The notes under the pieces were generated by a model that had not been told where the DNA came from, ran no database searches, and saw only the letters and a program-made list of their open reading frames with translations. This document shows positions 1 to 64,000 of a stretch of 64,000 nt of DNA, piece by piece (the first letter of the stretch is position 1; each line of letters starts with the position of its first letter). Location of the stretch: contig NW_026262701.1 of NCBI RefSeq assembly GCF_021869535.1, positions 113,832,001 to 113,896,000 on the forward strand. Reading direction: 5' to 3'. The stretch comes from Mytilus californianus. Lineage: Eukaryota. The position numbers and the translations under genes are program-made.

Positions 1-371
1 TTTTGTTTTTCCTATTTCAATTCTAATTGTAATTGTAGACGGAATTAAGGATAGAATAAAGGTTTTTGTGTTGAAATAAACAAACCATGGATATACTGTG
101 TGAAATTGGTCACAATTCTGTACAGTTGCATTTTTTTTTTCAAATTAAAATCCTAAGCATAAAGTACTGCAAACGTACACATCACAACAGTTTTTGTTTT
201 TTCAGAAAAAAACATCTTTGAGTAAAACTTACACTTAATTTTGTGTGTCAGAAGCGCTATTCTTCATTTACTTTCTTCAGGAACGTTCAAATTCAAAACC
301 TTGAAAGACAGAAATGTATAAATACCTGAACCCGTGAAAACTATATGACCAAAAGGTTAAGTGTTCTGTCA

Positions 372-741
372 AAAAGAAATACTGTAGCCGGTGTACGGAA
401 ACACATAAAAAGAAATACTGTAGACGGTGTACGGAAACACATAAAAAGAAATACTGTAGACGGTGTACGGAAACACATAAAAAGAAATACTGTAGACGGT
501 GTACGGAAACACATAAAAAAAAAATAATGTAGACGGTGAACGGATACACATAAAAAGAAATACTGTAGCCGTTGTACGGAAACACATAAAAAGAAATACT
601 GTAGCCAGTGTACAGAAACACATAAAAAGAAATACTGTAGCCAGTGTACGGAAACACATAAAAAGAAATACTGTAGCCAGTGTACGGAAACACATAAAAA
701 GAAATACTGTAGCCAGTGTACGGAAACACATAAAAAGAAAT
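372..741. repeat. 36-bp minisatellite, ~10 copies (ACACATAAAAAGAAATACTGTAGCCAGTGTACGGAA-like)
   Basis: The unit is directly visible. Overlapping ORFs 277..783, 341..775, 345..527 and 369..731 all show 12-aa periodicity. Confidence 0.95.
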
Positions 742-1860
742 AAACAATCCGTTTTTGGTTGATTTTATGCTGCAAACTGTCAATTACTTTTAGTCGAATG
801 TTCGGTTTTAAACAAATATTTCTTACAGAAAATGTTCTGTATTAAGGAAATTTTAAACCTCATTGTTAATTCCTTTTTCGCATTGTTTGCCTATATATTT
901 GTGAATAAGCAGATAAGCCTAAATTATTAGCTATCGACCAAAACATGAATGATTTGGATGAGGTCTCTATAGCTACCTTTTAGTAAATAGCGATTTCCCG
1001 TATATACACAATCGGTCAGCAAATCCAGCCGGCTAAATATGCATTCAGCTGTAGATGTGGATATATTTTAATAGAATATCTGACATTATTATTCCTCTTA
1101 ACAAAGCTTAGAAGTCAAGATAGAAATGAAAGTCTCTTCGATAGCGTGATGAGGAACATGTACAATTCATACAGGATAACTTGATTTACCACATCAAGAA
1201 ATAGAAGTCAGAATAAATAAAATTTTAATAATTTCATATGTACATGTACATTTTCAATTAAGAGATTACTGAATGTAGCAGCATCTAAAAACTTTTAAAA
1301 AGGAACTAAGTATCAAACTATTTCCTTACCTGTTCATTGGTTACATAACTTCTTTGTCTTTACAGTGGTATATAACTTATGTTGAATCTTTTTGTTTATG
1401 TGACATTTGAATACTAATAATATGGATTTTCATTTTTCATATTGACTCAGAAATGGTTCTAGTAGTATATAAGTCATTTGAAGTATCCGATTTCACACAG
1501 GTAAGTATAACGGTATGTTTGATTTTGTGTTACTTGATGTCGACTACAATGAGATTATCAATTTTAAAAGATAATTAAAGCGCATATAAAAGATATTGTT
1601 TTCGTATTTCTAGTATAAAATGCTTTACATGTGGTATTTTTCAACATTTTTTTTTTTATACGAATTTCATTCGGAAGATGGCATTGTCATAACTCCATTT
1701 AAGCTTTTCTGACCTGATGGGCAATGTGAGCTGTTGTCATCATTTGACGTCCGTCTGAAAACTTTTCTGTATTTTAATTTTCTTCTCTAAAATTAAAGAT
1801 CATATTCTGACCATACTTGGTAGAATTATATATTGAAAAGCCTTCTACGAACAGTCCTCA

Positions 1861-1861
1861 T

Positions 1862-1892
<31 letters not shown>

Positions 1893-2135
1893 GTGCTTAA
1901 TGTCACTTTCAACCCTATTTTGCTCTTTCTTGGCGTTCAGTTTTTATTGGTGGAGGGTGCCGGAGTACCCAGAAAGAACCACCGACCTTCGGTAGGAAAA
2001 CAAACAATCCTAGTCAATTAAGATTAGAGTCGAGCACACCTGCCACGTGAGGGATTCAAACTCACAACCTCGATGTTGACAGGATGTGGTACAATATTTC
2101 GACTACTTAGACCACTCGGCCATCGAGGCGGCTGG
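1861..2135 (-). mobile_element. tRNA-derived SINE
   Basis: The minus strand reads an A box TGGCCGAGTGG (2112-2122) and a B box GTTTGAATCC (2052-2061), and ends in an (ATCA)n tail at ~1861-1892. A second decayed copy lies at ~63105-63320. Confidence 0.8.
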
Positions 2136-3055
2136 CCCCTTCCTCATTTGATTCCGATCAGTAAAATAAACACAGGTCAACAGAGAAAATCGTTTATTCA
2201 AATCTATCAAATAAAATAAAACCTCTACCACTATTTGGGAATATTTTTAAATTCAGAGGATTGACAGCATGGAGACTCTCTATACAAACTTTCCTGATCG
2301 GGCAGTACAAAAAGTGGCATTGTTGGCACATAGTTCCCTTTGAAACCATATGGGAAATCATATTTTCATCATTTTCTCTGAAATGTCCATGCCTATTTTA
2401 ACAATTGGTACTTGACCTTAGATTGGCTATTCTTTTTAAGTCATATATATATAGAGAGAGCTCCTAACGTTTCTACTTATATTTACATCCCTGAATTTAA
2501 AATATGTAAGTTTGATTAATCCTGATGAAAGTAAAACCAGAAAAGCGCTTCTGATGCATCAAATTTATATAGTGTTATTTTGTATTGGCATGCTTAATTT
2601 ATTGAGGCTCCTTTACATATTACGATCGTAATTTAATTCTGATCGGGCCAAAAGTGTGGTCACTAGAGATCACTGATTCGGATTATCCAATTTTAAAAAA
2701 ATCTTCTTTTCTAAAAGTACAGGTGAAATGTTCTGAAACATTCAAGGATTGCATTGAGAGACATAATACAAACTATCATGATAATGACGCACATTGATAG
2801 TTTAACTTGGAATTGCGTTGCCGTCATTAATGTATGTGCGTTGAGTTTTCATGAAAAGGGAAATTTCAACCTTTAAAAAACGTACATGTAGTTGTATCGC
2901 GCTGTTAGTTATTGTATCAAGCATCTATTCATTAGCAATCTGTTATATGATCAGGTATCCCCAAGCAGGTAGCAATGTCCACGTAATGTCATCATTGAAC
3001 TGTTCCTTAGTTCTGACCTTATTTGTTCCTATCAGCTGACATCGTATTGGTAGAT

Positions 3056-3088
3056 GTATGTATGTATGTATGTATGTATGTATGTATG

Positions 3089-3117
<29 letters not shown>
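3056..3117. repeat. (TATG)n microsatellite
   Basis: Directly visible, ~15 units. Confidence 0.98.
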
Positions 3118-3119
<2 letters not shown>

Positions 3120-3744
3120 CCAACCGAATGTACCAAATATGCCATAACAAACCGATTGTATAGAATACACTTCCCTCTATTTAAAACCACAAGAAAGTAC
3201 CAAGTACACTTAGATTGATCTAAATCAAGCGAATATACCGACTACACATCACTCGATCATATATATCCAAAAATGTATAACAAAAATACTGAACTCAAAG
3301 GTAAATTCAAAAGGGGGAAGACCATAAAAAAGGGCAAAATCAAACGTAATCAATCGACGGAACGATTGAAAACAACTGTCATATGCCTGACTTGGTACAG
3401 GCATTTATCGCAGAAAACTGTGGGTAAGCTAAAACTCCCACTTGTATGACAGTTGTTTATAGTTCCGTTATATTTACACAATTGGGTGAGCAACTCTAAC
3501 AGACATAACAGGTAAATGTGACAATAATTGGGACCAAGAAGCCAAAATTGTGTAAACACACATCACAACTGACTATAACATTCAAACACACATACAAATA
3601 AATCTAACAAAGACGCCAACAAAAAAGGTGTTGTAGTTGATAGTAAATTTGAAAAGACGCCAATCAAAATGTTTTTGTAGTTGATAGTATATTTACAAAG
3701 CTAATGTACCATGTAAACTCCATTCAACCTGAACGAAAACAAGA

Positions 3745-3813
3745 TCGAGATTGCGGTAGCAGTATTTCGTACATTGGAATTGAATGTACGAAATACTGCT
3801 CCCTCAATCTCGA
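3745..3813. repeat. Near-perfect inverted repeat (31-bp arms, 7-nt loop)
   Basis: TCGAGATTGCGGTAGCAGTATTTCGTACATT (3745-3775) versus the reverse complement of 3783-3813 gives 29/31 matches. Confidence 0.9.
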
Positions 3814-6800
3814 CCTAGAAACTGTACCAAATACGCTTGAATCAATTTCTGAACTAACGCCTACATTGGCGACAACTGAAAACAGTACCATGCAGGTCCA
3901 TCAAATCTCCCATATATATAAAATATAAAACGGCTATTAAGGAAAAAAGTGTGAATATAAAAAATGTATTTGTTTGTTACTTACTATGAGTAATTCGTGT
4001 GACATGATCATCCTTTAAAGGAAACAAAACATAAAATATAAAACGGCTATTAAGGAAAAATTGTGTGAAAATGAATAAGTATTCGATGGTGAACCTTACT
4101 ATGAGTAATTCATTGTACATTATTTGAAGGGAAACATATGTTATGGGTTAATTTTATCAGTCATGTGAATTCATCTGTATTAATTGTATCAGTCATGTGT
4201 ATTGATTTGTAATTGAGTGTAATTAGCTAAATTCGTTGTTGAAGAAATTAATGTTTTAAATAATGACGTATAATTTGACCAGATGTTACCACTTAATGTT
4301 ATGTTAATATTTATGCAACCAATATCAACAAAACTGTTTCTTTGATTAAAGACAAATCCATTTATTCAGATCTACCAATAATATCTTCTTTAAGTTTCAT
4401 TTTCAGTTGAGGCTTGGTAAAAGCTTTACAATTAGCCAATTAAGAATGGGGTCACCGACCTCGTTTTCGGTTTTAAACGTTAAATCTTTTTCGTGGAATT
4501 TGGAAATCGGGACTTGTAGTTATTAGCAGTGTAATATTTTATGAAAAGTCCGTACGATCACATAAAAATTGTTTGTTTTGTTTAACCTTGTTGTTACTAG
4601 AAATTATATTAACGATATTATCATCTTCTGATAACAAATAATAACAATGAGTTGCTATAATAATTTTCCAGCCCTTTTTTAGAGTTTTTAGAGTAAAAAA
4701 AATAGGTTTTAAAAAAAAATTGACCATATTTTTCTCGATGAAAATTCAATAGAAAAAATCTTTTAGAGATGATGGAAGTATTTGTGCGACAAACAAACAT
4801 GTTGGTTTCAGGAAAAAGCTGCATTTTTTCTAATATTACTTATGTACATCATCATATAAACTACTTTATCTGTATTCAAAATCTTATTCTAACGAAAGAG
4901 AGCGAGAGCACCTGCATGCTAGCTTGGTACATAGACATAAAAAAATCTTTATGTTCAGATAATCATAAAAATGATGTCGTGTTTTATTTGTGTTGAGGAA
5001 TGTTGGTTATTTTTCATTCATACTAAAATAGACATTAGTAACTTTAAAAAATTACCCGTATCAGCTATTGAAAATGTGTGTTTAATGACTTGAATTGGAA
5101 TTCGATAAATTTCTTCGGGGTTTCTGTTTCCACTACAACTTTACTGAATGCATATGAAGTTATATAAAAACTCGTATCAACTATTTACAAAACAAACGTA
5201 CTTACAGACAAAGTAGCAGAAAGATAAGTCGAAGCAAAATCATGTTCCGATAACGTTTGGAGTGTTATGTAACCTACAGTTTTTTTTGTTTTTTTTTTTT
5301 GTCATATATTTCCCGTAGAACTACGTATTTTCAAAAACATATTGTGAGATCAATTCCTGCTGGAATCTAATCAACTTGGTACCAATGGAAACAGAATTGT
5401 CATAGGTTTATTTGTTTATTTGGTTATCTTTTTCTATGAGAAGCGTTGTCCTCTCCTGATGATATCAAGACAATTATCACTTTTGTCAGTAAATTTGCTA
5501 TATATTTCAACCAATTGAATTGTAAAAATATATATATATAAGTATACAGAATAACACCAGGATAAAAAAAACAACAACAAATGAAGACAAGGTTTTGATC
5601 AAATAAACAAGTACACTTCAAATGATTTTTTTTTTTCAACTCATAGTTTGTTAAGATCCAACCATACATGCATTTAAAATATTTTTTTCTCGATCAAACC
5701 TTTAAAAATTATTTTCATAACATAGAAGTGACAAATCTTATTCCAATCTTTGTGTCCATCGTTTAAAAAAAATCAAACAAAGCATAAATAATCGGACAAA
5801 AGAACGGAAAAAATAAACATTAGATGAAAGGGAATAAAAATCTGTCCAAATTACACACGTTGTGAAATTATAGATTAACTGCATGATTTTTGGCTACTAA
5901 ATGTCCACCGACAAATATTTTATTCAACAAAGTAACATGTTGATAAGACGCAAAAGGTCAGAGTCAACAGGCAGACACCAATCAGTATCGAAAAATGATA
6001 AATGTAGCTGTACACTTTCCTATATATGTATAGCAAATTAGATATCCGGAAATTTGAGGTACGAAAGTAAGGAATACATGTAAATATCACAAAACAAGTT
6101 CAGCAACTTTGACTTTAAAAAAAGATGCGGAAGATACCAAAGGGACACCTAAAACTTATAAGTCAAAGAGAAAATGGAAACGCTAAATAAAAATCATGAT
6201 TTTAAATATGACATATACATTTGAAGGATTCGTACAACAAAAATGAATTCGGTAGCCCCTTGTAAATCTTATATCAATAAAACGAAAATTTTAGTGACAA
6301 TGAAAAATAATTTTAAAAGAAAGTACATGTTTTTGAGAAAAGTCAATTTAAAGTCAAATTATTCAATAGTGTTTGTGGTATTTACGAGCATCCTAATATA
6401 TATATTTGTACTTTGTTTTATAGAATATTCAGATTGCTTTATCACCGAAAATCTAACTTTACTTGCATACTTTTTGAATATTTATTTGTGGTGCTTATGG
6501 ATCAATTTGCCTGCAAAATTTCATAAAAATCCGTTAGATAGCCCATTTACGTCCTGTTACCTAAAGAAATCTAAAGTGACCGTCGAAACAGAATTGATAT
6601 CAGAAGGAAACAATTCCATGATGTTGTGCATTGTTACGCTTCTTTCTGACGTTTTCCGTTCAAATTTTAAATCTAGGGCCTATCCCATGGCACTCAATGG
6701 TATTTTAACAAAAAAAGCCGTGGCACTCTAAGGGTTAAAAAAAATACCTTTCTGTATTTCGTGCTTTTTACAAGATTCTATTTATATTTGTTCTATTATT

Positions 6801-7513
6801 TAACCATCAATTATCATCTCAATAATTGGCTTAAAATAACATTATCCATGGCTTAGTATAATTCTCGGATTTTGATTGGCTGATGCACGTCGTTTAAAAA
6901 CCCATATCCCCGGGTGTTGCTACCCATTACCCCCGGGGAACTTTACGCGCGTTTTCCTTAGTTCCGTGGTTGTTCCCATTAAAAAATTGAATTCTGTAGA
7001 TTATCCGTGGTGTCTGTATTTAAATATGTAATCCACTAACGATTTTATCTTTTTATGCCAATCATTGGCATTCATTTCAGTAAATGCATCACTTGGCTTC
7101 CACATCGTCAATGAACGGGACTACGGACCTAGTAATGCAAATGACCCGCGTTGACGTCCCACCGTCTATGAAGTAACGCTTGTCCAATTTTGTGCCTAAT
7201 TTGATTAATTCTAGTGTCTCTGGATTAAAAAGTCTTATATTTGAATACCTTTAGGGTTCTACCATAGGTAGTAGTACCCTACACTCCGTAAAAAATATGG
7301 TCAAATTTCCAAATTTCAATAAAACCTTTTTAAATGATATAAATGCGTTGCTTTCACGTTACACTTTGTGTCCGATCTTCTCTTAAAATCGCTCGATTAC
7401 TAAGACCGGGGATAAATTCGTTATCTACGTTCATATCCGTAGATATGGGTATTTTAACACCCTTCAGTATCCTGTACACCCTTCGGATCCTTGAGGGTCA
7501 TCCATACATATAT

Positions 7514-7554
<41 letters not shown>

Positions 7555-8591
7555 TTTAATAGCAAAACATTTCCGGATTGTGAGATTCAAAACCATTCTC
7601 TTACCTCAATCATATAATCTAACTTCGTTAGATAAAAAGGGACTTGATGTATAACGTGGATGGGAATAATTTATACAGAGACTTTTTCGGTTATTTATTT
7701 TTAAAAATTGGTTTATCTGTAAAATACGTCTTAGTAAGTACAATGCATTGTTCCTGTGATCAAATAGATCAACACTGATGATACCTTAATTGCTAAAACT
7801 TTATTTATCTGTCCTTATTTTAAATTTATGAAGATATATTTGTTTCTCTAATTCTGTATGCGTTTAAACCAGTTCTGATCAGTTGATAAATTTTGATAAA
7901 CTACACCTTGAATTAATTTCTCTCATGTATCTCCGCCATATCAATACGGAACTATCACTACGCATTTTTCATTATATGATTAGATTGATTGATTGATGTT
8001 TGCTTAACGTCTAGTAGCAAATATCGCATGCATGTTTAGGACGATATATCATTAGAGAAACAGTTTCTACCATTTTGCATCGTTAACTACAATTTACAAT
8101 GTTCGGTAAACCACGAATCGAATCTTGAAGTTTGACTATCACGAGTGAATACATATCATTATTAACGGGGTTGTGTGGTAGAATATATATATATATTATA
8201 TCATAATCAAAAATTAACGCGAAGCTGTTTAAAAAGTTTGTTGAAGAACAGCATAAATATGCTTCCTTTGCATCTATCTGTATCATATAACAGATAGAAA
8301 ATGCAAATTTTAGAAAAATTAGGACAAAACTTTATATGAAGAGGACAAAACGCGAGCAAGACAGAGCAACGCAAAACGGGAAGAAAATATAAAACTCTTT
8401 AGCTTAAGCCGAAATAAATGAAAATAAATGAGATTTTCTGGAAGGGAAACTTTATCCTGTTTAGCATGAAAATATGTTGTTGTATTGCCTAGTACTAAAG
8501 CCGTTAAAGTGTAAAATTTGGTCTGGCTGAGAATATAAGTAGAAATGGTCAAAATAAGTATTAAAAACGGAAATTAACTTATAATATAAAA

Positions 8592-9495
8592 ATTTGTAAG
8601 GGTTCCGCGGAACCCAGTGTCTCGCCTACTTTTGATGTTAATCACAGGCTCAACAATAAAAATGAGGAAAAAAATTAATAAAAATATTCCTCTCTATACT
8701 ATCTCTTGATTGTAAGTAGCTTCTGTCCAAGTTTGGTAAAAATCCAGGATAGTTTATGAATCTAATAAATGTTTTAAAATAAAAACTTAAACTGCAGACT
8801 GTTATGTAATGTTAACTGGAAGAAAAACTAAGTCCATTTATAAGTAAAATACGGAAAAAATGGAACAAAATTTTAACAAAATTTCCTTTTTGATACTAGC
8901 TTTAAATCATAAACAAGCTTCTGTCCAAGTTTGGTACAAATCCAGGATAGTTTAAGAAAGTTGTTAAAATTTTAAAAACTTTAACCACAGAGTGAATGTA
9001 ATGTTAACTGGCAGAAAAACTAAGTCCATTTATAAGTAAAATACGAAAAAAATGGATTTTTTTTTTTACAAAATTTACTTCTGGATACTATCTTATGATC
9101 ACAAACAAGCTTCTTTCCAAGTTTGGTACAAATCCAGGATAGTTTAAGAAAGTTATTAAAATTTCAAAAACTTTAACCACAGAGTGAATGTAATGTTACC
9201 TGGCAGAAAAACTAAGTCCATTTATAAGTAAAATACGGAAAAAATGGATTTTTTTTTTTACAAAATTTACTTTTGAATATTATCTTATGATCATAAACAA
9301 GCTTCTGTCCAAGTTTGGTAGAAATCCAGGGTAGTTTAAGAAAATTATTAAAATTTCAAAAACTTTAACCACAGAGTGAATATTTGTGGACGCCGCCGAC
9401 GACAACGACGACAACGACGACGACGACGACGCCGACGGAATGTAGGATCGCTATGTCTCGCTTTTTCGACAAAAGTCGAAGGCTCGACAAAAATG
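8592..9495 (+). mobile_element. Non-autonomous HINE/Helentron-like element with internal ~192-bp tandem repeats
   Basis: 5' palindrome GGGTTCCGCGGAACCC. AGCTTCTGTCCAAGTTTGGT recurs near 8718, 8916, 9108 and 9300. A (GAC)n microsatellite lies at ~9390-9437, followed by the 3' hairpin TTCGAC-AAAA-GTCGAA. This is the modular layout of HINE/Pearl-type elements. Confidence 0.7.
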
Positions 9496-9648
9496 TAACA
9501 ATTCTGGTCATCTTATAGGTGTATTTAAAGTCGAGAAATCAAATCAAAGATATCAGTCTGAATACACTTGAAGACAGAAAATTAAATTTAAACCGAATCT
9601 TACTGAATTGAAAATACTTGTTAATATCTTTTAAAAATTGGATAAATC

Positions 9649-10140
9649 TTAAAATGTTTGTTTTGGTGCTGTTTTAGGTATAACTAAACTTTTGAGTTGT
9701 TCGTAACTGGAACCCTTCGTGTACGGTCTGTCGGCATATCCACGTGTTCTTACGGGGTTGTCATCTTCAAATCTTGATCCATCTTCGTCCTGTTTATAAT
9801 CTTCACTATTGAAAGATTCCTTCCTTTCTGCTTTTCGATCATGTGATCGTTTACTATCACCTATTCTGTGGTCAGTTTGGGATTTTTCCTGTCTGCGTTC
9901 CTCTTTTGGGGCTGGTGGAGGCCTTTTATCATCTTTGGCCGTTGTTTGTTGCTTACGGTCAACTTTTTGTACTGTTGGTTGTTTAGCTTCTTCTTTTTGT
10001 TTGATTTCTTGATTCCGAGGCGGAAGCGGATTTCCTCTCCTGTCACTAGTAGTGAAAATATCAAAGGAATCTTTTGATTTCTCTTTTTGAACAATGGCAT
10101 GAAAATTGTCATCTTGTTGTTTTGCAAGCAGAACTCTGAC
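9649..10140 (-). CDS. MS4A/CD20-like gene, last coding exon (163-aa charged cytoplasmic tail, VRVLLAKQQ...SSYEQLKSLVIPKTAPKQTF*)
   Basis: Acceptor TTTCCTTTAG|GTC at 10140. The phase-0 frame is open for 164 codons to TAA at 9649-9651. It is missing from the ORF track, which lists only a different frame (9861..10127). Confidence 0.8.
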   Translation of the reverse strand, partial: VRVLLAKQQDDNFHAIVQKEKSKDSFDIFTTSDRRGNPLPPRNQEIKQKEEAKQPTVQKVDRKQQTTAKDDKRPPPAPKEERRQEKSQTDHRIGDSKRSHDRKAERKESFNSEDYKQDEDGSRFEDDNPVRTRGYADRPYTKGSSYEQLKSLVIPKTAPKQTF

Positions 10141-10344
10141 CTAAAGGAAATGAAATAAGACCTGAAAACTTATTAGAAATAATAAGTATTCTTACTGTGT
10201 GGTGTTTATTGAAGGACAGCGTACAATATGTAGTCCCGTTACATGTATCAAATTTAATTATAAACTGATTATCAGGGGTCCGGTAAACACAGACTGAATT
10301 TTGCTTAATACACTTATCACCCTAACCCCTTAAAAGCTTACATC

Positions 10345-10346
<2 letters not shown>

Positions 10347-10404
<58 letters not shown>
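10347..10404. repeat. (AT)n microsatellite
   Basis: Directly visible. A shorter (AT)n lies at ~7508-7551. Confidence 0.98.
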
Positions 10405-10408
<4 letters not shown>

Positions 10409-11263
10409 CCCCTGTAACAAGAAATTTGTTTTGCATGCACACGTATAAAAATTGCTGTTTTTATCCAACGCAATCATAGGTTTGAACGTTGCTTTCAATT
10501 TAGACTTGTTTATATTTTTTCGTTTGGGCTTGTATTATATTTGCCTTCGGGTTTATATGATCCGTTCATCCTATTTTGACTCCTCAAAATTCAAGAGTCT
10601 ATCCTAAATTGAGGTAAATTATATGGCCTTCCAAATACCGTTTCGATGCCTAACATCACTGAAGAGACATTAATTGTCGAAATCCGGATATGGTGTACAA
10701 AAATCTTTGCACCTTTGTTTGCGGTATACCATCTTTGACGCAAGTTTATTGTTTTCTGTTTGGTATTAAATTTATAACTAAGATCCATTTATTACACCTT
10801 GTGATCCGTTTATTTGGCAATTGCCAATGGCAGTCAGCAGGGTTTAAGAACATTTGTTGTTCGACCTGTTAGTCAATTGCGTTTTGTTAAAATATACTTT
10901 TTCACTTTTTTGGTCTTTTGGAAAATGTTGTTTGTGCTGTATTTAGACCCCTGTAACAAGAAATTTGTTTTGCATGCACACGTATAAAAATTGCAGTTTT
11001 TATCCAACGCAATCATATGTCGTTGTTTTCAATTTAGACTTGTATATATATATGTGTAGGTTATACACTTGGCATTATATACAATATATGAAAAGATACA
11101 ATGGTCTAAAATACGGAAAGGGTAGAAATTATGGACCTCCTTATTACCTTGGTTCATAAACGTGTATCTGATTGTCAAATAATCATTTTGTGTTTTCTAT
11201 TCGTTGATGTGTAACTGTACTAAAACCATAAAAACAAAAAGACGTTATTAAGTAGGTAAATAC

Positions 11264-11398
11264 CCTTGATGAATCAAATGGTGCACAGCAGCAGCAAACA
11301 GACGCAGATATAAGAGCAAATATTATTTCACAAAATGCAAAAAACATGACCAGCAACGGCACTAACCATCGGAAGCCCTCTGGAGTTATCTCATGTCT
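11264..11398 (-). CDS. MS4A/CD20-like gene exon 5 (TM4: RHEITPEGFRWLVPLLVMFFAFCEIIFALISASVCCCCAPFDSSR)
   Basis: Acceptor CATTTCAG|AGA, donor AGG|GTATTT, 135 nt, phase 0-0. The hydrophobic helix with an internal Glu followed by a Cys cluster is typical of MS4A TM4. Confidence 0.85.
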
Positions 11399-12550
11399 CT
11401 GAAATGATAGAATTATAATGTTTAGCTCACAGAACAGTTTATTGTACAACTTGCAATGTTTAGTTGTTTACTGTTCATATGTCATAGATTCAACGCTTTT
11501 GATCGTTTGTCAACAATGTCAATCGGAGGCACAAAATCTAGTGGTTTTTGTAATGTGACCAAGTACACGTCGTATTGTTTTTTGTAACTGAACGCTACCA
11601 ATTCTCATCAAAGATACCAAGTTTAAAATTTGGTACGCCAGACGCGCGTTTCGTCTACATGAGACTCATCATTGGTACTCTAATTAAACAAGTTGCACTG
11701 CCAAATCAAATATTACGTTGAAGAGCGTGAATAACCGAAAATTCCGAAAAGATGTGACAAATACGTCAAACACGTGCTAAGAAGATAGAGCCTCCAATCT
11801 AAGTTTTATAATATTTTGCAATCAAATAATTCATAAAATCGGGTAAAGTAAGATATGAAACTATATCTAAGTGTGATTGTAATTATAAAGATTACATGTA
11901 AATGTACCAGAGCGCCATATGGCACGTATGACTTATTATATTTACTATGTTTCTGTTTCCCTGTGTACTATATGACTGGTTACCTAAATTTATACATATA
12001 CATGTATATTGATTGTGCAAATGATAATCTTTTCACGGCACAAATTTGAACTTACTTGGGAGATCACAGTATTACATTTCAAAATTTGTTGGGATTATTT
12101 ATGGTCGCAAATGAAATTTATTTGCGACACGCCTGCTGAGTGAGTTATATCTTACCGTATTTAGGTTTAGATTTGCTATATCTTGCGTATGAGCATTGAA
12201 CTGTAGATAATGTTATCGTTCAAAACTTCAAAAGATTTGTTAGTCTATAAAATAGTAATACCAGTCTACAATTTTATCTGTTGAAACCGTATGTGACGCC
12301 ATTTTTCTTCATATGAAAAGGGTGTATAATTAATAGCTAGTAAAACAGTTTCTATATTCAAAAATGTCTACTGCAAATATACAGAACGCAGGTGTTCATA
12401 AATACATATAAAATCGAATCGTAAAAATCAGTAATTGCGCTCGAAATTTGATTTCCTTTACATGAGAAGGGTTTACAAACGATCTACGTGATTACCATGA
12501 AATGAAAAACTTATATATTCCCTCTAGGTATAATGGTTCATAAAACTTAC

Positions 12551-12637
12551 CAAATATGCCGATGTCACGCTGACAATTAAACAGAGAGGTCCCGAAACAG
12601 CAGCACATGTTATACTTAGTATCAGGAACGTCATTTT
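12551..12637 (-). CDS. MS4A/CD20-like gene exon 4 (TM3: KMTFLILSITCAAVSGPLCLIVSVTSAYL)
   Basis: Acceptor TTTTTAACAG|AAA, donor TTG|GTAAGT, 87 nt, phase 0-0. Confidence 0.85.
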
Positions 12638-13047
12638 CTGTTAAAAAGGTATTACAGACAGTTATACCCCAAATTTATGCTATTTCAATTTTTAGTTTCA
12701 TCATTGTGTTTATTTAAACCGTTTTTATACTTTCGTGATTCTTCAGTATACAAAGCGTTAATCATATAAAAGATAATAAATTACTAAGCTTTTTAGTATA
12801 ACGTTTTTAGTGTTGGGCCTTTCTGTGAACTAGTTTTCAAAAGAAGATTTGAATGTACTAGACTTGACATTATTAATTAGTATCATAGAAAGCACTTTTT
12901 CACTATTGCATATTTATTCATTAAACTGAAGCTCATCATCTTACATTCAAAATAAGAAATAAAGATATTAGTACTAGTATCTCCTTAGATCATAGGTATG
13001 CGTTTTGCATACTGTTTATATTTTCAATTTTGATAAGTTTTACATAC

Positions 13048-13113
13048 GTAATAATTAATGTTTGCAAGTTTCTTCTGTGATAAAATGGCGGCGAAAGCTC
13101 CGGTAACACAATA
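13048..13113 (-). CDS. MS4A/CD20-like gene exon 3 (end of TM2: YCVTGAFAAILSQKKLANINYY)
   Basis: Acceptor TTATTTTTCAG|TAT, donor TAC|GTATGT, 66 nt, phase 0-0. It joins SPVWCGIW to YCVTGAF, matching the MS4A TM2 pattern (P-x-W-x-G-x-W...x-x-G). Confidence 0.85.
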
Positions 13114-13321
13114 CTGAAAAATAACGTATATTGGTATGTTAAAACGTACCTTTATTAGTAATTAATTGGCACAAATGCCCGCTTCTGTGAGGAACTTTCT
13201 ACAAAGGCTTCAAAATCAACTTTTTAAACATAAAACACTTAAAGTAACCCAAACGCATCTGAGATCGATCACATTTACTTGAAAGATTCGAAGATGACAT
13301 TGTCTTACAATTATTAATTGA

Positions 13322-13604
13322 AAACAAGAATGTGTCCATAGTACACGGATACCCCACTCGCACCATCATTTTCTATGTTCAGTGGACCGTGAAATTGGGG
13401 TCAAAACTCTTATTTGGCAATAAAATTAGAAAGATCATATCATAGGGAACATTTGTACTAAGTTTCTAATTGATTGGACTTCAACTTCATCAAAAACTAC
13501 CTTAACCAAAAACTTTAACCTGAAACGGGACAGACGAACGAACGGATGGACGAACGGACGGACGAACGAACGAACGAACGGACGCAGAGACCGAAAAACA
13601 TAAT
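13322..13604 (+). mobile_element. Left part of a small HINE/MITE-like element with a (GACG/GAAC)n tract, split by the LINE; the right part is 20163-20196
   Basis: An intact reverse-oriented family member at ~56041-56330 reads ...AAAAATATAATGCCCCTAAGTGAGGGGCATATAAA. Here ...AAAAACATAAT ends at 13604 and ATGCCC...GGGGCATAAAAAC resumes at 20163. Confidence 0.85.
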
Positions 13605-13642
13605 TTAGTTTAAACATATTTTATTTGCTTAAATATGCAAAA

Positions 13643-13684
13643 GGGATGAGACACAAGTTAATCAAACTTATGAAGTCTTCTCCC
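13643..13684 (-). other. LINE 3' UTR stem-loop (candidate ORF2p recognition element)
   Basis: The RNA reads GGGA-GA-AGAC...CAUAAGUU-UGAUU-AACUUGUG...UCCC. The inner hairpin (AUAAGUU-UGAUU-AACUUGU) is unchanged in the diverged copy at ~53120-53140. Confidence 0.65.
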
Positions 13685-13826
13685 ATGAACAATTTATAAC
13701 AATAGAATTTTTTACAAAGCATGCATGCAAACAATACATTGTATATATTGGATATGTAAAAGATGATGTGTGATGATGTGAATGGTTGTACACAATATAC
13801 ATGTATATGCACTTTAGTGTGCTGTA

Positions 13827-16800
13827 TTACACAATTAGAAACCTCTTTGACTCTTTAATAAACTCATATACATTCTTTACAATTCTTTCATTTTCATCAT
13901 TAGTTAATGACGAATCACCGGAGGTTAAGATGTTCAAATTTAATAGAGAGTTCTCTGGTAACCAGTTCAGATTATTAGATAGTTTGATTCTTATATTCGT
14001 ATAATTAGGACATTCAAAAAAGAAGTGAAATGAATCTTCACGCTTAGCACCACAGCTACAAGACGGATCTGAAATTATATTAACTCTGTTAAGATCATAA
14101 TTCAAAAACGAGGCTGAGCATCTAAGTTGAGTCAAAATGATGTTGAGTTTACGATTGCCAAATTTATAATGTTTGGGTACTTGGGCTTTTGAATTTAGTT
14201 TAAGATTTTTTAATTCAGTTTTGAATTTACCTAAAGAGTCAATGTTGCGGGTCAGCACATTAAGGTTATTCCACAGTCGTATAGTTGAAGGTATGAAGGA
14301 TTCTTGGGTCAATGAAAGTCTACAAAAAGGGTATATTATATCATTCCCATTACGTAAGGGATAAACAGCTGTACTTTGGATTGTTGGTGGAATTAAATTG
14401 CAAAGATAGGCTGGTGCATTATTATGTTGAATATTATAAAATAATTGTAACTTCCTCCTTTCTCTTCGTTCAGCTAGAGTTTCCCAACCAATCTCATCAT
14501 AAATAATTCTACTACTAGTAAAAATAGGAAGACCTGTTACAATTCTGGCTGCCTCAAGCTGCAGCTGCTCTAATTTGTTACAATAACCCACACCCATATT
14601 ATCCCAAACTTCACAGGCGTATTCGAGTAACGGTCTTATAAAAGTCAAGTATAGCTTTTCTAAGTTATTTCTACTTAATCTGTACTTTAGTTTTCTAAGT
14701 ACATTCAAATGTTTCGATACATTTTTTATGATACTTTCCACATGAGTGTTCCATTTAGCATCTCTACTAAATGTAACACCCAAGTGTTTATGAAAATCTG
14801 TAACTTTAATATTCTTACCATTGAATATGAAATTCATTTCCGGAGTTTCAATGTATGAAAACAACATAATTTCTGTTTTTTCTGGGTTAAAGGACATCAG
14901 CCATTTCTTAGACCAATCGCTCAGCTCACTCAGGTCGTGACTGATCACTGATTTTATTTGTGACGTGTCACGACTAGAGTAGCTGAGAGATGTGTCATCT
15001 GCAAATAATCTACATAAAGATATCAAATTTTCAGCAATATCATTAATATAAATAATGAATAAGAGCGGTCCCAAAACAGAACCCTGTGGGACACCAGCTG
15101 AAATACTGCAAAGCTCTGACGACGATTGTTTAATAACAACTCGCTGTTGTCTGTTGTTCAGGTAACTTTTAAACCAATTCAGTAATTTCCCGTCCACACC
15201 GTATGACTTCATTTTATATAGCAATCCTTGATGCCAAACTTTATCAAAAGCTTTAGAAAAGTCACAGAAAACGAAACAGCTAATTTCTTTATTTTCTAGT
15301 GAATTTAAAATACAGTTGTAAATTTCTAAAAGCTGGTGAACTGTTGAACATTTTGGAAGAAAACCAGACTGGTATTCATATATTAACTTATTTCTATGTA
15401 GGTGATTGAAGACATGTTTATAAACAACTCGCTCCATTATTTTCCCTACACAACTTATAAGCGATATAGGCCTATAGTTAGATGGTAGAGAACTATCTCC
15501 CTTTTTAAAAAAAGCAATTACATTTGCAGTCTTCCAGCTGGTGGGATATTTACATTGTTGTAGGGATTTATTAAATATTATTTTTAAAGGAATTGCTATT
15601 TTTTCAGGACACATTTTCAGCATTTTATGACTTATGACATCTGGACCAGATGCCTTATTAGGATCTAAAATTTTAATTATATCAACTATTTCATATTTTT
15701 CAATTACTAAATCATTTAAAATAATATTGGTTCTTGGTTCAACTTCAGGGATGGGAACACCTTCCTCCTCTAGGGAAGAAATTAGACTAAAATATTTATT
15801 CAACAGATTACATTTCTCGTCGTCTCCGTACACTACATCTTCCATACTTTCATCGTGAATAATATTATTAAGTGGTGGTAAATCACCAGAACCCTTATTG
15901 GATTTAATAAGCATTTTCATTATCTTCCAATAAGTTTTAGGGTTAGCCACGTTATTTAAGATGATATTATCCAAGCTTCTTTCAAATTTTTCTTTTGCAG
16001 CTTTTTTCAAATTATTTACTTTATTCCTCTGCTTTTTGTATTTATTAATGTCAGAATCTTTTTTAGTTTTTAAGGCGTTTTTACGAAATCGATCTCTTCT
16101 GCGGATTTCTTTCCTTAACTCGTTGTCAAACCATGGTCTGTCATTGTTTCGTATATAAACATGTCGAGTTGGGATGCTCTGCCTTGCGATGTCAAGGATT
16201 TTTTGAGTAAATGTATTGCACATCTCGTCGACATCCTCAACATCAGAAAAAAGTGCATCCCAACTGACAGAATCAAGTCCGGAAGAAAAATTTTTTAAAT
16301 CTGCTTTATCGTACAACCAAATTTCTCTTTTGAATGATTTGGATGCAAATCTCGGACATTCTAAAAATATTAAAGAAGCATCGTGATCACTTATTTCCGA
16401 CGGTAATTTAAGTACGTCGGCAACAGAATATTTAATTGTGTCGCTGATTATTATCGGGTCTAGTAATGTGCTACTGTGTCCAGTCACCCTTGTCGGTTTA
16501 TTTATTACATTTTCTAAATTAAAAAGTTTCATTGTATCATATAATTTATTATTATGGATTGAAAATAAATCAGAGTTCAAATCTCCTGTTATCACAATAT
16601 TCTCGCTTAGTTGGTAACTCAATCCCAGCGAATAATTAAGTCTTGTCCAATAGTCATTGTCCATCCACTCAGGCCTATAAGTACAACAAAGAAGAAATGA
16701 CTGACCTTTACCTTTAATCTCTACCCATATTGTCTCATCAATGTGGTTTTCGAGTTCACCTTTACGTACGACGGATATATCATCCTTTACATAGATGACA

Positions 16801-17300
16801 ATGCCTCCGCCGGCACTGTTACGATCCTTTCGGATTATATTCTTTGAAAATGAGGAAAGCTGCAAATCGTCAATGTTAACACTTGGATCCAAATGGGTTT
16901 CAGTTATAGTTAATATATCAAATTCGTCAGTAAAGTTTTGGAGAAAATTAAGCTTATTTCGTAGACTACGTATGTTTATGTTACATATGGATAGTGAGGT
17001 TTCATTTATGCTAGTAGAGTCAGTTATAATATCTATATTCGGACCTGGATTAGTCTCAATATTTCCTATAATTAGGATGACATTTAAAACAAATAGCAGA
17101 AAAACAATATCTATATTCGGATTTAAGCTCTGGAGAAGTGAGAGAGAGACGACGAGTAATGAGCATCTGAAATTGGTAAGTAATATTTCTTTTAAAGAGC
17201 TATCACAAGTTCGTGAGTTAAAGCTGCCGAGTCTAAAAGTGCATCTACATAAGTTAAATAACCCGATAGCTGCCCTATATTGTTCTATACAATTACCCAT
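13827..17300 (-). CDS. LINE ORF2: N-terminal leader with 2A-like motif, APE endonuclease, reverse transcriptase, C-terminal Cys/His motif (1157 aa)
   Basis: EN motifs NINIRSL, ITETHL, GDLNS and SDHD. RT motifs PGPD-like ASGPD, YRPISL, DFSKAFD, QGSVLGPLLF, FADD and HLGV. C-terminal CSCG...H...C. No stops or frameshifts. Confidence 0.98.
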   Translation of the reverse strand: MGNCIEQYRAAIGLFNLCRCTFRLGSFNSRTCDSSLKEILLTNFRCSLLVVSLSLLQSLNPNIDIVFLLFVLNVILIIGNIETNPGPNIDIITDSTSINETSLSICNINIRSLRNKLNFLQNFTDEFDILTITETHLDPSVNIDDLQLSSFSKNIIRKDRNSAGGGIVIYVKDDISVVRKGELENHIDETIWVEIKGKGQSFLLCCTYRPEWMDNDYWTRLNYSLGLSYQLSENIVITGDLNSDLFSIHNNKLYDTMKLFNLENVINKPTRVTGHSSTLLDPIIISDTIKYSVADVLKLPSEISDHDASLIFLECPRFASKSFKREIWLYDKADLKNFSSGLDSVSWDALFSDVEDVDEMCNTFTQKILDIARQSIPTRHVYIRNNDRPWFDNELRKEIRRRDRFRKNALKTKKDSDINKYKKQRNKVNNLKKAAKEKFERSLDNIILNNVANPKTYWKIMKMLIKSNKGSGDLPPLNNIIHDESMEDVVYGDDEKCNLLNKYFSLISSLEEEGVPIPEVEPRTNIILNDLVIEKYEIVDIIKILDPNKASGPDVISHKMLKMCPEKIAIPLKIIFNKSLQQCKYPTSWKTANVIAFFKKGDSSLPSNYRPISLISCVGKIMERVVYKHVFNHLHRNKLIYEYQSGFLPKCSTVHQLLEIYNCILNSLENKEISCFVFCDFSKAFDKVWHQGLLYKMKSYGVDGKLLNWFKSYLNNRQQRVVIKQSSSELCSISAGVPQGSVLGPLLFIIYINDIAENLISLCRLFADDTSLSYSSRDTSQIKSVISHDLSELSDWSKKWLMSFNPEKTEIMLFSYIETPEMNFIFNGKNIKVTDFHKHLGVTFSRDAKWNTHVESIIKNVSKHLNVLRKLKYRLSRNNLEKLYLTFIRPLLEYACEVWDNMGVGYCNKLEQLQLEAARIVTGLPIFTSSRIIYDEIGWETLAERRERRKLQLFYNIQHNNAPAYLCNLIPPTIQSTAVYPLRNGNDIIYPFCRLSLTQESFIPSTIRLWNNLNVLTRNIDSLGKFKTELKNLKLNSKAQVPKHYKFGNRKLNIILTQLRCSASFLNYDLNRVNIISDPSCSCGAKREDSFHFFFECPNYTNIRIKLSNNLNWLPENSLLNLNILTSGDSSLTNDENERIVKNVYEFIKESKRFLIV

Positions 17301-18821
17301 TGGGTTTTATCATAGAAATCATAATACATATAATAAGGCAGCAAAACGAAATATATAAATCACAACAACCACACACATCATCACATATAACTGAGGAAAA
17401 ATTCAAAAAAGACAAATAAAAGAAAAATATACAAAACAAAAGAAACAAGGTTTGGAATATGAGAGAAAGCATTTGTATTTGAAATGGGAAATGATTTACT
17501 ACTTGAAGACTTCGAACTTTTTTTAAAAAGCATTATACTGATATGTTGTTACGTGTAAAATCATATGGTTATGGAAGTTTACAAACTTCTTACCTAATTG
17601 CATTTAAGGATTATTGATTGATTGAGAAGAATTTATTAGTTCTAAATAAAATATTAAATTAAAGAAGTTAAATAAGTAAAAAAAGGAAACACCTATAAAC
17701 TCAACATTTATGCATAGAGCCACGCAAGATGAAAACAAATACTACAAGTGACATCAATACAACAAAATACATCATATACATTAAATGGTGCAGTACAGAC
17801 AAATAATAATAATAACAGCGATATAGCTACATTCGTATATGTAATTGCGAATTCAAATTTCAAGAAGTCTTTAATATTTTAGGACTTTCTAGTCAAACGC
17901 ACCCGAATTTAAATAGATAACTTCATTCTCAGTGTCAATTAACGTCAAAAGAGGCCGTAAGGGTTTACAGTATAAAATAACTGCTTCAATTTTTTAAAGT
18001 AAAGCAGGTTTTTTCATCATTAATACGTTTTGATAATAATATCTTCTTTTATATTTCAATATCATTCAAAAGTGTTCAATATAGTTGTTCATACTTAGGT
18101 ATTTGTTATCATAAATTTGAAACAAAAACCCAAGTATACGTCAGTGAACTGCATGTTTTTGCATGGTTATAACATTTTGTTTACATAAATCTTTAAAGGT
18201 GGAGGCATCTGAAGTTTTCAACAAAAAGAAGTCATATTACATTTATCATCACAGCTGTAAACTCTATCGGGTTTACAAAAATGTTTTATTAAATTTAGAT
18301 TATTTGTATTGATTTTATTTAGGTGAGAAAAAAGCATTAAATATGAATAAAGTTTTTATTTTTTTTATTAAAGGGTACAAATTTTCACTGTTATATCCAG
18401 TTTAAAAAAAGGGGGTATCACATATTATGTGTTTTTTCAAATGTATTTAGTCACTTAGGAACTTAAACAGACATCGTCACAATACGAGTTTGAAAATTAT
18501 ACTTGAATTGTCAAGCCTGGAATTATTAATATCAGTGGAAAAAAGAAATAAGTTGCAATTGTATGTACAAGTGAACAGGGGAAAGAGAGTGTGTTGGATA
18601 AATGATGTAACTAGCAGTTGAATGAAATTATTCAGATAACTAAAACAAAAACAAAGAAAAAAGCTTTAGTTGGATTAGACCATCTGTCTACTACTGAAAT
18701 TTTCAAGTTCAGACAAACCCGTTTATGGTATTAACGACGGAAAGTCAATATACATTGTATAGCAATTATTTCAACAGCTCAAACTAGATAAGAAAAACAG
18801 TTATGTTTTGTTCAAACAGTT

Positions 18822-19946
18822 TTACTCTCCATTATTAGACTGTTGTGAGTTATTAACTTCATTTGTTTCTGGACTCCTATCAGTATCTGAACGTAGTTGG
18901 TTAGGTGATTCGGTAATGCCCCGTTCGATGTCAGAGATGTCATCAAAGCTATTTATCAGTTCCTTTCTACTTTTTTCAGCCCTTTTAACAAATATACGAC
19001 CATCTGAAGTCCAATAGGCGTGTATTTGGTTGTTGTATTTCATCTGGGATAGTTTTTTTGTCAGGTCTGTTCTGAATTTGGTAAGATTCTCAGTTATGAA
19101 AATACCATCTTCGTTGTGTTTCAGATATTTTTTGTTTGTATATACCATGTCTCTAGTACGGTAAGACATAAATCTAACAATGACTTGACACTTGCCATAT
19201 TTAGCTTTACCAATGACGTGACTTCTACTAATATCGTTAATAGAGAGGTCGAGGCCAAGTTGGCTGTTGCAAATACTTAGGATTTTGTCATCCGTATTGA
19301 CTGGGTGAAGAATTTTTCCGTGTCCGTCAACTGGTACTTGGATGTTATGAAAGCGGAGACTGGTCCGACGAGAGTACTGCTCTTGGCTTTCTAATCTACT
19401 ATCTATATCCTTGGTTTTTTTATGGAGTGCCTCAAGCTCCGAATCCCAAAGGTCCAAAATTCTAGAATTTTCCTTTAACTGAGTGTCTATTTTATTTATC
19501 CATATGAATTGTCTACATATTTTTTCTGTGTGGTCATTTATTTTGGCTTCATGTTCATTGACAGACTTTTTAATTGGTTCGACGTGTGCTGCGATGCATT
19601 TTTGCACTTGTTCTTCAATTAGTGGAGTTAAGGTTTCACTGATTTTTTCAGCCAATACTGGAATTATTGTGTTGAGAACATCTGGACTGGTGAGTGCTTC
19701 AATGACCTTGTCTGTAATGTTTTTACGTGTTGCTGGTGTCTTTTTTTCGATATCTCGTAGGTCGCCTATGGAGTTGCGACGCCTAATCTGTCGTGTATTT
19801 TGCTTTTGGGTTGCAGGGAGGTTATCTGGACTATCAGGGTTACACCTTTTGTTCATATTCAGAGATGGTGAATTAATAATAGGTTGTGAATTCGTTACCA
19901 AATGGTCAGAACTGTGTTCACTTTCTTTGGCCATGGAGGTCGCCAT
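18822..19946 (-). CDS. LINE ORF1 (L1-type coiled coil-RRM-CTD RNA-binding protein, ~374 aa from the ATG at 19946)
   Basis: The coiled-coil region is followed by EQYSRRTSLRFHNI, HVIGK, VIVRFMSY, IFITENLT and YWTSDGRIFVK, which are motifs of L1-like ORF1p. The ATG at 19946 has good context (ACAATGG). The ORF-track start at 20009 is a TTG. Confidence 0.92.
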   Translation of the reverse strand: MATSMAKESEHSSDHLVTNSQPIINSPSLNMNKRCNPDSPDNLPATQKQNTRQIRRRNSIGDLRDIEKKTPATRKNITDKVIEALTSPDVLNTIIPVLAEKISETLTPLIEEQVQKCIAAHVEPIKKSVNEHEAKINDHTEKICRQFIWINKIDTQLKENSRILDLWDSELEALHKKTKDIDSRLESQEQYSRRTSLRFHNIQVPVDGHGKILHPVNTDDKILSICNSQLGLDLSINDISRSHVIGKAKYGKCQVIVRFMSYRTRDMVYTNKKYLKHNEDGIFITENLTKFRTDLTKKLSQMKYNNQIHAYWTSDGRIFVKRAEKSRKELINSFDDISDIERGITESPNQLRSDTDRSPETNEVNNSQQSNNGE

Positions 19947-20330
19947 TGTTATTGTTTTGATTAGAACCCGTTTCAAAAGCGTTTCAAAAAAGTTCTCAAA
20001 AGTTCTCAAATGATATTGATTTGTAAAATATTACGAAGTTTTTACATTACATATATAGTCTGTTAGCTATGTAGCAAGTTTCGTCATCTAACTTTTACGT
20101 TATCCAGCTTAATATCCCATTTGTGGTTAGATATATTTTACACGTCCATAGCTGATAAGCGCATGCCCAAAAATACCCTAGGTGGGGCATAAAAACAAAA
20201 CATAATTTAATATTCTGATTATTTTTATCGTTTAATAAACTTTTTTCTTGTTTCGTATGAATGAATGTCGAGTAACATTTATGACAACGACTACTGTAAC
20301 AGTAATTAGTTTTCCAAATAATTTACCTAC

Positions 20331-20593
20331 CCAAATACCACACCAGACTGGAGAGAAAGTCTTTGTTAGTGTGTCTACCTTCTGATAAGCTTCAGTTTCC
20401 TTGGTTTTTGCATCAGGCACAAATTTGTCTTCAAAAAATAAAAATAACAAGAAATCTATGATTCCTAAACCAATACATATCCCGCCGATACCTATCTGTA
20501 TAGAACCTAATGTCTTCAACGCTGAGAATGGAAAGTTTCTCACTTTACCAATGTCAACGCCCTCTATCGTCATTTTCTCGTTTGTGTCTTCTC
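20331..20593 (-). CDS. MS4A/CD20-like gene exon 2 (TM1 and start of TM2: ...LKTLGSIQIGIGGICIGLGIIDFLLFLF...SPVWCGIW)
   Basis: Acceptor TTCTTACAG|GA, donor TGG|GTAGGT. LG-x-x-QI-x-x-G and P-x-W-x-G-x-W are CD20-like family hallmarks. Confidence 0.88.
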
Positions 20594-20744
20594 CTGTAAG
20601 AAGTAGAAATGAACAATGCATTTAACACTGTAATTTCAAAAAAAATAGAACTGCAATTTACACGAATTGTACTCCTCTCTCATTTGTTTTACAAATTTTA
20701 GATAAACAAATAGAAACACAGTTTTACAGTGGATTATGTCAACC

Positions 20745-21170
20745 CCTAACTATCTTCAGTGGCAATTCAATATCAACTAAAGCGCTTCAGTGGCATTTCA
20801 ATATCAACCACTTATGAGCTTCAGTTGTAATTCAAGATCAACCCATAAAGAGCTTCAGTAGCAATTCGATATTAATCCATTAAGAGCTTCAGTTGCAACT
20901 TAATATCAATCAATAAAGTGTTTCAGTGGCAATCATGTATCAACCCCTAAAGAGCTTCAATGGCAATTCAATATCAACCTCAAAAGAGCGTCAGTGTCCA
21001 TTCAATTTCAAACCTCTGGAAAGCTTTAGTGGCATTTCAATATCAACCCCTAAAGACCCTCGGTGGCAATTCAATATCAACCCATAAAGAGCTTCAAGGG
21101 CAATTTAATATCAAACCCTAAAGAACTTCAAGGGCATTTCAATAACAACCCCTTAAGAGCTTCAGTTGCA
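20745..21170. repeat. Degenerate ~35-36-bp minisatellite (CAACCCCTAAAGAGCTTCAGTGGCAATTCAATAT-like), ~12 copies, in intron 1 of the MS4A-like gene
   Basis: AGAGCTTCAG/GCAATTCAATATCAAC recurs at ~35-bp spacing. Confidence 0.85.
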
Positions 21171-21817
21171 AATCATTCATAACCCGTACATGTATACATT
21201 GATAGAATGTTCTCCTCTACTTTCGAATAATGCAAAAGAATGTGGAATGTTTATAATGAAATGAATCACTATTTTCATTATTAATCTGAAATCTGAATCT
21301 AACCAAGGGGATACTTGTGTTTACGTTCTTGCTACGAAATCGACCATTCATCTTTTTGAGGCGTGTTTTTAAGTGAATTGTTTGATTTTCTAAATTTCTT
21401 GAGAAAATTGTCTCGGAAAAGAAGTGAAAAATAGTTTGCTTCCATTGGAAATTAGAAAATAAATCAACATGGAGCTTTAAAAAATGTTCCTGTATGTTAT
21501 TGGAAAAATAGTTTGTGTGTGATAAAAATCGAAGAAAAATGTTTTTCCAGAGAAAAAATAATATGCCGCCGTAAAAATTGAAAGATCGGTGCCTTACTGT
21601 GTTGATAACATTAAATATACATTTTTTCAAATGTCTTTTTTTTTTAATTCTACTATTCATCAGCCATTGATCTACTCTCTTGGATAGTTAAGGGAGTATT
21701 TAGTTAATGCTACAAAAATATTACTTAAACTTATCAAGCACCAAGTGTACAATTAATTTCATTTTGTTTAGAAATAATCAGGTCTATATGAATATGTAAA
21801 ATAAAATTACAACATAC

Positions 21818-21824
21818 CCGCCAT
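21818..21824 (-). CDS. MS4A/CD20-like gene, probable first coding exon (ATG GCG G|)
   Basis: AAACATGGCGG|GTATGT has good Kozak context and a phase-1 donor that matches the phase-1 acceptor at 20593 (MAGEDTNEKM...). Confidence 0.6.
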
Positions 21825-22300
21825 GTTTGGGATTATTGCCAGTATCCTATGGACTAAAGACTTTTTATGTTGAAGGTGTGTACTAAACAAATTAGTCGAA
21901 ATGAAAAGTAATTCTTGATAAAAACGGTAATCTGTAAATAAGCTAATCTATGCATGTACATTTTACTTATTTGATCATGTTGTTTTAAAATAACTGCATA
22001 AAGGAATACGAGTGCCAAATAACGCGAGACTATGTCCACTATCGCGCTGTAAACAGATTACATTCAAAACTGTAAGATTTCGTCTACCAACACTTTTAAA
22101 CTGTGACATTGAACAAACAAATATTCAAACATTTGACATCAAAATGATTTGAATCATATTTGAAAATATTTCAAATTGGCAATTGTGCACTTCTCAATGA
22201 TATTTTTCTAAGTTTTCTCGTGTCTGTCTTTATAAGTATAAGGCGTCTATCTTGTTTTTGATAATATCTTTATTTAAAGAGAGTAGCTGGTTTGGATTAA

Positions 22301-22892
22301 GGGCATACGATAAAGTTACAGAGGAGGTAATGACGTTGCTAACGTAAAATGTTATTTTTCGCGACGTCAAACTGACATATCGGGAAAAGATGCATTTTCC
22401 GACTGATTTTTATCGTTCAGACTGATTTGACTTGAAAATGAGTTCATGAACCCCTCTTTTTTAAAATGACATTATGTTTGATTACGTATGAAGATTATTT
22501 GTACCAATTTTTATGAAAAAGTCACCGATGAAAATTTTTTTAAATTAGATAAATATACAGCAAAAAATGCCGTTTTTTTTCTAAAATCATGAAACTTTGA
22601 TAAAAATTAATTATTTTCAAAGAATTTTTATACAAATTAAGAGCATTTTTATGTAAAGAAGACTTTCCAAATGTGTTTACAAAATTCTGCTTGTGTTTAT
22701 CTTTTGAAATAAAAAAAATTAAGAATGTCAATCCAAAGGATAGAAATGTCATAAAAACCGAAATTTTGAGTAAATGTCTAAAATTTCGACCCCATTTATC
22801 TCTTAAAGTAGCACATGAAGGTATATTTTTTATTACATATTTGAATTGACCAGGTGAAAAATAGCTTGGGATCAAAACTGTATCGTATGCCA
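22301..22892. mobile_element. Non-autonomous DNA transposon with TTAA target duplication (Kolobok-like)
   Basis: TTAA|GGGCATACGATAAAGTT ... AACTGTATCGTATGCCA|TTAA. The TIR is imperfect (~17 bp) and there is no coding capacity. Confidence 0.7.
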
Positions 22893-24680
22893 TTAAATGG
22901 CTCTTAATCGAATCTTTACGGAGTTTGGCCAGAATTTGTGATTCATTACAATATTTGAACAAGTTTGCCAATAAAGGTGCGCAATTGGTGCTCATAGGAA
23001 TACTTACAACTACATAGATGATGTCAAGGAAAACGTTTACAGTTTTAATCGTCGATCACAGTTCCAGTAACTTCATGTAGCATATTTACCTTTTTCATTA
23101 CAGGATAAGATTTTATATGGGTTACTGCAAGATTATATGCATTCAAATATTTCCAAGGACTGTCTGATTAAATAAGAAAATTTCTGTGTGATAAAATTGT
23201 GTGGAACTGCTTTCTAGAAAAGTCATAAATATTATTTGAATTGAAGGAACCGCTGTTATTCATCTTAAATATCTCCAAAATAGTAAATTCCATTATTTTA
23301 TATGCTTTATAACAGAGGTTTATTATAAGTTCTTTAAAACAAGTAAGGGGTCTATTTAAAAGGGTAGAAAGATGAGTGTTTTAAAAAAAAGTAATGGGAC
23401 TATTTAAAATGACAGAAATATGAGTTTTAAGAGATGAACTAATATTTGACAGGGTTTGTTTTGTAGTTTGAGTATCCAATGCATATTATAGGCCTTCAAA
23501 TGTTTGGAGGAGGCCCTTAGCTGAAAAAAGAAATCAAGTGACTTTGTCAGATTTTCTATTTACACCATTTTTATTTTTCTTCCATGAAAGACGATAGTTT
23601 GGTCCCTTTTCAGAAAGTGTGTTACCTGTCGGTCCAAAACAATGTTGAGCACCCTTGTCATAACATGTTTCACATTATGTTGAAGTAGCACTATTTTCTA
23701 TACTGACTTATAATTAAAATTAAACTTCTCCTTTATCTTTTATACATATACTAAATTATTGTATTTGGGGGGTTTCGTGTTGCTCAGTCTTTAGTTTTCT
23801 ATCATCTATGTTGTGTTTTGTATACTGTTAAAATTGAGAATGGAAATGGAGACAACAACCCGACCGAAGAGCAAAAAACAGCCCAAGGCTACCAATGGGT
23901 CTTCAAAACAGCGAGAAAATCCTTAGTAGCGGGCTTCAGCTGGCCCCTAAACCAAAAATGTGTACTAGTTCAGTGAAAATGGATGTCACACTAAACTCCG
24001 AAACATATAAATGAACTAAAATTCAAAAAAACATACAAGACTAACAAAGGCCAGAGGCTCCTGACTTGGGACAGGCGTAAAAATATATATGTTGTTTGTC
24101 TTTTCATCGTTTTTCGTTTTTTGCCATGACATTGTCAGTTTGTTTTCGACTAGTGAGTTTGAATATTCCTTTGGTATCCTTCGCCTCTCTTCTTCAGCAA
24201 TGAATATGATCTGTGTGACTGATATAACCTTAGTTTTAAGTTTTTTAAACAAAATCTTTATGACGTATATTCATGAAAACTATTGATTTGCGTAGGAACG
24301 AATTTGCCAAACGACACAGATGAAATGATTCGTTACTGAGTTCAATTTCTCGACAACAAACGTCTTGTGGTTTATCACTTTCCCCATATATGCATTCCAC
24401 TAGCAGTGCTTTATCAAAAGATTTTTGATATTTTATCAAATTTGTTTTAGCATTCAACTAAACAAAATCTGTATTATTTTATTAAACCTTGTATTTGAGA
24501 TTGAGAAACAAGTTATAAGGGGAGACATACTCTAATTTAAGAACATTCTAAAATAACAATAAAACATAAAATCGACACATACAGTTTAATCTTTCCAAAC
24601 CCATAAATGCGAGACAAATATATATATATACTGAATATACTAAACACACTGAGTGTATTTAGAACATACATATATTTTAA

Positions 24681-25356
24681 AGGGGCATTAGCTATAATTC
24701 AGACAAAAAATTAAAATACGATTCTTTTTGTTTCAAGAATTAATAAAAGCGGAAGTTTGAAATAATAATTCGTCATAAGCAGTCAGTTTGGCCCAAATGT
24801 GTCAAAATAGGCAAAAAACCATTGCCGATGTATTATTGGCTTGCAAGTCAATAATTCGACCTCAATTGAATCCGTATTCAAGTGACCTTGAATTTAACCC
24901 CTTAGCTGGAGATAGATTACGCATGCACTTGGCGTGCAAAGCTATTAAAAGGAAAAGAATGTCAACATTGAAAGTGAAACAAGGGTGAACCATTTCGTTG
25001 ACTGATTCGATCTACAAAAAATCATTCTTATACAGGTAAAAACGAACCTATAACATGAAATTAAAAAGACCTAGAAAATTCAAAAGCACGTGCTCGCTAT
25101 ATATTTATATTTATATTTATGTTTATATCGGGCTATATGACCGTCGAAAGTCTTCGGAGGTCATCTCGATGGTTCATTAGATAGCGTCTAGACTAAAGTA
25201 CACACGAAATGCTGATATACATATTATCGAGTCCATGCATTGCTAATTGTTTATTTTAGACTTTTTGTAATTTGAAATGACGTTTTAGTATGTTATAAAT
25301 TAAATATGAGAATTTGAGTCAAATCGATGAACATGAAGTTGACAGCTAATGCCCCT
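24681..25356. mobile_element. Non-autonomous DNA transposon with TTAA target duplication (Kolobok-like)
   Basis: TTAA|AGGGGCATTAGCT ... AGCTAATGCCCCT|TTAA, a perfect 13-bp TIR. Confidence 0.8.
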
Positions 25357-26423
25357 TTAACACCTGTGCCTAGACCTATACATATAATAAACTCAAAAAG
25401 GGAAGAATTTGACAGGATTTAAAAAAAATAGATCCTGCATTTTATGTTTATATAAAAAATAAGGAGATATGGTATGATTGCGAAGGAGACGACTATCCAC
25501 CAGAGTTCAAATGGCGTGTATGTATAAGCAACTATGCATATTGCAAGGCCTTCAACAATGAGTAAAATTCATACCGTATAGTTAGCTATAAAAGGCCCGA
25601 TATAACAAATCTGAAACAAAACGAAAAAGCCAACAGCCTGATTTATTTCAAAACAATAACGAAAAACAAATATGACAAACAGCAACCAAAGACAACCATT
25701 CTTAAGTTTATTTTAACGACCAAGAAATATAAAGTCAAAAACAGGTTCGAGTTGAATAGTAAACACATAATAATTGGTCCAGATCTGAGCAACCATAAAT
25801 CAAAGAGACTGTAGTTCGGCAAAGTCAAACGGGTGCATTGCATTGAAATATGACTTTTTGGCGTAAATGAAATGCCAATTGGTGCAAAAGCAAAGCACTG
25901 AATGAAACAACATCTTCGTTCATTAATTCGTTGAAAAAGAAGTAACTCTTCAGAGGGTCAATGTTGATAGGCTGTGTATTCAGGTGTATTCAGGCAGCAA
26001 CATGAACGTACACGTTTAGAAAAAATAACACTTAATTCAGATTATTTGTTACTAGGAATACTTAACCATTATGGAAATCTCAAGTTCACTTATTATACTC
26101 CGAATTTAAAGTATTTTGAATACCCATGATCTTTAATCGTTTATCTTCCTTTCGAAGAAACTAATAAACTATTTAACCAATGAATTTGTAAACTGCATAG
26201 ATTGCTCATTACAATAGGCATAAGTATATAGACATCAATAAACTAATTAATAAACTGATTAAGTTATTATTAATAAGTATTGTACATTTGTTAAATTTGT
26301 AAACGGTGATTAACTGTGTGGACTGTGTTATTGTTATTGATGAACAATTTAGCACTCTACAAATTTCAAGTTCAAACAATCCACCACCAAGCTACACTAT
26401 ATCCAGTTGAGCTGTTTCGAAGA

Positions 26424-26524
26424 TCACTTCGCTGCACGTGGAGGTAACGTCGCCGTTTGGAAAAATATCTGTCCATAGTTTCCGCTGTCTCCATCTTCTT
26501 CCACATCAATACTTTCTGGTACAG
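26424..26524 (-). CDS. Candidate terminal exon of the Ig-FN3 receptor (VPESIDVEEDGDSGNYGQIFFQTATLPPRAAK*)
   Basis: Acceptor ATTTCAG|CT. The phase-1 frame gives an acidic tail with YxxI and a stop. The phase-0 frame is also open, and the link to upstream exons is not resolved. Confidence 0.45.
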
Positions 26525-29500
26525 CTGAAATCTATTGATGATATTAAACTGATTAATGTTAAAAGACGACTTTCATTCTTTTTTAATTCTAGGATTATAA
26601 ATCTAATTCAGTTTTAATTTTTAAAGTTAAGTGTTAATCATTACCTTTCGCATGTACTATATTAAATGACTAATGGAATCCAATGTTCAAGGATAGCCTT
26701 CATAAATAGAATACTAGTAATTTAATAAGAAGTGCTGCTCTGACTTTTGTACAAAGTCGTAATTGTTCAAATCTATTAGAATGAGATGTTCAGGTTTTGT
26801 CAATAAACCCAATATAAGTATTTCATATTTCCCTCCTAGCTTTAAGACGTTTCATATTTCCCTCCTAGCGAACTCAAAAAATTTCTGAAAAGCGGTTTAC
26901 AGGCAACAAATTCTGTGCTTTTCTTGTGTTTATCAAGAATGTTTCATCATCGGTCTAATAGTTGGTGATCAATAATTATGTGGATTTTCCCGGTCTACAA
27001 AGGGAATGTTACGTCAAATAAATAAGTTGCTGCAATACTTATACAAATAAACTAATACAAATACTATTATTTTTCTAATCATAGGGCTCATTACACTCAT
27101 AACATAATTAATGTCCAGAATATAAATATATTGTATATACCACACAAATTTTATAGTTTAAAATAATGAGTGTTATTTATTATTTTCCAGTTTCAGGCAT
27201 CTGTTGCAGTTCAACAACCGTAAGAACAACTACATACTAGATCTATTTTAAGTATAACACAGACTGTTGACTTTTCTTATTTCAACTTATTAGCCTAAAC
27301 TGATATTCGACATTTTCTTCACAAAATATACCATTTATATGTTTCGGAGTTTAGTGTGACGTTTATTTTTGCTGAACTAAGTATACATTATTGTTTAGGG
27401 GCCAGCTGAAGCCCGCCTCCAGGTGCGCGATTTTCTCGCTGTGCTGAAGACCCATTGGTGGCCTTGTGATGTTTTCTGCTCTGTGGTCGTGTTGTTGTCT
27501 CTTTGACGCATTCCCCGTTTCCATTCCCAATTTCATTTGTAAATTTTAAACACGTTGACCTGTTAAGTTGTTTAATGACTAAGGAGGATACTGATAAAAC
27601 TTACACGATCATTAAAGTAAATTTGACTGTAATTTGTTCTTGTTCTATGCAAGGCTGGCGAAGTCCTGGGTCCTTGGTGGCGTATTTCAATATGAGGATA
27701 GTTTAACTCTCTGGGCTAATGAAACAATATCGCACTTGTTAGTTTGAAAACATAATTTAAAATCATTATAATATTAAAATTAGAAGATGTGATATGATTG
27801 CCAATGAGACAACTCCATCAGAGACATAAAAGTCAACAACTATAGGTCATCATATGGTCTTCAACAATGAGCAAAACCCATACCGCATAGTCAGCTATAA
27901 AAGGCCCCAAAATGACAAATGTAAAACAATTCAAGGGAGAAATCTATTAGTATTAATTATTATTTACAATTACGGATGGGTGTGTTTTTAATATGATTTA
28001 CTAAAACCGTGCTAGAAAGTTAAGAGACTCTGCATACATATTGCTCATTCAAATATTCAACTTCTTTTAAAAAGTTCATGCTCTACAAAAACAAAAATTT
28101 GGCGAAAATTCTCTTTTTAAGAAACAATTACATCCGAAATCTTTACAAAGCTTCCATTTTCCAAGCGTAGTTGAGCTTTTATTATCACACTGTAATTAGT
28201 ACCTTACGGACGAGAGTTGAGGGGACTATAGTTTGGCACCCCGTCCATCAGTCTGCCCGTCGGCATTTCATTGTTATTTACACTATTTCGTAATACTTTT
28301 AGTATATACATATTAACACTTTAAAAAGTGTCATTTCCTCAAAACGCTTCCGCGATGTCATTTCTAGACAAATGTTCAATCGACAACATTTAAAAATAAT
28401 TCTTGACCTTTTGGGGTTTTGAGCATGTTAACAGTTGAAGTACGGCCTTGTAAACTAAACACAATTGATACTTTACCGAAAAATGAAGACATACTATGCC
28501 ATGTATTGCATACATTAAAACTAGTATTATAATAACTGAGAAATTTATAACCGTTGGGCAAAAACTGCAGATTGCAGTATAATTCTAAACAATACCATAT
28601 ATTTTCTGCTGGTTTAAATTTTACAAAGAAAAGCAGATACGAATGGCCTCGTGTGGGCGCCTTTAAAAACAGACACGTTCAAGCGTCTGGAATTGGACAT
28701 GTTTTGGTGTCAATTGAAAGTAGACCCGTTGAAAAATGATGAAAATCGCGGAAATCGTGAAAAATGATGAAAATAAAAAAAAATGATGACGTCGTGAAAA
28801 ATGATGAAAATCGAGGAAATCGTGATGACGTCCTGAAAAATGATGAAAATCGCAAACATGCACGCGCTTCACAATGAATTTTGGGATTAAATGGTGCTTG
28901 ATTTACTATTAAAACGTTAATAGTCACTTAATAGTCTATTAGTTAATGGAAGCCTTAAAAGTGATTTGTGCAACGCAATTAACTAACTCTATTAACTAAT
29001 AGTCAATTAGATATTTAATAGTCTATTAGAAGTTAATAGTCTATTAACTTAATAGACGTTTGTGTAACCCAGTCCTGATTAGTGTCAATTCAGGGATGTT
29101 ATAAATAAGGAAAAAATGGCGTGGTTGTAGCTACAAAAGTGGAAAACCGTCGATGTTTTTAACAGAAATTTTATAAATTTTCCATACGGTCAACTGGTTT
29201 TAAATTGGAATCACATACAGATGTGTATATCATAAGTACAGGTAGCAATGTAAGCAAAGTTTGTCCGTTTAAAATACATGTGCATCTATGATTTGAATAT
29301 AAGTCTAATGATCTACGTAAAAAGGTAATGTAAGATGAAACAAGTACAACAGTTACACTGAAATTTGTTATAAGATCTATTTGTTCAAAATGAACTTTTC
29401 TTGGCCGTAGCTTCTTTTTTTATCACTCAGTTTTGAGTACTACTTGACTAAATCATGTCAAAATGAACTTACAAAGGTGGCTGCAGACTGACGGACTTGT

Positions 29501-30744
29501 TGCTGTTCATCAGATGCCCGACTAGTTGCCTGGCTATTACCTGTAACACACAAATGTCTCAAATTTCATGTTGACTTGCTATATATATCATGCTTTTTCT
29601 ATGATTCAATAAAGCCCTTGTATTCATCCCTGCTGACTGACCGTTTTTGGGCTGTGGGATGTATATATACACAGCCTCGTTCATTTGGATGTTTCAATGC
29701 AACAATGATTCCAACATACATAATTAGAACTGCAATGACTGTCAAACAAATGGAAAGTTTGGCGTCCTTAAATCTTGATCATTTCACAAAAAAGTCACCC
29801 AAAAAGGCGTGTACCAAAATCAGAAGTTGTTTTATGGGTGTTCATTTGAAGAGTGTCCAAAAGCTAGCAAGTATACAAATATGGACATTAACTTTTTTTA
29901 ATTTATACCTTGAAGATAAGTACATGTGTAATTTCCTAATAATACTGGTATATATTTCTTACATTTTTTAATTTATATGCTTTGGCCTTATCTATGTGTG
30001 TGTGTGTGTGTGGCACATTATTTTTACAAAGATAAGAATTCTTGAACTACTTGTGCCTACCATTTGGAATGTTGCTAGTACTTCTTGAAATAGCCTCGTG
30101 TACATCTGAAATGACGTTGCAGTCAGGTAGATATCTGGATTTTCTAAATACAGCAAGAATTGGAGGTACTTTGATTGCTGTAAAGAAATATAGAAATCAA
30201 ATTGAACAAAAATTGAATTGTGTCAATTTGTTTACCACACACGTGTAAGTGACGGAATGTGATGGAGAAAATTCCTCCAACTGTATTCTCGAAGTTGAGG
30301 TGCAATACAATTCAATGAGATATGTTGTGTTATTCTTTGAAAGTATTCTCCTTTACCTGCATTTTATGTATGCGTTGTTATTCACAGGCGGCAGAATTTT
30401 GCCCTGGCATTAACACCCCCCTGTACAACAGCCGTAAAGGTATTTATTGGTGACTGTAAAAGTTTATCCAATACGTTATATATTTTTTTTTCTAAAAATC
30501 TTATTTAGAAAAAAAAGTAAGTGACTACTAAAAAGTTTAAACGAAATATCAACAGAAAAAATAGAATATAATTTTAAATACCAGCACCCTCTTGCCGATT
30601 AAAATACAATAACACATAATATGCTTATAAATAGAAGCCGATAAAGATATTTAGTAAGCTTTTCCGTTATTGTGCAGACCCTTCAGATCCTTCCTTTAAC
30701 TTTTTTTTTTTAAAGTTTTTATATATCTTTTAGGTCCATGATTT

Positions 30745-30899
30745 CTACTTGCCTCGTCTAATTCTCTTGCACCTTGAAGTCATTCTATCCACTGTTTCAG
30801 AATCAGGTAGACCTACACTTCTCCTAAATACGGCTCTGTCAGTGTATACTGCTCGGTTTGTATTAAGTGTTGCCCTTGGTGGTATGTATGGAGGTAATT
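30745..30899 (-). CDS. Ig-FN3 receptor cytoplasmic exon (ELPPYIPPRATLNTNRAVYTDRAVF...RRGK*)
   Basis: Acceptor AACATTAACAG|AA in phase 1, open for 50 codons to TAG. It is either terminal or spliced onward at a weak donor. Confidence 0.55.
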
Positions 30900-31542
30900 C
30901 TGTTAATGTTTTAGTATATATTTCTTTTACTTTTAAAATTTATTTATTTGAATTGTATTTTAATATCTTTAGTATCTTTTTTCGTTTCACATGTAGTCTT
31001 TACACCTAACTTTAGTCATGCAGTACAACAGTAATTTTTCTCACAGCAAAGTTTATAGTATTCCCACTTTTTCACAGATACAAATGCATTCAGTATTATA
31101 CTTTATTACCTAATAAAGAGTATTTTACTGTTTTATTAATATTTCTATATTATTTGCTATTTTTCTGCCATTTTTTGTTCCATGGTCTATTGCACTGGAA
31201 ATTATCGTTCTATTGCACCTGTGTGCAGGCTATTGCACTGACCTGTTATGACCTCTTATTCTGAAATCTGATTAGTTTAAAGGTATTCATGTTGTCCAAT
31301 CAAATTGGGTCTTTTAAACGTTCTTGGGTTTATTGTTTTGATCGTTTATTTAATATGTTGACTTTAATTATTTCTTGTTATTTAAATTACTCTGATTTCA
31401 TGTTCGTTTTATTGAATTTCTAAAGTATTGGTTGTACATGTATGCTCCTTACACATTATAATTAATACAGTTGTTACTTTCATGTGTATTATTTCTAAGA
31501 ATTTGCCAGTTAGAACTGACTCAGTATGTATTAGGTAATAAA

Positions 31543-31719
31543 ACAGTTATTGAATGTGTAACAGTGCAATAGATCAAAATATATTTCCCTCGGTATGAAG
31601 ATCAGCTCATTGTTCTATTGCCCTCAGCCGTTGGCTTCGGGCAATAGAACAATGAGCTGATCTTCATACCTCGAGAAATATATTTTGATCTATTGCATAG
31701 TTACATTTTAAATAACTGT
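31543..31719. mobile_element. Foldback/MITE-like palindrome (~80-bp arms)
   Basis: GCAATAGATCAAAATATATTTC...GATCAGCTCATTGTTCTATTGCCC is mirrored by GGGCAATAGAACAATGAGCTGATC...GAAATATATTTTGATCTATTGC, with a ~14-nt loop. Confidence 0.85.
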
Positions 31720-32195
31720 ATATTGCTACTACCTTGAATGTTTAATTTGGATTTGAAAATGGACGTTGAAACTAAAACTGTTGTCGAGATTTATATGTAT
31801 ATTCGAGGTTTTTATTTTTCATTTACTTAGAAGATACCAGGGAAGGGTCAAATTCTAAGGTCCAAGAATCTGCTATTATACAGCAAATCTTCTATCAAGG
31901 AAAGCCTGATGGAAAGAATAGTAAAACATGATATATCAACTTGTTTTAAACTTTACGTTTTTTGGTCTCTGGTGGAGAGATGTCTCGTTTGCCATCTTAA
32001 CACACATTCTTTTTTTTTATTTATATTGAATACTGTCACATGAATATGGAAAATATATTTTTTTATTACCAGCTCACCTGACCCACACTTTAGAGTAATA
32101 TTATTATGTTTAGTGAGAATTTTTTTTCGATGTTTGTTTATGATATAATAAAAAGATTGGAAAATTCCAAATTAAACTACTATGTTATTGCTTAC

Positions 32196-32312
32196 CTCGT
32201 GTAAAGGTTTTTTGTTTATAACAGAAAACAATTGCTGATATGAAAGCAGTCAGTATCAGCAGTAAACACACAGAGACAACAAAATAAACAATATGGATCA
32301 GCTTGTGACTTC
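32196..32312 (-). CDS. Ig-FN3 receptor transmembrane exon (SHKLIHIVYFVVSVCLLLILTAFISAIVFCYKQKTFTR)
   Basis: Acceptor TTTTTATTATTCTAG|GA (an alternative in-frame acceptor lies at 32372), donor CGAG|GTAAGC, phase 1-1. A hydrophobic helix is followed by a basic stop-transfer segment. Confidence 0.8.
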
Positions 32313-33199
32313 CTAGAATAATAAAAATAAGTAGATAGTATGTATATGCCTTTTCATTGACAGAATTGCTTTCTAACACATGAAAATTTAAATATATATT
32401 TATATTGTATTACTATTCTTGTTACCGCTTAAATTCTACAATCAACAGGAAGAACATAGGGAAACAAATAGTTTTTACCTAGCTACGGATGTTTGTCATA
32501 TGTATTTTAAATGAAAGATTGGAGCAGGATCTGCTAGCCCTTCCAGAGCATCTGAGAAATCCCCGGTGTATTTTAATGGTCTCGTAAGTTTAATTCTTTA
32601 GTTTTCAAAATTGTGTTTTGTATACTGTTGTTTGTCTTTTTGTCTCGTTTTTTACCATGGTGTTGTCAGTTTGTTTTCGACTTATGAGTTTCATAGTCCC
32701 TTTGGTATCTTTCGCTCCCCTTTTGTGTTGCTTTTTTTCCTTTTTTCCTGATCATTTCAACCACAACCTTTATTCGACGATGACATTTGTACGTTAAGGA
32801 GCTTGATATTTTTACCCAGTTGAACGACTGTCAAACAGTGAATCAATGCCAACTGTTAGTTTTGAATATCTAATTTTCTCGCTTTTTCGATATTGTTACT
32901 AATGAGGTCTACTATCAACGAGAAAAACCACTATATATTTGTGAAAATAACATACATGCTTATCACTGCACACGGTCGTGTTTATCTCTGACTGTTTATG
33001 ACGTCTTTAAACTAGATCCATTGGATGTTGGAAGTGTACTGATTTAGTCTTAGATGCATGATTTTTTTATTAGTTGTTATTGGCTTTGAACTATCGGTCA
33101 GTAACTGTGAGTACTCTCAGGTCTGTACATTGTGTCTTCTTGTTGTTGTGATGCACAAGTACCCGTTCACGTCCACTTTGAGTATTTGTTAGATGTATT

Positions 33200-33625
33200 T
33201 CTATTTGTATCCATCTGATGAGTTAAGTCTTTTTCAACTGATTTTTTATAGTTTGTTTATATGCTATACTCTCTCTTACACCACTGTCCCATGTTAGGGG
33301 GAGGTTTGGGAAACTGCTAACCCCGCCACATTCCGTATGTGCCTTTCCCAATTCATGACCCTGTAATTCAGTGGTTGTCGTTTGTTGCTGTGTTATATAT
33401 TTGTTTTTTTTTTGTTCATTATTTTGTTCATAAATTAGGCCGTTAGTTTCTTGTTTCAATAGTTTAACATTTGTCATTTCGGGGCCTTTTATAGCTGACA
33501 ATGCGGTATTACTTTGCTCATTGTTGAAGGCCGTACGGTGACCTATAGTTGTTAATTTTTGTGTCATTTGGTCTCTTGTGAATAGTTGTCTCATTGGGAA
33601 TCATACCACATCTTCTTTTTATATG
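33200..33625 (-). mobile_element. Abundant dispersed repeat family (AAGAAGATGTGGTATGATTGCCAATGAGACAACT... head)
   Basis: Related copies lie at ~25460-25700 (+), ~27780-27940 (+), ~47920-48300 (-), ~54080-54360 (-) and ~59930-60185 (-). Class not determined. Confidence 0.75.
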
Positions 33626-33660
33626 TAATTGATTTAACCAACAATGTTCATAAGTTATAC

Positions 33661-33963
33661 CATCCCTAGCTTCTCCTATTGTCGTCCGTATCTTCAAAGG
33701 GTCTTTTTGAGATGCTAAACTTCTCCCCATTTTGTTTTCGGCATACAATATGAATTGGTAATCCGTCGATGAAAACATATTATCCACTTTGATGGGTTCT
33801 TTCTTTGACTTTACATTTCTCTTTCGTTTGTGATCATTTGAAGGCCAATGACTGATACAGAATGTTTGTTCGTTTCCACCATTGTAACCAGGAGAAAACG
33901 TGACTGTAAATCCATAACTTGTTATATCTCTAATACTCACATTGTACGGTTCTGATGGTGGGC
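33661..33963 (-). CDS. Ig-FN3 receptor fibronectin type III exon (PPSEPYNVSI...FSPGYNGG...YQFILYAENKMGRS)
   Basis: FN3 motifs PP-x-x-P, P-G-Y-N-G-G and Y-x-F-x-L-Y-A-x-N-x-x-G. Acceptor AAATGAAG|GC, donor GATG|GTATAA, 303 nt, phase 1-1. Confidence 0.85.
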
Positions 33964-34273
33964 CTTCATTTAATAAGAAATTAAGCACATAGTAAATAGA
34001 ACAAAGAAAATGTAGTTTGGGTTGCTATCTTTTATATTTGTTTTTCGTTTCTTATTTTGTACATAAATCAGGTCGTTTGTACTATAGCTTGCTGTATGGA
34101 AATGGATTTTTGGAATTTAAAAGGTAGGAAGGTAACCTATTGTTGAATACATGTACGTCATTGTGGTCTGGTTGAAATTGGTCTCTTTGGCAATCATACC
34201 ACATCTTCTGATTTCTAAACCAGTGCATATAACATTTGTATGAATATTCTATTCATATATAATGGAAAATTAC

Positions 34274-34609
34274 CTTGGAATGTTATGTTTAAGGCGAAAC
34301 GCGTAATCCCTTCGCCATTCTGAAGCACAATCTTATAAGGTCCATAGTCTGTCTCGTTGAACATCCCAAGTGTCCAATAAACTGATTCCCCTTCATACTG
34401 ATACCTTTGTCCTTGAGCGGTGAAATCTACATTGTTCTTCACATACCTTCTTTTAGTTATATTTTCACTTTGAATATCAGTGTTATCTTTTTTAATCAGA
34501 ATCACAGAAGTGTTTCCCGGGTAGGCGTAATAATCTAGTGTAATGGTAACTGGCATTCCAGGACCTGCGGTATATAGACTTCTGTTGTTTATGCCAATGA
34601 TCGGGGCAG
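34274..34609 (-). CDS. Ig-FN3 receptor third Ig-like domain exon (APIIG...YYAYP...DYGPYKIVLQNGEG)
   Basis: D-Y-G-x-Y-x-x-x-x-x-N-x-x-G is the Ig I-set F-G strand motif. 336 nt, phase 1-1, canonical splice sites. Confidence 0.85.
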
Positions 34610-34833
34610 CTGTAAAATACATTGTAATATCAACGAGATTGGCATTACAGTTTGTATGAATTGTTTGCTTTATATTTCTAAGTGTTATTTGATCATTTCT
34701 CCTGTCTTACGCAATATATATTTAAAAATTGTTTTGTTTTGTTTTGTTTTGTTATGTTTTGGTACTGGTATCGTTATTTCATTCATATGAATCTCATCTA
34801 TTGGGTATCGTCCTTTATGTTCTTTATACTTAC

Positions 34834-35136
34834 TTTGTATGAGCACGGGTATTGATATGTTATCCATTGGTCCACTCCATGCTTCATGTTCAGCAAAGCA
34901 TGTGCAGTCATAGTAGTGGTAGCTCTTTGAAATATTAATTTGTATTTCAAGTATGTTTCTTCTTGTTTTGTCGTCATAATATTCTTCCCTCGAAGCGAAA
35001 GGATTCAAAGAGTTCCACATTAGTCTCGGTTTTGGAAATCCTCCGATTACTGTACACAAATGTGTTACCACATCACCAAATTTAAAAGGTCTATTACCAC
35101 CTTTTATTTCTGTTATGGGTCCATTAGTAGGAGGAG
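34834..35136 (-). CDS. Ig-FN3 receptor second Ig domain exon (PPTNGP...LCTVIGGFPKPRLMW...CTCFAEH)
   Basis: C-x-x-x-GG-x-P-x-P-x-L-x-W and a second Cys, as in nephrin/C2-type Ig domains. 303 nt, phase 1-1, donor GTAAGT. Confidence 0.88.
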
Positions 35137-35670
35137 CTGTAATTAGTTATTGATATATGTTATTGAAAATCAGTAACTTAGCAAATTATTGTAAATTTAA
35201 GTCGAAAAAAATTGAGTTTTAGTGTTCAGCGGGTTAAGTTTCTGTTAGTACCGCCTAAATCCTTAATTAAGATAGTGACGGAACATGCCATACTGATGTA
35301 TAAAGTGACTGTTAGTGTTGTTTCAAAAGTTGATATATGTCAGCAAACTGTCATCTCAAATATGAAAACATACATTACAACTTTACTAGTATCTTTTTAA
35401 TTTACATCCTTTCGTATGTACATCTAAGCAATATGCATAATTTAAGCATGACGTTAGTTTTACTTTTACCAACCCTATGCAAAGTACATTTGTAATCATA
35501 CATTTATGGGTATTATAACAGGAAGTAGAACGGCCATCGCTTAGTTGTCATAAAACACATCTATATACTGATATAAGTGGATAACAATGGAATGAGTTCA
35601 GCGAACGTAGAAATAATTTTTTCTCATTAGATTTTCGATAAATAAAAGTTACACACAGAAAATGACTCAC

Positions 35671-35979
35671 TGTACACACGGAGTAGAAAAGGTGGACTTT
35701 GTGAAATCTTATCAGAACACTGCCACGTTGTATTGTCCAAGTTATGTGTTACATCCTTTGCCTGAATGGTAACTGTCAAGTCACCGGAAGTGTTACATTG
35801 TATCAGGTAATTCTTGACGGTATGAGTGCCACTACAAGTTCTTCTTTCTACCTCAACCTCTATGTTACCGTCTTTTGTCAATGCTAAACTTGTTGAAGTA
35901 TTATCGTATTCACATCCAATGGAATACCTCTTCCCTAAGACAGCAAATTTTCCTGGTGATGTTGACAGTATTGGTTTGC
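35671..35979 (-). CDS. Ig-FN3 receptor first Ig domain exon (KPILSTSPGKF...IGCEY...LTVTI...NTTWQCSD...FLLRVY)
   Basis: Canonical Ig Cys pair and W-x-C motif. Acceptor TTTTTTCTTAAG|GC, donor TACA|GTGAGT, 309 nt, phase 1-1. Confidence 0.85.
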
Positions 35980-37413
35980 CTTAAGAAAAAAATACGACTA
36001 ACGTTGTTATTGGTAATTTATTACCAAATATGATATATGCATAATATTTCCATTTAATGAAATTCTACATAGAACGATTGATACGGGAATATTTTCTAAA
36101 TGCCGTTGAATTCATAGTGTAACCCACTAGAGCTGTCATAGAATAGAAGTTTCTTTTTAATTAAAGTGTTCCACAGGGAAGAAAGATTCTGTAATATTAT
36201 TTCTACTGGAAGAAATATAACAGTATTTGTTCTTGGCGGAATAAATGTATAATATTTATTCCAATAGGAACATATATTATAGCATTGTTTATAACTAGGT
36301 TTTCAGAGGAATTTCTGGTAGGTGGAACAAATATATGCTGACAGAACATCGTCATTGATAAGCAGAGCATGGATATTTACGATTTTCAAATGATCTTTTG
36401 TCTTGATATTATATAGAGTAATACTCTATTCATGTCAACTCATATTGTGGTTAGTGAAGACAAACCTGAGTAATGGGCTTAATACATCAATATGTATATA
36501 TCTTTGTTGGAGGCTGCTTGCTGATCCTTATTGATATGTAGGTATACATTCATAATCTCCTGTTGGTCCAGGGTTGATAATTTTCTCATTGGCAATCATG
36601 TTTATGACGTTCAGTGACATTTCATGCCTATTCGAGATGATATTAAAAGTCATGGTATTTAGTAGTGTAATACATATCTTAATCGCACTGTAAAACAGTA
36701 TTCTAAAATCTTAATATTCTTAAAGCTATTGTGTACAATCATGTAGATAATGATACACCATACCATGTTATGTGTGTAAATTGAAATTGCTGTATTGAGT
36801 GCTACAGTTAATAAGGGATGGTTTAAATACGTCAAAATTGAAAATAAATGAAAATACTTGCTCTTTTTCTATTTTTTTGTGATGATATATAGATGCACAT
36901 TATGTAAACAGATGATAGAAATTCATATAACGGCACTTATAAATCAAATTCCACGAAAATAATAATAATGCAGTCTGTTGAACCGGATGAATGGGTAAAT
37001 TATTTTTCAGATCTAAATAAAATACATTCGAACAATATACCAAGATTAAATGAGATAAATGCTCTAGTAGAAAATATGGAAAATATTAAACGTTTTGTTA
37101 ATTAGATTACAGAATTTCAGTAAAATAAATTTCTGATTCAATATCTTAACTAAAAAGTGGAAAAGCATGTGAACTGGATGAACTTCCTGCAGAAATGTTG
37201 AAAGCAGGTTCCTCTGTACTAAATTCTCGGCTGCAAAGACTCTTCAATCTAGTGCTTAAATTATAGATATTCAAAGTCAGATACTTTGGCAGCATGATCA
37301 AACAGCAAAACCACTCCTTGGTTACGTTTACCTGAGGAACCGCAGTCTTAGTTTAAAATTAAGACGTTAACTATAGCTAAAACTTTGTAGAGACTTACTA
37401 ACGACAAACTTAC

Positions 37414-37474
37414 CGTGACAGGAAGACAAGATGATTACAAGATATAGATAACAATAAATTAGTTTATCTTCCAT
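37414..37474 (-). CDS. Ig-FN3 receptor signal-peptide exon (MEDKLIYCYLYLVIILSSCHG)
   Basis: ACAAATGG start context, hydrophobic core, and donor CACG|GTAAGT in phase 1 matching the Ig1 exon. Confidence 0.85.
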
Positions 37475-37939
37475 TTGTACAAAAATAATATGAGAATAAG
37501 GAAACTATTGCCATCATTTTATTTGAGTGTTGTGAATGTTGATTTCCGTTACACCACGGAAATTTGTCAGTATTAAGTACATACACAGGTCTATAAAAGG
37601 AGAATTTTTAGTGCATTAATATTTAAACATTGTATTCCTGTATGACAATTATAAAACACCAATTATATAATTGTAAACAATTGTTTAGTAAAACGTTAAA
37701 ACCCATTCTGTAAAAATATTCTATAACTCTAAAACCCATTCACATTAGATCTTATCACGATTATCTGATTCTGTATATCGAGTAAAACGTTTTGTTGTTG
37801 CCAAAAATGCATGTGCGATATGTGGGATTGGTACTGCTTAGTGTGAGTCTGGGTTTTTTTGGTGTCCAGGTTTCTATTTATCTTTCTATATTTTTTTTTG
37901 GCGAAATTACTTTCTGTCATTCTATAGCTTTTTTTTACT

Positions 37940-40900
37940 TGCCATTGTCTGTCATTCTGTAACTGTTTTTGCCAAAGCATTGTCTGTCTGTCTAAATCAT
38001 GTTCTGTCAAAGCATTATCTGTTTTTCTAAATCCTGTTCTGCCAAAGCAATGTCTGTCTTTCTAAATCATGTTCTGCCAAAGCATTGTCTGTCTTTCTAA
38101 ATCATGTTCTGCCAAGCAATATCTGTCTTTCTAAATCCTGTTCTGCCAAAGCAATGTCTGTCTTTCTAAATCATGTTCTGCCAAAGCATTATCTGTCTTT
38201 CTAAATCCTGTTCTGCCAAAGCAATGTCTGTCTTTCTAAATCATGTTCTGCCAAAGCATTAATTGTTTTCTAAATCATGTTCTGCCAAAGCAATGTTTGT
38301 CTTTCTAAATCATGTTCTGCCAAAGCAATATCTGTCTTTCTAAATCATGTTCTGCCAAAGCAATGTCTGTCAGTCTAAATCATGTTCTACCAAAGCATTG
38401 TTTGTCTTTTTAAATCATGTTCTGCCAAAGCAATGTCTGTCTTTCTAAATCATGTTCTGCCAAAGCCTTGTTTGTCTTTCTAAATCATGTTCTGCCAAAG
38501 CAATATCTGTCTTTCTAAATCATGTTCTGCCAAAGCAATGTCTGTCTGTCTAAATCATGTTCTACCAAAGCATTGTTTGTCTTTTTAAATCATGTTCTGC
38601 CAAAGCAATGTCTGTCTTTCTAAATCATATTCTGCCAAAGCATTATCTGTCTTTCTAAATCATGTTCTGCCAAAGCATTATCTGTCTTTCTAAATCTTGT
38701 TCTGCCAAAGCAATATCTGTCTTTCTAAATCATGTTCTGTCAAAGCTTTGTCTGTCTTTCTAAATCCTGTTCTGCCAAAGCATTGTCTGTCTATCTAAAT
38801 CATGTTCTGTCAAAGCATTGTCTGTCTATTTAAATCATTTTCTGCCAAAGCATTGTTTGTCTTTCTAAATCATGTTCTTCCAAAGCATTGTCTGTCTATC
38901 TAAATCATGTTCTGTCAAAGCATTGTCTGTCTATTTAAATCATTTTCTGCCAAAGCATTGTTTGTCTTTCTAAATCATGTTCTGCCAAAGCTTTGTCTGT
39001 CTATTTAAATCATGTTCTGCCAAAGCATTGTTTGTCTTTCTAAATCATGTTCTGCCAAGGCATTGTCTGTCTATTTAAATCATTTTCTGCCAAAGCATTG
39101 TTTGTCTTTCTAAATCATGTTCTGCCAAAGCTTTGTCTGTCTATTTAAATCATGTTCTGCCAAAGCTTTGTCTGTCTATTTAAATTATGTTCTGCCAAAA
39201 TATTATCTGTCTTTCTAAATCATGTTCTGCCAAAGCATTATTTGTCTTTCTAAATCATGTTCTGCCAAAGCTTTGTCTGTCTTTCTAAATCCTGTTCTGC
39301 CAAAGCAATATCTTTCTTTCTAAATCAAGTTCTGCCAAAGCATTGTTTGAATTTCTAAATCCTGTTCTGCCAAAGCATTGTTTGTCTTTCTAAATCATGT
39401 TCTGCCAAAGCTTTGTCTGTCTATTTAAATCATGTTCTGCCAAAGCAATGTCTGTCCTTCTAAATCATGTGTTACCAAAACATTGTTTGTCTTTTTAAAT
39501 CATGTTCTGCCAAAGCTTTGTCTGTCTATTTAAATCATGTTCTGCCAAAGCAATGTCTGTCTTTCTAAATCATGTTCTACCAAAGCATTGTTTGTCTTTC
39601 TAAATCCTGTTCTGCCAAAGCAATGTCTGTCTTTCTAAATCCTGTTCTGCCAAAGCATTGTTTGTCTTTCTAAATCATGTTCTGCCAAAGCAATGTCTGT
39701 CTGTCTAAATCATTTTCTGCCAAGGCATTGTCTGTCTTTTTAAATCATTTTCTGCCAAAGTATTGTTTGTCTTTCTAAATCATGTTCTGCCAAAGCTTTG
39801 TCTGTCTATTTAAATCATGTTCTGCCAAAGCAATTTCTGTCTTTCTAAATCATGTTCTACCAAAGCATTGTTTGTCTTTTTAAATCATGTTCTGCCAAAG
39901 CATTGTTTGTCTTTCTAAATCCTGTTCTGCCAAAGCATTGTTTGTCTTTCTAAATCATGTTCTGCCAAAGCATTGTCTGTCTATTTAAATCATGTTCTGC
40001 CAAAGCATTGTCTTTCTATTTAAATCCTGTTCTGCCAAAGCATTGTTTGTCTTTCTAAATCATGTTCTGCCAAAGCTTTGTCTGTCTATTTAAATCATGT
40101 TCTGCCAAGGCATTGTCTGTCTATTTAAATCATGTTCTGCCAAAGCATTGTCTGTCTTTCTAAATCATGTTCTGCCAAAGCTTTGTCTGTCTATTTAAAT
40201 CATGTTCTGCCAAAGCATTGTTTGTCTTTCTAAATCATGTTCTGCCAAAGCTTTGTCTGTCTATTTAAATCATGTTCTGCCAAGGCATTGTCTGTCTATT
40301 TAAATCATGTTCTGCCAAAGCATTGTTTGTCTTTCTAAATCATGTTCTGCCAAAGCTTTGTCTGTCTATTTAAATCATGTTCTGCCAAAGCAATATCTGT
40401 CTTTCTAAATCATGTTCTGCCAAAGCAATGTCTGTCTGTCTAAATCATGTTCTACCAAAGCATTGTTTGTCTTTTTAAATCATGTTCTGCCAAAGCAATG
40501 TCTGTCTTTCTAAATCATATTCTGCCAAAGCATTATCTGTCTTTCTAAATCATGTTCTGCCAAAGCATTATCTGTCTTTCTAAATCTTGTTCTGCCAAAG
40601 CAATATCTGTCTTTCTAAATCATGTTCTGTCAAAGCTTTGTCTGTCTTTCTAAATCCTGTTCTACCAAAGCATTGTCTGTCTATCTAAATCATGTTCTGT
40701 CAAAGCATTGTCTGTCTATTTAAATCATTTTCTGCCAAAGCATTGTTTGTCTTTCTAAATCATGTTCTTCCAAAGCATTGTCTGTCTATCTAAATCATGT
40801 TCTGTCAAAGCATTGTCTGTCTATTTAAATCATTTTCTGCCAAAGCATTGTTTGTCTTTCTAAATCATGTTCTGCCAAAGCTTTGTCTGTCTATTTAAAT

Positions 40901-43900
40901 CATGTTCTGCCAAAGCATTGTTTGTCTTTCTAAATCATGTTCTGCCAAGGCATTGTCTGTCTATTTAAATCATTTTCTGCCAAAGCATTGTTTGTCTTTC
41001 TAAATCATGTTCTGCCAAAGCTTTGTCTGTCTATTTAAATCATGTTCTGCCAAAGCTTTGTCTGTCTATTTAAATTATGTTCTGCCAAAATATTATCTGT
41101 CTTTCTAAATCATGTTCTGCCAAAGCATTATTTGTCTTTCTAAATCATGTTCTGCCAAAGCTTTGTCTGTCTTTCTAAATCCTGTTCTGCCAAAGCAATA
41201 TCTTTCTTTCTAAATCAAGTTCTGCCAAAGCATTGTTTGAATTTCTAAATCCTGTTCTGCCAAAGCATTGTTTGTCTTTCTAAATCATGTTCTGCCAAAG
41301 CTTTGTCTGTCTATTTAAATCATGTTCTGCCAAAGCAATGTCTGTCCTTCTAAATCATGTGTTACCAAAACATTGTTTGTCTTTTTAAATCATGTTCTGC
41401 CGAGCTTTGTCTGTCTATTTAAATCATGTTCTGCCAAAGCAATGTCTGTCTTTCTAAATCATGTTCTACCAAAGCATTGTTTGTCATTCTAAATCCTGTT
41501 CTGCCAAAGCAATGTCTGTCTTTCTAAATCCTGTTCTGCCAAAGCATTGTTTGTCTTTCTAAATCATGTTCTGCCAAAGCAATGTCTGTCTGTCTAAATC
41601 ATTTTCTGCCAAGGCATTGTCTGTCTTTTTAAATCATTTTCTGCCAAAGTATTGTTTGTCTTTCTAAATCATGTTCTGCCAAAGCTTTGTCTGTCTATTT
41701 AAATCATGTTCTGCCAAAGCAATTTCTGTCTTTCTAAATCATGTTCTACCAAAGCATTGTTTGTCTTTTTAAATCATGTTCTGCCAAAGCATTGTTTGTC
41801 TTTCTAAATCCTGTTCTGCCAAAGCATTGTTTGTCTTTCTAAATCATGTTCTGCCAAAGCATTGTCTGTCTATTTAAATCATGTTCTGCCAAAGCATTGT
41901 CTTTCTATTTAAATCCTGTTCTGCCAAAGCATTGTTTGTCTTTCTAAATCATGTTCTGCCAAAGCTTTGTCTGTCTATTTAAATCATGTTCTGCCAAGGC
42001 ATTGTCTGTCTATTTAAATCATGTTCTGCCAAAGCATTGTCTGTCTTTCTAAATCATGTTCTGCCAAAGCTTTGTCTGTCTATTTAAATCATGTTCTGCC
42101 AAAGCATTGTTTGTCTTTCTAAATCATGTTCTGCCAAAGCTTTGTCTGTCTATTTAAATCATGTTCTGCCAAGGCATTGTCTGTCTATTTAAATCATGTT
42201 CTGCCAAAGCATTGTCTGTCTTTCTAAATCATGTTCTGCCAAAGCTTTGTCTGTCTATTTAAATCATCTTCTGCCAAAGCAATGTCTGTCTTTCTAAATC
42301 ATGTTCTACCAAAGCATTGTTTGTCTTTTTAAATCATGTTCTGCCAAAGAATTGTCTGTCTTTCTAAATCATGTTCTACCAAAGCATTGTTTGTCTTTCT
42401 AAATCATGTTCTGCCAAAGCATTGTTTGAATTTCTAAATCCTGTTCTGCCAAAGCTTTGTCTGTCTATTTAAATCATGTTCTGTCAAAGCATTGTTTGTC
42501 TTTCTAAAGTATTGTTTGTCTTTCTAAAGCATTGTTGTCTTTCTAAAGCATTGTTTGTCTTTCTAAAGCATTGTTTGTCGTTCTAAATCATGTTCTGCCA
42601 AAGCAATATCTGTCTTTCTAAATCATGTTCTGCCAAAGCATTGTTTGTATTTCTAAATCATGTTCTGCCAAAGCATTGTTTGTCTTTTTAAATCATGTTT
42701 TACCAAAGCATTGTCTGTCTATTTAAATCATGTTCTGCCAAAGCATTGTCTGTCTTTCTAAATCATGTTCTGCCAAAGCTTTGTCTGTCTATTTAAATCA
42801 TCTTCTGCCAAAGCAATGTCTGTCTTTCTAAATCATGTTCTACCAAAGCATTGTTTGTCTTTTTAAATCATGTTCTGCCAAAGCATTGTCTGTCTTTCTA
42901 AATCATGTTCTACCAAAGCATTGTTTGTCTTTCTAAATCATGTTCTGCCAAAGCATTGTTTGAATTTCTAAATCCTGTTCTGCCAAAGCTTTGTCTGTCT
43001 ATTTAAATCATGTTCTGTCAAAGCATTGTTTGTCTTTCTAAAGTATTGTTTGTCTTTCTAAAGCATTGTTGTCTTTCTAAAGCATTGTTTGTCTTTCTAA
43101 AGCATTGTTTGTCGTTCTAAATCATGTTCTGCCAAAGCAATATCTGTCTTTCTAAATCATGTTCTGCCAAAGCATTGTTTGTATTTCTAAATCATGTTCT
43201 GCCAAAGCATTGTTTGTCTTTTTAAATCATGTTTTACCAAAGCATTGTTTGTCTTTCTAAATCATGTTCTGCCAAAGTAATATCTGTCTTACTAAATCAT
43301 GATCTGCCAAAGCAATGTTTGTCTTTCTATAACATTTTCTGCAAAAGCATTGTCTGTCATTATGTAGCCTTTTCTACTAAAGCATTGTCTGTCATTATGT
43401 AGCCCTTTTTGCCAAAGCATTGTCTGTCATTGTGTAGCCTTTTCTGCCATAGCATTGTCTGTCATTATGTAGCCTTTTCTGCCAAAGCATTGTTTGTCAT
43501 TATGTAGCCTTTTCTGCCAAAGCATTGTCTGTCATTATGTAGTCTTTTCTACCAAAGCATTGTCTATCTTTCTAAATCATGTTCTGCCAAAGCAATATCT
43601 GTCTTTTTAAATCATGTTCTGCCAAAGCATTGTTTGTCTTTCTAAAGCATTGTTTGTCGTTCTAAATCATGTTCTGCCAAAGCATTATTTGTCTTTCTAA
43701 ATCACGTTCTGTCAAAGCCTTGTTTGTATTTCTAAATCATGTTCTGCCAAAGTATTGTTTGTCTTTCTAAATCATGTTCTGCCAAAGCATTGTTTGTCTT
43801 TCTAAATCATGTTCTGCCAAAGCATTGTTTGTCTTTCTAAATCACGTTCTGTCAAAGCCTTGTTTGTATTTCTAAATCATGTTCTGTCAAAGCCTTGTTT

Positions 43901-44700
43901 GTATTTCTAAATCATGTTCTGCCAAAGCAATATCTGTCTTTCTAAATCATGTTCTACCAAAGCATTGTCAGTCTTCCTATAGCCTTTTCTACCAAAGCAT
44001 TGTCTGTCTTTCTATAACATTTTCTACCAAAGCAGTGTCTGTCATTATGTATCCTTCTCTGCCAAAGCAGTGTCTGTCATTATGTATCCTTCTCTGCCAA
44101 AGCATTGTCTGTCATTATGTTGCCTTTTCTGCAAAAGCATTGTCTTTTATTATGTAGCCTTTTCTACCAAAGCATTGTCTGTCTTTCTATAACATTTTCT
44201 ACCAAAGCATTGTCTGTCTTTCTATAACATTTTCTACCAAAGCAGTGTCTGTCATTATGTATCCTTCTCTGCCAAAGCATTGTCTGTCATTATGTAGCCT
44301 TTTCTACAAAAGCATTGTCTTTTATTATGTTGCCTTTTCTACCAAAGCATTGTCTGTCTTTCTATAACATTTTCTGTCAAAGCATTGTCTGTCATTATGT
44401 TGCCTTTTCTGCAAAAGCAATGTCTTTTATTATGTAGCCTTTTCTACCAAAGCATTGTCTGTCTTTCTATAACATTTTCTTCCGAAGCATTGTCTGTCCT
44501 TCTATAACATTTTCTACCAAAGCAGTGTCTGTCATTATGTAACCTTTTCTGCCAAAGCATTGCCTGTCATTATGTAGCCTTTTCTACAAAAGCATTGTCT
44601 TATTATGTAGCCTTTTCTATCAAAGCATTGTCATATTCTGCCAAAGCATTGTCTGTCATTATGTTGCCTTTTCTGTAAAAGCATTGTATGTCTTGCTATA
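37940..44700. repeat. 35-bp satellite array, ~6.7 kb (~190 monomers; TCTGCCAAAGCATTGTCTGTCTTTCTAAATCATGT)
   Basis: The 35-bp period is checked by coordinates (e.g. 38031 to 38066). Variant monomer families occur at the edges. Confidence 0.98.
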
Positions 44701-47581
44701 AAATTTTCAGTCATGGTATTGTCAATCTGTAACATCTTTTGCTCTTTTCAAATTATCAATTCATTAAACTTTCTCACTCACAAAGCACTCCTCAGTGTAA
44801 TGTGGGTCATGAATTTATTATTGGCTTTGCAAACATTGATGACAAGAAATGTTTAGGGGTATTTTAGTATAAGATATAAACTATTTTACAGTGATTCCTA
44901 AGGTTTATTGATAACATTCGGGGGAGAATCACTAACGCGTGTTGAATAGAGAAAGTTCTAACAAAAGTATCAAAACTGAAAATTAATTTGGTGCTTTGTA
45001 TACTGTTATTTGTCTTATTCGATTTTTGTATTTTGCCATGGCATTGTCAGGTTGTTTTCGTCTCACGAGTTTCAATATCCCTTTGATATCTTTCGCCTCT
45101 CTTTCAGAACTACTAGCAAACTTGGTGAACCAGAGGTCGACACATGATAAAAAGACAATTAAAAAAGGGAGAATCAGCAACAGAAAATACACAACAATAG
45201 ATACCAATACACGTAATCTATTAAGAAAGTTTGGATTATATATCACCAAAATTTAACAGGTATATAAGGTATAGCGCATACTAAAATTAAGACAAATAGA
45301 AAAGTTTATAATTTTCAGTAACAGTATACATAATTCAGATTTGATCCAATCTAATAACAACAGTGTCACTCAATCACAAAAGTAAACAAAAACAGTAAAG
45401 ACAACGAGGTTCTGGTAAAAGCAAATAATTTATTTTCTTCTTATTGGAACATGGATGCATCATTAATTTATGCCAAAAATTGAGAAAAGAAAACAAATAT
45501 CGTCGATGAATTCAAATTTCACAAGTAGAAAAAAAAACATACTTAATGTGCTCTAAAACAAGCACAAAGATCAGACAAAACAAGACAAGACATGTACATT
45601 TACATATACATATACATATATAACATATAGATAAGATGAGTAATTTAAACTTAGTCAAATATATACGGTTGAATTGATATTTTCCATTCAGTAAACGTAG
45701 AGCAGTTTTTTGTTGTTTTTTGTTTTTTGTTTTTGTTTTTGTTTTTTTTTTGTTATATTCGGATAAGCCATGCATCGATCTTTATGAATTTAATGGTTGC
45801 ATCAAAATGTGATGGCTGTCACCTAAGAACCTCATATGTTATGGTCTTCAACAAGAATCATACATGTTATGGTCGTCACCAAGAATCAGAAAGGAGAACT
45901 TATGACAAGGCCATTTTTTGGACCCTTGAATTCGAAAATCAAAAAGTTTACAAATCTACCAATTTACACCCTTCAGATTTTCATAAGACATTTTAAATCT
46001 GTCTGAAATCAGTATTCAATTTATTTTAGTTTTGCTTAAATATTGGCATTATAGGGCTTCAAACTTTTTACTTTTGGTACAAAACACCAAAAACTGCCGC
46101 AATTCATTCTGAGATCTTGTCATTGATATTTTCATATGAAGAAGAGCTTTACCCAAAAGATATCTTTTGTATTTCACAAAGACTTTAATGTGTGTAAAAT
46201 AGCTTTTTTTGCAAAGCTCTTGCTCATATATATTCTGACAAAAAAAGTATGCGTGAAATTGCAATTTAAGGTCAAATACCTAAATTTCGACATGTGTATG
46301 AAAACAAAGTGACATCGCAAGTGACTTTTCTGCATTAAAGTTTCAAGATTAAAGCAACTGGTTCACTTATCAAAAAAAATTAACATAATTTTGTAAGATT
46401 TGGGTAAACTTACTATTTTTTTCTTATTTCAGTGCCCGAATAATGGCTCTTATTAAACCTTCTCCTTTCCACTTATCCAGAACTTGAATAATGTTAGGTG
46501 AAACTAAGGAAAATCATTATTAACAAGATTACGTGTCCATTATACACCATGCCCACTCGCACATTCACATTTTCATGTTCCATGTGAGCACAACTTAATG
46601 ATAAATTACCGTAGACCAAAACTTTAACTTGATACGGGACAGATGGACCATTAAAACATTACTTCATACTACCGTATGCAGAGCATTAAACTGATATTAT
46701 CAATAACATAGCTGAAATTTCGTACTCTGCTATTGACCCTACTCTTTTTAAATGAAGATCTGTATAGATCTTTCTCTAATAGACATTTTAGGACTAGAAC
46801 TGGAGTGCTCGTCGGGCTAAATATAACTTGATTTAATCATATATATTTTATTCAAAAATTTACAAATGGTACAACGGATTTCATAGAATTATTATGTTGT
46901 GGTGGTCAGAAAAATTGTTCGTCGATATATTCAAACATGATCTTTTTCCTGTAAAATAAAGTACGAAACATTCAGTATAAAATTATCTGTCAAAGTATGG
47001 AAAACTTTCTTTTGAACCCCTCTTACTGACGGAAATAGCATATACATACATGAAAAGGGGGGGTTCATGGAAGTGTTACCCATAGTATAAAACAAGCCAA
47101 GATTTACAGATTAATTCCGTTGAAACTTACAATTTGAAAATATGTTTTAAAGGAGTAGTTGTTTTCTAGTGTAACTATAAATTGCATCTATACCTTTATA
47201 TTCTACAAGTATCATTGTAGTATTATTGCATGTTGATTTTTTGTATAGGTCGTGAATGAACGAAGTCTGTTGTGATGGCTATGAAAGACCATCATCGGGT
47301 AACGATAGCTTATATACGTGTCTTAGAAATTCTTACAAGTAAAAGTCAAATGATATTCAAGTTCAGACATGCATTTGTAACAAGTTATTTTTGATCTGTA
47401 AGTGGGATGAAATCCATTGTTTATAATGATACATTTTTTCTGCTATTCAACATAACAAACATACTCTTTATGCCAAATAATTATGTCACTGAGCAATTAA
47501 AAGCACTAACTGGGCCAATAAGGATTTTCTCGGTCCAATTCAAGAGAACTGGACCAATACGGACACCCGAGCTGTACTGGC

Positions 47582-47765
47582 CTAGTTCTGTTTCAGTATC
47601 GTGAGGAAGGCTTTTATATTGTCGAGACATATTTTCTTCATAATAAGTCTAGTAACACATTTATTGTTTGAAAAGTTTTCTTTTATGTTTGCCATTTTGT
47701 CTGGACTTCCTTTCATGGATATTTGAAATTGCATTGTATTGGCCTCGATGGTGTACATTAAAACA
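47582..47765 (-). CDS. Unknown secreted protein, candidate last exon (VLMYTIEANTMQFQISMK...LKQN*)
   Basis: Acceptor GATTTAG|T is phase-2 compatible with exon 3 and the frame is open for 60 codons to TAG. The polypyrimidine tract is weak. Confidence 0.5.
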
Positions 47766-48846
47766 CTAAATCTTAATTTGTTCTGACAAATATAATGTTT
47801 TATTTGTAAATTGAACCATTCGATATGACACCGACGGTATTCTGTGTATGGTTTAACGTGCATTATGATCTGTGTACTTTTTTTGCAAAACGAAAATTAA
47901 CAACATATGAAAGTAGATATTTACTGATTTTTATAGTTTGTTCTTATGTTGTTCTGTAACACCACAATCCCAGGGGGTTGTTGATCGCTTACAAACATGT
48001 TTAACTCCGCCACATTCGTAATGTGCCTGTCCCAAGTCAGGAGCCTGCGGTTCAGAGATTGTCGTTGGTTCATGTCTGTCATATTTGATTTTCGTAAATT
48101 GTTTTATTATAAATTAGGCCGTAAGTTTTGAATTGTTTCATATTTTTCATGTCGAGGCCTTTTATAGCCTATTATATGGTATGAGTTTTTATCATTGTTG
48201 AAGGCCGTACGGTTGTCTATAATTGCTTACATCCACTTCGTCTGAACTTTGGTGGATAGTTATCTCATTGGCAATCATACCACATCTCCTTATTTTTATA
48301 TTTACTGTTTCATCTTAGTAAGTCATTTGTGAACAGTTGTCCTATTGATCGTTTGTTGGATAGTTGAATCATTGACAATACCAACTATTTAATATTGTTA
48401 TATTTACCTTGGTCTTATTGGTTTTCCCTTTTTATTCAGACGTTTGAACACTTTATTCTTTCTTTTTCCATGTGCAACTATCATCCTAAGTATAGATATA
48501 TAAACATTTATATTTAGGTTTTGAACATGTAAAAAGTACCAGTCCCCAAACAATGGTAAAGTAACAACTTATATACAGATACACTATACAAGTAAACGCA
48601 AAAAAAACAAAAAAAAACTAAAAAACTAAAAACAAGCAGCTGTTTACTACTATATCATTGTAAGAACGATTCAACTCATATAGTTCCAAACCATAGCCAC
48701 TTATATATTTATACATATTGTTTTGTTGTTGTCCTGGAAATGCTACCTGTATACGTACAATACAACTTTAAATTGCCTTGCTGTTATTCATCTTTAAGTT
48801 TTTTTACAGTTTGAAAAACAGTTTTGATACAAGTATTTCAACTTAC

Positions 48847-49107
48847 ATCTGACAGTCTCCAGGGACCGTGTCGATAATTAAAACAGGTCCAACAAATCTG
48901 TAGTTCGTTTTCGTACATTTATTGGCAACTTCCTGTCCTGGATTTGGCAACCCTATATCAGGATTGATGACTGTTATTTTAGATTTTTTAGAGGTTTGAC
49001 TGCCAGGAACTGCATTGTCGCTTGTTCCATCACTAGGCGTACGACTGGATCCCACTTCAGAAATAGTCATTAAAGAACGAAAGGAAACAGTGGGCATGTT
49101 TACTTTT
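48847..49107 (-). CDS. Unknown secreted protein exon 3 (KVNMPTVSF...KCTKTNYRFVGPVLIIDTVPGDCQ)
   Basis: Acceptor TTTTTTTTTTAG|A, donor CAGAT|GTAAGT, 261 nt, phase 2-2, open frame. Confidence 0.8.
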
Positions 49108-50556
49108 CTAAAAAAAAAACACACAACTAACTGAGGAGACACATAGAAATAAAATTCTTGGCGTTGAATGCCATATATATTGTCTTTTTACATGAATATC
49201 ATTTATCTGTCTGTGTATTTTTCATACTTTTTATCTATATATCATTGGGTTCTAATATTTTCTCAAAACAAAGCGTATAACATCTCATGAATGATAATCT
49301 ACAAACACGCTTACTCACTTACACAGTATCGTATATATATACTAGGTGTATAGAATGATTTCACGCTTTGCGCTTGGTTGAACCAAATTTTATTTATGCT
49401 GGCTGCTATATACTTGTCTTTGATGTTGTTAAGTTGCTTTCTCATTAACGTTTACTGTCCTTTCCTTAAGTTTTTTAACATATATTAGTACTGACATGTC
49501 CATGTAAATCATCTAGTCAAAAATACGACCTATGGATTGTTACTAGTTGTTGTGCTCACTACAAATACCCAGTACTGCTTCCTGAGTCTGTTATTCAGGT
49601 GTGAAAACTTACCTCAATACAGCTTTTACACGTTTTCTAAAAGACTTCACTTTATCTGCATTCTTTTCGTGCATGTTCACAGATGCTATGACCCTGAAAG
49701 ATCAAGTATACTATCGTAATACGTGTAGTTTTGATAATTTCTGCTTAATTTATTGTATGTTGATGACCAAAAGTCTTAGAGCCGAATATATCAGTACATG
49801 TAAAAGTGCAAGACTAATAAATCGAGTTATCGATACACATGCATGTATCTATATGTACATGTTTCAGGTTAAATTACTAACGTTTATCCTTTTTTCGGCA
49901 CAATTCATCAAAGTAAAGTCTGAGTGGATTTTTTTTTTTGATTTTTTTTTGGGGGGAGGGGGCGTATACATTATTTAACGTAGTTTTCTTGAGTTAAGAT
50001 CACTTTCAACAAATTTGGGACGTTTAGATGTTATGTTTAATTGGTTACTTTGCCCTTTACACTTAAATAAAAATGAAATAATACTTATTTACAGTCCAAT
50101 CAAATTAAAATATAGATTGATTTACAGTCATATCGCTTGATTGATTTTAAAAAAAAACATATTGAGGGTAGGAAGGGGGGTGCTTGTTAACATGGAAGAA
50201 GTTATGTCTTCTCGGTTTCAAAGAAATAAACATAAATTTTCTACCTTCAACAATGCAGGTATTCAGTCTAATTTTAGAGAGTTTGCAAATACAAATACTG
50301 AAATTCAACGTATACGTACATAGTATTTAAGTAGGGGTTAGATCCTATAAAACTTAGTTTAACCCGTCAAAATTTGCAAGTGCTATCTAAAAAAACATTG
50401 CATTTTCTTTGTTCTTGTACGTAAATTTGATAATGGTCTGAGCCGAGCCATATTTCTGATCTCCATCTACTGTAGCACAGTTAGGTAGGACCTCATGCGA
50501 ATTGGACGACGAAACAACGAGGACTCTAGTTTGGATAATATTTCAATTACACTTAC

Positions 50557-50701
50557 ATTTCACACTCCCCCTTTTCAATCTCAATGACCAACGAGTCTTC
50601 CTCATATCTGACAGGATATCTAGGACAGCTTGGTCCAGTGTTCTTGACTGTGGCTTTCGGTAAAGAAGGTGCTCCTTGTACATATTCAAGCACCAATAAT
50701 G
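50557..50701 (-). CDS. Unknown secreted protein exon 2 (LLVLEYVQGAPSLPK...SCPRYPVRYEEDSLVIEIEKGECE)
   Basis: Acceptor TTAATTTTTCAG|CA, donor GAAAT|GTAAGT, 145 nt, phase 1-2. The ORF track shows a different frame here. Confidence 0.8.
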
Positions 50702-50928
50702 CTGAAAAATTAAAGACATAGAATCATTTGACATACATTAGAATAAAATGTACTCACTGATAATTTTTATATCTGTCAAAGGATATTGTCGTTATTCGTT
50801 TGTCTATAAATCTGCATGTATAATGGGTTATTGACAAGTTTTTCAAGTTGTAAGTTTGACAATAATTGTCCTTAAAATCGGTTGTACACAGTTGTGTATA
50901 AAAATAAGGAGATGTGGTAGAATTGCCA

Positions 50929-51786
50929 ATGGGACAACTATCCACCCGAGTTCAAGTCGTAAGTGTATAAGACATTGAATGGGACAACTATCCACCCGAG
51001 TTCAAGTCATAAGTGTATAAGGCATTGAATGGGACAACTATCCACCCGATTTCCAAGTCATAAGTGTATAAGGCATTGAATGGGACAACTATCCACCCGA
51101 GTTCAAGTCATAAGTGTATAAGGCATTGAATGGGACAACTATCCACCCGAGTTCAAAGTCATAAGTGTATAAGGCATTGAATGGGACAACTATCCACCCG
51201 AGTTCAAGTCATAAGTGTATAAGGCATTGAATGGGACAACTATCCACCCGAGCTCAAAGTCATAAGTGTATAAGGCATTGAATGGGACAACTTTCCACCC
51301 GAGTTCAAGTCATAAGTGTATAAGGCATTGAATGGGACAACTATCCACCCGATTTCCAAGTCATAAGTGTATAAGGCATTGAATGGGACAACTATCCACC
51401 CGAGTTCAAGTCATAAGTGTATAAGGCATTGAATGGGACAACTATCCACCCGATTTCCAAGTCATAAGTGTATAAGGCATTGAATGGGACAACTATCCAC
51501 CCGATTTCCAAGTCATAAGTGTATAAGGCATTGAATGGGACAACTATCTACCCGAGTTCAAGTCATAAGTGTATAAGGCATTGAATGGGACAACTATCCA
51601 CCCGAGTTCAAAGTCATAAGTGTATAAGGCATTAAATGGGACAACTTACCACCCGAGTTCCAAGTCATAAGTGTATAAGGCATTGAATGGGACAACTATC
51701 CACCAGATTTCAAGTCATAAGTGTATAAGGCATTGAATGGGACAACTATCCACCAGAGTTCCAAGTCATAAGTGTATAAGGCATTG
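50929..51786. repeat. 50/51-bp minisatellite, ~17 copies (ATGGGACAACTATCCACCCGAGTTCAAGTCATAAGTGTATAAGGCATTGA)
   Basis: Directly visible. It continues from a dispersed-repeat head at ~50897-50928. Confidence 0.97.
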
Positions 51787-52031
51787 TTTGATTGTATTTG
51801 TTTTCTATTAAAAGTTTCAGCTTATTAAATCCTAAATGTGATGATTGAAGTTATGAAACTGATTTTCACGTGACTTTTCTATGCAAATTCAGTAATTTCA
51901 CACGCATTCCATTTGTTGTAATATATAAATGTGTTTTTAGTTTTACAATGATGTTAGAATTAAATATTATACCTTTGTACTGATACCGTGTACGTTATAT
52001 TTATGTAAATTATAGATATAAGAGAACTTAC

Positions 52032-52062
52032 CAACTAGACAACAGGGCAATATCAGCTTCAT
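52032..52062 (-). CDS. Unknown secreted protein exon 1 (MKLILPCCLV; with exon 2 it forms the signal peptide MKLILPCCLVALLVLEYVQG)
   Basis: AAGATGAAG start and donor GTTG|GTAAGT in phase 1 matching exon 2. Confidence 0.8.
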
Positions 52063-53089
52063 CTTAGGATTTTTTTCTATCTTGTGAATTGTTGAAAAAC
52101 AACAGAAATATATACTAACACGTCATATAATACTTCCCATAATGTAAATTATAACATTAATTAAGTCAAAGTCTGTAATCATTTGTCAATGTCGTCATTC
52201 TTGTAAGATGATGTGTAAAGTGGAATGTGATGAATTGTAGTGGGGCCAGTACATATTGGCCTCGGGGCAATCTATTATTATATGTTCACTGGTAAGATTT
52301 AAGATCATAATTGTACCATAACATATTTTCAATATTTAAAAACTCACTTTGTAGAAAACAAAATTCGTAAGAATATGTTGTCCTCATCCAAACTTTCTTT
52401 TACTAGGATACAATTTGTTGAAAAGTTGTACTTTATAATATTTAACATTTTCCATCATCCACGCAATTGACGTAAATGCAGATGAAGTACTAAAATCTCA
52501 GGCTTTTGAATTTCAAATAATTTCATTGTTTTCAATATTTATTTACATGACGATATTAAGAGTTCTCCGAAGTATTTAATTGATGTAAAAAAAAACAATC
52601 TCAATCTTCCCGAAACAATATTAGTAAACATTTCCTAATTAAGAAAAAAAGTGAATACAATCTATCATATTTCTTATGAAAGTTTATTTACTTGGAATAA
52701 TCATTTACATCAAGAAAGATAAACGAATATGTTTTTTAAGTAAGTTGCATTTTTACTTATTTACGGGAATAAACAGAATTCGCATTATGCAAAGTCGGTT
52801 TGATATTGTACAATTTGCATAGATTTATTAAAATAAACTCTTTAGTCTCTCTTTAAACTTTTGTTTGTTTTTAACAGTTTAATCAGTATGAATGAGCAAG
52901 GATGTGTATAGAATGAAGTATGAAGTTATATTGTACTTATGCTGAATGCGAAGTGCACGTAATTGCATGGGCGACAATTTGGATTTTATGAATACGCATT
53001 TAGAAATTTTTTAACAGAATATCGAAATATAACATATATAGCATTTATATATTTATAGCAAGGATACAAACAATTTTATATGTATGAAT

Positions 53090-53190
53090 TAATTGCTTCA
53101 ATATCCAAAAGGTATGAGACACAAGTTAATCAAACTTATAAAGTTTTCTCCCATGAACAGTTAGTAACAAACAGAGAATATTTACAAATA
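53090..53190 (-). mobile_element. 3' UTR fragment of a diverged copy of the same LINE family
   Basis: Aligns by eye to 13623-13720 (GAGACACAAGTTAATCAAACTTAT...TCTCCCATGAACA). Confidence 0.85.
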
Positions 53191-53191
53191 G

Positions 53192-56100
53192 TCTAGTCAA
53201 TTTAGTGTACAACCTGCAACTAATTGCAACACAAAGCTTTTCTCTGAAAAAAACAAGTCTGTTACTATCTATGAACAACATACTAAAACTATACAAAAAT
53301 ATATTTTGCGGAAAGTGGTGTAATTTATAAAAATGTTTTGTAGTGAAAGTAAGGTTATATGAGTTGCTTCCCCTTATTTGCCAAAGTTGAAAAAAATTAA
53401 ATTATACAAAAAATGTTCTGTATTTTTTAAAACAGTTGAAATAATACAATACAATACATAATTATTTCAATTTGAAAGAATATATATTTTTTTTCATTTA
53501 CCTTCTGGAACAAACATGTTAAGATTTAGAATCCAACAATGTTTCATAAAAAAATAAGAATGATGAGTGTTAAATGATTTTATGTTAAATATTTTATCAC
53601 AAATGAAAATTTCAGGCTCCTCGAAGCAAATAGCTACTCATGTAATGTGCGACGATCTTAGTACTCACACACCATATAAATAAAGCTTTGACTGTAACAC
53701 TGAATTGGTTACTAATAGGATGTGTACTTATTTATATTTTAGTCGGTGCCTACAGTATTTATTCATCAACTGTAATTACTAAGCTTTGAACTAGCTATGA
53801 GAAGTCAGTGTCTTTTTGTTAATTGGTTATATACTCCGTGCTGATCTTTTTGAGTTGAGCCCTTTCCAACTGGGTTTTACAATTTGTTCTTACGTTGTTT
53901 GCTATTTAAATAAAATTGAGAATGGAAATGGGGAATACTATATGTCAAAGAGACAACAACCCGACCAGATCAAGAGCAGATAACAGCCGAAAGCCACCAA
54001 TGGGCCTTCAACGCAAAGAGAAAATCCCGCACCAGGAGGTGGTCCTCAGCCGACCCCTAAATAAAAACTGTTCCTGATTATTGGAGGGTTGAGTGCTCGC
54101 AAACAGGGTTAACCCTGCACACTATGAATATGATTATCACAAGTCAGTGGCCCTTTAATACTTGGTTGTTATTGTTTGCTGTCTGTCATATTTGTTTTTT
54201 CCGTTTATTGTTTTAACATTAATCAGGCCTTTGAGTTTCTCGTTTGACTTGTTTTATATTTTGACGATGAACTATAGTTGTTTACATCCACACCAACATC
54301 ATTGATATCTCTTGTGGAAAGTTTTCTCATTGGCAATCATACAACATCTTCTTGTGTTTATAAAGTGGGGAGATTTTATAATAAGTGATGGTTTCATTGG
54401 CAAGCGATCAAACTTACTACCAAGAGATCACTGATAGAGTTAAGTGGACCTTAAAAGCTAAACATTTATATTCTTTTGGCATGAGGTGTATTTTTTTAAA
54501 TATTTTTATAGTTTCGTTCAAATGAGTTAAATACAGGTCAGAATTCCGGAAGCAGAAAACAGCGTCTTTAACATTGATATATCTGTAATAGAGTATATTT
54601 ATGAATAAAGAGAGAATTGAGGTTTTTAAAGTCAACAAGAAAGCAACCCAAACGTCTTACAAAAACCAACAGACACACTTTCAGATTAGACATGACTATC
54701 TAAACGCTATCTCTGGCCATCAAAGTCGCCCACAGACACTACAAATTTTAATTCATACACAGATGATGCATTTTTACAGTTCTTAGGCTAAAGCTGATTA
54801 CCTTTTATTAAGTTAATTCAATGAGATATATTTAATAAATAACTTGGTTATGCTTTTCTTTATATACTAGTAAGTATATATATATATATATCTTTGACCA
54901 TAATATTTTCATATAGCAGGCAACCCATGTTAGTTCTTTGTCATTACCATTTGGTTGATGTTTCAGACCACCACATACATGCAGGTTTATAGAGTACACA
55001 CAAATTAAGGCGATGTTGCTATTAACACTTCCTCCAGGAAGTGCATGATTCAACAGTGCTTATCTCATTTTCAACATCCAAAATTGGACCACTTTAGTAC
55101 AATTATTATTTAAATTCAAGCTCTTGAGGTAAATTTATAATCGCATTGACAAAGCTGCTCTTAAAATTGCCTTAAACAATATCAGATCTACATTTAATTT
55201 TCGATCTATGAGTCTGGTATCTTTTGCCCCTCTTTTAATGCTAATTCAGTGAACTAGTATATGTTCCTAAATTTAAAAAGCTTATATATCTGAAATTAAA
55301 CGTGGATATTGATAGAGCTTGCTAAATAAAATTAGCAACATATTAAGAGAAATCTGCAATCACATCGTCTGTGTTTAACTGTGACGTTATGCAATTCAAA
55401 TATTGTAAAAGTAGCTAATGAAAAAATACACAAAAAGGACTACAGTCAATGACGATGCAAGGACACTAGAAAAATGACTTTTCCAGCAATTAACATGACA
55501 AAATCAAAGTCAGTAACCAAACTGATTTACAGTTATTTTTGAACACAATCATTTTTTGTTTATAATACCTACACGTATAATTACTATAAATACATAACAG
55601 AAACATAAGATAAAATTTCAAACTTCCACAAAATGCACATATTTAAAACTGAGTTTTACTGTGTATTTGTTTATTCTATATTGTCTAGAGAAACTAGGGG
55701 AGAGTTGAGTTCTCACACAACATGTTTTACCACTGCCACATTATTGCACCTATCCAAAGTCAGGAACCTCTAGCCTTTATTTGTCTTGTGTGTGGTTTTT
55801 TTGTGATAATTTTGGTTCATTTGTATGTACTGGAGTTTAGGGTGGTGTCCATTTTGCTGAACTAGTGTACAAAATAATTAAGGGGTCAGCTGAAGCCCAC
55901 CTCCGTGTTCCGGATTTACTTGCTATGTTAAAGACCCATTAGTGGCCTTGTTTTCTCTTTGACACATTCCCTGTTTCCGTTCTCCATTTTTTCGTTTTTA
56001 AAAATCAAACTAGAAATAACCAAGATTTTAAATTTTTCATTTTATATGCCCCTCACTTAGGGGCATTATATTTTTCTGTCTGTGCGTCTGTTCGTTCGTC

Positions 56101-57732
56101 CGTCTGTCCTGCTTGAGATTAAAGTTTTTTGTTAAAGTTTTTGGTCAAGGTATTTTTTTATAAAGTTGAAGTCCAACCATATTGAAACTTAGTACAAATG
56201 TTCCCTATGATAAGATCTTTCTAATTTTAATGCCAAATTCGAGTTTTGACCCAATTTCACAGTCCACTGAACATAGAAAATGATAGTGCGGGTGGGCATC
56301 CGTGTACTATGGATACTGATATTCTTGTTTTGTAGTTAGTGTGTAAAACAAAATATTTCACACAACAAATTGATTATTATTGATATCGATAACAAGAGGA
56401 ATACATATGCGATAAACATAAGATAATATAGTCTGTCTATAAAGATCCTATGTTAAAAGTTTTAACCATGAATAATCGAGTTTTTTATTTCCATTTTTCA
56501 CAATTTTTCTCTACAAATCACATTTAACACAAGAATTACAATTTTTTAAATACTAATAACTATAGGACTTCTTAAGATAATCATTAGATAGTATTCTCTA
56601 TTTTCTGTTAAGATCCCAATTTGAAAGTTTTAACTATCAATAACCGAGATATTTTCATTTCCAGTTTTCCGGGTTTTCGGTCTTAAAACATATGTTCAAC
56701 CAAAATTACCCAATTTGAAATATTAATATTGATAACTAAAGGACTTCACAAATAAAACATAATATAGTAGAGTGGGGGTGCTCATTTTCGCCATAATTTT
56801 CCATGTTTTCTGCAGTTTATGTTCAGACCTTTAAGTTTTTGAAGTATACTGATATTTCTATATGAAGATAACATCAAAAGCAAAATATTCTTAGCTTGAA
56901 AACGTGTTTCTCTGAAAAAATTTATCTGAAAAGTTAGATTAAAAGCTATTTGAAATTTCCTGATGTTTTGTCATAGGGGGACACATATTCGCCGTTTTTA
57001 CACATCTATTTAAAACCAAATAACTGCAGCTTTAAACAATATTCATCAAATTCATTATAGATGAATAGCAGACATTTCAAAGGTGTAAAGAACTGAAATT
57101 TAGGGCAATCAGTCAAAGAATTACTAAGAAATACTTCTTTGAAATCTTTCTTTCATTCAGGAAATTGGCCAAAAATCGTTGTCCGTTTTTTATAAAAATA
57201 TAATTTACCGGCATATTTCTTCCATTTCAGCAATCCTTTGAAGTTTCTACACCTCAAAATCATAAAACGGCGAAACTGTGTCCCCGGCGAATATGTGCGC
57301 CCCACTCTATGTTCTTTTTCTATATAGATCAAGTTTTAAAAAATATTAACCATGAACAACGGAGATTTTCTACGTTTCCAGTTTTCAGCGTTTTTTCACT
57401 AAAAATCACTCATTTCACCTCAAAATTACTTCAATATGAATAATAATAACTAGAGGACTACATAATACTCTATAAAGATAAGGTTGCATGTCTTCAACAA
57501 GCTTTAGGTCTAAAAATGTAACCATAAATAACAATTTTTCTTCTTTTCCAGTTTTCAGCATTTTTTCCTCTTAAAACCACATATTTCATCCCAAAATAAC
57601 CTTTTCCGCAAATAATATCAATTTATAGTTTTAGTATGTTTTTAGTACAAGTCTATATTATAATTTGCACTAAAAAAACCTTGTGTTACAATTAGTTGCA
57701 GGTTGAGCGATTTTATAGCTAAATTGACTAGG
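53192..57732. mobile_element. Probable TIR DNA-transposon derivative (~4.5 kb) with ~140-bp imperfect terminal inverted repeats, carrying nested repeats
   Basis: CTAGTCAATTTAG...CAACCTGCAACTAATTG...CATACTAAAACTATA...TTTGCGGAAA at ~53192-53325 is mirrored at ~57603-57732. Internal related blocks lie at ~56480, 56645, 57360 and 57535. No transposase ORF. Confidence 0.55.
56041..56330 (-). mobile_element. Intact copy of the small HINE/MITE-like family that is split at 13322-13604/20163-20196
   Basis: Reverse complement of the 13322-13604 sequence, plus the terminal hairpin ATGCCCCT-AAGTG-AGGGGCAT. Confidence 0.85.
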
Positions 57733-57740
57733 TTAAAAGC

Positions 57741-58084
57741 NNNNNNNNNNNNNNNNNNNNNNNNNNNNNNNNNNNNNNNNNNNNNNNNNNNNNNNNNNNN
57801 NNNNNNNNNNNNNNNNNNNNNNNNNNNNNNNNNNNNNNNNNNNNNNNNNNNNNNNNNNNNNNNNNNNNNNNNNNNNNNNNNNNNNNNNNNNNNNNNNNNN
57901 NNNNNNNNNNNNNNNNNNNNNNNNNNNNNNNNNNNNNNNNNNNNNNNNNNNNNNNNNNNNNNNNNNNNNNNNNNNNNNNNNNNNNNNNNNNNNNNNNNNN
58001 NNNNNNNNNNNNNNNNNNNNNNNNNNNNNNNNNNNNNNNNNNNNNNNNNNNNNNNNNNNNNNNNNNNNNNNNNNNNNNNNNNNN
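57741..58084. other. Assembly gap (N run)
   Basis: Directly visible. Confidence 1.
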
Positions 58085-59760
58085 TGCGATATGTAAAAAT
58101 GATGATGTGAATGGTTGTACACAGTAAATATATACACATTATTATGCTACTTTATAAATCAATAAACTCTTTGACTCTTAAATAAATTCATACACATTGT
58201 TTTATAAATTATTTCATTTTGGTCATAAGTTAGTGACATATGACCGGAAGTTATGATGTTCAAATTTAAAGGACAATTATTTGGTAACCAGTTCAGATTA
58301 TTAGATAGTTTATTTCTTATATTAGGACATTATAAAAAAAACTGTTATGAATCTTCAAGCTTAGCACCACAACGACACGACGGATCTAAAACAACATTGA
58401 CTTGGTCTGTGAAGATCATGTATTTCAATAAATTGCTTCGCCGAGTGCAGCTGGATACGACCGCAGAGGTCCAACCCTGAACAATTGGGGCAAAAATGGA
58501 CACAATATTCGCGCTTGATACAGGTCTGAATTTGGATTGTAATTCAATATTCCGACACAGAGTAACTGTAGTCAAAGAACTTAGAATTGGTTATATGATT
58601 TGAATTTATATTCAATTTTTTGCTTTTGTGCAATACACTATGCTGTTGCGAATTGACCTCCCCCCCCCCCCTTTTTAAAAAAAATTTGAAGGATTTTCTT
58701 TTTGATTTCTGAAATCTTGAGGAGAAACTCCCCCCCCCCCCCACCACCAATTTGTTTTTAACCTCCCCCCCCCCCCCCACATTTTCCAAAAAAAACATCT
58801 TTCCCTCAGTCATGGTCATAATTTCAATTCAAATTTCCAATGGAGTTTGCAACCATAATAACCCATTTAAATACATCATAAAAGTCTTAAAATGACATAC
58901 ATAATCATAGCTAAAATTAATTTACCTTAATCAGCATTTTTAAAAATTATTAAAATAGTAACTTCTAAAAATGAATTGACAGCTAATCACATCAAAAATT
59001 TGTACTTTGAATTGTTGGTGGAATTATACGTAAGGGGTAAACAGTTGTACTTTGAATTGTTGGTGGATTTATACGTAAGGGGTAAACAGTTGTATTTTGA
59101 ATTGTTGGTGGATTTATACGTAAGGGGTAAACAGTTGTACTTTGAATTGTTGGTGGAATTATACGTAAGGGGTAAACAGTTGTACTTTGAATTGTTGGTG
59201 GATTTATACGTAAGGGGTGAACAGTTGTACTTTGAATTGTTGGTGGAATTATACGTAAGGGGTAAACAGTTGTACTTTGAATTGTTGGTGGATTTATACG
59301 TAAGGGGTAAACAGTTGTATTTTGAATTGTTGGTGGATTTATACGTAAGGGGTAAACAGTTGTACTTTGAATTGTTGGTGGAATTATACGTAAGGGGTAA
59401 ACAGTTGTACTTTGAATTGTTGGTGGATTTATACGTAAGGGGTAAACAGTTGTACTTTGAATTGTTGGTGGAATTATACGTAAGGGGTAAACAGTTGTAC
59501 TTTGAATTGTTGGTGGAATTATACGTAAGGGGTAAACAGTTGTACTTTGAATTGTTGGTGGATTTATACGTAAGGGGTGAACAGTTGTACTTTGCATTGT
59601 TGGTGTAATTAACTTGCAAAGATAAGATGGTGCATTATTATCTTGAATATTATAAAATAGTTGTTACTTCCTCTTTTCTTTCGTTCAGCTAGAGTTTTCC
59701 AATCAATTTTATTATAAATGATTCTTAATCTAGTAAAATAGGAAACCCTGTTACAGCTCT
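58085..59760 (-). pseudogene. Decayed, 5'-truncated LINE ORF2 C-terminus and 3' UTR, interrupted by another repeat (~58450-58990) and a minisatellite expansion
   Basis: 58085-58450 aligns to ~13750-14130 and 59600-59760 aligns to ~14385-14545. The remnant peptide DPSCRCGAKLEDS compares with DPSCSCGAKREDS in the intact ORF2. Confidence 0.88.
59001..59608. repeat. 45-bp minisatellite, ~13.5 copies, derived from LINE ORF2
   Basis: The unit TACGTAAGGGGTAAACAGTTGTACTTTGAATTGTTGGTGGAATTA matches 14351-14395. It translates as PPTIQSTTVYPLRII versus PPTIQSTAVYPLRN in the intact ORF2. Confidence 0.95.
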
Positions 59761-60184
59761 GGTGGGCTTTTCTGTTTACGATGGTTTTTTTCTATGTTTT
59801 TAATCTGCTATGCTTATGTTATGCCTAGTTTTTCCCGTGAATGCATCACCTGGAACTTATTCATTGATATATATTGGTCATAGCCATCACCGTGACAACA
59901 ATCTTGAAAATATATACTTATACTATAGCCTGTAGTTCAGTGGTTGTCGTTGGTTCATGTCTGTCATAGTTGTTTTTCGTAAATAGTTTTGTTATGAATT
60001 AGGCCGTTAATTTTCTCAATTGAATTGTTTCATATTTTTCATGTCGGGGTCTTTTATAGCCGACTATACGGTATGGGTTTTTCTCATTGTTGAAGACCGT
60101 ACGGTTGTCTATAATTGCTTACATCCACTTTATTTGAACTACTTTGGTGGATAGGTGTCTCATTGGCAATCATACCATATCTCC

Positions 60185-61265
60185 TTATTAGCTCACCTGG
60201 CCCAAAGGACCAAGTGAGCTTTTCTCATCACTTGACGTCCGTCGTCGTCTGTTCACTTTTACAAAAATTGTCTCCCTTGAAAGTACTATGCCAAATTTAA
60301 CCAAACTTGGCCACAATCATTATTGGGGTATCTAGTTTAAAAAATGTGTCCGATGACCCCGCCTGCCAATCAAGATGGCCGACATGGCTAAAAATAGAAC
60401 ATAGGGGTAAAATGCAAGTTTTTGTCTATTATTTTGAAAACCGTTATAAATAGAGAAAATCTGACAGCGGCAGAAATGTTCAGAATGCTGAGCTCTACCA
60501 ATTGTTCACTTACATCAAAACTGTCAGACAACTTCTTATAGGAGTTATAATTGCCCTTATAAATGACAAATTTTACCATTTTTTTTTTTTTTTTCATTTT
60601 TGCCTATTATCTTTTAAACTATAATAGATATAGAGAAACTTTAAATTGTAAAAATGCTCAGCAAGATAAGTTCTCCAAATAAGTCTATGGTTGAAATCGT
60701 CAGTCGACTCCTTATTAGAGTTATTGCCCATTGGTGACAATTTTTACCATTTTTTGAGTTTTTAAAAATTATAACAGATAGATAGAAACTTAAATAAGCA
60801 AAAGTGATCAACAAGACAAGATCTACAATTAAGACCATATGGTGGAAAATGTCCGACGAATCCTTATTGGAGTTATTGCTCTTTAATGGCGATTTTTACC
60901 ATTTTTTTACGTTTTGCCGTATATTATAAAAATTATGATAGATAGATAGAAACTTAAATAAGCAAAAATGATCAACAATACAAGATTTGCCAACAAGTCA
61001 AATTCTGTCGATATAGTTAGTAGACTGTACATAACTCTTTATAGGAGTCATTGTCCTTAAATTAGGATTTTTGTTTACCCTCTTTTGTGTTTTGAGCAAA
61101 ATTAAAAAAGATAGAGAAAACAGACTAAATGATCAGCAGTACAAATCAACAAAACATAAATTTTTGTCATGAATTCTATTCTCGTCTACAATGTTGGAGA
61201 GTGTCCTTTGTTGAATATGCATATAGACCAAGGTGAGCGGCACAGGCTCTTTGGAGCCTCTAGTT
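60185..61265 (+). mobile_element. Non-autonomous HINE/Helentron-like element
   Basis: 5' subterminal GCTCACCTGG plus a hairpin and a short (GTC)n tract. The 3' inverted copy CCAAGGTGAGC (61228-61238) is followed by the hairpin AGGCTC-TTTG-GAGCCT and TAGTTTT. There are internal ~180-bp related blocks. Confidence 0.75.
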
Positions 61266-61654
61266 TTTATATTGTATTTAATTTAAACTTTCTGTTAATT
61301 CTTTTTCAAAACTGTACGTCTCATTCAAAACATGCACATAGGGATCAAAATTTAAATTGTATTAATTATTATGACCAATAATTTTTATTTACAATTGGAT
61401 GATAAAACAGAAATACAGACGGTTTTAGCTTTTTCATAACCACTAAAATGTCATAAACAAATAGCATTTATAATTTGGATTCTTTAAGTTAGTTATGTAC
61501 ATCCTTTCAGAGACATATATAAAAAAAAAGTTAAACTTATATTTGATGTGTATGAATTACGTGATTTAAAATGAATTATTTAGAAAACCGCGGGTAAATA
61601 GAGTTATTTCCCTGCAAGCATGCGCATTTGACGTAGCAACGGTGTAAATTCAAG

Positions 61655-61700
61655 ATGGATGGTGAGGGCGATAAATCTTCGCCAAAACCCGATGAAACAG
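61655..61700 (+). CDS. Probable first coding exon of an unidentified plus-strand gene (MDGEGDKSSPKPDET|G)
   Basis: CAAGATGG start context, a locally CpG-richer upstream region with GCATGCGCA and TGACGT motifs, and donor ACAG|GTATAA. Confidence 0.5.
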
Positions 61701-62913
61701 GTATAAAGAACTTTAAATATTCAATTTGTAAATTAGATATAAACAGCAACTCACCCTTATGATGTTAAATGTCTGCCTTTAAGAATTCATGACAAGTGAG
61801 TGTAGAATGGGATCACACTTTAGATTGGTCAGTGCCCGTTTGCAAATTTAATTTTGTATAAAAACCTTTAGCTAAGCAGACATTTCGCCGAAAAATGGCT
61901 TGTTGAGGCAGCATGATTGTTCAGTATCGTCCAGTCATACCCACATTTTCACAATGTTCGAGAAAATGATACCTATTACTATCATACTGACTGTGAACTG
62001 TTTTGTAACATGTAAACAACATGAACACAACATAATATTAATAAGATTTTCAACTGCTCAACTGGACTGAATTTCAACTTAACACTGACTAATCAGATAT
62101 GGCCACACTCAATAGATCTTGTAGCTTTTAAGTATTCTGCAGCCTTTGACCTTAGATAGCCTTGTTGGTGTTGACAGAAATCACAATAAAAGTAATGGGT
62201 GGGGGAATAAAAGAATAGAGAAAAATGGGCAAACAATTTTAGGTACAAATAGAGATTAATGGGGTGCTAAAATTTAAATGATAGACGAAAATGAATAGGG
62301 AAAGAGAAAAACATATATTAAAGAAAATAGAAATGAAGGCTATCCAGACCCTCATAGTCATATACATGTAGCTTGATCTGACTATATAGATGTATGCTCA
62401 ATTGGGCTAAACAAAATATTTCCTTTTGCAATTAATTTTATGAAATTTCAGTTTTTCACTAACTACACATGTATTTGGACATGCAATCTAAAACCTAACA
62501 GGCATGACAAAGACAGGCAAAACAAAGAAGGAATTTAAAACAATAATAATTATGAAATGTTTAATATACATGATATAAGCAATGATAAGTTAACTTGTTT
62601 CCAAATCCTATTAATTATTCAATTGTGTTAATATGTCCATACCAATTTGTTTATATTGTTTAACTTGAATTTATAAGATAAAATATGATAACAATAAGAA
62701 TATAATTTTGAGATAATTTTTCAATTTTACTGTAAAAATATAGTCCCACCAAACTTTAAAATGTTATACCAGTAAATTGTATTGTATTGTTACAAATTTC
62801 AGTTTCTGCATAAATACTTGGAAATGCAGAATTTTAGACACAATAAAAAAGAAAATATGAAAGATCACCTGACTAAAAACAAAACAAATGAAGCATCACC
62901 TCAAGTAACTTAC

Positions 62914-63010
62914 CTGAACATGACCTTCGACAATGTTTAATGTGATTGGAATGCACATTCCTTCAGGAGTTTCTAGTGTTTTTCCACCATCTTGGTTTAT
63001 ATGTGGATTT
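62914..63010 (-). CDS. Candidate internal exon (NPHINQDGGKTLETPEGMCIPITLNIVEGHVQ)
   Basis: Strong donor CAG|GTAAGT, possible acceptor TTATAAG|A, and an open 32-codon frame. No partner exon identified. Confidence 0.35.
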
Positions 63011-63104
63011 CTTATAATTTATTACACAATATTTTTCCCATTAATTGAATTATTCACACATATATTATTAAATGATACAGTTAACAAAGTTTTTTGATAG
63101 ATCC

Positions 63105-63320
63105 ATTGATTTTTGGTGTTTAACCCCACATTCAGCACTATTGGCTATTTCGTGGCGACCAGTTTTTATTGGTTGAGAATGCCAGAGTGCCAATATAGAA
63201 CTACCAATCATCAATAGGAAAACTTGACAATCCTAGTCAGTTAAGATTGGAGTCCAACACTTTGGCATGTGCAGGGTTAGAAACTTAAAACCTCAGTGTT
63301 GACAGGCTAATGATACAGCA
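63105..63320 (-). mobile_element. Decayed copy of the tRNA-derived SINE seen at 1861-2135
   Basis: Shares CAGTTTTTATTGG, GACAATCCTAGTCA.TTAAGATT.GAGTC and AACCTC..TGTTGACAGG with the first copy. Confidence 0.75.
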
Positions 63321-64000
63321 GATGAACTTCTTGGACTTCTTTGTTGCATTTCAGTGGCAGCTGCTACATGTAACCTTCATAAAATATTTATTACTGAACC
63401 AATTTTCAAAACTAGCAGGCCAATTTGCTCGTTTTAGCTAGCAGAACACAGAAATCCTTTTAAAGTGGAAATTGAAAAAAAAAAAGTTTAACCTTAAGGT
63501 AGCAATACACAGTCATGACAGTTAGAAGTGTAGTTTCACATTTTGGCCTTGGTGAATTATTTAAATATGAAAGTTTTTGTTCAATAAAATTGACTTTTAG
63601 ATGGTTGAAGAATAATATAGCCTTCCAAGTGGGTTTATATGAACCTCTAGATTGTTTTTAGCATGTATTATAGGCAACTTTTCTGTTTAACAGTCCGTAT
63701 TTACACATCCATACCGCCCCTAGGTCCAGAAATTATTGTAGTGTTTATCAACAAAGATTTGACCCTCGATCTTTTCAATTCAATTTTATGGAAAAACGAG
63801 CAGAAATACATATGATTTTTTTGGACCTCTTGATAGATAAATGTCTATAGTTTTAGGAAAGGTATCACTCTAATGGATTGAAATTGTCCTTTGGACCAAA
63901 TTTTGGAGACTTTTGTGACATTTTCACCCCCCTTTTTGCAATATTTTGTATCAAATAAATGCAGATTGTTGCCATGGTTACACCAAAAAGAGATTATATT

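What the first reader, a model, noticed from the sequence alone, without database searches (positions are those of the whole stretch)
13769..17385. A 21-nt inverted repeat brackets LINE ORF2 and could pair the ORF2 start region with the 3' UTR
Seen: 17365-17385 reads UGUGAUGAUGUGUGUGGUUGU in the element RNA and ends 64 nt before the ORF2 AUG. 13769-13789 reads ACAACCAUUCACAUCAUCACA and starts 37 nt after the ORF2 stop. The two are complementary at 19/21 Watson-Crick positions plus one G.U. The 3' arm region is kept as 24 identical nt (58100-58123 vs 13771-13794) in a clearly diverged family member. Established: RNA viruses use such end-to-end duplexes (flavivirus cyclisation sequences, 3' CITE-5' UTR pairing in plant viruses) to control translation and replication. 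How a LINE with a long spacer initiates ORF2 is generally unclear. Inference: the duplex may loop out ORF2 to promote its translation, or may place nascent ORF2p next to the 3' stem-loop (cis preference). I know of no such element described for LINEs, but cannot search.
Basis: partly seen in the sequence, partly recalled or inferred. Interest (0 to 1): 0.85.

Follow-up and report, generated by a model that had tools for sequence, protein, structure and literature searches.

The report
Long-range RNA pairing enclosing LINE ORF2
A mussel jumping gene (LINE) keeps two short RNA stretches 3.6 kb apart, one just before and one just after its reverse-transcriptase gene, complementary to each other. 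Fifteen diverged relatives do the same with quite different letters, so this is a selected RNA bridge of a kind so far known from RNA viruses, not LINEs.

Summary
It is not chance.

- **Shuffles.** Dinucleotide shuffles of spacer x 3' UTR reach the score in 3 of 2000 trials.
- **Relatives.** ORF2 relatives were chosen by protein similarity only (42-70% aa identity; own genome, Mytilus edulis, metagenomes, a clam-symbiont MAG contig). Fifteen lineages have a complementary pair at the same offsets. The 5' arm ends 57-88 nt before the ORF2 start and the 3' arm begins 16-65 nt after the stop. The sequences differ and several are not low-complexity.
- **Cognate test.** Cognate pairs beat all of 10^6 permutations of 5' and 3' partners.

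Its stop overlaps the ORF2 start (AUGGGUAA). A covarying local hairpin encloses that site.

I read the duplex as part of an ORF2 expression module. It resembles the long-distance elements that pair a recoding site with the 3' UTR in plant RNA viruses. The pairing is well supported; the function is inferred. I found no description of this in LINEs. Another first-stage note (s1-330677) reports a similar "panhandle" elsewhere in this genome.

The parts
13604..20168 (-). Full-length LINE copy (about 6.57 kb)
   Evidence: Copies in the own genome lose homology at about 13604 (3' end, no poly(A), ends ...AAACTAAA). Eight copies start at about 20168.
18822..19946 (-). ORF1 (374 aa from the first ATG)
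   Evidence: The only Pfam match is weak (Baculo_FP_2nd).
17473..18821 (-). Spacer between ORF1 and the uORF, about 1.35 kb
   Evidence: No ORF over 51 codons on this strand. A comparable 1.27 kb spacer follows ORF1 in relative L076.
17293..17472 (-). Conserved upstream ORF (59 codons) that contains the 5' arm
   Evidence: In 15 of 16 lineages there is an ATG-started ORF of 39-78 codons in frame +2. It stops 5, 8 or 14 nt after the A of the ORF2 start.
17365..17385 (-). 5' arm of the long-range duplex
17333..17342 (-). 5' strand of the local hairpin around the ORF2 start (GCUGCCUUAU)
   Evidence: Pairs with 17269-17278. Present in the MFE and centroid folds. Conserved and covarying in relatives.
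17293..17300 (-). Stop-start overlap AUGGGUAA (ORF2 AUG, uORF UAA)
   Evidence: Nearly invariant across lineages. Family D has ACG in place of AUG in the two copies read.
17269..17278 (-). 3' strand of the local hairpin (AUAGGGCAGC, ORF2 codons 8-11)
13827..17300 (-). ORF2, 1157 aa, AP endonuclease + reverse transcriptase
   Evidence: Pfam Exo_endo_phos 4e-10, RVT_1 2e-37.
17040..17063 (-). 2A-like motif NIETNPGP at ORF2 residues 80-87
   Evidence: Such motifs in the ORF2 N-terminal region of mollusc CR1-clade LINEs are published (PMC3708506).
13769..13789 (-). 3' arm of the long-range duplex (alternative register 13762-13779)
   Evidence: Unpaired when the 3' UTR is folded alone.
13643..13684 (-). 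3'-terminal stem-loop (GGGAGAAGAC...GUGUCUCAUCCC)
   Evidence: In the centroid fold of the 3' UTR. The motif recurs in relative L084 and in the other repeat at 53089-53188.
58100..58123 (-). 3'-arm region of a diverged, 5'-truncated family member
   Evidence: 24 identical nt within a 77%-identical stretch.

Best explanation
The two arms form a selected long-range RNA duplex that closes a loop of about 3.6 kb. The loop holds the last 60 or so nt of a conserved upstream ORF, the whole of ORF2, and the first 16-65 nt of the 3' UTR. The duplex is one part of an ORF2 expression module made of four elements:
(i) a uORF of 39-78 codons;
(ii) a stop-start overlap, AUGGGUAA;
(iii) a local hairpin with the start codon near its tip;
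(iv) the bridge from the middle of the uORF to the start of the 3' UTR.

Inferred mechanism. Ribosomes reach ORF2 only by translating the uORF and then reinitiating at the overlap (or, in most lineages, possibly by a +1 shift at GGG-UAA). The bridge to the 3' UTR sets how often this succeeds. It also places the ORF2 stop next to the ORF2 start. The bridge can be broken from either side: by ribosomes in the uORF, or by reverse transcriptase copying inward from the 3' end. That would coordinate RT synthesis with use of the RNA as template. Long-distance frameshift and readthrough elements of luteo- and tombusviruses do this for their polymerases.

Shown: the pairing potential, its conservation, its covariation, the uORF, the overlap and the hairpin. 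Inferred: that it forms in vivo, and everything about its function.
For: Pairing under selection:
- In 12 of 14 lineages at most 1 of 1000 dinucleotide shuffles reaches the score. The arms sit at constant offsets: the 5' arm ends 57-88 nt before the start, the 3' arm begins 16-65 nt after the stop.
- A 15th lineage, L116 (42% aa identity), scores 44 at -64/+45.
- The cognate sum is 512. None of 10^6 permutations of partners reaches it (maximum 480). With 8 lineages the figure was 2 of 40320.
- Arms differ completely between lineages and several are not repetitive. Examples are E CUGUGGACACGAUG and M CAUUCGAAGUCAACAA, each perfectly matched in its own 3' UTR.
- GAU GAU becomes GAC GAC (synonymous in the uORF) in L079, with AUC changed to GUC in its 3' arm.
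- The duplex is in the co-fold MFE in all 14 lineages.
- The 3' UTR site is the best complement of the 5' window within ORF2 plus 110 nt in 8 of 9 lineages.

Translational context:
- The uORF is present in 15 of 16 lineages.
- The overlap is nearly invariant, and family D has ACG at the start position in the two copies read; four family-D places show stop-free ORF2 frames.
- The hairpin around the start is reached by at most 1 of 1000 shuffles in 6 of 11 lineages and covaries in the distant ones.
- Both arms lie outside ORF2, and the 3' arm is never closer than 16 nt to the stop.
- Another repeat shares only about the last 80-100 nt of the tail, without the 3' arm.

Precedent: pairings of about 3.5-4 kb between a recoding site and the 3' UTR are needed for polymerase synthesis in TBSV, BYDV, RCNMV and PEMV2, and coordinate translation with replication (PMC5893793; PMC3234231).
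Against: - There is no experimental or transcript-level support. The one true RNA run gave 33 reads, mostly at the 3' end.
- G.U (7) and A.C (5) are equally rare inside the arms, so wobble pairs do not show that the plus-strand RNA is the pairing molecule.
- How ribosomes reach the uORF, 1.35 kb after ORF1, is unexplained.
[quoted passage not shown] Here it lies about 60 nt upstream.
- Two distant relatives (L081 weak, L082 none) have the uORF and hairpin but no clear bridge.
- Lineages share ancestry, so the 15 cases are not 15 independent events.
Confidence: 0.55

Rival explanations
1. Template or RNP function only. The duplex is a cyclisation element, like Ty1 CYC5/CYC3 or flavivirus CS/UAR. 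It compacts the RNA, aids RNP assembly or helps reverse transcription, and has no role in ORF2 translation.
For: Long-range 5'-3' complementarity promotes reverse transcription in Ty1, and cyclisation is required for flavivirus replication (papers listed). As with the flavivirus 5' CS, the 5' arm lies in a translated region. The covariation evidence fits this reading equally well.
Against: The arms keep their offsets to the ORF2 start and stop codons, not to the RNA ends. The 5' arm is about 2.8 kb from the element's 5' end. A repeat sharing only the terminal 80-100 nt lacks the 3' arm, so 3'-end recognition probably does not need it. The arm is embedded in a uORF/overlap/hairpin module.
Confidence: 0.2
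2. A structural barrier or protein platform unrelated to recoding. For example, it blocks scanning 40S subunits that skipped the uORF AUG, shields the RNA from nucleases or silencing, or binds a dsRNA-binding protein.
For: The helices are near-perfect, 14-22 bp, at about -20 to -30 kcal/mol. That is strong enough to stop scanning subunits but not elongating ribosomes. The very few non-Watson-Crick pairs would suit recognition as dsRNA.
Against: A purely local hairpin would serve these purposes. Nothing explains why the partner must lie just after the ORF2 stop in every lineage.
Confidence: 0.12
3. The complementarity acts in the minus-strand cDNA or in DNA (a hairpin or cruciform during second-strand synthesis), not in the plus-strand RNA.
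For: There is no excess of G.U over A.C inside the arms (7 vs 5). Predicted energies for the reverse-complement strand are equal or better.
Against: Counts are small. No step of target-primed reverse transcription is known to need such a structure. The co-location with the uORF, the overlap and a start-site hairpin points to the mRNA.
Confidence: 0.05
4. Chance match of a TG-rich tract with a CA-rich tract (low complexity), with no function.
For: The arms of the window copy are microsatellite-like, and a second register exists. Another 21-nt, 90% complementary pair occurs inside ORF2.
Against: Shuffles, the cognate versus non-cognate test and the non-repetitive arms in families E, M, L080, L086 and L116 all argue against chance.
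Confidence: 0.02

Closest known systems
Long-distance recoding elements of plant plus-strand RNA viruses (BYDV, RCNMV and PEMV2 -1 frameshift; TBSV, CIRV, TNV-D and TCV readthrough PRTE-DRTE)
   Same: The polymerase ORF is reached by a non-canonical translation event. A structure at that site pairs with the 3' UTR across about 3.5-4 kb. The pairing is thought to coordinate ribosomes and polymerase, which move in opposite directions (PMC5893793, PMC3234231, PMC4737148).
   Different: The host is an animal retrotransposon, not an RNA virus. The event is a uORF stop/ORF2 start overlap rather than a slippery heptamer or leaky stop. The 5' partner is about 60 nt upstream of the site and inside the uORF. 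The helices are longer (10-22 bp rather than 5-7). No function has been tested.
Flavivirus cyclisation sequences (5' CS/UAR with 3' CS/UAR)
   Same: Covarying complementary sequences span the whole polymerase-encoding ORF. The 5' partner lies in a translated region. A translation/replication switch has been proposed (PMC12168079, PMC5101012).
   Different: Those arms lie at the genome ends. Here the 5' arm is internal, after ORF1 and a 1.35 kb spacer.
Ty1 LTR-retrotransposon CYC5/CYC3 cyclisation
   Same: A retroelement RNA with 5'-3' complementarity linked to reverse transcription (PMC7969010, PMC3592414).
   Different: Ty1 is an LTR element with tRNA priming inside virus-like particles, and its arms lie near the RNA ends. 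No such element is reported for non-LTR elements in the library I searched.
Termination-reinitiation signals (calicivirus TURBS, influenza B UAAUG, hypovirus UAAUG, SART1 LINE UAAUG)
   Same: Stop and start overlap within a few nt. A required element lies 40-90 nt upstream or a structure lies nearby. SART1 shows that a LINE can couple ORF2 to an upstream ORF (PMC3035654, PMC10275272, PMC3894237).
   Different: The upstream ORF here is a dedicated short uORF, not ORF1. The upstream element pairs with the 3' UTR rather than (as far as tested) with 18S rRNA.
MS2 phage Min Jou long-distance interaction (from my own knowledge, not checked in the library)
   Same: A long-distance pairing whose 5' partner lies in a translated upstream cistron, so upstream translation opens it and controls polymerase translation.
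   Different: Bacterial ribosome entry at a Shine-Dalgarno site; a distance of about 300 nt.

Membership tests
Conserved long-range RNA-RNA interaction (cyclisation/LDRI type) | Two complementary segments on the same RNA, far apart | tested here: met
   21-nt arms 3576 nt apart, -30.3 kcal/mol.
Conserved long-range RNA-RNA interaction (cyclisation/LDRI type) | Same position in diverged relatives | tested here: met
   15 lineages. The 5' arm ends 57-88 nt before the start and the 3' arm begins 16-65 nt after the stop.
Conserved long-range RNA-RNA interaction (cyclisation/LDRI type) | Covariation: the partners change together | tested here: met
   Cognate versus non-cognate: 0 of 10^6 permutations reach the observed sum. 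Sequences are unrelated in families E, M and L116. No column-wise R-scape test was possible because the arms are not alignable across lineages.
Conserved long-range RNA-RNA interaction (cyclisation/LDRI type) | Physical pairing shown by probing or by mutation and compensatory rescue | not testable with these tools
   Only in silico co-folding.
Long-distance recoding element (BYDV/TBSV type) | Partner adjacent to a recoding site that gives access to the polymerase ORF | tested here: inconclusive
   The arm lies about 60 nt upstream of a conserved stop-start overlap and next to a hairpin enclosing it. That the overlap is a working recoding or reinitiation site is inferred.
Long-distance recoding element (BYDV/TBSV type) | Distal partner in the 3' UTR | tested here: met
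   The 3' arm lies in the first 16-65 nt of the 3' UTR.
Termination-reinitiation (TURBS-like) | Stop of the upstream ORF overlaps or abuts the start of the downstream ORF | tested here: met
   AUGGGUAA or close variants. The stop lies at +5, +8 or +14 in 15 of 16 lineages.
Termination-reinitiation (TURBS-like) | Upstream motif complementary to 18S rRNA helix 26 | not tested
   18S rRNA was not fetched. The conserved UGGCUGC motif instead pairs with ORF2 codons 8-11.
CR1-type LINE with an N-terminal 2A leader | APE + RT ORF2, with a 2A-like NPGP motif 40-80 aa from the N-terminus | tested here: met
   Pfam domains. NIETNPGP at residues 80-87, at the edge of the published 40-80 aa range. The feature is described in PMC3708506. 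Clade placement by RT phylogeny against reference elements was not tested.

The most novel reading that the evidence does not exclude
A whole clade of bivalve LINEs makes its reverse transcriptase the way some plant RNA viruses make their polymerase. A dedicated short uORF ends on top of the ORF2 start. Reinitiation (or a +1 shift) there is governed by a 3.5 kb RNA bridge to the 3' UTR, which the reverse transcriptase itself breaks when it starts copying. This would be the first long-distance RNA switch described in a non-LTR retrotransposon, and it would answer how ORF2 is reached after a long spacer.
Probability: 0.45. Interest if true: 0.9.

Novelty: new variant of a known kind. Interest (0 to 1): 0.82.

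Why it matters
How LINE ORF2 translation starts is an acknowledged open question (PMC3894237), above all for elements with long inter-ORF spacers. This clade offers a testable module of four conserved parts: uORF, stop-start overlap, start-site hairpin and a covarying bridge to the 3' UTR. Natural compensatory variants are already at hand in 15 lineages. Long-range RNA bridges that couple polymerase synthesis to template copying are known from RNA viruses. Finding one in a cellular retrotransposon would show convergent, or very old, use of the same logic. It would also give a handle on cis preference and copy-number control in LINEs.

Tried and rejected
- **RNA.duplexfold on 1.5 kb x 223 nt** builds chains with large interior loops and is useless as a statistic. 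The first shuffle script also timed out. I replaced it with an ungapped score and short windows.
- **Covariation inside the window's own family** is impossible. Copies are 96-100% identical and both arms are invariant.
- **Older decayed copies (82-92%)** are rearranged, so the 3' arms were not at the expected offsets. Only one matched pair (L070/L071) was recovered, and its changes are neutral decay.
I worked with 140-350-nt flanks instead.
- **RNA evidence** is uninformative: 33 reads in the only true RNA run, no joint across the spacer, no pile-up of starts.
- **Strand assignment from wobble pairs** is inconclusive.
- **MAFFT alignment of the upstream regions** is too loose for RNAalifold or column-wise covariation.
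- **Rfam** finds nothing in the other repeat that shares the LINE tail.
- **Distant relatives** L082 (no bridge) and L081 (weak, 35 of 1000 shuffles) are not counted as positive.
- **Partial relatives** L083 and L084 lack a usable 5' side.
- **A splice acceptor before the arm** (UUUUUCCUCAG in the window copy) was considered and dropped, because the AG is not conserved in relatives.

Full report
**1. The observation**

The window carries a full-length LINE on the minus strand. Its boundaries come from copies elsewhere in the same genome. Homology ends at about 13604, with no poly(A); the copies end in ...AAACTAAA. It starts at about 20168.

The layout is as follows:
- ORF1: 19946-18822
- Spacer of 1.35 kb
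- ORF2: 17300-13827, 1157 aa, AP endonuclease + RT
- 3' UTR of 223 nt

They pair with 19 WC + 1 G.U + 1 mismatch at -30.3 kcal/mol. A tandem duplication in the 3' arm region allows a second register.

**2. Is it more than chance in this copy?**

- The ungapped score is 43 (GC 3, AU 2, GU 1, mismatch -4). It is reached by 3 of 2000 dinucleotide shuffles of spacer x 3' UTR, and by 0 of 1000 for 200 x 110 nt.
- In the whole element only three pairs score 38 or more.
- The 3' UTR site is the best complement of the 5' window anywhere downstream.
- The 3' arm is unpaired when the 3' UTR is folded alone.
- The duplex survives co-folding with local competition.
- Shuffles do not preserve local low complexity, so the decisive evidence has to come from relatives.

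**3. Relatives**

The window's own family is young. Many copies are 96-100% identical, and seven places show full-length ORF2 matches without stops. Both arms are invariant in these copies, so the family gives no covariation.

I therefore took ORF2 relatives by protein similarity alone and read their flanks:
- Eight outside lineages at 62-70% aa identity. One is from Mytilus edulis (L087). The others are metagenome or Logan contigs.
- Six further families in the own genome, B, C, D, E, M and N. M and N are only about 44% identical.
- One contig filed under a clam-symbiont MAG, presumably host DNA (L116, 42% aa identity).

Every one of these 15 lineages has a complementary pair at the same place. 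The 5' arm ends 57-88 nt before the ORF2 start, and the 3' arm begins 16-65 nt after the stop. In 12 of 14 lineages at most 1 of 1000 shuffles reaches the score. The other two, L079 and N, have perfect 9- and 10-bp helices at the right place. L079's gapped duplex (-28.8 kcal/mol) is the strongest among all the 3' regions tried with its 5' region.

The sequences differ between lineages and several are not repetitive:
- Family E has CUGUGGACACGAUG.
- Family M has CAUUCGAAGUCAACAA.
- L086 ends in UUACUAAG.
- L080 ends in GGAUUAUCUCAGGG.
- B contains GUGCCGGU.
- L116 has GUCAUCAUCGAGAAU.

Each is matched by its own 3' UTR. In L079, GAU GAU has become GAC GAC, and AUC has become GUC in the partner.

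To control for shared TG/CA composition, I paired every 5' region with every 3' region. The cognate sum is 512, against a non-cognate mean of 23.1 per pair. None of 10^6 permutations reaches it (maximum 480). Shared ancestry makes this test conservative, because related lineages cross-pair.

A tree of the available ORF2 proteins puts L116 and L081 outside the main group. The feature is therefore old, or it arose twice. L081 has only a weak candidate and L082 has none.

**4. What surrounds the 5' arm**

The arm is not in an untranslated spacer. In 15 of 16 lineages an ATG-started ORF of 39-78 codons, always in frame +2, runs through the arm. It stops 5 nt (11 lineages), 8 nt (2) or 14 nt (2) after the A of the ORF2 start. 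The usual overlap is AAUGGGUAA. The exception, L085, is a decayed copy with a broken ORF2.

The peptide is poorly conserved, apart from a C-D-D-V-C-G-like centre (the arm itself) and the terminal PNG (the overlap). The translation of the uORF, rather than its product, may be what matters.

Family D has ACG instead of AUG at the ORF2 start in the two copies read, and four family-D places show stop-free ORF2 frames. This suits reinitiation or a +1 shift at GGG-UAA better than scanning. The +1 shift cannot be general, however, because L087, L081 and L116 lack a stop after GGG.

A second, local helix pairs -55..-31 (motif UGGCUGC) with +22..+55 of ORF2 (GCAGCCA, codons R-A-A-I). This puts the overlap near the tip of a long hairpin. 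At most 1 of 1000 shuffles reaches the score in 6 of 11 lineages. It covaries in the distant L116, L081 and L082, and it is in the MFE and centroid folds of the window copy. This hairpin is nested directly inside the long-range helix.

**5. Mechanism**

Shown:
- A selected pairing potential that encloses ORF2.
- A conserved uORF and a stop-start overlap.
- A start-site hairpin.

Geometry:
- Both arms lie outside ORF2.
- The 3' arm is never closer than 16 nt to the stop, about the reach of a terminating ribosome.
- Ribosomes translating ORF2 therefore need not open the bridge, whereas ribosomes in the uORF must.
- Another repeat at 53089-53188, and differing loose read ends at 13681-13685, share only about the terminal 80-100 nt of the LINE, including the terminal stem-loop but not the 3' arm. 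3'-end recognition probably does not need the arm.

I therefore favour a translational role. The bridge would tune reinitiation at the overlap and juxtapose the ORF2 stop and start. Reverse transcriptase entering from the 3' end, 165 nt away, would break it. The closest working parallel is the set of long-distance elements that pair a frameshift or readthrough site with the 3' UTR over 3.5-4 kb. These are needed for polymerase synthesis in BYDV, RCNMV, PEMV2 and tombusviruses (PMC5893793).

All of this is inference. The rivals are a pure cyclisation or RNP role, a barrier or protein platform, and action in the minus strand. They are not excluded. Wobble counts (7 G.U vs 5 A.C) do not assign the strand, and RNA-seq was uninformative.

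**6. Novelty**

Full-text searches for long-range interactions, cyclisation or panhandles in non-LTR elements returned Ty1, HIV and flavivirus work, but nothing for LINEs. A review of LINE protein biogenesis states that ORF2 initiation is unresolved, and it considers reinitiation improbable for long spacers (PMC3894237). The 2A-like leader of ORF2 is already published for mollusc CR1-clade elements (PMC3708506). Another first-stage note of this scan (s1-330677) reports a "panhandle" around a LINE ORF2 elsewhere in this genome. I could not inspect it.

**7. Limits**

- Clade assignment (CR1-like) rests on domain content, the 2A leader and the tail type, not on a reference phylogeny.
- Own-genome families were read only as short flanks.

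Noticed in passing
window 17293-17472 (-), and the same place in 15 of 16 related lineages: A conserved 39-78-codon upstream ORF whose stop overlaps the ORF2 start (AUGGGUAA). This is a candidate termination-reinitiation or +1 shift site for ORF2.
   Followed up: yes
window 17333-17342 with 17269-17278 (-): A local hairpin with the ORF2 start near its tip. The motif UGGCUGC pairs with ORF2 codons 8-11. It is conserved and covaries in distant relatives.
   Followed up: partly
L096 and L098 (own genome, family D: C91:1047714, C121:19026704): The ORF2 start codon is ACG instead of ATG at the conserved overlap in both copies read. Four family-D places have stop-free ORF2 frames.
   Followed up: partly
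window 17040-17063 (-): A 2A-like ribosome-skipping motif, NIETNPGP, after a hydrophobic leader of about 80 aa in ORF2. L116 has the canonical DVEENPGP. It could serve to shed a leader made by the unusual start.
   Followed up: partly
window 53089-53188 (-), and loose read ends at 13681-13685: Another repeat shares about the last 80-100 nt of the LINE tail (stem-loop GGGAGAAGAC...). It could be a non-autonomous partner or another LINE family with the same tail. Rfam finds nothing there.
   Followed up: partly
window 58100-59762 (-): A diverged, 5'-truncated member of the family. A 45-bp piece of ORF2 (equivalent to 14351-14395) is expanded into a tandem array of about 11 units at 59027-59521. 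The copy runs into the masked stretch 57741-58084, which I did not try to fill.
   Followed up: no
window 20739-21175: An array of about 13 copies of a 34-bp unit lies just upstream of the element's 5' end. It is not part of the LINE, because other copies start at about 20168.
   Followed up: partly
L021, L022, L025, L027-L030 (own genome, contig C99): A subfamily confined to one contig has about 300-480 nt inserted just before or just after the 5' arm, depending on the copy. Two copies lie 4.7 kb apart in tandem.
   Followed up: no
window 13400-13562 vs 56075-56250, and 13528-13584: The DNA flanking the LINE's 3' end is itself a repeat, present inverted at 56075-56250, next to an (ACGA)n-like microsatellite.
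   Followed up: no
window 16167-16265 (-): The strongest local inverted repeat of the element (33-nt arms, 76% complementary, 33-nt loop) lies inside ORF2.
   Followed up: no
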